Below, one piece after another: positions 1 through 41,615 of a stretch of 41,615 nt of DNA (positions are counted from its first letter, which is position 1; each line of letters starts with the position of its first letter). The notes under the pieces were generated by a model, which saw nothing but the letters and a program-made list of their open reading frames with translations, did not search any database and was not told the DNA's origin. Origin of the DNA: a virus. Lineage: Duplodnaviria > Caudoviricetes. The position numbers were made by a program, and so were the translations under genes. The DNA lies in the IMG/VR virus record IMGVR_UViG_3300027744_000042, positions 1 to 41,615 of that record; one strand, written 5' to 3'.

Positions 1-78
1 GACTTTGCTACCCCTTATTCTACGCTTAGTTAATTTCTTGATAAACGGCGTTTATTCGTTTTCCTGATAAAGGGGGCT

Positions 79-99
79 TAATCGGATTAAATCCGATTA
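79..99. repeat. Perfect inverted repeat TAATCGGATT-A-AATCCGATTA just after the stop of the 100..1119 gene
   Basis: 10-bp arms read directly; TTC(T/C)TGATAAA direct repeats at ~34 and ~61; minus-strand TAGAAT -10-like box near 18-23. Confidence 0.6.
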
Positions 100-1119
100 T
101 CACTCCATTACTAGGAGTTTCTGGCGGAACACGTCAGGGTTAGCTGCGGCTTGGTTCAGATAGCGCCAGGCATTAGCGGGGTCGCGATCGGCTAGTGAGC
201 CGAAGCTCTCCCAGAAGGCGCCAGGGTTACCTTGCACTTGGGGCTGCGGGGGGAAGGGCATCTGAGGGCGCTCAGGGGCCATTCCAGTGGCTGCACCAGC
301 AGGACGAACAAACTGTTGCCCAACTTGCTGACCATACACAGGAGCGTCATCGGGGATAGGGTAGGGACCGTTATCACCAAAGAACTCACAAGTATAGTCC
401 GCCAGGACATCCGGATTGGTCAGGATCGTTTCGTAAGCTTGATGCTCAACGGAAAGTTCCTGAAGAAGATTCACAGCTTGCACCAACTGAGCGTTGGTGT
501 TAATCAGTGCGTCTTCAATGTTGCAGGCGTAGTTGTTGAGAACAGCAGGGGCATCGGCACCAAAGTAATCAATAACTTGCAGGCTGGCATCACTTACTCC
601 GTTTGCGCGGAGCTGGTTTGCTGTTATTTCCTGCGAAGTTTGGGAATAACTGTTGGAGTAGGCCGGGTTGCTGTTGATCCCAGGCGAATAGGTCTGCGTC
701 CCCTGGTTGCTGTACTGAGTTGGTACTACCTGGGAATTGTAATTGGCCGGAACGGCTTGAGGCGTCGCGGTCGATTGTTGACCCTGGAATGGGAATTGGA
801 CGGGCGAACTCAGGAGCCCTACCAGGCTGTTGAACGCCGACTTGTACGGGTTGTCCGTTTGAGGGGCCTGTGGGGCTGCCTGGTAGGACTGGGGGTACGA
901 CGGAGTAGGGTTGTATTGGGGTTGTGGAACCCCCATCTGGGCCTGCATTTGCGGGGCCGGGGCCACCGCTGTTTGGTAGGGCGCCACCCACTGCGAAGTT
1001 GTTGCTACCGCCGGTGCCTGAGACGCCGTCTGCTGCATTACTGGAGCCGCGTAGCTGATCGGCTGGGTCTGAGATACTTGGGGTGCCGATTGGGTCGGCA
1101 TTGCGGTATCGGCCTGCAT
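100..1119 (-). CDS. Gln/Pro/Ala-rich protein, probable capsid scaffolding/assembly protein
   Basis: Strong SD AAAGAGGT before ATG 1119; low-complexity N-half, helical C-half; lies downstream of portal. Function inferred from position only. Confidence 0.6.
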   Translation of the reverse strand: MQADTAMPTQSAPQVSQTQPISYAAPVMQQTASQAPAVATTSQWVAPYQTAVAPAPQMQAQMGVPQPQYNPTPSYPQSYQAAPQAPQTDNPYKSAFNSLVGLLSSPVQFPFQGQQSTATPQAVPANYNSQVVPTQYSNQGTQTYSPGINSNPAYSNSYSQTSQEITANQLRANGVSDASLQVIDYFGADAPAVLNNYACNIEDALINTNAQLVQAVNLLQELSVEHQAYETILTNPDVLADYTCEFFGDNGPYPIPDDAPVYGQQVGQQFVRPAGAATGMAPERPQMPFPPQPQVQGNPGAFWESFGSLADRDPANAWRYLNQAAANPDVFRQKLLVME

Positions 1120-2851
1120 AGGTTACCTCTTTTTGTAGGCTTTCGAGAGTTCGGTAAAGGAAGGGGGTGAGATCAAGTCTCGGATCCGCAGCCATGGGTA
1201 AGTTGGGTTGCTGCGGATGGGGGGTCCTCATTTGTTGATTTACGAGATCAATAAATGTGGCCATTGCCCTCTGTACTTCTCCCACCATCCGGAACGGGAA
1301 ACCGCTGAGCATGCCAGCAACTTCGTCGTCCGTTTTTGAAGGGAACAAATACTTCAGTGCTTCTATGCTATCAACACCTAACTCCTGTAGGTTCCTAGTA
1401 AAGATTGATTGGTTAAGTTTGTCCTGAGTTGTATCTTCATAAACAGGACCCATCCAACGCCACTCTATAGTTCGATCTCCATCTGGAGCCAAACCCAAGA
1501 CACCTGGTGGAATTGTTTTTGTCTCTACGGCATTATCAATTGCTTTTTGAAGTTTCTTTTCATACAAGCTTTTTTGCTTCTCGTATTTTGCTTCTTGCGC
1601 AGGATCTTGAAGATCAACAGGAGGATCAGGGTATTTAATACCTGAAGCAAATGCCAAGGATTTACGGAAGATTTGCTCTTCCTGAAAAACCATCAATTCA
1701 AGACAACGACAAATACCATAGGTATAAAGTTGTAGGCACTTTTTCTTTGCAGTAGCACTGACGCGTCCGTACGCTGATTTAATTTCAGTCGCGGTTACAT
1801 TGGTGATACTTAGGTCATCGATGCCTCCAAGGGCAAGCCGGATCTCACTACGAAGCTGTTCTGCGTAACGTGCTTGGTCAGCACTGACAGCGTTGGGCGT
1901 AATAAATCCAACACGATCGGTTGGCTCCAGGTTAGCGATGACCCTGGGGACGCGCAGGCCTGAACCAGGCTTTCCGTAGTAGCCAGGCTTGCGGCGGCTT
2001 TCGTTGTCCGATTTAAATGTGGAGGCGGACAGGCTGAACTCAGATTGGAAACCTGATTGACTGGAAATACTGGGGCGCTGGTCGGTTTCGCTACCAACTG
2101 CTTCAGTGATGTCCGCCTTGGGACGAGACGACAGCAGCGTAGGGTTTCCAAAGAATGAAAGGTTTGCCCGGATGTTTTTAACCATCTCATCATGAGCGAT
2201 GATCTGGTTGGAAAGCCACTCAAACTCCCCGTATCCCTCAGTACCAAAGGCGTCGGGATTATTGAAAACTTCTACGCACGGAATGAACTCCATGCTGTTG
2301 ACAGTTTTAGTGGTGTTGTTTAAGTTTGCAAACTCCACAGGGCTGTCAAACGACATTTCCTGTTCGCTGTGGCACTCTTCAATTTCTGTTGCAGTAATCC
2401 GCAACCGCATATAACGCTTATCAGTTGAGAGACCAATGCCACCAAAGCCCCTGCTAGATTTGACCTTATATGAATAAATAATAATAACTTCTTCTAATTC
2501 GCCATCTGGTGAGTAATAAGTTCTATAAGCATCTTTGTCAAACCAATACAATCTATACGTTTTCTTTGTTGGTCGAATATAAAAAAGACCCTTGCCATAG
2601 GCCAAGAAGCGATCCCACATTGAATCGAGGCGGGCGTCCAGCTTGTTGAACTTGATTACTTGCTGAATAAAATCAAACCGTTGCGTACCAAAGTTATCTT
2701 GATTTGGATAAAACTCAACGCCTTGCCTAATGCCAAACATGCGCATTTGCGCAAGGTGCGCATTAATGAGCATGGTATCCGCACTGCCGTTTGAGTCGCG
2801 CTCAACAACAGATTTTAAAATGTCGTCAAGAATAGATTTGTTTTCGGACAT
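590..2851 (-). CDS. Probable portal protein with long disordered C-terminal tail
   Basis: 753-aa ORF downstream of terminase; portal-like segments (FIPCVEVFN, NVTATEIK, IEWRWMGPVYED). Confidence 0.7.
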   Translation of the reverse strand: MSENKSILDDILKSVVERDSNGSADTMLINAHLAQMRMFGIRQGVEFYPNQDNFGTQRFDFIQQVIKFNKLDARLDSMWDRFLAYGKGLFYIRPTKKTYRLYWFDKDAYRTYYSPDGELEEVIIIYSYKVKSSRGFGGIGLSTDKRYMRLRITATEIEECHSEQEMSFDSPVEFANLNNTTKTVNSMEFIPCVEVFNNPDAFGTEGYGEFEWLSNQIIAHDEMVKNIRANLSFFGNPTLLSSRPKADITEAVGSETDQRPSISSQSGFQSEFSLSASTFKSDNESRRKPGYYGKPGSGLRVPRVIANLEPTDRVGFITPNAVSADQARYAEQLRSEIRLALGGIDDLSITNVTATEIKSAYGRVSATAKKKCLQLYTYGICRCLELMVFQEEQIFRKSLAFASGIKYPDPPVDLQDPAQEAKYEKQKSLYEKKLQKAIDNAVETKTIPPGVLGLAPDGDRTIEWRWMGPVYEDTTQDKLNQSIFTRNLQELGVDSIEALKYLFPSKTDDEVAGMLSGFPFRMVGEVQRAMATFIDLVNQQMRTPHPQQPNLPMAADPRLDLTPFLYRTLESLQKEVTYAGRYRNADPIGTPSISDPADQLRGSSNAADGVSGTGGSNNFAVGGALPNSGGPGPANAGPDGGSTTPIQPYSVVPPVLPGSPTGPSNGQPVQVGVQQPGRAPEFARPIPIPGSTIDRDASSRSGQLQFPGSTNSVQQPGDADLFAWDQQQPGLLQQLFPNFAGNNSKPAPRKRSK

Positions 2852-2874
2852 TCGTTTGGAAAGCGCTTTAGCTA

Positions 2875-3057
2875 TTATGCCTCAATATCGTATCCGGCGT
2901 GCAACCTTTTTAGGGTAATTACATCATCTTCAACTTCGACATCAAATCGTTCGCCAGGGCTAAGCCCCATGTCGTGACACAACTCATCGGGGAGCGGAAC
3001 AACAGCAGAACCGTAGGCGTCCTGGTCCAGTTCAATAATGTAATAGCCGGTAGACAT
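2875..3057 (-). CDS. AbrB/SpoVT/MazE-type DNA-binding protein
   Basis: GSAVVPLPDELCHDMGLSPGERFDVEVEDDVITLKR matches the swapped-hairpin pattern. Confidence 0.8.
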   Translation of the reverse strand: MSTGYYIIELDQDAYGSAVVPLPDELCHDMGLSPGERFDVEVEDDVITLKRLHAGYDIEA

Positions 3058-3117
3058 TGTAAGGTGGTTTCATAAGTTTAGATCCAGAATACTTTATCCC
3101 TTACAATCCTGCACACA

Positions 3118-4641
3118 TCAATATTCGAGTTCAAGTTTGCCCCTGGTCATCAATCCGTTACAGAGCCAGACAAGAGCGTCGACGCAGTCGTCGTGTGAAC
3201 TAACGCCAAAGTTGATGATCTCGTCAGTCAACGCCTGGAACTTGCGATACTTGTTAAAAGTAATTTTGCGCTGCTCAAACAATCCCATGATGCCCCTAAA
3301 GCGTGCAACCTTGTCACCACGGAATCCTTTGACCGCATGCCAGTTAATGTTGTAAAGCCCGTGCTCCCCTAAGCAGATCCGTTTGAAGTCAGCTTCAAGG
3401 GACGCTTGGTATGCCACAGCTTCTGACCACACGTCAATAGTGCTGCCAGTGGGGAAATATTGGTTTCCATCTTTGTGTGCAATTCCCCACTCATAACACA
3501 TCTCCATAAGAGACTCCAACTTCTCTAAGTTACCCATAACTCGGATCCGCTTGCAATCTATGATGTGAATCTTGCTGCCGATCCTGCCGCCAAGCACTAT
3601 GGCTGTGTAGTCATTACGTTCCCTTATACCAGCGGAGAGGTCAATGCCGATTCCCAAAGCATCAAACTCCGTGGAGATTTGGCCTTTAACAATCAGCTCA
3701 GGGGAAAGGGAAAGCTCGCTGGTTTGTGCAATTTGATTTTGGTACTGAAAACTAAAACTGATAGGTGCTTGACGGCGGCGATCGCTAAGATATTCCAGAG
3801 ACCACATGTTAGGCCAGTAAGAAACTTCGTCTCCGTTAGCATCAACAGTGATTGCGGATTGAACGATTTGAACCCAGTCATTTTGTGGAATAAACGTAGT
3901 GCTGTGAATGTCGTCGTGCCTGAACCGAGTGCCGAGGCAGATGGCTCTTCCACCCTCAAACATAGTAGGAACAATAACGGAGTTCCAGTTGTCCTCCATC
4001 ATCTGTCGGATGTCTTTATTTTTAATGTCGTCGCTCGACTTAATACAGTCGTCGATTATACATAAGTGGCTTCGTTTTGAGGTCACGGCGCCCTTGAGGC
4101 CAGCGCAACAAACTGTAAATTCTTCTTCACCAGTAGATCTGATGCCTGCAAACTTCCAATCAATACTCCAGTATTCGTTGGAGTTAATCCCTTTGGCAAT
4201 TTTTACCATAGGGAAAATTTCTCGATACGTTTTACTTTCTTCGATGATGCGCTTGATGGCTGCACTCTTAGGCCGAGCAACATCAACCGTGTAGGAAATA
4301 TAAAGAATCTTTAAGGGTTTTTTGTGGAAGGCGTGAACGCCAATTGCCCAAGCTGTATATAAACCTAAAACTGTACTTTTTGCACTACCCCTGGGAGCAA
4401 GGATGTCAATGTTGGGACCACCGATAGCAATCAAGCACTCAGTATTATCGCCAGTACAAAGGTAGCGGTGCCATTGTTTATGGTGTTCTGCTGGCGGCTT
4501 ATCTCCTACTACGTCACAAAAGTATGCAAAATCTGTACGCGCCCGTTCAGTGTCAATGTTAGAAGTTTTTTTAACAACTTGTTGTTTAGCTGCTGCACGC
4601 GCAGTTCTGCGATGAACACTATAAAGACTTGTGCCAGCCAA
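3118..4641 (-). CDS. terL: Terminase large subunit
   Basis: Walker A APRGSAKST, Walker B LCIIDD, coupling motif LGTR, nuclease GIDLS and HDDCVDA; TTG start. Confidence 0.92.
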   Translation of the reverse strand: MAGTSLYSVHRRTARAAAKQQVVKKTSNIDTERARTDFAYFCDVVGDKPPAEHHKQWHRYLCTGDNTECLIAIGGPNIDILAPRGSAKSTVLGLYTAWAIGVHAFHKKPLKILYISYTVDVARPKSAAIKRIIEESKTYREIFPMVKIAKGINSNEYWSIDWKFAGIRSTGEEEFTVCCAGLKGAVTSKRSHLCIIDDCIKSSDDIKNKDIRQMMEDNWNSVIVPTMFEGGRAICLGTRFRHDDIHSTTFIPQNDWVQIVQSAITVDANGDEVSYWPNMWSLEYLSDRRRQAPISFSFQYQNQIAQTSELSLSPELIVKGQISTEFDALGIGIDLSAGIRERNDYTAIVLGGRIGSKIHIIDCKRIRVMGNLEKLESLMEMCYEWGIAHKDGNQYFPTGSTIDVWSEAVAYQASLEADFKRICLGEHGLYNINWHAVKGFRGDKVARFRGIMGLFEQRKITFNKYRKFQALTDEIINFGVSSHDDCVDALVWLCNGLMTRGKLELEY

Positions 4642-4681
4642 TGTAAATCTCAGTTATGTGCTTACCTTAGCGCACTAACCT

Positions 4682-5167
4682 TTATGATTCTTCTTGCAGA
4701 ATTTTTGTCCATACTGCCATGGACGCTTCTTCTAAAGGACCTTCAATAGGATCATCACGGAAGATCAAAAGCATTTCACGCAACGCACGATCGGCGCCAG
4801 CAAGGATCAGACCTTGCTTGTCGGTTAGGTGTTTTTCGTCGTTAAGTTGCTTGATGGTGCCACGCAGTTCTTTTTGGAGCATGGCGATCCTGGAGGCCCC
4901 CATGTCTTGCTTGATCATGCCAAGATCAATTGCTTCCCTAAGCTTTGCAATATCCTGCTGCATGGAGTCAATTTCCATCTCCATGATTCCATTGAAGTTT
5001 CTCTTCTTAAATTCTTTTACAGCCCATTCACTGCACTCCACGATGCTGCCTGAAAACCCGAGAAATCGGGAGTACAGATACATCTGTATGGGTGAAGAGA
5101 TTTGCTTGCAAAAAGAAAGAAAGGATTCGCGGTCTTTTTCAGTTAAAGACTGGAGCCAGTCAATCAT
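4682..5167 (-). CDS. Helical protein, candidate terminase small subunit
   Basis: 161 aa, coiled-coil middle, directly upstream of terL; positional inference. Confidence 0.45.
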   Translation of the reverse strand: MIDWLQSLTEKDRESFLSFCKQISSPIQMYLYSRFLGFSGSIVECSEWAVKEFKKRNFNGIMEMEIDSMQQDIAKLREAIDLGMIKQDMGASRIAMLQKELRGTIKQLNDEKHLTDKQGLILAGADRALREMLLIFRDDPIEGPLEEASMAVWTKILQEES

Positions 5168-5571
5168 GCACGATAAGAGCCTTGCGCCCAGTTACGGTTC
5201 CTGTTGGCAGCATAGTTCTCTTGCATGATTTTCTGCAAGTCGGTTTTCCGCGTTTCTTCGCCGGCAGTTTGCGTACCGAGGCGTTGCTGTTCACCTTCAG
5301 TGGTTGTCGAAGCGCGCTGTTGTTCACCTTGCGTTGCAATGGTGGCACGGGTTTCACCACCAATAGCTTGTGTCTGACGCATGTCCTGCGTGGTGAAGAA
5401 CGCTTTGTTCTGCTGGTCCAACTGCGACCCAAGGGTCATGTTGAGTCGGGATTGTGCACCGCTGACTTCATTCAACGCAGTTTGGGCCTCCAGGGACTGA
5501 GTAGGCTGCTGCACCACCGTAGGGGCCGGCGGCGGCGGGGAGTAAGTGACAGAGGGTGAACTACCTCCCAT
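5164..5571 (-). CDS. Gln/Thr-rich virion-associated hypothetical protein
   Basis: SD AAGAGG; internal repeats GEQQR/GEETR; MGG-S-P-rich N-terminus. Confidence 0.7.
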   Translation of the reverse strand: MGGSSPSVTYSPPPPAPTVVQQPTQSLEAQTALNEVSGAQSRLNMTLGSQLDQQNKAFFTTQDMRQTQAIGGETRATIATQGEQQRASTTTEGEQQRLGTQTAGEETRKTDLQKIMQENYAANRNRNWAQGSYRA

Positions 5572-5597
5572 GACAATAAAACCTCTTAATTAGTAAT

Positions 5598-5606
5598 AGT
5601 ATAGCA
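5598..5606 (-). promoter_or_regulatory. Extended -10 (TGCTATACT) upstream of 5164..5571
   Basis: TGnTAnnnT about 26 nt before the ATG; similar boxes precede other minus-strand genes. Confidence 0.5.
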
Positions 5607-5619
5607 AATAGAGCAGTGA

Positions 5620-6180
5620 TCAGCCTACTTGGAAAGTTTGACCGGCAAATCTAAGTCCGCTTTGTGCTGCTTGCTGTTGAGCTGCGATACCCATGGCACG
5701 GCGATATTCTGAATCAGCTGCTGAAGCCATTTGATTCTGTTTAGAGGCCATGATATTTTGGATGTTGCTCGGTGAACCTTCTTTAAAAGCTAAAAATTGC
5801 TTGCTTGCTGCCAGGTTGCGAGCAGTTGCTTGAGAAGCAGCAGCAGACATGTATGGAAACACATCTGACAGCTGTTTCCGTGTCAGTTCCGCTTGCATCT
5901 GATATTCTTGTGCACGTTGAGCCGACAGCTCAGGTTGCGCACTTTTCCAAGCATAAATTTGATCTAAAACTGTTTGAGAGGGTTTGCCAACAGCATCTCC
6001 ACCAGGGAACGAGGGGACAGTTGGAGGGGTTTGTCCTTTTGGAGTCGGAGTGCTTGCTGCTACAAGCGACGCCGCCAGAGCATTGGGATCAAACTTGCTA
6101 TTATATTTGTCGCTTAACTTAACTGTTGACGGGGATACCAAACTTGCGGTTGGATCCCATATGGAACGAAAATCAGCCAT
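5620..6180 (-). CDS. Ala/Gln-rich virion-associated hypothetical protein
   Basis: Continuous late-arm ORF overlapping the upstream stop; QQQAA-rich helical C-terminus. Confidence 0.7.
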   Translation of the reverse strand: MADFRSIWDPTASLVSPSTVKLSDKYNSKFDPNALAASLVAASTPTPKGQTPPTVPSFPGGDAVGKPSQTVLDQIYAWKSAQPELSAQRAQEYQMQAELTRKQLSDVFPYMSAAASQATARNLAASKQFLAFKEGSPSNIQNIMASKQNQMASAADSEYRRAMGIAAQQQAAQSGLRFAGQTFQVG

Positions 6181-6721
6181 ACTGATATTGTGCCGCTAAG
6201 GCTGACCCCATTTGTGAGGCAGCATTAAGACCCATTTGTTGTGCAGTTTGTGCGCCACCAAGCATCAGCGCTTGGTTGGTACCGATGTTGGAACGAATTT
6301 GAGCAGCCGCCATCATACGCTCAAGCTCACTTTTCTTGGCTTGTTCCATGAGGGGAAGCATGGCATACCCTGTCTTAACAGCTTCAGCACGGGTTTGATC
6401 TGCTAACAAAGCCTGTTGAACGCGTGTGGTAAGGAGTCCTTTATTGGGATCCACAAGATCATACACAGAAGTTGGTTGATTTAACTTTGCAAGATTTTCA
6501 GGTACCGCAGCAACCTGCGGCATTGCTCCAGGTTGTTGGACTAACTGATAGGTTGCAACTGGCCCGACAGCAGCACCTGCTGCGTCCTGTACAGGCTTTC
6601 TTAGAGCATTTGCGGTCAACCCCCCTGCAAAAGCAACCGGCACCATAAGGGGGTTGCTTATGGCGCTCCCTACAAGACCTGTAAAGGCTTGCCCTGCCAT
6701 CCGGTTAAAATCAAAAGCCAT
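6173..6721 (-). CDS. Ala/Gln-rich virion-associated hypothetical protein
   Basis: SD AAGAGG and TAAAAT upstream. Confidence 0.7.
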   Translation of the reverse strand: MAFDFNRMAGQAFTGLVGSAISNPLMVPVAFAGGLTANALRKPVQDAAGAAVGPVATYQLVQQPGAMPQVAAVPENLAKLNQPTSVYDLVDPNKGLLTTRVQQALLADQTRAEAVKTGYAMLPLMEQAKKSELERMMAAAQIRSNIGTNQALMLGGAQTAQQMGLNAASQMGSALAAQYQYG

Positions 6722-6776
6722 AATTTAGATCCTCTTAATAAACATTTTAGTGGTAATAAGCTTTAATTAAAAGAAA

Positions 6777-7262
6777 CTACCCAAAGAAACTACCCACGCT
6801 GCCACCAATGGCAGGCAGCGCTGCTCTAATCCCTGGACCAAGTCCTGGAATAAAGCTAGCTCCAATACCAGCCAAAGTTCCCAAGGGGCCGCCAAACCCT
6901 CTAGATCCTTGAATGGTGTAAGGTTGCTGCTGCTGAGGATAAACAACAGTGAAATCACCGCTACTCTGTACACCGCCGCCGCTCATGCCGCCGCCGCCAC
7001 GATTACCGTAATAACCAAAATCATTATCTCTATTTTTCCCCCACTTTTCTAACGCGCTCCCCGCCATGCGCATGCCTTCGCCAAACTTATCTCCAAAACT
7101 TGGGGAGCTTTTACTTGATTCTGACGATGAACTAAGATCTAATTTTGGAGCATCTTCACCGTAAAAATCTGTAATGGAATAGTTACCAAATGGGTTTTGG
7201 CCACTTTTAATCGCGTTCTCATAATTAGTATTAAAGCCGCCAGCATAATCGGAAAAAGCCAT
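6777..7262 (-). CDS. Gly-rich protein with C-terminal glycine-zipper-like segment (possible ejection/pilot protein)
   Basis: GTLAGIGASFIPGLGPG...AIGGSVGSFFG. Confidence 0.65.
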   Translation of the reverse strand: MAFSDYAGGFNTNYENAIKSGQNPFGNYSITDFYGEDAPKLDLSSSSESSKSSPSFGDKFGEGMRMAGSALEKWGKNRDNDFGYYGNRGGGGMSGGGVQSSGDFTVVYPQQQQPYTIQGSRGFGGPLGTLAGIGASFIPGLGPGIRAALPAIGGSVGSFFG

Positions 7263-8597
7263 TTACTTAACGTACGGAGTGAGTTGTTGCCAGCTACGTG
7301 CCTCAGGTTGACCTAAGGCTGCACCAGCTTGTTCTAAAGAACCATGTTTGTGCTTTAAGTATTCTACAGGGTTTTCTTTTTTAAGTCGCCGTTCTGCAGA
7401 TTTTTGAAGAAGTTTCTTAGCAACATGTCCAATAGTTGCCGCAGTTGCTGCTCCTGCTAACAAAATTACCGGATCTGTGTAACCACCAAGTTTTTCTGCA
7501 ATTTTAGTTCCTACACCTGGCTCGCCATAAGTATGTTGTGTGGTTTTTGTTGCCCCACCAGCAGCACGCCTTTTGTAATACTCATCTAATCCCGCCCCTC
7601 GCCGCTCGGTTGCAAATTCAGGGTATTGTCCTTCCGCAATATTGTAAACCCCTTGCGCATCTGGAGCACTAGACTTAATTTTTACTTTTGGTTCAATAGC
7701 TTTAGTTAATCCTTTGATTGCACCAAGACCTGCGGCTGTACCCAAGACAGCACTTAAGGTAATAGGTACACCTTTCAAGCGAATCTCAGGATCATTTAAT
7801 CCTCGTGCGGTGCCACGAATGACGCCCCCCAGTGCAGAAAAAGATTGTGCCTCAGGATCAACAATGACGTTCTTCCCTGCTTCCGGCTTCATGTTTTCAT
7901 AACGACGGTATTGCACATAAGTAGAAGGTGCAACATCAGGACGTTCTTTTTTAAATTCAGCATAAGGAAGGAGTTGCCCACGCTGACCCAAGCCATAACG
8001 CAGTGCGGCTTCTAACGTAGCTGAACGAGTCTTGCGCCCGGTGGGATCCTCTTCTTTAGAAACAGGTGCTACAGCCTTTTGTCCCCTTGGTCGTAATCCT
8101 GTAGCAATGGATCCTGTTTGACCGCTCAAAAGCCCCAGGGTTACAGGAACTGCTGCAGCAACTACGGCGCCAGCAAGGGTGGACTTCAGGCCAAGTCGTG
8201 GTGCGGCATATTGACCAACATCGCCCATAAGTCGGTGCATGTTTGTATAATGCCAAACATCTCTACGAGTCGCATTTGTTAAGACATCTGCGGCAAGCCC
8301 TGGAGCTATTGGTGCAGCAGTGGGAACGTTAAAAGGAACATTAACTTTTTCTTTATTGGCAACAGAAGAATAACTGCCACTTGGATATACGCCTTGAGTT
8401 CGTTTAACGTTTGCTGCAGCAACTGCATTTCTTATTTGCTCGCGCAACACTTCTCCGGTGGGGCCAATATTGCTTTTATAATAATTCCAAGGGGTACGTT
8501 CAATACCTGTTTGCAACTTGCTGACAGCTTGTTGAGCAAACTGTTGAGCTTTAGCTAAGCTATTTGTCAGGTAATTTGTATTGACGTTTGGATTCAT
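7263..8597 (-). CDS. 444-aa late protein with several hydrophobic Ala/Gly segments (possible internal virion protein)
   Basis: Long ORF abutting both neighbours. Confidence 0.7.
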   Translation of the reverse strand: MNPNVNTNYLTNSLAKAQQFAQQAVSKLQTGIERTPWNYYKSNIGPTGEVLREQIRNAVAAANVKRTQGVYPSGSYSSVANKEKVNVPFNVPTAAPIAPGLAADVLTNATRRDVWHYTNMHRLMGDVGQYAAPRLGLKSTLAGAVVAAAVPVTLGLLSGQTGSIATGLRPRGQKAVAPVSKEEDPTGRKTRSATLEAALRYGLGQRGQLLPYAEFKKERPDVAPSTYVQYRRYENMKPEAGKNVIVDPEAQSFSALGGVIRGTARGLNDPEIRLKGVPITLSAVLGTAAGLGAIKGLTKAIEPKVKIKSSAPDAQGVYNIAEGQYPEFATERRGAGLDEYYKRRAAGGATKTTQHTYGEPGVGTKIAEKLGGYTDPVILLAGAATAATIGHVAKKLLQKSAERRLKKENPVEYLKHKHGSLEQAGAALGQPEARSWQQLTPYVK

Positions 8598-8599
8598 TA

Positions 8600-9193
8600 T
8601 CAGTAACGAGCATTTGGATTTAACATGCCAATGATACTTTGTAGATCAGCGCTAGGATTTTTATGCACAACCGTTGTCATCGGGGCGTGATAATTTTTAG
8701 CTAGTGCCAAATTGATTTCATTGTTGTAACGTTGCTGTTCCATCTCTGCATGCATTCCTTGCAATTGCATTAACTGGGCAGTGTCTGGACTCATTTGATC
8801 GCCTGGTTCAGGCGCAACTGTTTGCGAAACAGGTTGCATCCTGCCGTGCAGACCCTGGTTGACAGATTGCGAAACAACCTGTGCGCCAGCACCACCCAAG
8901 ATGGATCCTGCGCTATCTGCTGCAATGCCAGGAATTCCCATTGCCCTCATGCCGCCAGCAATTGGGGAGCTTATGAGTGACTGGGTGCCTGAATGAAGCG
9001 CTGCTTGCAAAGGAGTTACGCCAGGTTCCTGCCCTAAGATACGTGGGACTGCTTGTGATACTGCTGCACCTAGTGCGGTATCTACTGCAACTTTTGTTCC
9101 AATATTTTTTAAGGTTTGCGGGTTGGTTAGATATTTTCCGAGGGCTGCTCCCGCCATGCGTATGGCCGGTACTGCTCCAGCAAAAAGAGTCAT
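8600..9193 (-). CDS. Ala/Gly-rich late hypothetical protein
   Basis: ATGA overlap with the upstream gene. Confidence 0.7.
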   Translation of the reverse strand: MTLFAGAVPAIRMAGAALGKYLTNPQTLKNIGTKVAVDTALGAAVSQAVPRILGQEPGVTPLQAALHSGTQSLISSPIAGGMRAMGIPGIAADSAGSILGGAGAQVVSQSVNQGLHGRMQPVSQTVAPEPGDQMSPDTAQLMQLQGMHAEMEQQRYNNEINLALAKNYHAPMTTVVHKNPSADLQSIIGMLNPNARY

Positions 9194-9651
9194 GATACTT
9201 GTGTTCCAGATGCACCCGGATATTTAATTCTACTAGAAGCAGCCACAGCAATATCACCAATTCCTTGGCCAGGTTGTTTAGCTTGGTATGCAGCAATTGT
9301 TTGTTGATTTATGGCCTCATCTTCAGGAAGCAAAGCGCGTTTTACTCCTTCCGCATACTTGCTTACAAAATCTTTAGCAAGGGCTTGATCTCCTTTATTA
9401 ATAAAATTAGGCTGATCGTTCAAACCATCAATTTTGTGTTGTGTATCTTCTGCATCTTTTGCACTAAATACTTGAGAATACAGTTCGCGAGATGGTGGAT
9501 TCTTTTTTAGCTCAGAGACAAATTTATTACGGTATGAAGTGGGATCCGCATTGGCAGGTGCGTTGGGTCCGGTGGTGTTTGCGGAAACACTATTTTTATC
9601 CCGTACAGCCTGATCGGACGGTGATGAATAATTTTGGGAAAAAGTGGCCAT
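9190..9651 (-). CDS. Late hypothetical protein
   Basis: Fits the tightly packed operon. Confidence 0.7.
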   Translation of the reverse strand: MATFSQNYSSPSDQAVRDKNSVSANTTGPNAPANADPTSYRNKFVSELKKNPPSRELYSQVFSAKDAEDTQHKIDGLNDQPNFINKGDQALAKDFVSKYAEGVKRALLPEDEAINQQTIAAYQAKQPGQGIGDIAVAASSRIKYPGASGTQVS

Positions 9652-9659
9652 CTAAGTAA

Positions 9660-9860
9660 TTACTTACCTTTGTGTTTGCGTAGTTTTTTAAGGGTCTTTG
9701 CTAGGTTTGCTTGGCGAACTGTAGTTTTGTCGTACTCGTCAGGGTTAGCAGTTACCTTAGCTGCATACTCTGATACCGACATGTTGTGTTCTTCTGCTTT
9801 CTTGGTAAATGCACCCGGACGCTTGATGGCGTCTTTGATCCACTTTTTATCTTTAACCAT
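9660..9860 (-). CDS. Small basic phage protein (KWIxxAIKxPGA type)
   Basis: KKWIKDAIKRPGAF...RQANLAKTL pattern recognised from phage hypothetical proteins. Confidence 0.7.
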   Translation of the reverse strand: MVKDKKWIKDAIKRPGAFTKKAEEHNMSVSEYAAKVTANPDEYDKTTVRQANLAKTLKKLRKHKGK

Positions 9861-9862
9861 AA

Positions 9863-10315
9863 TTATTTTTTGTTAAACAACAACTGAATTTGATTGATAG
9901 CAGCAGTTGAGGTTAGTGCGCCAGTCACTGCGCTATTTACAACTTTAGAAGCCGTTACAGCCACAGGCTCACTTAGGGCTGCAGCATACGTTTGGACTTT
10001 ATCGGCTGCTGCCTGGGGGAGAAACTTTTTGGCAAGGTGCGTGGTGATGATCTTTACTTCTTTGTCAGTTAGTTGACCGTCAGATAAAGCTTGCACCGTA
10101 ATGGTAAAAGCATCTTGCACTTGCGACCCTTTCCAGGTTGCTAGGTTTGACGCCAGGAGTGGATCAAGCACATCGTATGCGCGGGCGATGCCAGGACCTG
10201 CCTTTAAGAACGCCTTGGCAACTTCTTGTTTGTTCAACCAGCCAGTGGCTTTAGTCAGACCAAAGCCAGCAATCACAGCAATAAGAGAAAAAATAATTGG
10301 TTCCAGGAATGTCAC
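9863..10315 (-). CDS. Protein with N-terminal transmembrane helix
   Basis: IIFSLIAVIAGFGL; GTG start; TGCTAAATT box at 10337-10345. Confidence 0.65.
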   Translation of the reverse strand: MTFLEPIIFSLIAVIAGFGLTKATGWLNKQEVAKAFLKAGPGIARAYDVLDPLLASNLATWKGSQVQDAFTITVQALSDGQLTDKEVKIITTHLAKKFLPQAAADKVQTYAAALSEPVAVTASKVVNSAVTGALTSTAAINQIQLLFNKK

Positions 10316-10358
10316 AGCGGTCTCTCAATTAATTCTAATTTAGCAGCGGCAACCCGTG

Positions 10359-13300
10359 TCAGAACAATGTGGGTTGCTGAACCGATGCTTTAGCCAAAGC
10401 TTTTTGCATAGCTGCTCTAAGGTTTGTTCCTGGGCGAGATCCCATGTAACGTTCTGTTGCAAGAGCCTCCTCTAGTGCTGGAGTTGAGCGGATTTGTGAG
10501 GCCAGTCCGGCGCCAGGGATAGAGAGTTGCTGCGGCTGAAATTCGCGAACGGTGCGGACAGTAGGGTTAGATTTAGGCGCTTCTTTGGGTCCCTGTATCC
10601 ATTCTGAAGTTTGGCCAACCTCCTGAGGACGCGCATCTGAAGCCGAAGGTAAATCAACGGATTCGCCGCGCATAATTTGATTTATCATCTCAGCACGTTG
10701 CTTTAACAGTGCGACGCTTTTTGCGCGGGGGCTTCCTTCTGCTGGAGCTTGACGCGGCGCAGTTTGAGCCCTGGCTTGTAGTCTGCCCCCAGGGGAAGAC
10801 AAAGCTAGTTGAATTAAATTTTCATCCACTTGCTCTGGAGTTGGTCCAGCAAGCGCTCTCTTCATTGCAGCATTACTGTAAGCACCCATTCCAGGGGCCG
10901 TGTAACCACTTGGACGCTCTGTTGCTGCTTCTGTGTAAAGCAGCCCTTCAGGTGTTATGAGATCAGGGCGCTCTTTTGCCCGATTTTGACGTTCAACGGG
11001 ATCAAATGAACGTGGGTCAATCACATCAGAAGTAATTCCCTTGTAAGAACGATCTCTTTTGCCCATGAGGCGTTGCGGTTCAACTGCTGTTCCACGAACA
11101 GGTCTAACAGATTTGTTGGCGTATTGTGCAGGCAAAACATCATCTGCATGCAAAATTTCACCTGTATTTAAATCTTTGAACAACACAGGCGTTACATCAG
11201 AAATGGCACCTTCTGGCGAATATCCTAGGTCCGCCAGTGCTTCCCGGCGGCGACCAACCCCACCAACTTCACTACGGCCTACGCCGCTTCTTGCCCGCAT
11301 ATTGTAGAAATCTATTGGGTCTAAAGTTTTTTCTTCCGGCGCTGAAGTCATGCCAATTATGTCGCCAGTGGTTTGGCTAAAGACAGGTACTTGCTTGGTT
11401 CCTTCTACAATGTTCTCAGGAACAGAGAAAAGAAGTTGGCTTGCGCGCGCATCATCTAATTTATTTTGTGCTGCTATTAAATCATTATGTGCATTTTTAA
11501 GCACAGTTTGTGTTGATTTTGGTAGAGAATTAAGCTGCTCGCTTGATAACATTACGGTAGGTTTAAGTCCAAGACTTCTTAAAGCTCCATACCTTACGTT
11601 ACTTAAAACTGTTTGTTTGCCAATCAACTCATTTTCTAAAACTTGCACTTGAGTTAAGTTTTCACCTTTGCCAGAACCAACAGCACTAAAGGGTTTAAAG
11701 AAGGATTTGGTCGGGACAGTTTCGCCTCCAGGTAAAGTCGTCGTTAGCGGCAGTGCTAACTGAGATGCTGCTTTAAGTAGTTTAGGATCTTGTGTCATGT
11801 CATACAAGCCGGCTGCTTGCCTTAAAAATGTCCTGGTTTTTGCTACCCTGCTCCTTTCAACTTCTGGTAAATCTGCTGTCCTTTCCAGTTTTGTTAGCTC
11901 TTGTTCTAACGTGCCAAGCCGCTGAGTTGATTCTTGAAGCAACCTCCGATGCCAAAGTTCAGGTGTCCATGCAGCTTTGCCCCCAAGGTACCCAGCAACT
12001 TCTAGCCTTCTTGCCTCTGCTCCTTTAGTAATAAGGCGAGTGTCTTCATCGCTAATAGGGACACTGGCAAGACGCTGAACTTGCGGTTTGGCAAAAGCAC
12101 TTGTTACATCCCTGGCACCAGAAACAGCAAACTCGCCTATGTCATGTTGTTCTGTTGGTTCAAATGAGTAAGGATGTTCAATCCTGACAGTTTCTGGTTG
12201 TGTGCCGCCACCAGTACGAACCAAGCTCCTACCTCCCAGCGGGCGATAATCTACTTCTTCATGACGAACAGGTGCGCCGTAACCTGTTCTTGTAGTTAAA
12301 GTTTGGAATAAACCTGAAGCGCCTTTTGGATGTTGCGCTAAATACTCAGGACTGACTTGAGACGGTGAACCCATCCCTGGACTTGGGCGGAGGATGGCTT
12401 CAGGATCAAGTGATAAAATTTGCTCACTAAAACCGATTTGCGGTTGCGCGCCGTACTCTCCGGTGGAAGCGCCGATCGGAGCTGCACCTGTTTCTGGTTG
12501 TAGGAAATCTTTGACGCGCTCACCAATTCCAGGGAATGCTTCTTTGTAACCAGCAACACTTATCTCTGGGTTCCTGATCTCGCCAGTGACGCGATCAACT
12601 AGCGGGGCACCTACAGACGGATTAACTTCTCCGCGCAGATCAGCACGCCGAGCTGCAATTACTTCAGGAGAAGCAAATTTGGTTGCAATCTGGAAGCTTT
12701 GGGTGCCAAGATCACGCGGATCCAAGATGTCAGGTGCGTATTCCGTTTCCTGTGCAGAAATCGGCATTTTGCTCAAAACGCTTTGAATTACTTCAGCTTT
12801 GCTCCTGGGGGCAAAAGTTTGGCTTGAAGTAATTACATCACTTTCTGTGACAGGTTTAACGCCATAGGACTCAGTCGTAGGCGGAAGAGTTGCCTCAGCC
12901 GCAGAACCCGTGGGGGCACCCTTAGCTACTTGAATTTCTTGCGTTGCAACAGGGATTTGCTCCTGTTGATAACGTTGACCGGTAGTGGGCGGTGTAACGT
13001 CACCGGAGTTACGAATTACGTCAGGATCAACATTGCGGCCTCCCCCTAACCCCCCAAGAAAACCTGAAACGCGGCTACCAATATTTTGGGCGTTTTCTGA
13101 TATTGATGTTCCTGCAGTGCGGATTGCTTGCTGCGCCGCAGGATTTTGTGCTAAAGCTACGCCAGCAGCAACAGCACCTGCCGCTAGGGCTGTTTTACCG
13201 AGTGTATCAATAAAAGAACGTTGCCGACTGCGTTCTGCAACCTCTTGACCCTCTTCATTTCTAAAGTGCTCACCAGTAAGAGAGGCATCTAACGTGCCTG

Positions 13301-13559
13301 CAACCTTTGAAGCACGGTTATCGGGCGTTACTGGAGAATTAAAGAGTGAGTTCGGTGCTCTGTTTTCTACTACAACAGGTTGATCATAAAGAATTGAGCC
13401 ACCAACACGTGCTCCAGGCGCATTTGTACTGGCTTTTCCGAAACTTCTGGCATGCGCGTAGGCATGAGGAGTCGCCGCAAGCTTTTCTTGTGTTGTTTCA
13501 GGGTATTTATTACCAGTTTCACGCGCCCAGAGAGCAAAATCTGCAGGAGAGACGGGCAT
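10359..13559 (-). CDS. 1066-aa low-complexity protein, probable large internal virion/ejection protein
   Basis: First gene of the late arm; one hydrophobic segment (ALAAGAVAAGVALA); no catalytic motif recognised. Confidence 0.7.
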   Translation of the reverse strand: MPVSPADFALWARETGNKYPETTQEKLAATPHAYAHARSFGKASTNAPGARVGGSILYDQPVVVENRAPNSLFNSPVTPDNRASKVAGTLDASLTGEHFRNEEGQEVAERSRQRSFIDTLGKTALAAGAVAAGVALAQNPAAQQAIRTAGTSISENAQNIGSRVSGFLGGLGGGRNVDPDVIRNSGDVTPPTTGQRYQQEQIPVATQEIQVAKGAPTGSAAEATLPPTTESYGVKPVTESDVITSSQTFAPRSKAEVIQSVLSKMPISAQETEYAPDILDPRDLGTQSFQIATKFASPEVIAARRADLRGEVNPSVGAPLVDRVTGEIRNPEISVAGYKEAFPGIGERVKDFLQPETGAAPIGASTGEYGAQPQIGFSEQILSLDPEAILRPSPGMGSPSQVSPEYLAQHPKGASGLFQTLTTRTGYGAPVRHEEVDYRPLGGRSLVRTGGGTQPETVRIEHPYSFEPTEQHDIGEFAVSGARDVTSAFAKPQVQRLASVPISDEDTRLITKGAEARRLEVAGYLGGKAAWTPELWHRRLLQESTQRLGTLEQELTKLERTADLPEVERSRVAKTRTFLRQAAGLYDMTQDPKLLKAASQLALPLTTTLPGGETVPTKSFFKPFSAVGSGKGENLTQVQVLENELIGKQTVLSNVRYGALRSLGLKPTVMLSSEQLNSLPKSTQTVLKNAHNDLIAAQNKLDDARASQLLFSVPENIVEGTKQVPVFSQTTGDIIGMTSAPEEKTLDPIDFYNMRARSGVGRSEVGGVGRRREALADLGYSPEGAISDVTPVLFKDLNTGEILHADDVLPAQYANKSVRPVRGTAVEPQRLMGKRDRSYKGITSDVIDPRSFDPVERQNRAKERPDLITPEGLLYTEAATERPSGYTAPGMGAYSNAAMKRALAGPTPEQVDENLIQLALSSPGGRLQARAQTAPRQAPAEGSPRAKSVALLKQRAEMINQIMRGESVDLPSASDARPQEVGQTSEWIQGPKEAPKSNPTVRTVREFQPQQLSIPGAGLASQIRSTPALEEALATERYMGSRPGTNLRAAMQKALAKASVQQPTLF

Positions 13560-13801
13560 TTTATGAAAATTCTTCTATATCTTTGATTTTAAGCGTTATA
13601 AACATGTTTAGCGCCAGGAATAGAGCAATTGTCCCCTACCGGGCCATAAAAAAGGTCAATTTGGGGTAAAAAACGCGGCAGCTATCAAGCAAACACAGTG
13701 AGCAGAGGGGCCCGAAAGGAAAAAAAGAAAGGTGTGGTACGGACGTGCGTGTTGTTGAGTGGAGGGTACCGTGTGTTGCGAGCTAGGTGTTTGCGTGAGC
13801 C

Positions 13802-13814
13802 TAAGAGATAGTTC
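13802..13814 (+). promoter_or_regulatory. Early motif copy 1, TAAGAGATAGTTC
   Basis: Recurs six times in the early arm; about 30 nt before ATG 13844. Confidence 0.55.
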
Positions 13815-13843
13815 CGGTGGTGGTGTTCTGTTGGTTTAATCCA

Positions 13844-14050
13844 ATGACAAGCAAGTGTTACACCATGGAAGTTGAACGTTATGGCGAGTGGGTTGAATAT
13901 ACATTCATGCCACTCGATGACGGGTCGGTATGGACGAAGCCGAGCTTTGGCGCGGTAAAGACACTCCCAGCCGAAGAAGCACGGCGGCTTTGGCGAGCAT
14001 TGCTCCGTAAGGGGTGGGTTCTCCAGCCTGAACCCTGCATCAACTTTTGA
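13844..14050 (+). CDS. Early hypothetical protein
   Basis: ATG lies in the shared TTAATCCAATGACAAGCA leader; EARRLWRALLRKGW C-terminus. Confidence 0.7.
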   Translation: MTSKCYTMEVERYGEWVEYTFMPLDDGSVWTKPSFGAVKTLPAEEARRLWRALLRKGWVLQPEPCINF

Positions 14051-14054
14051 CTAC

Positions 14055-14120
14055 GGCGAAACCGGGGGCTTCGGTCCCTGGTCCGGTAGCTTGACATGCT
14101 GCCGCTGATGAGCCTGTCAG
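14055..14120 (+). ncRNA. Type II hammerhead ribozyme with loop I-3' tail pseudoknot; predicted cleavage after C14083
   Basis: GGC-GAAA-[CCGGGGGC TTCG GTCCCTGG]-TC-[CGGTAGC TTGACAT GCTGCCG]-CTGATGA-GCC-TGTCAG; all core nucleotides and three stems present. Confidence 0.93.
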
Positions 14121-14134
14121 TATTTAAACAACCG

Positions 14135-14147
14135 TAAGAGGTAGTTC
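14135..14147 (+). promoter_or_regulatory. Early motif copy 2, TAAGAGGTAGTTC
   Basis: About 30 nt before ATG 14178. Confidence 0.55.
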
Positions 14148-14177
14148 CTTGCGGTTATGTCCCACTGGGTTAATCCA

Positions 14178-14390
14178 ATGACAAGCACCATGCTGCGTGA
14201 AGCAGCGAACAATGTATATGCCCGCGATCACATTGGGGGCGCACCAATCTATGGCATCCAGCCAGGGTGGTTCGTTGAACAGTTCCTTGACTTCGTTAAA
14301 ATCTGCCCGCCAGCAGCTACCTGGTCGCAAGCTAAGGTAGAAAACACCATGGCCGCCCTTTGGGTTCTTGATCCCGAAGACCTAATCTGA
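14178..14390 (+). CDS. Early hypothetical protein
   Basis: Same 18-nt start context as 13844; followed by the GGGAGC-TTCG-GCTCCC hairpin at 14400-14415. Confidence 0.65.
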   Translation: MTSTMLREAANNVYARDHIGGAPIYGIQPGWFVEQFLDFVKICPPAATWSQAKVENTMAALWVLDPEDLI

Positions 14391-14609
14391 CCCGCACCGG
14401 GGAGCTTCGGCTCCCTATAACATACTATACCCCGCTTAACACGCCCTGTTAGCATATTACTACCGTTTTTAACGCTACAATACCCCTGTACTTCCCTTAT
14501 AATCCCTTGCAGCGCAACGGATCACGGGAGAACGGCCAGATGACTGGTCGAGATTAAATTTTTGTTCGGCAGAAACTGTGGAAAATACGCAGAATTTAAT
14601 CTGAAATCC

Positions 14610-14623
14610 TTAGAGATATTTTC
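14610..14623 (+). promoter_or_regulatory. Early motif copy 3 (variant), TTAGAGATATTTTC
   Basis: Degenerate match to the consensus. Confidence 0.4.
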
Positions 14624-14660
14624 GGGAATTTGTGTAAGTAATTAATACCTACAAGTTGAT

Positions 14661-14707
14661 GGTTGCCTCCAGGGCTAAACAGCCTTAGATGCAGTCCTCA
14701 TGACTGC
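14661..14707 (+). ncRNA. Bistable U/M/D hairpin element, copy 1
   Basis: GGTTGC..AGGGCT-AAAC-AGCCTT..GCAGTC-CTCAT-GACTGC; middle GCAGTC pairs with either flank. Confidence 0.55.
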
Positions 14708-14726
14708 TGTCCTCCGCTCTATTGAC

Positions 14727-14969
14727 ATGGCAACTTTTCTTTCCATCGAAGAAATCCCTGCTTACTTGGAAGATACGTACCTCGTTGATTCCACTGTAGC
14801 TGATCAAGCTTATGAAGCTGTTCAACTCCAGGCACAAGGCCAAGCACGGATGACAGCTATTGCCATCGGTGTAACTGCCGGTCTTGCTGTATATGCCTGG
14901 AAATCACCACTGGGTAAACAGTTGAGAACCAAGATTGCTGCTGCAATCAAACCAGCTGAATCCGTTTAA
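14727..14969 (+). CDS. Early protein with one hydrophobic helix
   Basis: AIAIGVTAGLAVYAW; alternative start at 14700 lies inside the RNA element. Confidence 0.65.
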   Translation: MATFLSIEEIPAYLEDTYLVDSTVADQAYEAVQLQAQGQARMTAIAIGVTAGLAVYAWKSPLGKQLRTKIAAAIKPAESV

Positions 14970-15006
14970 ACGGTCTGGGAGGTGTAATGCCTCCCTCAGC
15001 TATTGC
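14954..15006 (+). ncRNA. tRNA-minihelix-like three-way junction, copy 1
   Basis: AGCTGA/TCAGCT, CCGT-TTAA-ACGG, GGGAGG-TGTAATG-CCTCCC, then ATTGC. Confidence 0.6.
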
Positions 15007-15079
15007 AAGAACAGCCTTAGAGGCAGTTTTTGCTTTTGTGCCTCCAAGGGATATAGGCACCCTGCGCACGGAAACTCCC

Positions 15080-15244
15080 GTGACTTACTTCGACCTCGCA
15101 CACGCCCAGATCCTTCAGGATCGCGTTGAGCTTCTCCAAAACGTTGGAGAGGCCTACAACGAAGCTGAGCTTTCTAGCTGGGCTTGGGAAGTGTTGCTCG
15201 ACCAACACCCAGAGTTTATGCCTGAAGAGGCATGGCTCGGCTGA
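15080..15244 (+). CDS. Small acidic early protein
   Basis: GTG 15080 preferred because the upstream in-frame part (from 14987) runs through RNA structure. Confidence 0.55.
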   Translation: MTYFDLAHAQILQDRVELLQNVGEAYNEAELSSWAWEVLLDQHPEFMPEEAWLG

Positions 15245-15310
15245 TCCGTTTAGGCGGTCAGGGAGCTTCAAGGCTCCCTCAGTCATTGCCCAGTTCGCAG
15301 GAGATGGGCA
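15239..15310 (+). ncRNA. tRNA-minihelix-like three-way junction, copy 2, plus TGCCCA/TGGGCA hairpin
   Basis: GGCTGA/TCAGTC, CCGT-TTAG-GCGG, GGGAGC-TTCAAG-GCTCCC, then ATTGC; changes relative to copy 1 preserve pairing. Confidence 0.6.
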
Positions 15311-15330
15311 CCTGCACCGTTTACCCAGCT

Positions 15331-15582
15331 ATGACAGAAGCTGCTGTGTACAACAAGCTACAAGACCTCCGCCTGCTTGCCAGGAGGGATAATGGTCAAA
15401 TTGACCACCAGTTGGAAACCTTCCGGCTTGAGTTCTTTGCTGCTTTCGAGCAGTATATGGACGGCATGGAAGAGTTGAACTTGACTCCGTTCATCGTAAC
15501 GGCTGACAAGATCATTACTGGCAACAGAGATCTGTTGAGATGGCTCAAGCATGAGTTTGAGCTAGAGGCAGATTTCGGTTGA
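15331..15582 (+). CDS. Early hypothetical protein
   Basis: ATG after the RNA element. Confidence 0.6.
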   Translation: MTEAAVYNKLQDLRLLARRDNGQIDHQLETFRLEFFAAFEQYMDGMEELNLTPFIVTADKIITGNRDLLRWLKHEFELEADFG

Positions 15583-15583
15583 T

Positions 15584-15630
15584 GTTTGCACTAAGGGGCT
15601 ACGGCCCTTTTCTGCAGACTTCATGTCTGC
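15584..15630 (+). ncRNA. Bistable U/M/D hairpin element, copy 2
   Basis: GTTTGCA-CT-AAGGGGC-TACG-GCCCTTT-TC-TGCAGAC-TTCAT-GTCTGC. Confidence 0.7.
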
Positions 15631-15649
15631 TTCCTTTGTTTTTATTATC

Positions 15650-15970
15650 ATGTCACTCGGACGTGTTGTTTTTCTTAGCGCCGCCGCCATTACTGGTGCT
15701 ATTGCTTCGCTCAAGCCTGAGCAACGCAGAAAGCTTAAAGCAGCTACTGCAAAGCAACTACGCAAGCTAGCAAACAAGCTAATGGAAGAAGGAACTCCTC
15801 CTATGTGGAGTGAACCTGAAAGTGGTGACACTGACCAGATTGACTCCAGGGAAGAGGAGCTTACAGCGAAAGAAGAACTTGCAATCGAAAGACTTACAGC
15901 CGAAGAGGTAGCTTCCATTCTTACTGAGGATGAAGTACGCACCATCAACGGCTTCAAAGTCAAGAAGTAA
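15650..15970 (+). CDS. Early protein: hydrophobic N-terminus, basic middle, acidic LT-x-x-E-E repeats
   Basis: ORF track; ATG 15650 chosen outside the RNA element. Confidence 0.6.
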   Translation: MSLGRVVFLSAAAITGAIASLKPEQRRKLKAATAKQLRKLANKLMEEGTPPMWSEPESGDTDQIDSREEELTAKEELAIERLTAEEVASILTEDEVRTINGFKVKK

Positions 15971-16014
15971 CTTCTAATAAACTTCTAATTTCCTGCTAAT
16001 TAGAAGTTCTATCC

Positions 16015-16038
16015 CGTCCGGTACGACGTTAAACTGCC
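16015..16038 (+). ncRNA. H-type pseudoknot leader, copy 1
   Basis: CGTC/GACG and GGTA/TGCC stems with TTAAAC linker; identical 24-mer at 38011. Confidence 0.65.
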
Positions 16039-16065
16039 CTTAACCTGCCCTCTTGCATTAAAATC

Positions 16066-16311
16066 ATGCGTTCTACCCGTTTTGACGAATCTTTTCTTTA
16101 CCAGAAAGATCCCCGTGACGGTTGGGTTGTTACACTTCATGGCGATTTTGCCGAAATGTTCAGAGTTGATCCTGCTACTGCAAAATCAAAGTATGAACGT
16201 TATGAAGCGCCTCTTGAGTCAATCCGCGATGCTGTAAAAGAGTTGAGAAGCGAGGGATATACCCTTGTTTACAGCCTTGATCTTCAGCTTCGTGAGTTGA
16301 TTCACGCCTAA
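16066..16311 (+). CDS. Early hypothetical protein
   Basis: Bracketed by a pseudoknot and a hammerhead. Confidence 0.7.
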   Translation: MRSTRFDESFLYQKDPRDGWVVTLHGDFAEMFRVDPATAKSKYERYEAPLESIRDAVKELRSEGYTLVYSLDLQLRELIHA

Positions 16312-16378
16312 AAGCGAAACTAGAAGAGGTTTAACCGCCCCTTCTAGTCGGCCAGTTATGCTGGCCCTGATGAGCTTT
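16311..16378 (+). ncRNA. Type II hammerhead ribozyme; predicted cleavage after C16349
   Basis: AAAGC-GAAA-[CTAGAAG..CTTCTAG]-TC-[GGCCAG TTATG CTGGCC]-CTGATGA-GCTTT. Confidence 0.93.
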
Positions 16379-16405
16379 CTATCCTTTACATTCGGAGAAT
16401 TTTAA

Positions 16406-16711
16406 ATGACCATCAAAGTTGTTTACAACACTAACTATGGAGGTTTTAGTATCTCCTTTGCAGCATTAGAAAGAATGCAAAAATTAGGATTTAAAGGCGA
16501 AGCTGCTGTAAGTGAAGAATACGTAGCTCTTTATGATTGCACACGGCACGATCCAATTTTGGTGCAAGCTGTTGAAGAGCTTGGACCCAAAGCAAATGGC
16601 ATACATGCTGATTTAAAAATTGCAACAGTCTCTGGTCCTTATCGTATTGAAGAATATGATGGATCAGAAACAATTAGGGAACCAAATAGTTACAAGTGGA
16701 TCACACCATAA
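16406..16711 (+). CDS. Conserved phage hypothetical protein (YGGFS...RHDPxLV...IEEYDG type)
   Basis: SD GGAG; motif set recognised from many phages. Confidence 0.8.
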   Translation: MTIKVVYNTNYGGFSISFAALERMQKLGFKGEAAVSEEYVALYDCTRHDPILVQAVEELGPKANGIHADLKIATVSGPYRIEEYDGSETIREPNSYKWITP

Positions 16712-16747
16712 TCATAAATTTTTAATTCTCTTATCTTTTTTACAACC

Positions 16748-16981
16748 ATGAGACACATCACAAGATTGCGAATTAACCGTGGGCTAATCCTTCTTGGAAT
16801 AGTATGCGGAGTTTTGTTATCAGCTGCTGCTCAAAAGATTACTAACAGTCAAGTCGTTCGTGACTGCAAACTCGAGACATATGCCCTCATTTGGGAATCT
16901 TCTCCTGTTGGTGATCGAATTATCTGCGTTCGCAAATTGCAAATAGCAAACAAGATATTCCCTATGCCACTTAAAGACTAA
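16748..16981 (+). CDS. Small membrane-anchored protein
   Basis: GLILLGIVCGVLLSAAA; two Cys in the soluble part. Confidence 0.6.
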   Translation: MRHITRLRINRGLILLGIVCGVLLSAAAQKITNSQVVRDCKLETYALIWESSPVGDRIICVRKLQIANKIFPMPLKD

Positions 16982-16992
16982 AGAGGTAGTTT
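16979..16992 (+). promoter_or_regulatory. Early motif copy 4, TAAAGAGGTAGTTT
   Basis: Upstream of 17035. Confidence 0.45.
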
Positions 16993-17034
16993 TTGATTAA
17001 TTGTTTCATCAACTTATTCACTTGCTACTAAATC

Positions 17035-17256
17035 ATGAGTCTTTGTTACTTTCCCCCAACTTCAACAACTGTTCGTATTACTTGGTATGGAGGTGAATCA
17101 ACGCAACTTCATTACGAAGAATTGCACAAATCTTCTGATCCAGAATGCGATCAAGATTGGTTTTGCATAGAAACCAAAACACTTGGTAATGGTGTACCTA
17201 CACAAGTTAAAGAACTTTATCAAGAGATGGTTGTTTTTTACAACGATTCTCAATGA
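17035..17256 (+). CDS. Hypothetical protein
   Basis: ORF track; its stop abuts an RNA element. Confidence 0.65.
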   Translation: MSLCYFPPTSTTVRITWYGGESTQLHYEELHKSSDPECDQDWFCIETKTLGNGVPTQVKELYQEMVVFYNDSQ

Positions 17257-17257
17257 T

Positions 17258-17305
17258 GTTCTCTCTAAGGGGCTACGGCCCTTTACTGAGGACTTCATGT
17301 CCTCA
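17258..17305 (+). ncRNA. Bistable U/M/D hairpin element, copy 3
   Basis: GTTCTC-TC-TAAGGGGC-TACG-GCCCTTTA-CT-GAGGAC-TTCAT-GTCCTC; covaries with copy 2. Confidence 0.7.
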
Positions 17306-17329
17306 TTCTGTACACACCGTTTAACTACC

Positions 17330-17752
17330 ATGTCCTCTGTTAACTCTGGATCTATTGTCGGTACCATTGTGTCTGACATCACTGTCAGAAATCCTAGTGA
17401 TTCTTTGCAAGTAACACAGTTTCGTTGTGCTCCGCTTGACGCCAGGGAAGAAGATAGCGCAATCCCGCTAACTGCTTACAATGGCGTCGGAGCAAACATT
17501 CTGCAACGATATAACAAGGGTGACACCGTTGCCGTGTCTTACCGCTTACGATACAATACCTGGCAAACGCCAGAAGGTGAGCCCCGTGGCCGCATGGAGA
17601 TTGTGGCAACTGCTACAACCACTGTGCGCCTGGGGCAAATCAGCACTGCCAAGCGAGCTGCTGAGGCCGCTGGCATGCAAGAAGACACCCAACCCGTAAA
17701 GGTAGTTCACGCTGAAGTTGTTGAACCAACTTTGGCTGAAGTTCCGTTCTAA
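17330..17752 (+). CDS. ssb: Single-stranded DNA-binding protein (single OB fold)
   Basis: YNKGDTVAVSYRLRYNTWQTPEGEPRGRMEIVA; C-terminal EVPF tail. Confidence 0.85.
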   Translation: MSSVNSGSIVGTIVSDITVRNPSDSLQVTQFRCAPLDAREEDSAIPLTAYNGVGANILQRYNKGDTVAVSYRLRYNTWQTPEGEPRGRMEIVATATTTVRLGQISTAKRAAEAAGMQEDTQPVKVVHAEVVEPTLAEVPF

Positions 17753-17753
17753 C

Positions 17754-17834
17754 GGTTGCATCAAGGGGGATAGGTTCAGCATTTACATTTAAAAATGCAA
17801 ACTTATCCCTTTTCTTGCAGCCCTTACGGCTGCA
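17754..17834 (+). ncRNA. Bistable U/M/D hairpin element, copy 4 (extended inner stem)
   Basis: GGTTGCA-TC-AAGGGGGATAGGTT...AACTTATCCCTTTT-CT-TGCAGCC-CTTAC-GGCTGCA. Confidence 0.65.
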
Positions 17835-17857
17835 CAATCCTTTACCAACCAAACATC

Positions 17858-18058
17858 ATGCGCGATCCCGGCTTTATTGACGAACAACGCAATGCTGATT
17901 TGCTTGATGCCATGGCAGATACTTTTGCAGACCAGCAAGAAGCCATGCGTGAATCTAATCCAGAAGAATGGATAGGATATACGCCTGAATTAAGTGATGC
18001 AGAAGTAAATGCCTGCAGTCACTACAACGAACGTTACACTTATCTACTCTCTGATTAA
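17858..18058 (+). CDS. Small acidic hypothetical protein
   Basis: ATG 17858 after the RNA element. Confidence 0.6.
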   Translation: MRDPGFIDEQRNADLLDAMADTFADQQEAMRESNPEEWIGYTPELSDAEVNACSHYNERYTYLLSD

Positions 18059-18060
18059 CC

Positions 18061-18510
18061 ATGAAAACTACTCAAACACAACAAAACAATGATGACGTTA
18101 TGTTCGTCATGATTGCTATTGTGTACACCCTTTCCATTCTCTTCTTTCAATTCACCCTGGAGATTTTAAAGTGGCTCTTCAATCCGAACAAATCCTTATT
18201 GCCTCTGCGCTCGGTTACACCCCAGTCGGAGAGCAAGAAGGCGGTGAGCAATTCCCAATCGATGCAGACTTCCAAGACGCCCCGAAAGGCAGCATCCCCA
18301 GCACGGGCAACGTCCGCCGTAGCAAGCAAGGGGTGCTCCGTTGCTTCTGGATCCCAGCAGGACGTAACTACAGCACTCAAGAATCCGAAGACCTCACCGG
18401 ATGGTATGATGTCCCGACCCTTGAGGACATCGAAGAATGGACTTTTGACTCAACCTGTCCGACGCCAGCGGGCGACGACGTTGAACACGACCATTCGGAC
18501 TCCTGGTTAA
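18061..18510 (+). CDS. N-terminal TM helix plus Ser/Thr/Lys-rich tail overprinting the next gene
   Basis: VMFVMIAIVYTLSILFFQFTL; starts 2 nt after the previous stop. Confidence 0.5.
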   Translation: MKTTQTQQNNDDVMFVMIAIVYTLSILFFQFTLEILKWLFNPNKSLLPLRSVTPQSESKKAVSNSQSMQTSKTPRKAASPARATSAVASKGCSVASGSQQDVTTALKNPKTSPDGMMSRPLRTSKNGLLTQPVRRQRATTLNTTIRTPG

Positions 18511-18530
18511 GGATTCTCGGTTTAGTTTAA
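18171..18530 (+). CDS. Conserved phage hypothetical protein (DSxCPTPxGDxVExDHxDSWL type)
   Basis: GGAG SD before the GTG; C-terminal motif recognised from phage proteins. Confidence 0.7.
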   Translation: MALQSEQILIASALGYTPVGEQEGGEQFPIDADFQDAPKGSIPSTGNVRRSKQGVLRCFWIPAGRNYSTQESEDLTGWYDVPTLEDIEEWTFDSTCPTPAGDDVEHDHSDSWLRILGLV

Positions 18531-18557
18531 AATAATCCTACAAGTTAAAAACTTTTT

Positions 18558-19082
18558 ATGGAATACGCAGGAATTGGGGCTCGCAATACGCCGCCTCAAA
18601 TATTAAACTTAATGACTCAATTAGCTTCTAAATTAGAAAGTATGGGTTACATTTTACGTTCTGGAGGAGCTGCTGGGGCCGATACCGCATTTGAGCTTGG
18701 TATCAGCAATCCTGCTAACCGTCAAATTTATCTTCCAGGACGTAGTTTTAATTCCAAAGTAGCTGGAGAAAGTGGATTTATTGACGCAACAACACTGCCT
18801 CATTGGCAGCAAGCAGTTGCAACAGTAAATCAATTTCATCCAGCTCCAAGTAAATTAGGAGAATATGCCCGCAACTTAATGGCAAGAAATGCTATGCAAG
18901 TGTTAGGTCAAACTATGAATCAACCGGCCAAAATGGTTGTTGCTTATACTTCTGACGGACAAATTACTGGCGGCACAGGACAAGCACTAAGAATGGCGCA
19001 AGCTTATAAGATACCAATTAGAAATTTAGGGGATCCTGCAACATTGCAAAGCGTTCAACGTTTTCTTCAATCTAACTCTTAA
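18558..19082 (+). CDS. SLOG-superfamily (DprA/Smf-like Rossmann) protein
   Basis: YAGIGARxTP, LRSGGAxGAD, ARNAMQV, GGTGQA motifs. Confidence 0.8.
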   Translation: MEYAGIGARNTPPQILNLMTQLASKLESMGYILRSGGAAGADTAFELGISNPANRQIYLPGRSFNSKVAGESGFIDATTLPHWQQAVATVNQFHPAPSKLGEYARNLMARNAMQVLGQTMNQPAKMVVAYTSDGQITGGTGQALRMAQAYKIPIRNLGDPATLQSVQRFLQSNS

Positions 19083-19090
19083 CAACATCC

Positions 19091-19103
19091 TTAGAGATAG
19101 TTC
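19091..19103 (+). promoter_or_regulatory. Early motif copy 5, TTAGAGATAGTTC
   Basis: Part of the 44-bp direct repeat. Confidence 0.5.
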
Positions 19104-19176
19104 TTTATTTACCGTCATTACAACCACATTAATGCCAAGTTTATTATGCAACCATAAGTAAACACATTTAAAACTG

Positions 19177-19518
19177 TTAACGAATTAACCCTTTGCGACG
19201 TGCGGCATCTAAAGTACCATCGCCCACCGCACCCGCATTGATGCCCAACCACGCTGCACCAACAAGCGGTAGTTTAGATCCGCCAGCTTCAATAGCGTGC
19301 ATTGCCCATTGATTAGTTATATCTTTGCCACCAAGTGCGCCAGCTCCTGGAAGATTTCCGGTTACAACTTCACTAAAAGTTTTAGCACGCCCCGCAATTT
19401 TGCCAAATAATCCAGCTTGATCACCATAACGTTGTGCTAAAGCTGATGTGTCAATAAAATTACCGCCAGTGGCAGTCTGTTGGGCTAGGTTACCAAAAGC
19501 GTCGCCTGCAAATCTCAT
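19177..19518 (-). CDS. Gly/Ala-rich late-style protein lying in the early arm
   Basis: Own TGTTAAAAT box (19540-19548) and AAGG SD; GAVGDGTL motif. Confidence 0.7.
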   Translation of the reverse strand: MRFAGDAFGNLAQQTATGGNFIDTSALAQRYGDQAGLFGKIAGRAKTFSEVVTGNLPGAGALGGKDITNQWAMHAIEAGGSKLPLVGAAWLGINAGAVGDGTLDAARRKGLIR

Positions 19519-19559
19519 GTTGTTGCCTTATTTCTTTTAATTTTAACAGAAATAAAGCA

Positions 19560-19572
19560 TTAAAGATAGTTC
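19560..19572 (+). promoter_or_regulatory. Early motif copy 6, TTAAAGATAGTTC
   Basis: About 29 nt before ATG 19601. Confidence 0.5.
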
Positions 19573-19600
19573 TTTACTTAACGTCATTACAACCACACCA

Positions 19601-19885
19601 ATGCCAATCATTTCCATTGAAAGCGTCACCAAAGAAGATCTTTCTTGCATCATCAAAGATGACCCGGACTTTGAAACACTAACCACTGTTACCGCAGTGC
19701 TAGAAGATGCCAGAGTTACACACCGGCAAACAATGGAAAGTCCTGAGGAATATGGCCCAGGACTTTGCAAAACATCTTTTTGGCTCAATGAAGGTGAAGT
19801 TCTTCCAACTGATGAGAAAGAACTAATTGAGTTCCTTTCTGAAATGCACCTCAGTTGGGAACCTATTACCGTTTCTGATTACTAA
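19601..19885 (+). CDS. Acidic hypothetical protein
   Basis: ORF track; PEEYGPGLC motif. Confidence 0.7.
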   Translation: MPIISIESVTKEDLSCIIKDDPDFETLTTVTAVLEDARVTHRQTMESPEEYGPGLCKTSFWLNEGEVLPTDEKELIEFLSEMHLSWEPITVSDY

Positions 19886-19908
19886 CCCACTTCTACACCA
19901 CAACCACC

Positions 19909-20124
19909 ATGCCTAATCTCTATATAGAGTTTGCAGACCAACCAGCCTGCATTCTCTACGTTGTCAAAGGCAGAATTGAGCACACGTTGCGCACTGCCAA
20001 AAACATTCACTCCAAGGAGATTGAACTTCTTGAGGATGAGGTTCTTCCTGCCATTGACAAGTATCTTGCAATGGTTGCTGAGCTTCCTGAAGAAGTAATT
20101 GATTACGAACTTGTAAAGAACTGA
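19909..20124 (+). CDS. Hypothetical protein
   Basis: Operon packing; CA-rich leader typical of this arm. Confidence 0.65.
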   Translation: MPNLYIEFADQPACILYVVKGRIEHTLRTAKNIHSKEIELLEDEVLPAIDKYLAMVAELPEEVIDYELVKN

Positions 20125-20128
20125 TCTC

Positions 20129-20353
20129 ATGACTATTGAACAAGACGCTTTTCGTTATCAATGGATCAAAGCTCAAACAAATATGAGATTGGGCACCACT
20201 CATGCCTGGTGGATTAACACTGAAACCGGTAGGAAATATTGGCCTACACATGATCTTGATGTAAATGGCTCCAGATTTTCTGGAGTAGAGAATTTAGATG
20301 ATCTTATTGATGAAGCTATGGAAATGTATCCAACTACAGATTCCACACTTTAA
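20129..20353 (+). CDS. Hypothetical protein (DAxRYxW...LDxxIDxAM type)
   Basis: Common phage N- and C-terminal motifs. Confidence 0.7.
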   Translation: MTIEQDAFRYQWIKAQTNMRLGTTHAWWINTETGRKYWPTHDLDVNGSRFSGVENLDDLIDEAMEMYPTTDSTL

Positions 20354-20377
20354 ATTCGCAAATTAATTACCGAACTC

Positions 20378-20662
20378 ATGACTCACTCTCTTGCTTTCCA
20401 CAGCACAACTAAGTTCAACCCCAGTGACACAATCAAACTGGAGTTAATCAGAAAAGAATTGCGCGAAATGCGCGATCGTGAAGACAGGCGACACCTTATG
20501 GATTCCACTCCAGGGTTAGACACTTGTCTTGATGAACTCATTGATTGCTTGACGGAGTTCCTTGATTGGGAACCAAGTGATGCAGACATGGATCCCACAC
20601 CAGTAACTGCAGATGAAATGCATTCTGCAGCCTGGAAAGAACATCAAGAGGCTCACTCATGA
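20378..20662 (+). CDS. Hypothetical protein
   Basis: ATGA overlap with the next gene. Confidence 0.7.
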   Translation: MTHSLAFHSTTKFNPSDTIKLELIRKELREMRDREDRRHLMDSTPGLDTCLDELIDCLTEFLDWEPSDADMDPTPVTADEMHSAAWKEHQEAHS

Positions 20663-20979
20663 CATTACCATCAGCTGAACACATTGAAGTAATTGATGAC
20701 CTCATTGAAAACTTCAACTTTGAAAAAGTTCATCTTGCAATGACTCATTGTGATTGGGGTTGGATTGTTCCTAATTCTCCAAAAGAGATGAAAGTTCCAA
20801 CTATTGCAAGACTTAAAGCGCATGCTCGTCATCTTCTTTACTCAACACTTGATTGTGTTGAAAACGGAACTGTCGCCAGTGGTGGATTAGAAGCGCGCTA
20901 TTGGCCACCAACAAAAGAAGATCCTTCTCCTCGATTTCGTTTAATGTTTGTGCTTACACAAATAGATTCTTTTGATTAA
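20659..20979 (+). CDS. Conserved phage hypothetical protein (FNFEKVHxxM...SGG type)
   Basis: Motif recognition. Confidence 0.7.
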   Translation: MTLPSAEHIEVIDDLIENFNFEKVHLAMTHCDWGWIVPNSPKEMKVPTIARLKAHARHLLYSTLDCVENGTVASGGLEARYWPPTKEDPSPRFRLMFVLTQIDSFD

Positions 20980-20981
20980 TT

Positions 20982-21278
20982 ATGACAACAACCAATGATT
21001 ACGTTAACTGGATTCAAGTTAACGGAGAACACAACATTATGACTCATTACGTTGCTCTCATTGCTGACGCCACCGGCCACTACGCCCACGTTCACGTTCC
21101 AGGAACAAACTGGAACAACGTAGTAAATCAACTGGAAGACATCGGCTGTGAAGTTGTCGAAAACCAAACAGACGATTATGAGCCAGAAGATTTTGGAAGC
21201 CCAGAAAGTTTAGCTGAATGCGGGCTTGTGACAATTGCACAATTGACTGGAGTTGATAGCAACTTCATTCCTTGCTAA
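20982..21278 (+). CDS. Acidic hypothetical protein
   Basis: Operon packing. Confidence 0.6.
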   Translation: MTTTNDYVNWIQVNGEHNIMTHYVALIADATGHYAHVHVPGTNWNNVVNQLEDIGCEVVENQTDDYEPEDFGSPESLAECGLVTIAQLTGVDSNFIPC

Positions 21279-21315
21279 GCTTCATCAACCTCAACACACC
21301 ACACAAACCAACACC

Positions 21316-23052
21316 ATGCATTTCCAACTACCAACTGAACTGCAAAACCAATTGCTGGCATATGACCCAGCACTAAAACGTCTTATCAAAGCGCAAAAAT
21401 CTGAACAACTTGAACAACCCAAAAAGAAATCAAATCCTTATCCAATTGGCAACATTAATGATTTGATTCCTACAGACATTGTTTCTGCTGTTGAACTACA
21501 ACATGCAGTCAACAATATTAACAGTGCTCAAGCACCTGATAAGTATTTTATTTTTTACAATCAAGTGACTGCGGAACTTGAGACCGAACCTGAGCTTAAA
21601 GCCGTTCTTTACTACACCAAAAGCACTTGGGTTGCTTTATGGTTACCGCCAACAGAAGATGCTTCTTATATCTTTGGCTGTGCTTATGCTATTGCAGAAA
21701 AGAATGTGCACCGTTTTTCAAGAATTTACAAAGCTTCACGAAATAATGAAAATATTCCTTCAATTGACATATCTAACATGACTATTAAACAGTATGGACG
21801 CACAAAATTTTACACACACAGTGAAATTGTAACCGTTAATACAGTTTCTACTTATTCAACAAATCTTATCAATCCACACAGCACAGTAAGCTATACAAAG
21901 CTTGGTCAAGGCATCAAAAATGAAGCAATTAACAAATTTCAAGACGCGCTTAGAACAACAGTTCCTATGTGGAAAGACGTGTCAAACATTTTTGCACGCG
22001 TAAGCAAAGATGAAAATAACTACTATGACAACCTAAACGCAAATTCTTCAATATATTTAGATTCCAGTTTAACTAAAATGTTGTTTAATGATTATCCTGT
22101 TTCTGCAACTAAACGTATAGAATGGGTTCCCACTACAGCAGATATTACAACAATTTTAAAGTACAGTTGTACGCTTGCTCATCAAATAATTGACAAACCT
22201 TTCTTTCAAGCGTTAATTAAATCAGCTTTAAATGATCTTATAAAAAATGCAAATGATTCAGAAAACACATGCCGCCGTACTATTGGCAAACCTATAGAAA
22301 AGTTAATTCAATATTGTTCAGGAATTGCTTGGATTATTTCTATCTGGGATAAAGATGTGCCTGTTGATTATTATCAAACTTATAGTGAAGTTTTAACTAA
22401 CATTGGCTTTACAGGATGGAGAATGAGCACTGAAGATATTACAAAACACTGGTTAAAAAATAACATGCCGGTTGCTTCTATGTTTAACTTGCTGCAAAAA
22501 TACTACGATAAAGAACTTACTAGAGTTGATAACTCTATAGCTCGATTTGATCGCAGTTTTTCTGAACTAAGTGACACACTTCAAATGATAAACATCATAT
22601 TAAAACGCAAAGTAGAACTAACGCCGCCTAACCGGTGGAGAATTGACGAATTTCATGATCACATACAAGCTGAAGCTTGGAAAATTACTAACCCATTAGT
22701 CGATTTACCGCAAGATCTTTTTCCTGAACCAATCAAAGTTCAGCATCAAGATACAAAATGGACCTTCTTTCAACCCAAAGATACCCATCAACTCTCTCAG
22801 TGGGGCCAAGCAGCTCGTAATTGTATAGGCGCCAGTGGCTACGCAGAAGAAGTTAAGAAACATAAATCATTCATTGTGCTGTGCATGTATGACAACAAAC
22901 CACACTTTACAATTCAACTAACCCTTGAACACGGTGTACTAAACGTCCGGCAAATCAAAGGTACAAGCAACAGAATACTAACAGCCGTAGAGGAAGTTAC
23001 TTATTCTGAGGCTTTTAAACAAGCTTTGGAAGTTCGGAGCACCATCAAATGA
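21316..23052 (+). CDS. Large protein with C-terminal PcfJ-like domain
   Basis: EFHD...PKDTHQLSQWGQAARNCIG..Y...FTIQL...QIKGxxN. Confidence 0.7.
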   Translation: MHFQLPTELQNQLLAYDPALKRLIKAQKSEQLEQPKKKSNPYPIGNINDLIPTDIVSAVELQHAVNNINSAQAPDKYFIFYNQVTAELETEPELKAVLYYTKSTWVALWLPPTEDASYIFGCAYAIAEKNVHRFSRIYKASRNNENIPSIDISNMTIKQYGRTKFYTHSEIVTVNTVSTYSTNLINPHSTVSYTKLGQGIKNEAINKFQDALRTTVPMWKDVSNIFARVSKDENNYYDNLNANSSIYLDSSLTKMLFNDYPVSATKRIEWVPTTADITTILKYSCTLAHQIIDKPFFQALIKSALNDLIKNANDSENTCRRTIGKPIEKLIQYCSGIAWIISIWDKDVPVDYYQTYSEVLTNIGFTGWRMSTEDITKHWLKNNMPVASMFNLLQKYYDKELTRVDNSIARFDRSFSELSDTLQMINIILKRKVELTPPNRWRIDEFHDHIQAEAWKITNPLVDLPQDLFPEPIKVQHQDTKWTFFQPKDTHQLSQWGQAARNCIGASGYAEEVKKHKSFIVLCMYDNKPHFTIQLTLEHGVLNVRQIKGTSNRILTAVEEVTYSEAFKQALEVRSTIK

Positions 23053-23771
23053 TCACAATGCACAGCGCTCTAACAGTCCCATCCAAGAACAGCAAAACTG
23101 GAGCTATTGCAGTCTCTACTACCTCGCGTAACAGTTGTCCAGATGGTTGTCCTTTACACGGTGACCAAGGCTGCTATGCCGAAGCGGGTTATTACACCCG
23201 CATGCATTGGGACAATGTAACAAAAGGTAAAGCAGGTAAACCTCCACTTGAGTTTATCCGCCAGGTGTTTGCTTTGCCTGCTAACCAGATGTTCCGCCAC
23301 AATGTTGCTGGTGACTTGTGGCCTGACCCAGAAAATGTTGACCTCATTTACTACCCTTACTTAGAAGAACTTGCAAAAGCTGCAAAACATCTGTATGCAG
23401 CTTGGACCTACACACACTATCCACTTGACGGCATTATTGGCGCAAGAAACAAACAATCAATCTTTGATGCTGAAGAAAACCACAAATTTGTAATCAATGT
23501 TTCAACCGAATCATTGGCTACAGCAGTACAAAGATATCAAGAGGGTTTACTTGTCACAGTGGTTCAACCTCCAGGGGGGCCTAGAACTTTCAAGCACAAC
23601 AACGTGCGCTTTGTTCAGTGCCCTGCAACGTTAGAAAACTCAACAGTTACATGCCAAACTTGTGGTGGTCACAAAAGTAAACCTCTTTGTGCAAACCCCA
23701 ATCGCCAGTGTATTGTGGTGTTTCCAGCCCACGGTGGCAAGAAAACTGTCGCTGCATCTCACTGCTCATGA
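23049..23771 (+). CDS. Cys-rich gp88-like (degenerate radical-SAM-like) phage protein
   Basis: NSKTG, SCPxxCPx6CYA, FRHNVAGD, WTYTH, INVSTE, CPA..TCxTC..LC, VFPAHG. Confidence 0.7.
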   Translation: MITMHSALTVPSKNSKTGAIAVSTTSRNSCPDGCPLHGDQGCYAEAGYYTRMHWDNVTKGKAGKPPLEFIRQVFALPANQMFRHNVAGDLWPDPENVDLIYYPYLEELAKAAKHLYAAWTYTHYPLDGIIGARNKQSIFDAEENHKFVINVSTESLATAVQRYQEGLLVTVVQPPGGPRTFKHNNVRFVQCPATLENSTVTCQTCGGHKSKPLCANPNRQCIVVFPAHGGKKTVAASHCS

Positions 23772-23775
23772 CATC

Positions 23776-24132
23776 ATGTTAAGTTTCTTAAAGCGTCTCT
23801 TCCATAAACAAAAACCACAAAACCAAAAACCCATGAACAACATCGACTGGACCGAAAACAACGAATGCAAAGACTTGGCAAAACAAAACAGCTACAGCAT
23901 GGAGCAACTAGAAGCCATGCAGCTTGTCGCCAGGATGAAAGAAGCAGCAGATAACTGCGGCGCTGGTTTTGTTGGCGGTTTTATTTCGCCTACAGGTGAA
24001 CGCTTCATGATGACTAACCAAGATCATGACAGTGCACAAGTAGGAACAATCAACAAAGAATTAGATAAAATTCAAAAACTTTTACAACTTGATCAAAAAA
24101 TTGCTAATTACTTGAAAGAACTGGATCAATGA
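23776..24132 (+). CDS. Hypothetical protein
   Basis: Start at 23776 or 23833. Confidence 0.6.
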   Translation: MLSFLKRLFHKQKPQNQKPMNNIDWTENNECKDLAKQNSYSMEQLEAMQLVARMKEAADNCGAGFVGGFISPTGERFMMTNQDHDSAQVGTINKELDKIQKLLQLDQKIANYLKELDQ

Positions 24133-24172
24133 GCCAATGAGGGGTATAATCAAAACGCTCAGCTTAAAAATT

Positions 24173-24415
24173 ATGCGCCCTCTTAACGAACCAACAGTAA
24201 GTGCAGCTTCATTTGAACTCCAAGCAATCCTTGATCACATCACTGAGTTGCTAGAGAACAGAGCGTTTACTTCTGAAATTGCAGGAGAAGACGAAGGCTT
24301 TCTTGAAACTGCAGAAGATTTCTTTGTTCGTCTTCAAGAACAATTTACTGAACGTGAATACATTGAAGAAGATCCTTTGCTTTGGCGTGAACAACAAGAT
24401 GCTGAAACTGATTAA
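24173..24415 (+). CDS. Acidic hypothetical protein
   Basis: TATAAT at 24145 precedes ATG 24173. Confidence 0.65.
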   Translation: MRPLNEPTVSAASFELQAILDHITELLENRAFTSEIAGEDEGFLETAEDFFVRLQEQFTEREYIEEDPLLWREQQDAETD

Positions 24416-24532
24416 TACATAAAAGCCTGTCAGCATCTACAATTTTCAGCATTTTCTTTAAAGTCAAGAAAATGAAAATCTGCGGCATCCGTAAAACGTG
24501 TAAGCCCGCAGCTTGTCCTACGCATTAACAAA

Positions 24533-24712
24533 ATGAACATCCCTCCTATCCTGCCTACATGGATGTCAGATCAGCTAATTAACATGCAGCTCCTACAAAA
24601 CTTCAAGATGGGACCTGGCGTCCAATCCATAGATACAGTTCCTTTTCAACTTGACAAAATTAGTCGTCAACTTGATCAACTAAACAATTCCAACAGGTTC
24701 AACAACTTTTAA
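24533..24712 (+). CDS. 59-aa hypothetical protein (not in the ORF track)
   Basis: MNIPPILPTWMSDQLINMQLLQNFKMGPG...; translated by hand. Confidence 0.45.
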   Translation: MNIPPILPTWMSDQLINMQLLQNFKMGPGVQSIDTVPFQLDKISRQLDQLNNSNRFNNF

Positions 24713-25185
24713 GCCCTGATCACCTCCAGGTAAAGCGCACCGTCTAACAGCCCCAACAGATCTAAAGATCACTTCAAGCTGTTAATTGACTGTGCTTTGC
24801 CTGGTTTTTTGTACCTACAAACAAGTGTCAAACGTCAAGCGTTCCAGTCAATTCTGGAAGATTTTCTTCAAAGTCAAAAAAGTTGTCACTCTTATTTATG
24901 AGGTGAGTTCTTATGCCCTGTTGATCTTGTCACTTGAAAATGCGTTTAAAGCACGTACATTTTCAGTGCTTAGACCAACTCAAATTGCTAAGCTAGTTGA
25001 ACGCACTCCTAAATTTCTTCGTAAATTAGAACTTGCGTTTAACTTTGCTTAATACTTGAACCTGTAAGAAAACTTAACCTAGTGGGGCCTAACCGCCCTG
25101 CTAGGATTCCAAAGCAAAACCAAGTCATTGCAATGGATTTTTACGATACAGTGCCTTGTACCTGGACAGATTTATGCCTTGCATA

Positions 25186-25380
25186 ATGAAGTACGACAAG
25201 AAAAAAATCGTGGAAATCGTTGCAAAAATCAAAAACCCCCAGATGTCCTGGGCAATCCTCAGCAAAGCTGTAAACGGTCGCAGCGAAGTAATTAAAGTGA
25301 CAACTCATGAAGAAGCTGACCAAGCTGTTCGTGATAACCCCGAAGCTTTTTACAAGTCCGGCCCTTTTATGCTTGTCTGA
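25186..25380 (+). CDS. Hypothetical protein
   Basis: ATG 25186. Confidence 0.6.
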   Translation: MKYDKKKIVEIVAKIKNPQMSWAILSKAVNGRSEVIKVTTHEEADQAVRDNPEAFYKSGPFMLV

Positions 25381-25450
25381 AGCAATGTAAAGTTTTGTTA
25401 CTTTACTTGCGAAGTGCTGTGCTACGCTACTCCAGGTCAACACTCCTTAC

Positions 25451-25651
25451 ATGAAGCTTCCTATTACTGCCTGGATCGTCATGCTCCATCACCAAGAAGC
25501 AGGCACGTTCGCTCCAGCCTTCCAAACCATGGATGATGCAGAGGAGTTCTCCAACGCTATGCGAGCCATCACAAGTGGCATTGCAGTCGCAGAACCCATT
25601 CCTCTAGTCCAAACAACTTCAACAATTGAACCCACTTTTGTTGAGCACTGA
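25451..25651 (+). CDS. Hypothetical protein
   Basis: ORF track. Confidence 0.65.
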   Translation: MKLPITAWIVMLHHQEAGTFAPAFQTMDDAEEFSNAMRAITSGIAVAEPIPLVQTTSTIEPTFVEH

Positions 25652-25675
25652 CAACCATAAACAAACTAAAAAGGT

Positions 25676-25705
25676 CGTGCTATCTTATGGGTAGCACGTT
25701 TTTTT
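25676..25705 (+). terminator. Intrinsic terminator-like hairpin
   Basis: CGTGCTATC-TTATG-GGTAGCACG-T7. Confidence 0.6.
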
Positions 25706-25709
25706 ATGC

Positions 25710-25961
25710 ATGGCTATTGTTGTTAGTTGCAGTGTTCCTGACTCGCTTCACACCAGGTGGAAAGAATCTGGACTAGACATCAGTCCTTCTACCCTATTCC
25801 AAACTGCTCTGGAATCAGAGCTAAACAAAACCAACAGACACCTAGTTTACTGGAGCGAACGTGCCTTAAATGCTGAAAAAAAATTGAAAACCATTGAAAA
25901 CCTAATCAAAGCTTCAGACAAAGATATTAAAAAGTTTCTCATTATTGACAGCATGTCTTAA
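25710..25961 (+). CDS. Ribbon-helix-helix (CcdA/VapB-like) DNA-binding protein with coiled coil
   Basis: VSCSVPDSLH..WKESGLDISPSTLFQTALESEL. Confidence 0.55.
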   Translation: MAIVVSCSVPDSLHTRWKESGLDISPSTLFQTALESELNKTNRHLVYWSERALNAEKKLKTIENLIKASDKDIKKFLIIDSMS

Positions 25962-25978
25962 TTATCTTGAGTGCAGCT

Positions 25979-26050
25979 ATGATTTCTGCATTTATTCTTG
26001 GTTATTTAATTGGCTGGTTAGTAATTTATTTACAAACAACTAAAAAGTAA
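25979..26050 (+). CDS. 23-aa hydrophobic peptide
   Basis: MISAFILGYLIGWLVIYLQTTKK; translated by hand. Confidence 0.35.
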   Translation: MISAFILGYLIGWLVIYLQTTKK

Positions 26051-26338
26051 CAAGATTATGCGCCTTTACTACAAAGCCGCCGCCAGGTAAGAGTATATAC
26101 TATATATAAAGACTACTAAACATATAACTAATACATAAGTACTACCAAACTAATAGTAAAAAAGCCATAGAAAAAGTTCATGGTTTTGTGCAAAGGAAAG
26201 AGGGCCGGGGTACCACGCCCAGCCCGCACACTTTGTACACACACAAACCGGGGCGATGCCCCTCTTGCACTGTACCCGATTTCTGCTAAAATTTGCAAGC
26301 AATCGGGGGCAACCCGTACGCACACACCACAAAAACCA

Positions 26339-26764
26339 ATGACCTCCTTTAATTTTCAGTCTGTTCAGACCTTAGCAATTTCTGAGGAAGACCATCCTGT
26401 CATCGATGTTCAGAACAATATGCTGGTCTTGACGGCCAAGCGTGGGTCAGAACGGATCATGATTACAGCTCCTATCCAGAGCATTGTGCCTGTTTCAGTT
26501 GTAACAAAAGTTAAAGCTGCAAAACGCACGACAGTTAGCCCGCTGCTTGGCATTCCTAAAAGTGTAGGCATTGCTAACGGCATGGCCAAGTTAAATGATG
26601 AGTCAGTCAAAGCTATTTGGTCATTTTTAGATGACCCTGATTTTGTAGCAACATATAAATCTGTAACTGCAATGTACAAAGACATTGCAAAAGCATTTTA
26701 TGTTAGCCCCTGGGCGATCAAAAATATTCATGAAGGCCTTAGCTGGAAGCACATTAAAAAATGA
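26339..26764 (+). CDS. Protein with C-terminal HTH of the type appended to HNH homing endonucleases
   Basis: NGMAKLNDESV...IAKAFYVS...I..GLSWKHI; no HNH core seen. Confidence 0.65.
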   Translation: MTSFNFQSVQTLAISEEDHPVIDVQNNMLVLTAKRGSERIMITAPIQSIVPVSVVTKVKAAKRTTVSPLLGIPKSVGIANGMAKLNDESVKAIWSFLDDPDFVATYKSVTAMYKDIAKAFYVSPWAIKNIHEGLSWKHIKK

Positions 26765-27153
26765 ACTTAAAAACTTACAAAGCTGTTGTTTCTTTTGGTG
26801 ATGGCAAACCAAAAGAAACTTTTGTTGCAGCTAAAAACTTAGTAGAAGCAGTTGATTTGCTTACTTTGAAACACCCTGGCGCTAGGAATATTTATTTAGG
26901 TGGTCCTCCTTTCAATTTTGTACAACCAGCAAAAGTTAATGATTCTGTTGTAACTCAAGATAACAGTTCTTCTTTGACATTTAATAGCACTCTTCGTGTT
27001 ATTAGCAAAAAACGTTTAATCAAAGAAGTAGTTAAATCTCGTCACAACGGTGCTTCTTATGAAGAAATTGCAATCAAATTCAAAGTAAACAAAGGTACCG
27101 CACGCAATTGGGTATCAAATGCAAACAACCTTCAACAACAAACTCATGTCTGA
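26761..27153 (+). CDS. HTH-containing protein
   Basis: GASYEEIAIKFKVNKGTARNWV. Confidence 0.65.
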   Translation: MNLKTYKAVVSFGDGKPKETFVAAKNLVEAVDLLTLKHPGARNIYLGGPPFNFVQPAKVNDSVVTQDNSSSLTFNSTLRVISKKRLIKEVVKSRHNGASYEEIAIKFKVNKGTARNWVSNANNLQQQTHV

Positions 27154-27397
27154 ACTTCCTGTTGACACTGCTAATGATTCTGAACTTTCAACATTAATTT
27201 CTGAATACGAAGTTACAGAACAAAGTTCTTTGGTGTGTACTTACGACGAAGAGACACGTCAAATGCAATTTGAGTGGGATGAAAATAAAAATCCTGAATA
27301 CAATTACTTGCTTTCAATGACTTCAGAAGATCTCATTGAAAAAATAATTCGTTGGGTTACAAGCGAAGATGCTGCTGTTAATGCTGAGGTTAAATGA
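27146..27397 (+). CDS. Acidic hypothetical protein
   Basis: FEWDExxPEY motif. Confidence 0.6.
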   Translation: MSELPVDTANDSELSTLISEYEVTEQSSLVCTYDEETRQMQFEWDENKNPEYNYLLSMTSEDLIEKIIRWVTSEDAAVNAEVK

Positions 27398-27720
27398 AAC
27401 GTTTCTATTTTCTTGGATTTTTGGCAGCTATTTTTAACAGCACTGCAGCTTATGCACGCACAGTTACAGCAACTGTTTACGATCCTTGGTATAGTAATCG
27501 ACCAGATTATTGTGGGGGCACCTATCGTCATTGGGAAATTTCAGCAGCCCATCCTTTTCTTCCGTGTAACACCAGGGTAACCGTTAAAAACGGTAATCGT
27601 ACATTGGTTGTTCCTATTAGAGACAGATGTGATTGCAACTCTATTGATTTATCTGCAGGAGCAGCTTATCGATTAGGTGTTCCTCTCAATGGTGTTGCTC
27701 GTGTGAAGATTTCTTACTAA
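27394..27720 (+). CDS. RlpA-like double-psi beta-barrel protein (lytic transglycosylase family) with signal peptide
   Basis: ATVY, SAAHPFLPCNTRVTV, IRDR, IDLSAGAAxxLG; AYA signal peptidase site. Confidence 0.85.
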   Translation: MKRFYFLGFLAAIFNSTAAYARTVTATVYDPWYSNRPDYCGGTYRHWEISAAHPFLPCNTRVTVKNGNRTLVVPIRDRCDCNSIDLSAGAAYRLGVPLNGVARVKISY

Positions 27721-28445
27721 TGATTAAACAATTTGATTGGAAATTTTCAACAAACAAAGAATTGTTTGCTGATCTCAAGGTTACAGAATTACCTGATAAC
27801 AAAAAACCCATGACAAAAATGTTTCGTTACGATCTTGAGTTTAATGAAGACACTCATTGGAAGTTAGTTCAACTTAGCGCATTAAAAAAGATGCATCAAG
27901 AAGATTTTGTTGAAGAATTACTTACCTGTGTAATGGAAGTTTTACTTATGGATGAAGAAAAAGAAGAAAAAGAAAAAGACACTCAGGCTAACCATATTGA
28001 AAACATCAACAAAGGCGTAGCCCACGAGGCGGCCCGCAGCCGGGAGGTAGCAGAACTTAGGGCAGAACTAGAGCGCGAACGGATTCGCCTAGCTGCTTGT
28101 GGGGTTGTTGCAAAAGCAGACACCCCTGAGTCTGCGAAAAAAGCCCGTGACATGCACCCTGACTATCACAGTGCCTCTCTTGATGATGTCATTAGCATGG
28201 TGGATGCGTTGATGGCTGAACGTGCTAGGCAGGCCCGCAGCCAGGAGGTGGCGGAACCTGCGCCAGTGGCGGGGGGATTGATGGAGCGGGTGAAGCTTGC
28301 TATTGACATCGCCCTGTATGACGAAGACGATCATCAATGGAATGAAAGCCGCGCCGCCATACTTGAGGTGGCGAAGTGGCTGCGAGAGCAGGGCACCCCT
28401 GCAAGTGGCTGGGCCATGCGCCTTGAGCAGGAGGCAGAGCGATGA
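27720..28445 (+). CDS. Mosaic hypothetical protein
   Basis: AT-rich N-half fused to GC-rich modules; internal repeat ARSxEVAE. Confidence 0.6.
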   Translation: MIKQFDWKFSTNKELFADLKVTELPDNKKPMTKMFRYDLEFNEDTHWKLVQLSALKKMHQEDFVEELLTCVMEVLLMDEEKEEKEKDTQANHIENINKGVAHEAARSREVAELRAELERERIRLAACGVVAKADTPESAKKARDMHPDYHSASLDDVISMVDALMAERARQARSQEVAEPAPVAGGLMERVKLAIDIALYDEDDHQWNESRAAILEVAKWLREQGTPASGWAMRLEQEAER

Positions 28446-28497
28446 CAGACCCCACCCCCGACGATTGCGACGGAAAAGACAATGAACCAAAAAAACT

Positions 28498-29121
28498 ATG
28501 ACTGTTGAACTTGTTCACTGCACGCCAAATGCAGAAGCTTTAATAACAAAAATGGCTAGGGTATCTAACCCAGACAATGAAAACAACACAGCAACAGCAC
28601 CAAAACTTTTGCGGTATCTAATTGATCACCAGCACTGGAGCCCCTTTGAAATGTGTAGCTTTTGTGTAAAGATTGACACTGAACGTGATATTTCTGCACA
28701 GATATTACGTCATCGTTCATTTAGTTTCCAAGAGTTTAGTACTAGGTATGCCCAGGTACATGAACTTACTATTCCAAAATTGCGTAAACAGGATTTAAAG
28801 AATAGACAAAATAGTACAAATGATCTTGATTTAGGTACAGTAGCTGTTTTAACCGAAGAAATTATGACGTTATACATGCAAGCTAGCGAACTTTATCAAG
28901 ACATGCTTGACAATGGTGTAGCCAAAGAATGTGCACGTCGCATTCTCCCACTTAGTACACAAACTACTTTATATATGCACGGCAACCTACGGTCGTGGAT
29001 ACATTATATCAATGTGCGTGCATCAAAAGAAACACAGCTAGAGCATCGGTTAATTGCAGAAGACTGCAAACAAATTTTCATTGAACAATTCCCTACTATT
29101 GGAGAGGCTGCATTCAAATGA
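28498..29121 (+). CDS. thyX: Flavin-dependent thymidylate synthase
   Basis: HWSPFE, RHRSFSFQEFSTRY, AKECARxILP, GNLRSW. Confidence 0.95.
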   Translation: MTVELVHCTPNAEALITKMARVSNPDNENNTATAPKLLRYLIDHQHWSPFEMCSFCVKIDTERDISAQILRHRSFSFQEFSTRYAQVHELTIPKLRKQDLKNRQNSTNDLDLGTVAVLTEEIMTLYMQASELYQDMLDNGVAKECARRILPLSTQTTLYMHGNLRSWIHYINVRASKETQLEHRLIAEDCKQIFIEQFPTIGEAAFK

Positions 29122-29276
29122 TTGAATTTATTTTAGTTTATTCGTTCTTTGCTTCTTGTATGGCTATTGCTGCTTACTCTATTACTAATAAAACAGATTG
29201 GTTTGGGCTTTTGATTGTAAGTTTATTTTGGCCTTGGTTTCTTGTTGCTTCTTTATTTTCAATGTTAATTAAATGA
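29118..29276 (+). CDS. 52-aa two-TM membrane protein (not in the ORF track)
   Basis: MIEFILVYSFFASCMAIAAYSI...WFGLLIVSLFWPWFLVASLF; ATGA overlaps at both ends. Confidence 0.6.
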   Translation: MIEFILVYSFFASCMAIAAYSITNKTDWFGLLIVSLFWPWFLVASLFSMLIK

Positions 29277-29458
29277 CTGATCAAACTTTTATTCACTGTT
29301 CAGGTTACGTAGCTGCATCGGATAATGTGGCTCTATTGTGGGGTGGCCGCACAGCCGATGAAGGAACTGACTCTTGGAATGTGACATCTGGTGGTGGTCT
29401 GCCAGAATTACCTAGTCAATACGGCACTGCACCGGAGCTCAGCAATGAACCCTTCTGA
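29273..29458 (+). CDS. Chimeric or remnant ORF sharing its N-terminus with 29778
   Basis: First 36 nt 35/36 identical to 29778-29813. Confidence 0.4.
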   Translation: MTDQTFIHCSGYVAASDNVALLWGGRTADEGTDSWNVTSGGGLPELPSQYGTAPELSNEPF

Positions 29459-29699
29459 AGAAGTTACAGAATTAATTCAAATAACTATTCCTCTTGAGGA
29501 TCATTGTTTTGCTTATATAAATGAAGACATTACTATTCAAATAAGTACCAGAGGTACTGAGCCAGTTGTTTTAGTTAGTGCTTTTGTTTCTTATATGAAA
29601 GCACTACAGTTTGATCCTGAAGCAATTGAATCGGCTTTGTATAAAGTTGCAGCCGCAATGCGATCTTTTAGATTACCTGGTTGCGATCTTAAACTTTAA
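29445..29699 (+). CDS. Hypothetical protein
   Basis: GGAG SD before ATG 29445. Confidence 0.6.
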   Translation: MNPSEEVTELIQITIPLEDHCFAYINEDITIQISTRGTEPVVLVSAFVSYMKALQFDPEAIESALYKVAAAMRSFRLPGCDLKL

Positions 29700-29712
29700 A
29701 AAGTAGATCAAT

Positions 29713-29740
29713 CGTCCTGAGTATGACGTAGAACTGTTCA
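29713..29740 (+). ncRNA. H-type pseudoknot leader, copy 2 (variant)
   Basis: CGTC/GACG and TGAGTA/TGTTCA with TAGAAC linker; stem 2 differs from the other copies but still pairs. Confidence 0.6.
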
Positions 29741-29777
29741 CCAAGGATGATAAGCTGAATGCTCTTTGGAACTGTTA

Positions 29778-29966
29778 ATGACTAATCAAACTTTTATTCA
29801 CTGTTCAGGTTACTACGATCAAAAAGGGCTTGCTTCCCTGATGCTCAGAATGCAATCTCATAACATCGTTATTGAGAACCTTTCTCAAGAAGATTTACAT
29901 GAGATTATGGGCTGTGTTTATGCTCTGCTTACTGCCAACGCAAACCTTGCACAACCTCCTGCATGA
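29778..29966 (+). CDS. Hypothetical protein
   Basis: ATGA overlap with the next gene. Confidence 0.6.
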   Translation: MTNQTFIHCSGYYDQKGLASLMLRMQSHNIVIENLSQEDLHEIMGCVYALLTANANLAQPPA

Positions 29967-30274
29967 ACTGTCCTGAATGTAAGTGGGTTACACACCGCAC
30001 AGTAGTAGTAACACAAGCTTTAGATGATCAAATTGTACGTAAACGTAAATGTTGTGCATGCCACCATGTTTGGTTTACTGTTGAAGTTGTTGTACCTAAT
30101 TATGCTATAGGTTGGTCGCCAGTGCATAAAGGTAAGCCTGTATTAAGAGCGCCTTTAACTATTACAACTTCTTTTATTGAAGCAAAGGATAGTCTTGTAA
30201 ATCTTACAATTGCACGTGAAAAACGTGAACAAGAATACATTGACAAACTAGAAGAAGAACTTAAAATTGTTTAA
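29963..30274 (+). CDS. NrdR-like zinc-ribbon protein (no ATP cone)
   Basis: MNCPEC...IVRKRKCxxCxxxWFTVE. Confidence 0.75.
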   Translation: MNCPECKWVTHRTVVVTQALDDQIVRKRKCCACHHVWFTVEVVVPNYAIGWSPVHKGKPVLRAPLTITTSFIEAKDSLVNLTIAREKREQEYIDKLEEELKIV

Positions 30275-30294
30275 AGAGTTTTAGCAAAAATATG

Positions 30295-30591
30295 TGTTAA
30301 AATTTCGTTGGTTCTGCAGACCCCAGTGGCCACTGGTTGGCGTACCTTTTGGTTCAGGCCCAATTGGTACGTCTGTATTTACGAAGAGTGTGAGTTCCAG
30401 GCCGCACCTGGTTAAGTTCCTATTGCGGAACACTCACACTCTTAAAAATTCTGTATTTAAAGTGGGGCGGGGTTGCACCGTGATCAATGGTACAACCCTT
30501 CGCTTACATGTCTCAGGAAACAACAAAAACTGAGACACCCCGGTAATACGGCCGTGACGTTGTTCTTCTTCCGACCAAAGAAATCTTAACA
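30295..30591 (+). ncRNA. Large multi-domain structured RNA candidate
   Basis: 19-bp closing stem, two related three-way junctions, 12-bp and 8-bp perfect stems; G-U pattern favours the + strand. Confidence 0.7.
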
Positions 30592-30694
30592 TGATTCCAC
30601 CTATTTCTTTGCTTTGGTTTCGCGCTACGGCAAAATGTTTTCGTGCTGTACCGCTTGTTGTGGTCAGCATTACTTGTATCTTTTTGTTAACAAA

Positions 30695-30982
30695 ATGACT
30701 TACGTAAATCCTAAAAAAAATCCAAACGCTTGGCTTGCCCAAACTTGCAAAGCACTGCTTAAGGACGTTACAAAAGAATCAAATGAAGCAGTGTGGGAAA
30801 TTGTAGATATCCTTATTGATTATGTAGAGCCTGGCTTAATAGATCAAGCGTTTGCTCCATCGATAGAGCAGTACATGGAGATTTTGGAAGAATACGAAAA
30901 GATGAATAATAGTTCTGCCCAGATGTATTTGCAAGTAAATTCTCGGGAAGTACAGGACGAATCCAATACTGTTCTCGAATAG
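30695..30982 (+). CDS. Hypothetical protein
   Basis: ATG 30695; 3' end overlaps the convergent gene. Confidence 0.55.
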   Translation: MTYVNPKKNPNAWLAQTCKALLKDVTKESNEAVWEIVDILIDYVEPGLIDQAFAPSIEQYMEILEEYEKMNNSSAQMYLQVNSREVQDESNTVLE

Positions 30983-31415
30983 GATCTTCGGGATAAGGCG
31001 GACGATACCAAAAAAACTTCCGCTCATCACGATTAATTGCCCATTCTGGATGATATTTGTGCCATCTGCTCCATGCATAAAACTGCCGATCTGGATCACC
31101 TGATGTGCAATCAAGTTGTATTACGTCACCTGGTTCAACAAACCAACGCAATTTAAGAACTTCTTGAAATCCTTTGGCAATTGCTTTTATTCCAGATTTG
31201 CCAACAAGTTTGTTTTCCAGGGATCGTCGACGTTTGTTATTGCGTCGCCAATACCAGTCGTTTAGTTGGCGACGTGACTTGCCTACCGCAAATCCTACGT
31301 TCCAAATCCAAAACCCAGGCCTGTACTCTCTAATAGGCTCTAAAAAAATTTTACACAGTTGACCGTTAACCGTGAATGTAGACGTTCTATTGTGGCGGCT
31401 AACACGGTACGTCAC
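30813..31415 (-). CDS. Trp/Arg-rich hypothetical protein
   Basis: 200-aa ORF fills a gap with no long + strand ORF. Confidence 0.65.
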   Translation of the reverse strand: MTYRVSRHNRTSTFTVNGQLCKIFLEPIREYRPGFWIWNVGFAVGKSRRQLNDWYWRRNNKRRRSLENKLVGKSGIKAIAKGFQEVLKLRWFVEPGDVIQLDCTSGDPDRQFYAWSRWHKYHPEWAINRDERKFFWYRPPYPEDPIREQYWIRPVLPENLLANTSGQNYYSSFRILPKSPCTALSMEQTLDLLSQALHNQ

Positions 31416-31417
31416 TG

Positions 31418-31702
31418 ATGGAAGAGTTAATGATGTTGATCCAAAAGGACGACGAACTCTGGGAGATTGTTGAACAACTAAAGCACCCAGACGATTCTTT
31501 GGATGATTTCATCCTTAGTGTAGCTCAAATGTTCTCGATTGAGTTTGAGATCCTTCATCGCGGTGACCTTAGCGAAAAGCTAAGTGCTTTGTTTGGTGGC
31601 TTGCCTCCAGCAGCGTTCAAGATGGCTCCTCTCTTGATCCACATTGCTTTGGACCTTTTCCTCATGCGGGCCATTCCTAACCGCGAAGCGCTTGAGGACT
31701 GA
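31418..31702 (+). CDS. Hypothetical helical protein
   Basis: ORF track; operon with pol. Confidence 0.7.
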   Translation: MEELMMLIQKDDELWEIVEQLKHPDDSLDDFILSVAQMFSIEFEILHRGDLSEKLSALFGGLPPAAFKMAPLLIHIALDLFLMRAIPNREALED

Positions 31703-31705
31703 GCC

Positions 31706-31951
31706 ATGCACAGCGGTTACGTCCTTTGCACCGATGATCTGGACTCAGTGCTATGCTTTACCAGCAACAAGCAAAGCTTTGAACTGATGCCAGTTGATAA
31801 TACAGCTGTACTAAACAAAGCTTTATGCGTTTACGATTTGACAGAAGCGTACAACGTGTTAAAACTTGTTGCAGCTACATCAGATTATTCCAATGTTGCT
31901 AAAAACCTGCAACCCAAAAACATTGCCCGATTGTATAACAAATTTTACTAA
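31706..31951 (+). CDS. Hypothetical protein
   Basis: GAGG SD; TAATG overlap with pol. Confidence 0.7.
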   Translation: MHSGYVLCTDDLDSVLCFTSNKQSFELMPVDNTAVLNKALCVYDLTEAYNVLKLVAATSDYSNVAKNLQPKNIARLYNKFY

Positions 31952-33798
31952 TGGCAAAGTATATCTTTGACGTTGAGTCTGATGGATTACTATCAACTAT
32001 AACTAAATTGCATTGTATTGTACTCAAGAATATTGAGGACAATACTGTAATTAGTTGTGCAAATCATTTAGGTTATCCTTCTATTGAAACTGCTTTAGAT
32101 TATATCAGCGAAGCAGATCTTTTGATTGGGCATAACATTCTTAAGTACGATATTCCCGCACTTGCAAAACTTTATCCAAGCCTTAAGTTAAAATCTACTT
32201 GTCAATTTTATGACACGCTTGTCTCCAGTAGGCTTTTTTGGCCTGAATTAGAACCTGTAGACCGCGCAAAGTGGTCGCACATTGAGTCAAAGTACATTGG
32301 TCGCCATTCTTTGGCTGCCTGGGGTGAGCGGTTAGGCGTCGCTAAAATTAAATTCACTGAAAATACCAAGAAAGAAGACAAAACTGTAAATCCTTGGGCG
32401 CAGTGGACGCCTGAAATGCAAATTTACTGTGAACAAGACGTTGCGGTATCCGACGTTTTGTATCGTTATATGTTATCTCAAGAAGCTGATTCACGTTCTC
32501 TTGATTTAGAGCACGAATTTGCTATTGTGATGGCAAAACAAGAACAATTTGGATTTCCTTTTAATGAGAAAGCAGCTTTTGCATTAGTTAATACACTTAA
32601 AGCTGAACGATCTGAGATTAACGATCAGCTTCAAGAAGTATTTCCTACTGTTATTGAGAAGCGCACTTCTCTTAAAACAGGAAAACCTCTCAAAAATAAA
32701 GTCACAATCTTTAATCCTGCTTCCCGCCAGCAAACAGCAGAGCGCCTCACGGCTCTTTATCCTGAAATTACGTTTAACTCCACGGATAAAGGGAATCCTC
32801 AGGTAGATGATGACGTGCTTGAAGCGTTAGGGGCTAAGTATCCTGAGGCTAAGATCTTAGCGCGGTATCAACTGTTAAACAAACGTCTTGGACAACTATC
32901 AGATGGCAAGGAAGCTTGGCTTAAACACTGTCAAATCTATAAAGATGGACGCATTCACGGAGAAATCGTTACTAATGCTTGCGTTTCTGGGCGATGCGCT
33001 CACAAAAGGCCCAACATGGCGCAGGTACCTAGCGTCGGTCACGCTTATGGGGCTGAGTGCCGCGCTTTGTTTTATGCCCCTGAAGGGTGGCAATTAGTTG
33101 GCGCCGACGCATCAGGACTTGAGCTCAGGGCGCTTGGAGCAATGCTCGCGCACTTTGATGGAGGAGAGTATGCACAACTTGTTAGTAACCCTGACAGGGA
33201 TGTTCATTTCCATAATGCTTGTTTGTTCGGTATTCATAGTGCTGATAGCCCTATAGATAAAACAACAAGAGATCTAAGTAAACGTTTAATTTATTGTATT
33301 TTGTACGGAGGTGGAGCTAAAAAGACTGGTTCAATTATAGCTCCTGACAAAAATGAAGACCAACAGTATAGATTAGGCAAGAAAACTATTGACACATTTT
33401 ATTCAAACTTGCCTGCAATCAAACAACTTAAAGATGCAATTGCAAAACGCGTTGAACAACGTGGTTATTTGCTAGGCATTGATGGTCGGCGCTTACCAAT
33501 CCGCTCATTGCATTCAGCTTTGAATCAGTTGTTACAATCTACTGGCGCTATCACAGTTAAAAAAGCTACTACAATTCTCTATAATGATATGACCTCCAGG
33601 GGTTTAGAGTTTGGTAAAGATTACGGCTTTGTTGCACACGTACATGACGAAGTGCAGGCATTAGTTCGACCTGAGTATGTCAATCTTTACAAAAATTTAG
33701 CTATTGATTCGTTCCGTAAAGCTGGTGAATATTTTAATTTAAAGTGTCCAATGACTGGCGAAGCCAGGGTAGGACAAAACTGGATGGAAACGCATTAA
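31951..33798 (+). CDS. Family A DNA polymerase with 3'-5' exonuclease (T7/cyanopodovirus type)
   Basis: ExoI FDVESD, ExoII GHNILKYD, ExoIII YCEQD, motif A GADASGLE, motif B RxxxKRLIYCILYG (Tyr at the 762-equivalent position), motif C HVHDE. Confidence 0.95.
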   Translation: MAKYIFDVESDGLLSTITKLHCIVLKNIEDNTVISCANHLGYPSIETALDYISEADLLIGHNILKYDIPALAKLYPSLKLKSTCQFYDTLVSSRLFWPELEPVDRAKWSHIESKYIGRHSLAAWGERLGVAKIKFTENTKKEDKTVNPWAQWTPEMQIYCEQDVAVSDVLYRYMLSQEADSRSLDLEHEFAIVMAKQEQFGFPFNEKAAFALVNTLKAERSEINDQLQEVFPTVIEKRTSLKTGKPLKNKVTIFNPASRQQTAERLTALYPEITFNSTDKGNPQVDDDVLEALGAKYPEAKILARYQLLNKRLGQLSDGKEAWLKHCQIYKDGRIHGEIVTNACVSGRCAHKRPNMAQVPSVGHAYGAECRALFYAPEGWQLVGADASGLELRALGAMLAHFDGGEYAQLVSNPDRDVHFHNACLFGIHSADSPIDKTTRDLSKRLIYCILYGGGAKKTGSIIAPDKNEDQQYRLGKKTIDTFYSNLPAIKQLKDAIAKRVEQRGYLLGIDGRRLPIRSLHSALNQLLQSTGAITVKKATTILYNDMTSRGLEFGKDYGFVAHVHDEVQALVRPEYVNLYKNLAIDSFRKAGEYFNLKCPMTGEARVGQNWMETH

Positions 33799-35408
33799 CG
33801 ACCAAGAATTAACTCAGAGAATCCAAACTCACCACGACTTGGATTGAAACGTTCTTTGAATAAGTCGACTCGTTTTTCAAGTTCATTCCGGTTTTGACGC
33901 TGTTTCATTGTTTTTCTTTGTTGTGGACTCAGAGCTGTAACTTGAGGCGTTGTTGTTGTTTGCGTTGTGGTTTTAAAATCAGGATTTGCATATCCTGTTC
34001 TAGGAGCCGTACCTAAGGTTTGCCTAAATTTTGAGATGAGTCCTTCTCCAGTCTGTCTGCGAGATGCTTCATCAGCAGCATTTGCAATTCGAATCGTAGT
34101 AAGACCAGCTGCAATTCCTGGAACAAAAGGAGCTAACGCAGGTGCAGCTGCAACAGCGGCGCCTGTTGCAAGTGCTGTAGGAATTCCACCAGCAAAATCA
34201 CCTGCCATGCGACCAAATCCTTGTAGAGGTTTTCCTTCGTAGAAGTCTTGAACTGCTTCACGAGAAGGTACCAAGTCTGCTGCACCAACACTTACAGCGC
34301 TTCTAAAACCTGCTCCAAGGTTCCCACGTCCTTCTAAAATGTTCTTACCAATTAAATAGTTCCTGGTACCTACAGTTTTTTGAAATGGTGTAAAATCAGG
34401 CGCTGGAGCAGTGCCTAATACACTTGGCTTTGATGCAGTAGAACCCCCATAAAATTCTGTGTATGGTTGAATTGGAAGTAATCTTTCTTTTCCTTTGGTA
34501 AACATTTGCACATTACCAGAAGATCCTCCATAAGCACCAGCAACATGCACTTCTGTCATTGGCCCAGCTAAACCAGCTTTTTCGTATAAATTGGCTCTCC
34601 AATCAACATCGCCTCCTGGCCTAAGTGTTCTAAAATCTTCTCTTACAGGAGTTAATTGTGAAACGGAACCAAAAGGTTTTTCAGCTTGTAAAATTTGTTC
34701 TTTAAAAGTATTAAGTGTTTCTTGTTTTAAATTTTCAGGCAACTTAAATCCACGTGAACTCCAGTGCGTTGGTGTTACTATTTGTCCACCTGGGCGGGTT
34801 ACAGCAGAAGATCTTTTTTCTATCCCTTCAAGTTGTTCTTTTGCGTAATCCCTTAAAGCACCTGATTCTGAAAGAGGTGTGCCTGCATCTTCTGCTAAAT
34901 AAGCAGCACGTGCATTTTGATAATTTCTTGGATCATTTAATAACTCTTTACTATCTATGGCGTTAACGTCTTTAACATTAGGTGCAGTCTCAAAACCATA
35001 ATCAATAGCTGTTCCAGTAGGAACACGAAAGTCTTTTAAAAACCGAGTTGCAGAACTTGTAGCTGTTCCTTCTGTTGGAAAAGGCAGTGTCTCAAATTTC
35101 ATTTGCCAAGGATTTCCAGTCCTTGGATCAACAGCTTTATTTATATTAACAATTGATTCTTGTTCTCCTGGTAATCCAAATAGCTCATTAGATTGAGGAA
35201 TTACACGTTTAACAGTTGGTCTATTCCCTGGTAGTTTATTTGCATTAAATGCGTCATCAACGACTGTGTTGGTATTTATTCCTTTGCGCCCAATAATATT
35301 TCCTTCGCCATAAAAATCAAGAATCTCTTGATCAGAAGTTGTATTGCGTAAATAATCGGTAAAAAAGTTGTCAACTTTTTGACGAATTGCCCCTTGCTGC
35401 TCTGGCAC
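33795..35408 (-). CDS. Late-style Gly/Ala-rich protein with hydrophobic C-terminal segment
   Basis: ORF track starts at TTG 35444, but a TGGTAGGAT -10 at 35435-35443 suggests GTG 35408. Confidence 0.65.
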   Translation of the reverse strand: MPEQQGAIRQKVDNFFTDYLRNTTSDQEILDFYGEGNIIGRKGINTNTVVDDAFNANKLPGNRPTVKRVIPQSNELFGLPGEQESIVNINKAVDPRTGNPWQMKFETLPFPTEGTATSSATRFLKDFRVPTGTAIDYGFETAPNVKDVNAIDSKELLNDPRNYQNARAAYLAEDAGTPLSESGALRDYAKEQLEGIEKRSSAVTRPGGQIVTPTHWSSRGFKLPENLKQETLNTFKEQILQAEKPFGSVSQLTPVREDFRTLRPGGDVDWRANLYEKAGLAGPMTEVHVAGAYGGSSGNVQMFTKGKERLLPIQPYTEFYGGSTASKPSVLGTAPAPDFTPFQKTVGTRNYLIGKNILEGRGNLGAGFRSAVSVGAADLVPSREAVQDFYEGKPLQGFGRMAGDFAGGIPTALATGAAVAAAPALAPFVPGIAAGLTTIRIANAADEASRRQTGEGLISKFRQTLGTAPRTGYANPDFKTTTQTTTTPQVTALSPQQRKTMKQRQNRNELEKRVDLFKERFNPSRGEFGFSELILGR

Positions 35409-35488
35409 TTTACTCAATGCTTTTTTCTCTTTCCATCCTACCAAATTCAGTACGTTGGATAAGGCGGATCAAATTGGATGGAGACTCA

Positions 35489-36118
35489 CTAATTAGCAGT
35501 AGTTGTTTCATATAAAAAATGATCGGATGTTTCTATCATGCGTGAATTTTCAACGCTGTACTCAGTTAAATCAATTTCATAACCAGGATTTTTTTCAATT
35601 CTGTTCTTAAGCCACGCATCATCGTACCAAATGATTCGGTTGTTGGGGTAGGCGTAGAAGTTACCGTCATCCATCCGGAAGAAGTGTGCACACTTGTGTT
35701 CAGGTGTCTCACTAAAATTGGTGTTAAGAGTTGATTTAGATTCCCAAGACCAGTCAATGGTAAACATGTAAATGCCGCTATTCTTCTCACCCTTGGAGTT
35801 AATCAGTTGTGCACGTAAATTTGAAAGCCGTGCCCTAACTTGTACGTCAACATAAGGAGAAAAACAATCCCACCACATGCAATCATTTAGTTCTGGCTTA
35901 GGCGCATCTGGTTTCCAACAAAGAGCATGGATAGGACGCCTTGTCCAGTTGACACCATTTTCTAGGAACACTTCAAACAACGGAACGTGTTTCTCCAGGG
36001 AGGCAACGGAGTGTACGTCACATAACGTTACATCGCCGTGCCCTTGCTTATGGTTGTATAGGAATTCGTTGCGAATGTAACAAGTAAATGTTGGCAGGTT
36101 GTGATTTAAGTAGCTCAT
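35489..36118 (-). CDS. Conserved phage hypothetical protein (YLNxNxP...WDCFS...EHKCxH...PNNR type)
   Basis: Motif recognition. Confidence 0.8.
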   Translation of the reverse strand: MSYLNHNLPTFTCYIRNEFLYNHKQGHGDVTLCDVHSVASLEKHVPLFEVFLENGVNWTRRPIHALCWKPDAPKPELNDCMWWDCFSPYVDVQVRARLSNLRAQLINSKGEKNSGIYMFTIDWSWESKSTLNTNFSETPEHKCAHFFRMDDGNFYAYPNNRIIWYDDAWLKNRIEKNPGYEIDLTEYSVENSRMIETSDHFLYETTTAN

Positions 36119-36177
36119 TTAAATTGTTAGCGCTCGCCTACTATAGTGCATTCAGCAAGCGCTGTGCACATAAAAAA

Positions 36178-36387
36178 TTACCTGTTTTTGTAACGTTTAG
36201 CAGCACGGACAGCTTTACCAGCTTTTTTTGCTGTCTCTGTATTAGGTACAAATTGTTTTCCTTCTCTACTGCCTGCACGTTTTTTGCGCTCAGTCTCTTC
36301 TCTTTCTTCTTTAGATAAAGAAGCCCACGCTTTCTCTGGAAGATATCTTTTGGTATAACCAGGTTGAATTGCTTTGTCGGCTGTCAT
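36178..36387 (-). CDS. DUF5872-like C-terminal half
   Basis: RYLPEKAWASLS...KKRAGSREGKQFVPN. Confidence 0.7.
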   Translation of the reverse strand: MTADKAIQPGYTKRYLPEKAWASLSKEEREETERKKRAGSREGKQFVPNTETAKKAGKAVRAAKRYKNR

Positions 36388-36653
36388 TGTTTTGATTCTT
36401 TGTGGGCTTTGGCTTTAGCTTTTGCTTTAGACCTTTTTTCATATTCATCTTTTGTTTGCCATTTTTCTTTGCCCCATTTTTGTAAAGACTTTTGTTTATC
36501 AGTTTTCTTACCGCTATAGCCGCCACCGGCTTTTTCATATTCCTGTGCAACAAGTTGCGCTTTACGTGCTGACCATTGGCCTGGTCGGCCGCCCTTGGAT
36601 CCAGCCATGACGCGATTTTTAATTTGCTCGCGCAGTTCTGGTTTAGTGTACAC
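36384..36653 (-). CDS. DUF5872-like N-terminal half
   Basis: YTKPELRE..KGGRPGQWSARKAQL..YEKAGGGY..QKSLxKWxxEKW; TGGTAGAAT box at 36679-36687. Confidence 0.75.
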   Translation of the reverse strand: MYTKPELREQIKNRVMAGSKGGRPGQWSARKAQLVAQEYEKAGGGYSGKKTDKQKSLQKWGKEKWQTKDEYEKRSKAKAKAKAHKESKQ

Positions 36654-36707
36654 TTTTATTTAGTGCTGTATCTTTGTTATTCTACCAATGCTTAGCGCAT
36701 TACACTA

Positions 36708-37160
36708 ATGACTGAACAAGAAGAGAAGTGGCACGAGCGGTTCATTAAGCTTGCTCATGAGGTTGCTACATGGAGCAAGGATCCCTCAACCAAAGTAGGT
36801 TGCATCCTTGTTAAAAACAAAAAAGTTATCTCAACTGGTTACAACGGATTTCCTAAAGGAATTAGTGACAGTTTTGATCGACTTATGGATCGTGAACAAA
36901 AGTATGAGATTACTGTACATGCTGAAATCAATGCTGTTACCACTGCTGCGCTTCACGGTGTCAGCACTGAAGGAGCTTCTGCTTACATTACTTGGAATCC
37001 ATGCTCTCGCTGTGCTGCTGTACTTATTAATGCAGGCATCAACTGCGTTTATGTAAGTACCAAACACCAAATCCCTGACCGTTGGCTTTCTAATTTTATT
37101 TTGGCCAGCAAGATCCTTGCCGAGGCTGGAGTAGAGTACAAAACGATCGATCCTTTCTAA
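36708..37160 (+). CDS. dCMP deaminase (ComEB-like)
   Basis: SKDPSTKVG, GYNGFP, HAExNA, PCxxC. Confidence 0.92.
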   Translation: MTEQEEKWHERFIKLAHEVATWSKDPSTKVGCILVKNKKVISTGYNGFPKGISDSFDRLMDREQKYEITVHAEINAVTTAALHGVSTEGASAYITWNPCSRCAAVLINAGINCVYVSTKHQIPDRWLSNFILASKILAEAGVEYKTIDPF

Positions 37161-37173
37161 CCCCACACCAGTC

Positions 37174-37917
37174 ATGAACACGTTTTTAAGCACCGTCATC
37201 TACAAAGGAGAGCGGTTTATGGACAATGGGCTCCGCTTTATGGAGATGGTTGTCCCCAACACAGGCTCATCGGGCAGTGACGTGCCGCTTCTTGTTGTGC
37301 CAAACCGAGCTGCCGGTGAGAACTTTGATGTTTTTCAACCTGGTGCACGTATTTTGCTTGGCGGACGTTTGTATCCAAACAAACAAGATTACAAGATGTA
37401 TGTCATTCCCAATCAACAATTTGTGTTGGTAAATGACAAGAATTTGAGCATTAACAAAGTTAATATTTCTGGTAGTGTTGGTTACATTCCAGATCAAACA
37501 AAAGATGATTTGTTTACATTTACTGTAATGTGCTCTGCTCCTGCCCAAGTGGTTCTTGACCACAACTGGGACGACAGCCTCAGCTTCCGCATGGAGAGCT
37601 GGGGTGAAGATGCCAGGCGTTTGGACAAAATGCTTCACGTTGGTCGCCAGGTAAGCGTGGAGGGGATTTTACGCTACAACACGTGGAAGGCGCAAGACGG
37701 TAACATGCGCGGCAGCTACCAGGTGCGGGTTCGTGCAGGGCTTTATGCTGCTTTTGGTAAGAACAAAAAGCTTGTAAATCAACAAGAGAATAGTTCTGAA
37801 ACAAGTGTTAAGAAGGTAGAAGTAGAGGCAACAGCTCCAGTTGTGACACTTCCGTTTGTTTCGGCAAATGTTGAGACTTGTCCTTCTTCTGTTAATTTAG
37901 ATAACATCCCGTTCTGA
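37174..37917 (+). CDS. ssb: SSB-like protein with two OB folds
   Basis: Second domain LHVGRQVSVEGILRYNTWKAQDG; first domain PGARILLGGRL; C-terminal DNIPF. Confidence 0.75.
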   Translation: MNTFLSTVIYKGERFMDNGLRFMEMVVPNTGSSGSDVPLLVVPNRAAGENFDVFQPGARILLGGRLYPNKQDYKMYVIPNQQFVLVNDKNLSINKVNISGSVGYIPDQTKDDLFTFTVMCSAPAQVVLDHNWDDSLSFRMESWGEDARRLDKMLHVGRQVSVEGILRYNTWKAQDGNMRGSYQVRVRAGLYAAFGKNKKLVNQQENSSETSVKKVEVEATAPVVTLPFVSANVETCPSSVNLDNIPF

Positions 37918-37933
37918 TAAGTTTTACTTATAT

Positions 37934-37979
37934 AAGAGCGGCAACTTGTAAGTAAACTTTACAGGCTGCTGCTCTTTTT
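37934..37979 (+). terminator. Long hairpin plus U-tract after the SSB gene
   Basis: AAGAGCGGCA..CTTGTAAG-TAAA-CTTTACAGG..TGCTGCTCTT-TTT. Confidence 0.6.
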
Positions 37980-38010
37980 GGGTACCTTGGCGACCTAAGC
38001 TAAGGGTTCA

Positions 38011-38034
38011 CGTCCGGTACGACGTTAAACTGCC
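38011..38034 (+). ncRNA. H-type pseudoknot leader, copy 3
   Basis: Identical to 16015-16038. Confidence 0.65.
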
Positions 38035-38056
38035 ACTAACCTCAACACCAAATGTA

Positions 38057-38974
38057 ATGTCTGTTCTTTCTCGTTATCTCAACGCTGAAAAGTACCAAGG
38101 AGTTCTTCGTGACTTCTGCAATTGCCAAATTCTTAATGACAAAACTAAGCCTGGTCTCTTTCTTAAAGACACTGTGCTTGCTCGTATTGGGTGGAATGGT
38201 ACTGCTGCACAATTCCCCTCAGCAGAAGAATATGAACACACCTACAACAACGGTGATAGCAACAAAGGTATCTTCTTTAAAACTCCGCGCATGCTCGTAC
38301 TGCATTGCGGATTTCGTAAAGATGTAACCTTTATTGAGAACTCTGAAAAAGGTGGAATTGAAGGGCTTTATCCCCGTGATTCATATCTTTATGACAACTG
38401 GAAAGAAGCGAACCCTAACAAGCCTTCGCCTTACAAGCGTCGTCGTTTGATTCTTGTTTTCCTTGTAGACGAGAACGGAACTCCTGCCCATAAGAAGCCT
38501 ATTCTTCTTTCAATTCACGGCGGAGCTTCTAATCTCTTTACTGATGCTTATGGCGCTTTTGTTGAGCAGCTGGAGTCAGTGTTTGCAGAGGCAATGGAAA
38601 TCAAAGGTGCTGTTGGGTTTGACCCCAAGCAAGCAGCAGCTGCAATCTTTACTCCTACATTTGGTGCGCAGCTGTACGGAGAAGAGAACAAAAGCTGGAT
38701 TGCTTATCCGAAGTCTTGGGTTGTCCCTACCGTCAAAACTATTGGAGATTTCTTTCCTAAAGCTGACGCAGACATCGACTTCATTGAAGATGTTTTTGGA
38801 ACTTGCCCGCCTGAAATCTATGCCAAATCTTTCTTCCAGCAATGTGAAAAAGAGATTGGTTATCACGCTATCAAAGAAGGTCTTGATTTCACGCTTCCTC
38901 CAGTCAATGCAGGCGGTAGCAGCAAAGTTCTTCTTGGTGCCCGTGATGCTGACACAGGCGAAATTACTCTTTAG
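38057..38974 (+). CDS. Replication-module protein (DUF5895-like; possible ssDNA-binding/annealing protein)
   Basis: TPRMLVL, LVFLVDENGTPAHKKPILLSIHG; DxxTGEI acidic tail; follows SSB. Confidence 0.55.
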   Translation: MSVLSRYLNAEKYQGVLRDFCNCQILNDKTKPGLFLKDTVLARIGWNGTAAQFPSAEEYEHTYNNGDSNKGIFFKTPRMLVLHCGFRKDVTFIENSEKGGIEGLYPRDSYLYDNWKEANPNKPSPYKRRRLILVFLVDENGTPAHKKPILLSIHGGASNLFTDAYGAFVEQLESVFAEAMEIKGAVGFDPKQAAAAIFTPTFGAQLYGEENKSWIAYPKSWVVPTVKTIGDFFPKADADIDFIEDVFGTCPPEIYAKSFFQQCEKEIGYHAIKEGLDFTLPPVNAGGSSKVLLGARDADTGEITL

Positions 38975-38976
38975 TC

Positions 38977-39037
38977 AAAAAAGGGAGTTATCTCTCCTTT
39001 TTTAACCTTATAAGGGGAGCTATAACTCCCCTTTTTT
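38977..39037. terminator. Two tandem terminator hairpins (the first bidirectional)
   Basis: A6GGGAG-TTATCT-CTCC-T6 and AAGGGGAG-CTATAA-CTCCCC-T6. Confidence 0.75.
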
Positions 39038-39040
39038 CTT

Positions 39041-39298
39041 ATGGGTGGAGCTAAAACTGATCTTAAAAAAGCACTCAAAACTTATGGCTGGGCACTAGAA
39101 CGTCACGGCACACGCCATGATTTGTACCGTAAAGCCGGTGAGTTGCTTTCAATTCCGACAGGTACAAAGATGTATTCAAGAGCTGTCATGAACATCATGC
39201 AGCAAATAAAAGGCAAAAGTAAACGTTTTAGTCTTCGTGTTCAGAACGAATTGCCTTGCTTTCAAGAGCACCCAACCGATTTACAAGGCCACGAATAA
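39041..39298 (+). CDS. HicA-like (dsRBD-fold) protein
   Basis: LKKALKTYGW..ERHGTRHDLYRK....SIP. Confidence 0.7.
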   Translation: MGGAKTDLKKALKTYGWALERHGTRHDLYRKAGELLSIPTGTKMYSRAVMNIMQQIKGKSKRFSLRVQNELPCFQEHPTDLQGHE

Positions 39299-39473
39299 AT
39301 GCTTGGCGCATAACTGCAAGCTCTAAGAGTTTTATTGCGCCTTGCTTCATTACTTCAATGTCTGTTACGTTTTCTAACTCACGTTTAATTTTTGTTAACA
39401 AGAACTGATCTTCCAGCGTTTGTTCAAACGCGTTTCCTTCAAACGGAATTTCAAAAATTTCAAACTTGGACAT
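39228..39473 (-). CDS. nblA: NblA-like phycobilisome degradation adaptor
   Basis: TLEDQF...K...KLLELxVMRQAF..LV follows the NblA pattern LxLEQxF...K..L.KLYE..xRxA....L. Confidence 0.65.
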   Translation of the reverse strand: MSKFEIFEIPFEGNAFEQTLEDQFLLTKIKRELENVTDIEVMKQGAIKLLELAVMRQAFIRGLVNRLGALESKAIRSEHED

Positions 39474-39539
39474 TAATCCCAAGCGTAAGTGCTTACTTTA
39501 ACGCCAATTGACCTTGTGTCAAGTAATTTTGTTATCTGC

Positions 39540-39567
39540 TTGACCCCAGTGGGTTTGGCGGTAAACT
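39540..39567 (+). promoter_or_regulatory. Sigma70-like promoter TTGACC-N16-TAAACT
   Basis: Upstream of ATG 39595. Confidence 0.5.
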
Positions 39568-39594
39568 ACCCCTGTACCCCTTGCACCTCTTTAA

Positions 39595-39735
39595 ATGGCC
39601 ACTAAAAAATCTTTGAGCGGCAGTGCTCATATCGAAAGCACGCCTAAGCGTACGTCTGTGGGCCAGGGCAAACGTAAGCGCGGCTCTTGGGCTATCCAAC
39701 GCAAAAAGCCCATGCGCGGCCAAGGCAAAGGTTGA
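39595..39735 (+). CDS. 46-aa very basic protein (PKxTxxGQG...RGQG type; not in the ORF track)
   Basis: MATKKSLSGSAHIESTPKRTSVGQGKRKRGSWAIQRKKPMRGQGKG; translated by hand. Confidence 0.7.
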   Translation: MATKKSLSGSAHIESTPKRTSVGQGKRKRGSWAIQRKKPMRGQGKG

Positions 39736-39786
39736 GTGCAGACATCTTTACCTTTTTAATTTTTTAATCAACCTTTTGTACACACC

Positions 39787-40071
39787 ATGAAATTATTTCG
39801 ACTCAAAAAATGGGACGATTTTGGTCTAGAAATTTTGTTAGAACTTATGTCTTGGAAACGTTTCAACGTTTGCACATGTACATACAGTTGTAGCGATCTG
39901 TATAAACCAAAAGGATTTTTGCCTGAACTTTGTTTAAGTATTTCAATGTTTCGTTGGCATACTGTAGTTGTTGTAAACGTTGTTTATAGCAATCATTTTT
40001 TTGAAATTAATTTATTTCAGAAAACTGATGAAGATTACACATCATCTATAACACCTTTATTGGAGTTTTAA
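39787..40071 (+). CDS. AT-rich hypothetical protein
   Basis: CACACC-ATG start context like other genes in this arm. Confidence 0.5.
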   Translation: MKLFRLKKWDDFGLEILLELMSWKRFNVCTCTYSCSDLYKPKGFLPELCLSISMFRWHTVVVVNVVYSNHFFEINLFQKTDEDYTSSITPLLEF

Positions 40072-40117
40072 AAAGTTAACAATTTTATTGTCAAAAACGC
40101 TGCTATTTTTACTAACA

Positions 40118-40726
40118 ATGGCTGACAAACTATCCTTGATTCAAATTGCTGAATCAATCCAACACATCAGTTTTCTTAAAGATTTGCCTGACACAGGTGA
40201 AGATGAGCGTGCAACGCTTGAACAACACCTTAGTGACTTGGCTTCCCGCCAGGTGGCAAAATTTGATGCTGTTATTGGCATGATTAAAAAGTGTGATGCT
40301 TACATAGAAGCATTGCAGAATGAAATGGAAGAGGTTAAAACTAATCTTGATTCTTGGAAAAAGAATCGAGACAAAATAATTTCTATTGTTAAGTTTGCTT
40401 ATCAACAAGACTTGATTGATAGCAGGCCAACAGGTATTAAGTATCAAGCAACTATTAAGAAAGTTAAACCACGTTTGGTGGATAACTTTGATAACTGGAA
40501 TGAAGATGAACGTGCTGAGTTTGGCTTGAGAAAGACCACAACTGTTACACGCATCAAAGATAACGCAGTTATTGAAGTAAAACAAGAAGATCTTCCTGAC
40601 AAAGATCGCGTTCGCAACGAACTTACTATTGACTCAGGTTTAGCCCCAGTATCAGCGCAGTTGGTTCAGGGGTATTCTTTTGTTTATGAAAGGCGTAAGC
40701 GGTTAACAGCTCCTGATGCACACTAA
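40118..40726 (+). CDS. Siphovirus Gp157-like coiled-coil protein
   Basis: KFDxxxxMIK...coiled coil...PDKDRVRNEL...AQLV. Confidence 0.65.
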   Translation: MADKLSLIQIAESIQHISFLKDLPDTGEDERATLEQHLSDLASRQVAKFDAVIGMIKKCDAYIEALQNEMEEVKTNLDSWKKNRDKIISIVKFAYQQDLIDSRPTGIKYQATIKKVKPRLVDNFDNWNEDERAEFGLRKTTTVTRIKDNAVIEVKQEDLPDKDRVRNELTIDSGLAPVSAQLVQGYSFVYERRKRLTAPDAH

Positions 40727-40887
40727 GTTGTTCCGTATTTGGGCCAAAGCACTAGGAGAAAAAGCTTCTGAGCGTAAAGCAGAAGCAGACATGCATGCCG
40801 TAACAAAACTTAATAGTATTAAGTCCCCTACCCCCCTTGCGGTTTACCGTAAAAGGAATTATTCTGTGCACACCCTCCTTCATTGCC

Positions 40888-41199
40888 ATGCCTAACCAGT
40901 ATTTCATTAATGACTCTGCCAACTATGCAGAAAGTTTTCAGCAGTACGTTACTAACTACAGTTCGTTAATGCGCATGGTTGAAGCAAGTTGTTTTGCTTT
41001 TCAAGAAGTTTCTGGCAAAGAGTTATTTGACATGACTGGAGATCTTATGTATTCAGCTAATGTGTTTTACAAAAAACAAAACAACATTGAAGATGAAGAC
41101 ACTTCTTTTACTACTTACGTCAACAAAAATGAATTAAAAACTATGCTTGCTGAAGTTGTTCAAGAATATTTCAACAACGCAAGTATTAAAAATGACTAA
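40888..41199 (+). CDS. Hypothetical protein
   Basis: ATG 40888. Confidence 0.6.
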   Translation: MPNQYFINDSANYAESFQQYVTNYSSLMRMVEASCFAFQEVSGKELFDMTGDLMYSANVFYKKQNNIEDEDTSFTTYVNKNELKTMLAEVVQEYFNNASIKND

Positions 41200-41407
41200 T
41201 CCTTCTTATTTTCTTGAGGTTAGTGAGGAAGGTGTTATTGTCTTTCCTGATGAACTCATGGAACGCATGAATTGGAAGGAAAATGATGAACTGTTTTTCC
41301 GTGATTTAGGTAACGGAACTTTTCACATTTCTACAGTTCCTTATGATGCAAAAGATTTAACTTCTGAAATTATTACCCCAGTGGAGAGCAATCAGGATGA
41401 GGCTTAA
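41192..41407 (+). CDS. AbrB/SpoVT-type DNA-binding protein
   Basis: GVIVFPDELMERMNWKENDELFF. Confidence 0.75.
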   Translation: MTNPSYFLEVSEEGVIVFPDELMERMNWKENDELFFRDLGNGTFHISTVPYDAKDLTSEIITPVESNQDEA

Positions 41408-41615
41408 AATTGTTCGAGAAAATCTTGTTCGACGTATGTCTGTCAACTACGTCGCTTACTTAGGGCAAGCTACTGATTACCCTAAAAACGCAACACAAGA
41501 TTGGTGTGCTGGTTATTTTCATGCAAAAAAAGATGTAGAAAATTTCTTAAAACAATTGGAAATATATGAACCTTTTGAAGAAGAGGAAGAAGAAAAACAG
41601 ATAACAAATGAGTAA
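41397..41615 (+). CDS. Hypothetical protein
   Basis: ORF track. Confidence 0.55.
   Translation: MRLKIVRENLVRRMSVNYVAYLGQATDYPKNATQDWCAGYFHAKKDVENFLKQLEIYEPFEEEEEEKQITNE

Follow-up and report, generated by a model that had tools for sequence, protein, structure and literature searches.

The early polycistron of T7 carries intergenic hairpins and is processed by host RNase III. Plant mitochondrial t-elements, which lie at the boundaries of mRNAs, have a tRNA-like fold with a T-arm and were proposed as substrates of RNase Z or RNase P that form 5' or 3' ends; they are cut by both enzymes, and gene-internal 3' ends were found at ccmC and nad6 (PMC1920247). Coremin, an exonuclease-resistant RNA of eukaryotic RNA viruses (xrRNA-C, with a Watson-Crick form, xrRNA-WCC; PMC10520033, PMC10321173), requires a second hairpin and a loop that does not end in C and also stalls scanning ribosomes; ordinary frameshift pseudoknots did not stall Xrn1. 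Unrelated xrRNAs block RNase J1 (PMC5760640), and RNases J, Z, III and P are encoded in cyanobacteria (PMC10989914). Theta ribozymes of gut phages (PMC10879173) are small ribozymes that take the place of a host enzyme for tRNA 3' processing; they are HDV-like and lie beside real tRNAs.

The window analysed here, 41,615 nt of DNA, is a partial genome of an S-EIV1-like cyanophage. With corrected start codons, 11 gene junctions were counted between 13.8 and 17.8 kb, nine of which contain structured elements (Table 1); junction 16711-16748 is free of elements and junction 16981-17035 holds an unexplained motif alone. An earlier note had named nine elements of four classes in this region, mostly at the upstream stop codon, and all nine were found on the plus strand, six of them overlapping the stop codon and one beginning 4 nt past it. 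Gene 16066-16311 is indeed bracketed by a 5' pseudoknot and a 3' hammerhead, as had been described. The census itself was incomplete, as a fifth class, the pseudoknot PK2, had been missed in both of its copies. We infer the label "early" from the position of the region only. Folding z-scores of the elements range from -1.7 to -6.8, the weakest belonging to the 14657 hairpin, for which 13 of 200 shuffles were equally stable.

Table 1. Elements identified in the window, with the likely start codon of the following gene
Element	Coordinates	Strand	Likely start of following gene	Remarks
HH1, type II hammerhead	14055..14119	+		predicted cut after GUC at 14083
BH1, long two-fold hairpin, divergent copy	14657..14707	+	ATG 14727	covariance model, folding; its TGA terminates no ORF
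TLS1, tRNA mimic	14954..15001	+		6-bp acceptor-like stem and T-arm, no anticodon arm; stop codon TAA 14967-14969 in small D-like hairpin
PK2a, pseudoknot	15039..15063	+	GTG 15080	after TLS1, with a hairpin containing motif X between
TLS2, tRNA mimic	15239..15284	+		6+6 bp coaxial stems; stop codon TGA 15242-15244 in acceptor strand
PK2b, pseudoknot	15287..15315	+	ATG 15331	2 nt after TLS2
BH2, long two-fold hairpin	15580..15630	+	ATG 15650	starts at stop codon TGA 15580
PK1, coremin-like H-type pseudoknot	16015..16038	+		4-bp stem 1, 4-bp stem 2; ends 27 nt before ATG 16066
HH2, type II hammerhead	16311..16378	+		predicted cut after GUC at 16349; overlaps stop codon TAA 16309-16311
BH3, long two-fold hairpin	17254..17304	+	ATG 17330 (SSB gene)	starts at stop codon TGA
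BH4, long two-fold hairpin, long upper stem	17750..17834	+	ATG 17858	covariance model, folding; stop codon TAA pairs with TTA, compensatory to TGA/TCA
PK1, second copy, outside the region	38011..38034	+		before DUF5895 gene (38057)
Motif X, 12 nt	13802..13813	+		also at 14135, 15017, 19091 and 19560

The structures keep a constant spacing to start codons, and every non-hammerhead class covaries in homologues, which leaves the segmentation idea of the earlier note unrefuted. Read from the sequence, the anatomy agrees with cut signals that precede protective folds, with the start codon at a fixed distance; from this we infer the segmentation and stabilisation of the transcript that had been proposed. 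The six sequencing runs were covered as contigs only, with best RNA shares of 0.05-0.06 and patchy RNA coverage. The best reading, and as a model a probable one, is that cut signals are coupled to shields that protect 5' ends from RNase J. The five covarying element classes would serve as plug-in cassettes, each made of a cut signal and a shielding fold for the downstream 5' end, in the order stop codon, cutter, shield, short open leader, start codon. The cutter would be a ribozyme, RNase Z at a tRNA mimic or RNase III at a long hairpin, and the outcome would be stable mRNAs of one or few genes, the levels of which would be set by the cassette type.

Both hammerheads have the complete core (CUGANGA / GAAA / NUH), stems I to III with stem II open, and a GUC site, as have the type II hammerheads of Rfam (RF02276), but they score 22.5 and 21.4 bits, below the gathering score of 37 bits. 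In HH1, loop I (14092-14096) additionally pairs with the 3' tail (14115-14119), a pseudoknot in which both sides are changed in a relative (L218:1283), whereas no obvious loop/tail pseudoknot was seen in HH2. Another difference from the Rfam type is interchangeability, as in one relative (L162, a single contig) an HH1-like hammerhead replaces the tRNA mimic before PK2. A hammerhead call in contig L156 was judged a false positive. In contrast to theta ribozymes, the present ribozymes are hammerheads and lie, like the tRNA mimics, between protein genes. Self-cleavage in vitro is very likely and would leave a 5'-OH end on a hairpin.

The covariance model of the long hairpins, whose training set included three of the four copies of the window (but not 17745), returned exactly four plus-strand hairpins there, at 14652, 15575, 17249 and 17745. 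They consist of a lower stem, an internal loop and an upper stem, about 20 bp in total, as in a T7-type RNase III site. The base of the upper stem agrees with the T7 early intergenic hairpins, since it starts with AAGG and ends with CCUUU beside the internal loop, as these do when folded. The upper stem is 7 bp in most copies, mostly shorter than the 9-13 bp of T7, and longer in some, including the copy at 17750. Further differences from T7 are the stop codon within the lower stem, a conserved spare 3' arm capable of refolding, and the presence of four other classes alongside. The hairpins had been called bistable, and two folds are indeed found, but they are uneven, as the long fold is favoured in 50 of the 52 copies (median about -3.8 kcal/mol); these copies were chosen for both pairings, such that only compensatory variants count there. 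In the hairpin alignment, 96.6% of cells are paired and both sides are changed in 6 of 17 pairs. An in-frame stop is present at the base in 42/52 copies, the start codon lies 18-29 nt past the 3' arm in 49/52, and in two copies of the window neither fold pairs the downstream leader. The features of an intrinsic terminator (GC hairpin and U tract of 6-8 nt) were not found, the upper hairpins being followed by 3-4 U; a terminator scan flagged one spot, the spare-arm hairpin at 15614. By analogy with T7, RNase III probably cuts the long hairpin near the internal loop. The spare 3' arm would then displace the 5' arm, releasing the products and providing the downstream mRNA with a 5'-terminal hairpin.

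PK1 shares with coremin the same stem 1, an invariant spacer, a loop that begins with C and an identical pseudoknot register; in the window copy, stem 1 and the conserved spacer span 16015-16035 (motif in PMC10520033). The Watson-Crick counts of stem 2 are 86, 85 and 64 of 93, against shuffle maxima of 61, 59 and 49. Stem 1 covaries too, although in both PK1 and PK2 it was fixed by the search patterns and only compensatory variants count. Unlike coremin, PK1 occurs in DNA phages and bacterial genomes, in 5' leaders, and has a longer Watson-Crick stem 2 (4-6 bp); the second hairpin is usually absent (present in 20/106 phage-type copies versus 22/25 coremin-consensus copies), and resistance is a prediction. 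The loop of the window copy ends in C and deviates from the coremin consensus (YGAD / YGNNAD), and most phage loops are of 8-9 nt with U at position 2. STAXI was rejected, as STAXI elements are enterobacterial tandem pseudoknots represented in Rfam and gave no match; a likeness of PK1 to the pistol ribozyme was also dropped, with no Rfam match and no further domains following. BLAST found PK1 in none of the E. coli genomes and gave 14 weak matches in plasmids, both weak evidence with a 32-nt query.

By analogy with coremin, PK1 may halt RNase J, a 5'-to-3' exonuclease, immediately outside the ribosome-binding region, a prediction that we place just short of even. Start codons lie 19-32 nt 3' of PK1 in 73/106 cases, PK1 is placed before phage scaffold genes, and an RNase J match was obtained for 62 of the 75 genomes whose PK1 is pairing-competent versus 19 of 33 with the pattern only (108 genomes in total; p=0.008, uncorrected for kinship). 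Against such a role speak the 13 competent-PK1 genomes lacking an RNase J match, which are mostly incomplete assemblies, although one (L243) is titled chromosome, and the copies of PK1 that look intact in a Vibrio phage and a crAssphage, the host groups of which mostly lack RNase J. The spacing to start codons, the placement before scaffold genes and the enrichment argue against PK1 being a general stable mini-fold, which would mark boundaries or protect 3' ends and resemble coremin by convergence without blocking an exonuclease. That alternative, possible if on the doubtful side, draws on the usual lack of the second hairpin, on the position of PK1 4-12 nt past a stop codon in 60/110 cases, and on bacterial loci where PK1 lies directly 5' of HDV-like candidates (read by eye), of a DUF2800 RNA or, in the Firmicutes loci L337-L339, of a type III hammerhead. 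At such a hammerhead PK1 would stay on the upstream fragment and would thus be unfit as a pure 5' shield, and no consistent cutter was found 5' of PK1. This alternative covers one element only and is compatible with the remainder of the reading in which cut signals precede shields.

No tRNA gene was detected in the window by ARAGORN and no match by the Rfam tRNA model, the mimics being three-way junctions only, without the anticodon arm of a cloverleaf. The acceptor and T stems add up to 11-13 bp in 94/97 mimics, whatever the split, and a 7-nt loop with R57-A58 is present in 109/112; the coaxial helix of about 12 bp with a T-loop is that of a t-element and of an RNase Z or P substrate. Mimics with the canonical UUCGA loop also have a D-loop-like UGGU in 8/8 cases versus 1/104 of the others, both sides are changed in 14 of 25 pairs (28 sequences), and CCA follows the discriminator in none of the 112. 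At random window positions the mimic parser matched 3 times in 400. PK2 and the mimic form a natural pair, a mimic having been parsed 1-4 nt 5' of PK2 in 97 of 119 PK2 copies. An HDV-like identity of PK2 was rejected, as there is no inner hairpin. The upstream stop starts at or after acceptor +1 in 87/94 mimics, in 84 of them within 9 nt. In contrast to t-elements, the phage mimics lack the anticodon arm and form a repeated, portable cassette, with the stop codon inside and a pseudoknot fused to it. RNase Z is favoured over RNase P as the host enzyme acting on the mimic, and a cut by it on the 3' side is slightly more likely than not. The upstream mRNA would end in a tRNA shape with its stop codon retained, whereas the downstream mRNA would begin 1-2 nt before PK2, which is predicted, as guardedly as PK1, to stall RNase J.

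The stop codons within the mimics and at the base of the hairpins, together with the ribosome-sized distance from fold to start, also suit a role of the non-ribozyme elements in translation instead of cleavage or decay. On reaching the embedded stop, a terminating ribosome would unfold and switch the element, and the pseudoknots would be ribosome standby or S1-binding sites, or blocks to re-initiation. Many leaders lack a Shine-Dalgarno-like word (it follows PK2 in 62 of 127), and the stalling of ribosomes by coremin points the same way. However, the 12-bp rule, the T-loop and the co-variation of the D-loop are features read by tRNA-processing enzymes, the leader is unpaired in both folds of the two hairpin copies, and hammerheads occur at the same junctions, which makes this explanation unlikely. 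Less probable still is that RNase P cuts the mimic on its 5' side, or on both sides, and removes the stop, which would retire the upstream message or free a small tRNA-like RNA, possibly a decoy. The 12-bp acceptor plus T helix and the elbow are RNase P determinants as well. In plant mitochondria, both enzymes act on t-elements (PMC1920247). A 5' cut is disfavoured because the stop codon sits inside the mimic and would be stripped, and non-stop mRNAs would result for most genes; moreover, the mimics have no CCA and PK2 begins where the RNase Z product would start.

The toolkit is repeated in zoned order in relatives, among them S-EIV1, a cultured phage-host pair in which four of the five classes are present. 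Between co-occurring strains, gene-sized stretches are skipped, and the skips end at element boundaries (17021 to 17254 and 19112 to 19582 are examples); contig L211 has up to seven PK2-bearing cassettes within 5 kb. Such skips and repeats and the few U after the upper hairpin could suggest that the repeats act mainly in DNA as recombination joints that shuffle small genes, as the PeSL elements of T4-type phages do, or as weak terminators, but this is the most improbable explanation, as the U-tracts are of just 3-4 nt, the strong covariance-model matches are all on the coding strand, and the covariation of pseudoknots and T-loop indicates selection for RNA shape and not for sequence identity.

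Two further candidates were considered. Motif X has 5 matches versus 0.17 expected and was found in relatives only in the near-identical L015, plus two isolated matches; it is strain-specific, its role is unexplained and it may not belong to the system. It cannot be called a promoter, because a sigma-70 scan was at chance level (27 versus 32.8 expected). An AU-rich hairpin at 15970-16012 was dropped as part of the toolkit, as a related contig has 5 nt instead.

At gathering score Rfam gave no match in the window, and E-value scans of it with Rfam 15 returned sub-threshold hammerheads only; no family for BH, TLS, PK1 or PK2 was found in S-EIV1, three related loci and 20 bacterial loci. No description of the motifs in phages was found in the literature; catalogues outside Rfam (the 2015 RAGATH list, computational phage-motif lists) may hold some. 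The four structured RNA families, of 25-90 nt, are absent from Rfam. We tentatively propose that S-EIV1-like cyanophages use a protein-free, modular mRNA punctuation code, in which mimics, hairpins and ribozymes would be interchangeable cutters and the two pseudoknot families would be the first natural bacterial exonuclease-resistant RNAs, one of them sharing fold and core sequence with plant-virus coremin and present across phages of many phyla. If true, tRNA punctuation, known from mitochondria, would reach bacteriophage mRNAs, exonuclease-resistant folds, known from eukaryotic viruses, would reach bacteria, and intergenic phage hammerheads would have a concrete role. Cyanobacterial RNase J, the role of which was termed unknown in a 2022 review (PMC10989914), would gain natural substrates, and the short, portable cutter and shield parts might be used for operon tuning in cyanobacteria and Gram-positive hosts.

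All nine elements named in the earlier note (two type II hammerheads, four hairpins, two tRNA-like junctions and one pseudoknot) were found between positions 13802 and 17834 of the window, and a fifth class, a second pseudoknot (PK2) lying 3' of both tRNA mimics, was added to them. Some mechanically called ORFs start inside or before RNA elements, and once their start codons were corrected, 9 of 11 gene junctions carried an element. The window, a virus record of 41.6 kb, includes genes for a family A DNA polymerase, ThyX, SSB and dCMP deaminase, no RNA polymerase gene is among its annotations, and its terminase shares 67% identity with the one encoded by the cultured Synechococcus phage S-EIV1. 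The head and packaging genes lie below 13.6 kb and run leftward, and the small genes run rightward, starting at 13.8 kb. From this layout and the likeness to S-EIV1, we infer that the host is cyanobacterial and that the small-gene region is 'early'. The 12-nt motif X, which has 5 exact-pattern matches in the window against 0.17 expected and is essentially absent from relatives, is a candidate operator, phage promoter or nuclease site.

Coordinates of RNA elements, start codons and neighbouring features
Feature	Sequence	Position	Remark
PK1, H-type pseudoknot	window	before gene 16066	second copy at 38011
Hammerheads HH1, HH2	window	after 14083, after 16349	predicted self-cleavage sites
Second mimic with its PK2	window	near 15285	predicted RNase Z cut
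ORF starts, mechanical	window	14700, 14987, 15232, 15623, 17183, 17795	inside or before RNA elements
ORF starts, likely true	window	14727, 15080, 15331, 15650, 17330, 17858	replace the mechanical ones
Stretch without evident gene	window	14390-14656	266 nt; strain-variable
UUCG hairpin	window	14399-14416	within 14390-14656; resembles a degenerate T-arm
AU-rich hairpin	window	15970-16012	from a duplicated 10-mer, 5' of PK1; 5 nt instead in a related contig
Small ORFs	window	39041-39298, 41147-41407	weak matches to a phage 'toxin' family and a MazE/AbrB-like antitoxin fold
Motif X	window	13802, 14135, 15017, 19091, 19560	precedes genes; 19091 and 19560 bracket an inverted gene, lost in one strain
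Motif X, looser copies	window	near 14609, 16980	
PK1 just 5' of head scaffold-type genes	L482, L483, L487	601-630, 601-626, 601-625	staphylococcal, streptococcal and thermophilic-host siphophages; one annotated as putative promoter
Repeated intergenic element	S-EIV1 (L001)	14587-14637, 15279-15348	ends pair, with hairpins inside; ahead of start codons; no match in Rfam
Cassettes	S-EIV1 (L001)	12265-12351, 12559-12646, 13343-13415	transcript ends predicted here
PK1-type copies	S-EIV1 (L001)	near 13050, near 17256	transcript ends predicted here

A neighbouring gene led to thirteen related loci, and further loci were obtained from motif scans, in which PK1 matched ~1200 viral stretches (136 loci taken) and ~140 stretches of bacterial or archaeal genomes (127 taken), PK2 ~190 viral stretches (123 taken), the hairpin pattern 65 viral stretches, many by chance, and the junction 12. 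Covariance models were run on 13 related loci in addition to the window, several of them training sources, and recovered the hairpin in 11 and the cassette of mimic and PK2 in 12. The order of the elements is kept, from mimic and PK2 through the hairpins to PK1, with hammerheads scattered between them. All but the hammerheads are present in S-EIV1 (mimics, PK2, one hairpin and PK1), no hammerhead being found by a descriptor scan of its 30-kb stretch. The same type of scan placed both type II hammerheads of the window inside the stretch from 13802 to 17834, and both match Rfam Hammerhead_II below threshold; six more distinct hammerheads were found across five other contigs, and the five that were checked are all no more than 6 nt away from a stop codon.

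The non-hammerhead motifs, proposed in the earlier note as cis-acting RNAs, covary in homologues. The four window hairpins follow one plan, in which a stop codon leads into arm A and a small internal loop, the upper hairpin comes next, and after it arm B and a spare arm A', which can pair with arm B as well. The long fold is 96.6% paired, 6 of its 17 pairs are doubly changed and its covariation score was reached by 0 of 500 shuffles; the stop-codon pair TGA:TCA becomes TAA:TTA in hairpin 17750, a compensatory change. In a set chosen for both pairings, changes in arm A' go together with changes in arms A and B. These hairpins had been described as bistable, and an even balance between the folds was not borne out, since the long fold is the stabler in 50 of 52 hairpins. 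They are therefore recast as adopting the long fold first, and the short fold would form once the RNA is cut or once the ribosome has passed. The upper stem varies in length above a constant base, and a start codon lies 18-29 nt after A' in 49 of 52 hairpins. The early intergenic hairpins of T7, which are RNase III sites, share this base of the upper stem, but their upper stems are longer (9-13 bp, compared to mostly 7 bp here).

Both window mimics are three-way junctions of an acceptor-like stem, a small hairpin and a T-arm. The PK2 pattern gave 146 distinct matches, stem 2 pairs in 119 of them, and a parsed mimic lies 1-4 nt upstream in 97 of these 119; among the 22 others, several have mimics with one mismatch. 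The acceptor and T stems sum to 11-13 bp in 94 of the 97 mimics, whether split 5+7, 6+6 or 7+5. In an enlarged set, in which 27 PK2 matches were left unparsed by a parser that matches 3 of 400 random positions, 109 of 112 mimics have a loop of 7 nt in which T-loop positions 57-58 are purine-A, and none of the 112 has CCA after the discriminator. All 8 mimics with the canonical UUCGA loop also have a D-loop-like UGGU, compared to 1 of 104 others. Across 28 aligned sequences, 99.3% of cells are paired and 14 of 25 pairs are changed on both sides. PK2 stem 1, otherwise fixed by the search pattern, has a compensatory variant in 20 of 139 copies, and a start codon follows PK2 by 13-21 nt in 112 of 139. 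The upstream stop codon starts at or after acceptor position +1 in 87 of 94 mimics, and a cut by RNase P at +1 would therefore yield stop-less mRNAs. RNase Z prefers CCA-less substrates, and by cutting 3' of the discriminator it would spare the upstream gene and make PK2 the start of the downstream product. On one contig (L162), a hammerhead occupies the mimic's usual place before PK2, which suggests that this position is a slot for cutters.

In PK1, positions 3-5 of stem 2 are Watson-Crick in 86, 85 and 64 of 93 viral copies with 8-nt loops, above every shuffle, and stem 1 variants retain pairing; a start codon lies 19-32 nt 3' of it in 73 of 106 copies. Its stem 1 and spacer match those of coremin, the Xrn1-blocking motif of eukaryotic RNA viruses, as given in the available text of PMC10520033, in which, as in that of PMC10321173, neither 'phage' nor any word beginning with 'bacteri' occurs. 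PK1 departs from the coremin loop consensus and from its second-hairpin rule and was thus not filed as coremin, but it may work like coremin, as its longer stem 2 could stand in for the hairpin. According to the accessible parts of the respective papers, a flaviviral xrRNA blocks RNase J1 (PMC5760640), and xrRNAs were listed only in RNA viruses by a 2021 review (PMC8374639). RNase J was detected in 62 of the 75 genomes that carry a competent PK1 and in 19 of the 33 that do not, a modest difference uncorrected for kinship and with exceptions.

A scan of 50,697 phage records gave PK1-like matches in 139, and most of the matches listed are staphylococcal. All nine copies inspected retain stem 2 along with 3 bp or more of stem 1; eight are intergenic and on the coding strand, three precede head scaffold-type genes, and no sense gene is annotated 3' of the Vibrio copy. 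In Firmicutes loci (L337-L339, L236, L319, L282), PK1 directly precedes type III hammerheads, HDV-like ribozyme candidates identified by eye, or DUF2800 RNA, and several copies with type III hammerheads share one contig; in L337-L339, PK1 is immediately 5' of the hammerhead and hence would fall on the upstream fragment. A variant that has a 7-nt loop, keeps the stem and spacer of PK1, lacks a Watson-Crick stem 2 and is followed by a conserved tail (L269, L276, L288, L299, L311, L312, L352) recurs in genomes of Sideroxydans, Methylophilaceae and their relatives without an RNase J match and is possibly a separate mobile-element RNA. True coremin-consensus motifs with the second hairpin, some in tandem, were found in short viral contigs (L016, L035, L040, L057, L128, L130, L131), which are probably RNA viruses.

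As the four cassette types share one layout, the simplest reading of these sequences is that each would present a cut signal followed by a shield, and the enzymes needed are encoded by the host, according to the part of PMC10989914 available. The main rival is translational control by the elements, for which the embedded stop codons and the ribosome-sized spacing argue. Under the cut-and-shield reading, each principle has a precedent in T7 RNase III sites, mitochondrial t-elements (PMC1920247, in part), phage ribozymes adjoining tRNAs (PMC10879173, in part) or viral xrRNAs. The four non-ribozyme families have no match in Rfam 15, and a full-text literature search found no published phage description of them. 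The text covered includes passages of the motif-discovery papers PMC2864571 and PMC5737381, and the supplement of the latter may bear on novelty. The element system is real, conserved and apparently undescribed, and it would be a variant of known mRNA punctuation. Strains exchange genes at the element boundaries, which suggests that the elements act secondarily as recombination joints.

Follow-up and report, generated by a model that had tools for sequence, protein, structure and literature searches.

A conserved three-strand RNA element between cyanophage early genes: a probable processing site of RNase III type, with a possible 5' hairpin on its downstream product

What is the role of a three-strand RNA element that recurs between the early genes of a cyanophage? 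The window, i.e., the whole stretch of 41,615 nucleotides that was analysed, belongs to an S-EIV1-like cyanophage, and a previous, sequence-only reading had described in it four copies of a switch in which a middle strand (M) pairs either with an upstream strand (U) or with a downstream strand (D). All four copies were confirmed at 14661, 15584, 17258 and 17754, on the plus strand, with the U-M-D strands GTTTGC-GCAGAC-GTCTGC, GTTCTC-GAGGAC-GTCCTC, GGTTGCA-TGCAGCC-GGCTGCA and GGTTGC-GCAGTC-GACTGC, respectively. Copy 1 (14657..14707; 50 bits with the covariance model) is of the leader type, with no upstream ORF; its U (14661-14666), inner hairpin (14671-14686), M (14691-14696) and D (14702-14707) are followed by an ATG at 14727, and cleavage is predicted at 14690/14691, with a possible second cut at 14668/14669. 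Copy 2 (15580..15630; 71.9 bits) begins on the TGA of an ORF that ends at 15582 and comprises U 15584-15589, inner hairpin 15594-15609, M 15614-15619 and D 15625-15630, with a predicted cut at 15613/15614 and a downstream ATG at 15650. Copy 3 (17254..17304; 62.9 bits), which begins on the TGA of the ORF 17035-17256, consists of U 17258-17263, inner hairpin 17268-17283, M 17288-17293 and D 17299-17304, with a predicted cut at 17287/17288; the ATG downstream, at 17330, opens an SSB-family gene (17330..17752, plus strand; its Pfam PF00436 score of 35.4 bits exceeds the threshold of 26), which lies between copies 3 and 4 and served as the anchor for fetching related loci. Copy 4 (17750..17833) begins on the TAA of the SSB gene and carries a long inner hairpin (17764-17812) between U (17754-17759) and M (17817-17822), followed by D (17828-17833), with a predicted cut at 17816/17817 and a downstream ATG at 17858; it scores 29.7 bits and stood outside the training alignment.

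A layout descriptor built from the four copies themselves (5-nt loop, perfect M-D helix of at least 6 bp, U-M pairing with G-U allowed, inner helix) matches exactly these copies on the plus strand of the window and nothing on the minus strand, compared with 0.45 matches per strand (maximum 2) in dinucleotide shuffles of the window (n=40); no fifth copy was detected in the window by the covariance model. The folding of copies 2, 3 and 4 beats 200/200 shuffles (z from -4.6 to -8.6), and that of copy 1 is weaker (z of -1.3 and -2.2). The long stem runs three pairs further, the NGA or TAA before U pairing with the YCA or TTA of the "5-nt loop".

The four elements are conserved RNA structures located between early genes and belong to a family that is absent from Rfam. 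The element is present in 22/22 related loci searched and also in the cultured phages S-EIV1, S-RIP1, KBS-P-1A and P-SCSP2. Rfam gave no match at the gathering score in the window or in 8 related loci, and none of the 8 matches obtained within 13600-18200 at E-values up to 10 models a copy. Scanned with the covariance model, the early regions of P-SSP7, Syn5, S-TIP37, S-SBP1 and T7 yielded no copy, and when one copy was compared with cultured phages by BLASTN, the matches were all partial and terminator-like. Literature searches brought up no description of the element, although paywalled articles and the supplementary files of large surveys of RNA motifs might contain one.

Two sets underlie most of the counts given here, 61 descriptor homologs and 45 covariance-model matches, and both rest on related sequences rather than on independent events. 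In a 33-row alignment, 94.8% of the cells are paired (34-52% in slid controls) and 11 of the 17 pairs show changes on both sides; the M hexamers fall into 19 distinct types, each with a matching U and D, so that the two mutually exclusive pairings of M are both conserved, as had been proposed. A first loose pattern retrieved mostly chance matches (only 20/120 with U-M at 5/6 or better). With a pattern that leaves five U-M pairs free and D unspecified, 81 of 93 distinct viral matches pair U-M at 4/5 or better and D is matched in 79 of these 81; with a similar pattern in prokaryote genomes, U-M pairing was found in 6/119 matches, one of them with D. Some features that are regular in the window do not extend to the family: G-U pairs in U-M are found in 44/61 homologs, mostly at one position, the M-D spacer ranges from 2 to 14 nt, and the ATG at the loop-D junction of three window copies has counterparts in the M-D hairpins of 9/61 homologs.

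All 49 of 49 covariance-model matches lie on the coding strand, an observation that bears on whether the element acts as DNA. The two short hairpins do fold as single-stranded DNA on both strands, as might be expected of a promoter, origin or recombination site; however, the conserved U-M helix is not predicted as DNA and G-U pairs function on one strand only, which, together with the strand bias, makes a DNA-level hairpin scarcely credible. A promoter scan returned 4 sites, fewer than the 6.5 expected, and none of them coincides with a copy. Integron attC sites and IS200/IS605-type ends were dropped by eye given that conserved G-U pairs and single-strand bias indicate RNA. Transcription termination, with the inner hairpin or M-D acting as an intrinsic terminator and U-M as the antiterminator, is also highly improbable. 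A T-rich run after the M-D helix of copy 2 is indeed called terminator-like, but this is the case in only 1/4 copies, five or more T in the 8 nt after D occur in 14/61 homologs, and the T's after the inner stem are paired in the long stem (three or fewer in 12/61). The same shortage of a conserved U-tract to act on leaves the put-like antitermination previously suggested unsupported.

The predicted order of the two folds argues against a free or kinetic switch as well. U-M is both the earlier-transcribed and the more stable fold, predicted at P>0.8 in the intact RNA of 50/61 homologs, compared with 0/61 for M-D, and both folds reach at least 0.2 in 7/61 homologs at 37 C and 4/61 at 20 C (equilibrium prediction); since the intact RNA is predicted to adopt U-M, a free bistable switch fits poorly. 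In folding predictions the precursor adopts U-M and the product M-D: after a nick, the presence of D would reduce the affinity of the two products for each other, from about -9.9 to -2.2 kcal/mol. Counting against such refolding, M is still on U in the cofold minimum of 41/61 homologs at the 1 M reference state.

A switch could nevertheless be driven from outside. A ribosome at termination would cover U, and a ribosome terminating at the stop at the base of the stem might melt U-M and flip M to D, thereby blocking or timing cleavage or setting expression of the next gene. The energy gap between the folds in the window is just 1.3-4.9 kcal/mol, and the first triplet of the stem is an in-frame stop in 36/61 homologs, with the nearest stop 2 nt or less further in; in copies 2-4, U begins 1 nt after a stop. 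However, this triplet is not the stop in 25/61 homologs (it is a non-stop triplet in 12/61), no ORF of at least 40 aa ends within 200 nt upstream in 9/61, and hammerheads of the same regions likewise abut stop codons (11/11), which weakens the ribosome trigger of the sequence-only reading. Furthermore, the next ATG opening at least 40 codons lies 17-31 nt past D in 50/61 homologs, outside both folds and hidden by neither, which gives no support to translational coupling by way of the loop ATG. Given also that a switch would not require M-D to end exactly at one base (see below), ribosome gating appears unlikely.

The hammerheads themselves are informative. A type II hammerhead-like element at 14048..14119 (plus strand; predicted cleavage after 14083), at an early-gene junction, scores below the gathering threshold of Rfam RF02276 but has an intact core and is likely the functional counterpart of the four copies; a second one is found at 16309..16378 (plus strand; predicted cleavage after 16349). 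All 11/11 hammerheads found are of type II, in which stem I remains on the 5' end created by cleavage. In relatives, the same SSB junctions are occupied by a type II hammerhead (L161) or by tRNA-like elements (L157, L158, L160) instead. This interchangeability, the invariant bases (GA, C-G, U, A-U, G-U), a conserved pyrimidine mismatch and the imperfect fit to RNase III described below could all be accommodated by a new class of protein-free self-cleaving ribozymes of cyanophages, which would cut at T^G, be inactivated and capped by D, and be swapped with hammerheads and tRNA-like elements as gene punctuation. Such a ribozyme seems very unlikely, however: the conserved bases are nearly all helical and those of the internal loop vary, the two-fold symmetry around the centre suits a dimeric protein, and no Rfam ribozyme is matched.

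The 5' edge of the M-D helix is fixed at one G (M1) that follows a T (T^G). With the register chosen using M2-M5 only, M1 is paired in 61/61 homologs and 45/45 model matches (57% expected by chance), the preceding T in 35/61 and 28/45 (44%), and the base two upstream of M1 in 6/61 and 3/45 (20%); M1 is G in 45/45 model matches. The geometry of T7 RNase III sites would place a cut at this same G. When proximal box numbering (PMC1540722) is mapped onto T7 R1.1, just one of six registers places, in each half-site, A-U/U-A at +3 together with G at +4, and the 5' product of this register begins at M1. In the lower half, where these letters were not imposed, +3 is A-U/U-A in 50/61 homologs and 32/45 model matches and +4 is G in 56/61 and 42/45, often as G-U rather than G-C; in the upper half, +3 is A-U/U-A in 61/61 and 40/45 and +4 is G in 37/45, but here the letters were imposed in the 61-set and the 45-match model was trained on them. 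The G of NGA, present in 59/61 homologs, occupies position +9 on the upstream side of the first cut, for which PMC6212723 reports that G is preferred (letter labels mapped by the present analysis). The RNase III-like long hairpin of the earlier reading is supported.

Other features fit RNase III less well. The +1 pair of the lower half is G-C in 61/61 homologs (imposed by the descriptor) and that of the upper half G-C/C-G in 15/61, and G-C at this position reduces RNase III activity 7-14-fold in E. coli and 10-fold in Aquifex (sources including PMC1540722); given this inhibitory invariant pair beside the cut, membership in bacterial RNase III sites is not claimed. Between the cuts, the two pairs depart from Watson-Crick pairing at 74/122 positions, against about 90% pairing there in E. 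coli double-cut targets in vivo, although T7 sites likewise carry a loop there. The distal box is C-G and A-U rather than the UA/UG of E. coli; this box is dispensable in Aquifex and may vary between species. The rule for length in PMC1540722 is a stem of some two helical turns that includes, on one side of the cut or both, 11 bp; the stem of the element has 17 interrupted pairs, with 10 positions in the lower half and an upper half of about 8 bp in the short variants, longer elsewhere. The +1 pair, the mismatches between the cuts, the distal box and the short upper half of some variants, together with the 32/45 at lower +3, count against RNase III. Sequence rules for the cyanobacterial enzyme were not found in print, and the text of PMC5829567 gives no cyanobacterial cleavage consensus (0 occurrences of "consensus" and of "proximal box").

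The antideterminant at +1 could point instead to Mini-III, which cyanobacteria encode, to a phage protein (the record is about 48% complete) or to another double-stranded RNA binder, which would process and cap the transcript or only bind the element, possibly leaving it uncut. A Mini-III site has a paired WSSW at the cleavage centre (PMC5141509), whereas the favoured register places a mismatched loop there; the window encodes no RNase III domain (0/1), and the element occurs across unrelated phage groups. We consider a partner of any of these kinds quite unlikely. Given that these unrelated groups have picocyanobacterial hosts in common, the distribution points to a host factor.

Taken together, the covariation, the order of folding, the sharp M-D edge, the register fit, the T7 layout, the hammerhead and tRNA-like replacements at SSB junctions and the spread across phage groups favour a processing site of RNase III type, the downstream product of which refolds so as to carry a blunt hairpin at its 5' end, an explanation that we consider probable; that the cutting enzyme is RNase III itself appears about evenly balanced. 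The long U-M hairpin, folding before M-D, would be cleaved within its internal loop, the enzyme probably being host RNase III; cleavage is predicted at T^G and may be a single or a double cut. The released M would then pair with D to form a blunt hairpin at the 5' end of the downstream mRNA, which may protect the new 5'-phosphate end from 5' sensing by RNase E and from RNase J. The outcome would be gene-sized, stabilised early mRNAs with an open leader of 17-31 nt.

If so, cyanophages offset the known cost of RNase III processing, an exposed 5'-phosphate end, by a built-in third strand, and appear to choose, for cutting and capping each early gene, among RNA devices that can replace one another: the present site, type II hammerheads and tRNA-like elements. 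With well over a hundred natural candidate substrates, the family could reveal the sequence rules that cyanobacterial RNase III follows, and the element could find use as a small module that stabilises segments of operons in cyanobacteria. Cultured pairs, namely S-RIP1 on WH8101, KBS-P-1A on WH7803 and P-SCSP2 on MED4, allow direct testing.

Among known systems, the RNase III signals of T7 early mRNA (R0.3, R0.5, R1, R1.1, R1.3) are close: they likewise separate early genes on a polycistronic phage message and consist of an upper stem, an internal loop and a lower stem with a near-identical AAGG...CCTT-N3-G layout, R0.3, R0.5 and R1.1 all showing ACTC-AAGG...CCTT-TAT-G. Neither T7 database record consulted annotates RNase III sites. 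A 5' hairpin, set back by one base, is available to the R1.1 product as well; the products of R0.3 and R0.5, at the cut positions that we assume for them, form no comparable hairpin, whereas the element has a dedicated covarying D strand in nearly all copies. Unlike the T7 sites, which the covariance model does not match, the element has a symmetric loop, and its conserved half is the lower stem, with an invariant C-G and NGA/UCA. RNase III processing of the cspA leader of Staphylococcus aureus is also among the closest systems; it concerns one chromosomal gene and was tested by experiment (PMC3386247), whereas the element recurs as a phage family, has a third strand that covaries, and is known from sequence. 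Clustered phage hammerheads flank single genes or gene blocks and were proposed to process long phage transcripts (PMC3088659), and two hammerheads lie among the four copies here; they cleave themselves and possess a conserved unpaired core, which the element lacks.

Among the viral loci searched, the four copies on the plus strand of the window (starting at 14657, 15580, 17254 and 17750, the last two flanking the SSB gene at 17330-17752) belong to a real, widespread and apparently uncatalogued RNA element. As the sequence-only reading had it, all four share a layout in which the middle strand (M) can pair either with the upstream strand (U), forming a long hairpin, or with the downstream strand (D), forming a short one; four copies on one strand within 3.2 kb compare with 0.45 per shuffled strand. 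Folding extends the long stem by three pairs beyond that layout, with NGA before U pairing with UCA of the loop. The covariance model found no fifth copy across the window, and neither the window nor eight related loci yielded an Rfam match to the element.

Searches anchored on the SSB gene returned 10 and 29 viral loci, and pattern scans at least 120, 50 and at least 126 loci. Among the 93 distinct viral matches listed for a pattern fixing the box letters only, 81 pair at four or more of the five free U-M positions, 79 of them with a D strand as well; in a prokaryote-genome control with a similar but not identical pattern (TGAT start, shorter gap), 6 of 119 pair likewise, none at all five positions and one with D. 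A descriptor blind to D returned 67 matches, 61 of which were kept after the removal of one mirror image, four chance or mis-registered matches (by eye) and one partial-length duplicate. Of the 29 SSB-anchored loci, 22 were scanned with the covariance model (seven near-duplicates were left out); it produced 49 matches, present in all 22 loci and invariably on the coding strand. There are 19 distinct M hexamers, every one with matching U and D, in family counts that include relatives. The cultured T7-like cyanophages S-RIP1, KBS-P-1A (two copies) and P-SCSP2, all represented in the training alignment, carry the element, as does S-EIV1 (E 0.004), which is outside that alignment. No description of the element was found in the largely open-access papers searched.

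The proposal of a free bistable switch is not supported by the predicted folding of the intact RNA: U-M, which precedes D in transcription, is predicted above 0.8 in 50 of the 61 homologs and M-D in none. By contrast, an RNA beginning at the first base of M (M1) is predicted to take the M-D fold in 57/61. Three copies in the window have an in-frame ATG at the loop-D junction, but this ATG recurs in just 9 of the 61 homologs; the next long-ORF ATG lies 17-31 nt after D in 50/61 and is predicted to be open under both folds. The adjacency to stop codons held in part: the stem opens with the in-frame stop codon of the preceding ORF in 36/61, far from negligible, but an upstream ORF is absent in 9/61. 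Given that the upstream stop also lies 2-9 nt before the core in all 11 hammerheads of the window and 29 loci, tight packing can explain this adjacency, with no ribosome role needed.

We favor an RNase III-type processing site with a predicted cut at T^G before M1, on which two lines converge. The first is the sharp 5' edge of the M-D helix: with the register selected on M2-M5 alone, M1 is paired in 61/61 homologs, the preceding T in 35/61 and the next base upstream in 6/61, and in 45/45, 28/45 and 3/45 distinct model hits, respectively (from 47 of 49 analyzed, two rows having poor register), against chance pairing of 57%, 44% and 20%. The second is the proximal-box register. The numbering of PMC1540722, applied to the T7 R1.1 sequence, puts the R1.1 cut at UAU^G. 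When six registers were tried on the family, A-U/U-A at +3 together with G at +4 appeared in both half-sites in a single register, the one in which the downstream product begins at M1. The recurring G-U in U-M, noticed previously, is the +4 position, mirrored by an inner-stem G-U.

The element would work like a T7 RNase III signal. We do not class it as a member because an invariant G-C pair adjoins the predicted cut, the center is mismatched, whereas E. coli double-cut sites are ~90% paired there (PMC6212723), and the distal box differs from the E. coli rule. A G-C pair next to the cut inhibits the E. coli and Aquifex enzymes (PMC1540722, PMC3074117), and cuts in perfect duplexes in E. coli favor AU there (PMC7373196). 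The paired WSSW of Mini-III sites (PMC5141509) is not seen at the center of the element. General background is given in PMC8708148 and PMC5829567.

RNase III cleavage leaves a 5'-phosphate (PMC1540722), and 5' hairpins stabilize mRNA (PMC3997798); under the processing reading, the M-D hairpin would cap that end, as in the tested case of S. aureus cspA, where the cut yields a stabilizing 5' hairpin (PMC3386247). For the two products of a nick at this site, cofolding at 1 M predicts a median binding of -9.9 kcal/mol without D and only -2.2 kcal/mol with it, so D would serve release as well as capping.

The SSB junctions marked by the element in the window are occupied, in 21 loci inspected, variously by the element itself, by a hammerhead of type II (L161), by a pseudoknot together with a tRNA-like element (L157, L158, L160), by a compact conserved pseudoknot-like element or by a simple long hairpin; all classes but the hammerhead were assigned by eye. 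The compact element holds the place of copy 3, upstream of SSB, in 10/21 (L133, L135, L144, L145, L147, L148, L150, L151, L153, L154). A role in processing long transcripts has been proposed for clustered phage hammerheads (PMC3088659). Elements that resemble hammerheads and keep an intact core, though they score below the Rfam gathering score, occur in the window at 14048-14119 and 16309-16378 (+) and in L133, L135, L141, L144, L148, L149, L159 and L161. The S-EIV1-like loci hold 11 distinct ones; every one of these is type II, lies on the coding strand and adjoins a stop codon. A pattern-only hammerhead-like match lies near 475 in P-SSP7 (L463), ahead of the first gene.

Gene junctions also hold three-way structures that resemble tRNA and might be cut by RNase P or Z; each combines a 6-bp closing stem with a small hairpin and an arm whose loop is similar to a T-loop. 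The predicted fold supports the one at 14954-15000 (+) and differs from the three-way form for a candidate at ~15238-15283 (+); others were recognized by eye in L131 (minus strand, near 13790 and 13500), around the SSB gene in L157, L158 and L160, and in L466 near 1328. A small repeated H-type pseudoknot-like element (4-bp stem, loop pairing downstream past an A-rich linker), without an Rfam match, was seen by eye at ~16010-16040 (+), several times on the L131 minus strand and in L157, L158 and L160.

The virus record, ~48% complete, encodes a portal or structural protein, terminase and family A DNA polymerase; Synechococcus phage S-EIV1 is the only cultured match of its phrog_20475 protein (51.7% identity). 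The four elements sit within a run of small plus-strand genes beginning near 13800, which, judging by the size and orientation of the genes and by the presence of SSB and DprA-like genes, we take to be the early region. This run is interrupted by a minus-strand ORF of 113 aa (19177-19518), which is bracketed by a 48-nt direct repeat (19091-19138/19560-19607). A 35-nt direct repeat, D5 (13819-13853/14153-14187), surrounds the points where the first two early ORFs begin, and joints in related contigs skip the segment between its copies. A 14-16 nt motif (repeat families D2, D7, D10) recurs at 13798, 14606, 15015, 19087 and 19560 (+); it resembles the 3' strand of copy 1, lacks a clear partner strand and could be a promoter or protein site.

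Follow-up and report, generated by a model that had tools for sequence, protein, structure and literature searches.

Does an intergenic gap in a phage genome hold one structured RNA or two? The gap lies between the end of an NrdR-zinc-ribbon gene at position 30274 and open reading frames (ORFs) that begin at 30614, in the 41.6-kb virus record IMGVR_UViG_3300027744_000042. We analysed this record over its full 41,615 nucleotides and refer to it as the window. It carries terminase, portal, DNA polymerase and thymidylate synthase genes. The terminase has a single close match, that of the cultured Synechococcus phage S-EIVl (66.7% identity), and near-identical DNA was found in freshwater sequencing runs; the window is therefore likely to come from a freshwater, S-EIVl-like cyanophage. 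CP12, ferredoxin, transaldolase and DUF4278 genes beside homologues of the region also link it to cyanobacterial hosts. In an independent run a single contig covers 30150-30750 with three differences from the window, so the region is not an assembly artefact.

An earlier, sequence-only reading treated the gap as one plus-strand RNA of about 300 nucleotides, closed by a long stem and containing two similar kissing-loop three-way junctions (domains A and B). We arrive at a different answer: the region is likely two small structured RNA genes that face each other. Judged by sequence, the first, RNA-1, represents a new family that has no name yet and bears the signature of a multimer; the second, RNA-2, extends a known motif. 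We infer the transcription and the ends of both RNAs. The features are as follows.

30240-30267, plus strand: second sigma-70-like site, TTGACA-16-TAAAAT (11 of 12 matches; five sites found against 4.6 expected)
30295-30303, plus strand: predicted extended -10 promoter of RNA-1, TG-N-TAAAAT; the 5' arm of the supposed closing stem
30310 to about 30445, plus strand: RNA-1, an unnamed structured RNA (z = -4.9; 37 homologues; covariation)
30310-30322, plus strand: palindrome 1, with an 8-nucleotide perfect core at 30313-30320, or 12 nucleotides with one bulged U
30323-30336, plus strand: palindrome 2, a perfect 14-mer; a hairpin with a self-complementary GGCC loop, or an intermolecular duplex
30339-30373, plus strand: variable hairpin, part of domain A; its sequence and length differ among homologues and the hairpin stays
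30384-30443, plus strand: 3' three-way junction of RNA-1, equal to domain B
30583-30591, minus strand: predicted extended -10 promoter of RNA-2, TG-N-TAAGAT; the 3' arm of the supposed closing stem
30576 to about 30464, minus strand: RNA-2, a phage variant of CyVA-1
30550-30576, minus strand: hairpin P1, with a conserved 17-nucleotide purine-rich loop (30571-30555) and kissing segment 30564-30559
30509-30537, minus strand: hairpin P3, with a 13-nucleotide U-rich loop (30529-30517) and kissing segment 30524-30519
30470-30498, minus strand: hairpin P4, with a palindromic UGAUCA (30486-30481) in its loop
590-4641: terminase and portal genes, distant from the RNAs at 30310-30576

Elsewhere in the window, a small plus-strand ORF at 39041-39298 is weakly similar to HicA-type toxins of bacterial toxin-antitoxin pairs. 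Two other small ORFs (29273-29458 and 29766-29966) have nearly identical first 12 residues; the 43 nucleotides before the second (29702-29744) match several other contigs, which suggests a repeated promoter or recombination cassette.

The two halves of the region occur separately. All eight loci reached through the downstream phage gene carry only the last 120 or so nucleotides, corresponding to RNA-2, and lack domains A and B (RNA-2 was recognized by profile in five and on reading in all eight). Of 50 phage records with RNA-2, 46 are counted as lacking RNA-1 and four have it strongly, while two more give a match at E about 0.005; these 50 come from 67 intended records, three of the other 17 are known RNA-1 carriers, and many records are fragments. 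RNA-1 is found without RNA-2 in S-EIVl and in one further record (L110). Where both are present, they lie on opposite strands in all 28 distinct loci and on the same strand in none; they are convergent, and 262-1492 nucleotides apart. The stem that was to close a single RNA is, as far as its letters tell, two similar promoters facing each other: each arm is a TG-N-TAARAT box with GG 6 nucleotides after it. The NrdR-like upstream gene was rejected as a carrier of the RNAs (0 of 24 loci), as was pairing of RNA-1 with RNA-2, for which the predicted gain is only -4.3 kcal/mol. Neither RNA was found to have an intrinsic terminator, and no partner protein gene travels with either among the neighbours examined.

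What, then, is RNA-1? We collected 37 homologues, 31 with a pattern of promoter plus first palindrome (38 junction-bearing matches with near-duplicates removed) and six without it (L197, L420, L422, L423, L426 and S-EIVl); a weak match, L425, is left out of this set. Scans with the 5'-part pattern gave 14 viral and 71 metagenome loci, chance matches included. The pattern fixes palindrome 1 and its -10 box in 31 of the 37 sequences, and homologues of RNA-1, like those of RNA-2, share descent, so that counts are not of independent events. TANNNT is also found 5-6 nucleotides before the RNA-1 start in the six homologues obtained without the promoter pattern. A perfect 14-nucleotide palindrome, absent from the search pattern, is present in all 37 distinct anchored matches that have the 3' junction. 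Among the 22 anchored matches without the junction, five have this palindrome, all of them shortened or divergent, and 17 are chance matches.

RNA-1 is 135-180 nucleotides long. Its middle part is built of modules; the form in the window is short, without one hairpin and a linker that most others have. The 3' junction consists of a 12-bp closing stem, a CCGCA-loop hairpin, a UUAA linker and a UAUUGC-loop hairpin. The first hairpin has at least 4 bp in 37 of 37 homologues and the second at least 3 bp in 36 of 37. Replacement of the stems with pairing preserved is seen in L072, L426 and S-EIVl. Two-sided changes occur at 19 of 28 pairs in a 31-row alignment. A long-range helix suggested by RNAalifold, from the 5' end to the last hairpin, was discarded: its changes are one-sided only, and it fails in L423, L426 and S-EIVl, where a compensated local hairpin persists.

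How do domains A and B fare against these homologues? Their helices, and a hairpin at 30462-30507, are in the window at the positions given for them. The partner strand of the domain A closing helix occurs in only 2 of 38 sequences, the window and a near-identical contig, and a strain variant at 30373/30375 weakens the helix. A kiss between two GGCC loops had been proposed for domain A; a second GGCC loop exists in 1 of 37 homologues. Of 14 type-I homologues, 7 could form the corresponding GCA/UGC kiss in domain B; it shows no compensatory change, and only its GC is invariant. The A/B repeat, read as tandem duplicated junctions, is not conserved in homologues, and a 9-mer repeat such as the reported CTGTATTTA also arises in 11% of 2000 shuffles of the region. 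Used as a search pattern, the shared A/B motif gave eight viral matches, none a homologue on inspection. The more general proposal of a novel phage structured RNA fared better: the RNAs look novel and a multimer is plausible, although the true kissing loop and self-complementary elements are not the ones it named.

RNA-1 has no match in Rfam, either in the window or in the homologous loci. A pattern made from the flanks of one domain-B contig matched nothing, and neither the region nor four of its homologues had a real BLAST match among GenBank phages. The literature searched, main texts outside most subscription journals, describes neither phage RNA-1 nor phage RNA-2. The RNA-1 model has one match in 151 cyanobacterial genomes; the contig that holds it is short, with a terminase gene ahead of the match, and is therefore likely phage DNA. 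A copy also exists, unannotated, in the cultured pair S-EIVl / Synechococcus sp. PCCC-A2c (KJ410740.1, about 40161-40316; E 7e-6).

Several observations concern the surroundings of RNA-1. A third conserved non-coding element of about 100 nucleotides lies directly behind it, up to the 3' end of a YRG/DUF4278-like gene, in 17 of 37 RNA-1 loci (L111, L113, L115, L116, L117 and L121 among them); it has no Rfam match and is absent between the window's two RNAs. In L072 (660-1211) an Asp/Asn beta-hydroxylase-family gene is inserted between RNA-1 and the YRG gene. The weak match to the RNA-1 model in L425 (1501-1669, minus strand; E 0.01) has two RNA-1 middle loops in the other order and is perhaps a related motif.

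The most telling feature of RNA-1 is the behaviour of its palindromes. Palindrome 2 is a perfect 14-mer in 36 of 37 homologues and takes seven forms, its centre switching among GGCC, GCGC and AGCU; in the remaining copy, L197, one pair is G-U when read on the transcribed strand. Palindrome 1 takes five palindromic forms among the 37, and the four forms other than the window's come from loci found without the anchor. In OLE and GOLLD the same switching, among GGCC, GAUC and AGCU and between GC and CG, is described at intermolecular bridges confirmed by cryo-EM, and covariation between palindromes served there as the argument for pairing between copies (PMC12286853). Pairing of neighbouring bases in a four-base loop is impossible inside a single strand, and so such covariation points to pairing between copies. 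Because symmetry-keeping switching is the signature seen at those bridges, RNA-1 likely multimerizes through its 5' palindromes.

Cofolding points the same way. The predicted homodimer gain of RNA-1 is -19.4 kcal/mol, versus -10.2 for shuffles, and 35 of 37 homologues beat their own shuffles; for the window's RNA-1 a palindrome-2 homodimer is predicted at -20.7 kcal/mol. We think intermolecular pairing of RNA-1 has somewhat better than an even chance of being right. RNA-1 has the self-complementary loops, covarying between palindromes, of a homo-multimer; the multimer itself is a cofolding prediction. With two palindromic sites per molecule, it could form a side-by-side dimer or open chains.

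Palindromic loops of ROOL and ARRPOF, like those of OLE and GOLLD, also switch among GGCC, GAUC and AGCU or between GC and CG, as do those of RNA-1, and ROOL and GOLLD are themselves phage-borne (PMC12286853; PMC12990946). RNA-1 differs from these four in size (135-180 nucleotides against 255-830) and has no Rfam match to them. It also lies outside a tRNA array and carries full 12-16-nucleotide tandem palindromes at its 5' end.

The palindromes might instead work at the DNA level, either as operator sites for a dimeric repressor or as cruciforms where transcription starts, or be ordinary hairpins; RNA-1 would then stay monomeric and bind a protein or ligand with its 3' junction. Protein-binding sites typically show dyad symmetry, and the palindromes sit directly behind the -10 box, at +1 to +27. 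Two homologues with an AGCU centre, moreover, gain no dimer advantage over shuffles. Against this, the sequence of the palindromes and even their length vary while the symmetry stays, the one imperfect copy has its G-U pair on the transcribed strand, and hairpins do not need self-complementary loops. We regard this alternative as unlikely without dismissing it, and continue with RNA-1 as a self-pairing RNA.

RNA-2 consists of hairpin P1 followed by a three-way junction with P3 and P4. The U-rich P3 loop is the A-rich loop of the sequence-only reading seen on the opposite strand; the TGTCTCAG/CTGAGACA stem assigned to that part is indeed present in the window where it was placed. Pattern scans gave 66 and at least 120 viral loci (about 180 estimated for the second), chance matches included. 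In 145 distinct cores the loop-loop helix between P1 and P3 has all six pairs, without exception and in 24 combinations; the filter left three of the six positions free, though the collection scans partly limited them. In 100 hand-picked loci aligned to our RNA-2 model, an alignment that favours the nested structure but whose model leaves out the kissing helix, 25 of 27 pairs show two-sided changes and pairing in the kissing helix reaches 100%. Paired cells make up 93%, versus 63% when shuffled and 38-56% in slid controls.

On which strand does RNA-2 lie? Read on the minus strand, the unconstrained kissing positions hold 11 G-U and no A-C combinations, and a strain variant at 30464 changes a P2 pair to G-U. 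TANNNT begins 17-18 nucleotides before loop 1 in 100 of the 145 cores, and 17 before it in the window. Wobble pairing and the position of the -10 box thus place the 3' half of the region on the minus strand. A coding role was rejected: the overlapping ORFs 30294-30533 and 30434-30742 are not preserved among homologues, as RNA-2 core lengths fall in all three frames (53, 50 and 42). The apex of P4 holds a 6-nucleotide palindrome in 52 of 145 cores, against 20 +/- 4 when shuffled, and lacks it in 93; 6-mer palindromes overall are not clearly enriched downstream of loop 2 (100 of 145 versus 88 +/- 6).

The earlier reading could match the region to no tRNA, tmRNA, RNase P or intron core. ARAGORN finds no tRNA or tmRNA, and no Rfam family, known ribozymes included, is reached at gathering score, which bears this out. 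The best of the weak Rfam matches lies on the minus strand and is to CyVA-1 (E 0.43; 17.5 bits, below the gathering cut-off of 41.4); two homologues score 26.1 and 20.4 bits. The RNA-2 loop agrees with the consensus loop of CyVA-1 at 15 of its 17 positions and is conserved in the 145 cores. CyVA-1, a motif described by Weinberg et al. 2017 (PMC5737381) and seen at low abundance in halite cyanobacteria (10.1101/761684), is classed by Rfam as an sRNA. Its 77-nucleotide model places the 17-nucleotide-loop hairpin in a 5' three-way junction with a 5' hairpin and closing stem. RNA-2 lacks that junction: in phage copies P1 comes first behind the -10 box, and the partner loop sits in the downstream three-way junction.

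Are the two nevertheless related? CyVA-1 is above cut-off in 17 of 151 cyanobacterial genomes. A U-rich partner loop is present in 18 of 24 cellular CyVA-1 loci, 39-102 nucleotides behind the first loop and outside the Rfam model; it was not found in three, and three were not parsed. The 6-bp complementarity covaries at further positions in these cellular loops. L127, a cyanobacterial locus found with the two-loop pattern, is itself above the CyVA-1 cut-off and has the partner loop. Given the shared loop, the partner loop in cellular loci and L127, RNA-2 is, on comparative sequence grounds, a phage variant of CyVA-1 (RF02965). In 4 of the 18 cellular loci (two paralogues) an A-to-G change in the helix accompanies U-to-C in the U tract, and five others with the same G keep U; this may hint at a base triple there, and at U-A-U triples in RNA-2.

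In cellular cyanobacteria the RNA-2 family occupies a syntenic chromosomal site. The RNA-2 model matched 2 of the 151 genomes, and a pattern scan of the genome collection gave 73 matches, mostly chance, of which six looked real by eye; three of the six are phage-type copies in contigs of metagenome-assembled genomes (MAGs). RNA-2-like copies also occur in an alphaproteobacterial MAG, abutting the 5' end of a tRNA (L148:845-1011), and in an Acidithiobacillales MAG, ahead of a hairpin covering a ribosome-binding-like site (L134:~1950-2050). Behind the partner loop, cellular CyVA-1 runs on into a further conserved multi-stem domain that is absent from the Rfam model (L387, L390-L394, L406-L408). 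Just upstream, on the same strand, lies a conserved membrane protein of about 230 residues without a Pfam match (L387, L393-L396, L399-L401, L404, L405); as a partner shared with phages it was rejected, having no match among phage neighbours.

RNA-2 could be a cis-regulatory leader or riboswitch aptamer for small inhibitors of host metabolism, such as CP12 and IF17-like DUF4278 proteins. In 68 of 145 cores it lies upstream of same-strand CP12-like (29) or YRG/DUF4278-like (39) genes, and some copies precede ferredoxin or transaldolase genes; these neighbours were screened by motif, and in Pfam all four CP12 candidates pass, while DUF4278 matches are below cut-off and one of three has none. The invariant loop bases would fit a pocket, and cyanobacterial DUF4278 genes are known under glutamine riboswitches (PMC6212724). 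Shortened copies, with the two kissing hairpins only, end 12 nucleotides before the start codon of related small ORFs (L198, L210, L219, L226, L245, L255, L257, L265, L278, L286, L299), possibly as a cis-acting form. The gene context is mixed, however: no gene follows the window's RNA-2 on its strand, and the genes behind cellular CyVA-1, an sRNA in Rfam's typing, are unrelated and lie in either orientation. Another -10-like box behind RNA-2 in 20 of 29 CP12 loci and a GTA-N8-TAC-like box in 37 of 39 YRG loci also speak against a leader, weakly, as one mismatch was allowed and there was no shuffled control. A role as leader is, we judge, unlikely. The cis-regulatory cyanophage RNAs wcaG, manA and PhotoRC-II and the glutamine riboswitches, structured RNAs that lie near host-derived metabolic genes, DUF4278 included (PMC9964418, PMC6212724), offer a likeness; the window and its homologous loci have no Rfam match to them, and RNA-1 and RNA-2 differ in having their own predicted promoters and variable neighbours.

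We return to RNA-2 acting in trans. The reading we favour, with moderate confidence, is of two separate non-coding RNA genes with convergent -10 promoters, a self-pairing RNA-1 and a CyVA-1 relative working in trans, both serving as protein decoys or scaffolds. Host sigma-70-type polymerase would transcribe both from the predicted promoters. Copies of RNA-1 would assemble through the two 5' palindromes and so display the conserved 3' junction multivalently, and RNA-2 would fold into a compact kissing-loop domain. During infection both would bind and titrate host proteins. The decoy function taken by itself is tentative, and we put it at rather less than an even chance.

One or both RNAs might instead be ribozymes or packaging RNAs. 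The phi29 prohead RNA, the multimer named for comparison, has a similar size, a three-way junction and complementary loops; the window's RNAs are likewise compact, with three-way junctions and complementary loops, and one bacterial copy of RNA-2 abuts a tRNA 5' end. There is no sequence match to the prohead RNA, however, and no Rfam ribozyme match; the RNAs adjoin neither terminase nor portal gene in the window, the RNA-2 family is not confined to phages, given its syntenic cellular site, and most RNA-2 phages lack RNA-1. We think this improbable.

As for a single RNA of about 300 nucleotides, the 307-nucleotide plus strand does fold stably (-112.6 kcal/mol, z = -5.7), with none of 100 shuffles equalling it, and 17 of 19 pairs of the stem 30295-30313/30573-30591 are present in the window. 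The sigma-70-like site at 30240-30267, inside the end of the NrdR-zinc-ribbon gene, could also start a longer, read-through transcript. That reading is nonetheless very hard to credit, since at least 15 of the 19 pairs are kept in 1 of 28 distinct two-RNA loci (the window itself; median 12), the domain A helix hardly recurs, and the halves occur alone and on opposite strands.

What would two such RNAs mean? Natural RNA multimers are few, large and of unknown purpose, and RNA-1, if truly one, is far smaller. Its two palindromes are a clear mutational handle, and the copy in a cultured phage-host pair would make the purpose of RNA self-assembly testable. Roughly half of the RNA is represented in the Rfam model of CyVA-1, from which the RNA's best-supported helix is absent, and CyVA-1 relatives are widely carried by aquatic phages beside host-metabolism genes. 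A bolder picture, speculative and in our view somewhat unlikely, is that RNA-1 is a new class of minimal self-assembling phage RNA that traps a host protein, its 135-180 nucleotides and two sticky sites forming dimers, rings or chains that concentrate the three-way-junction bait in infected cyanobacteria. RNA-2 would then be an 'auxiliary metabolic RNA' of host origin that phages keep next to CP12, IF17-like and photosynthesis genes.
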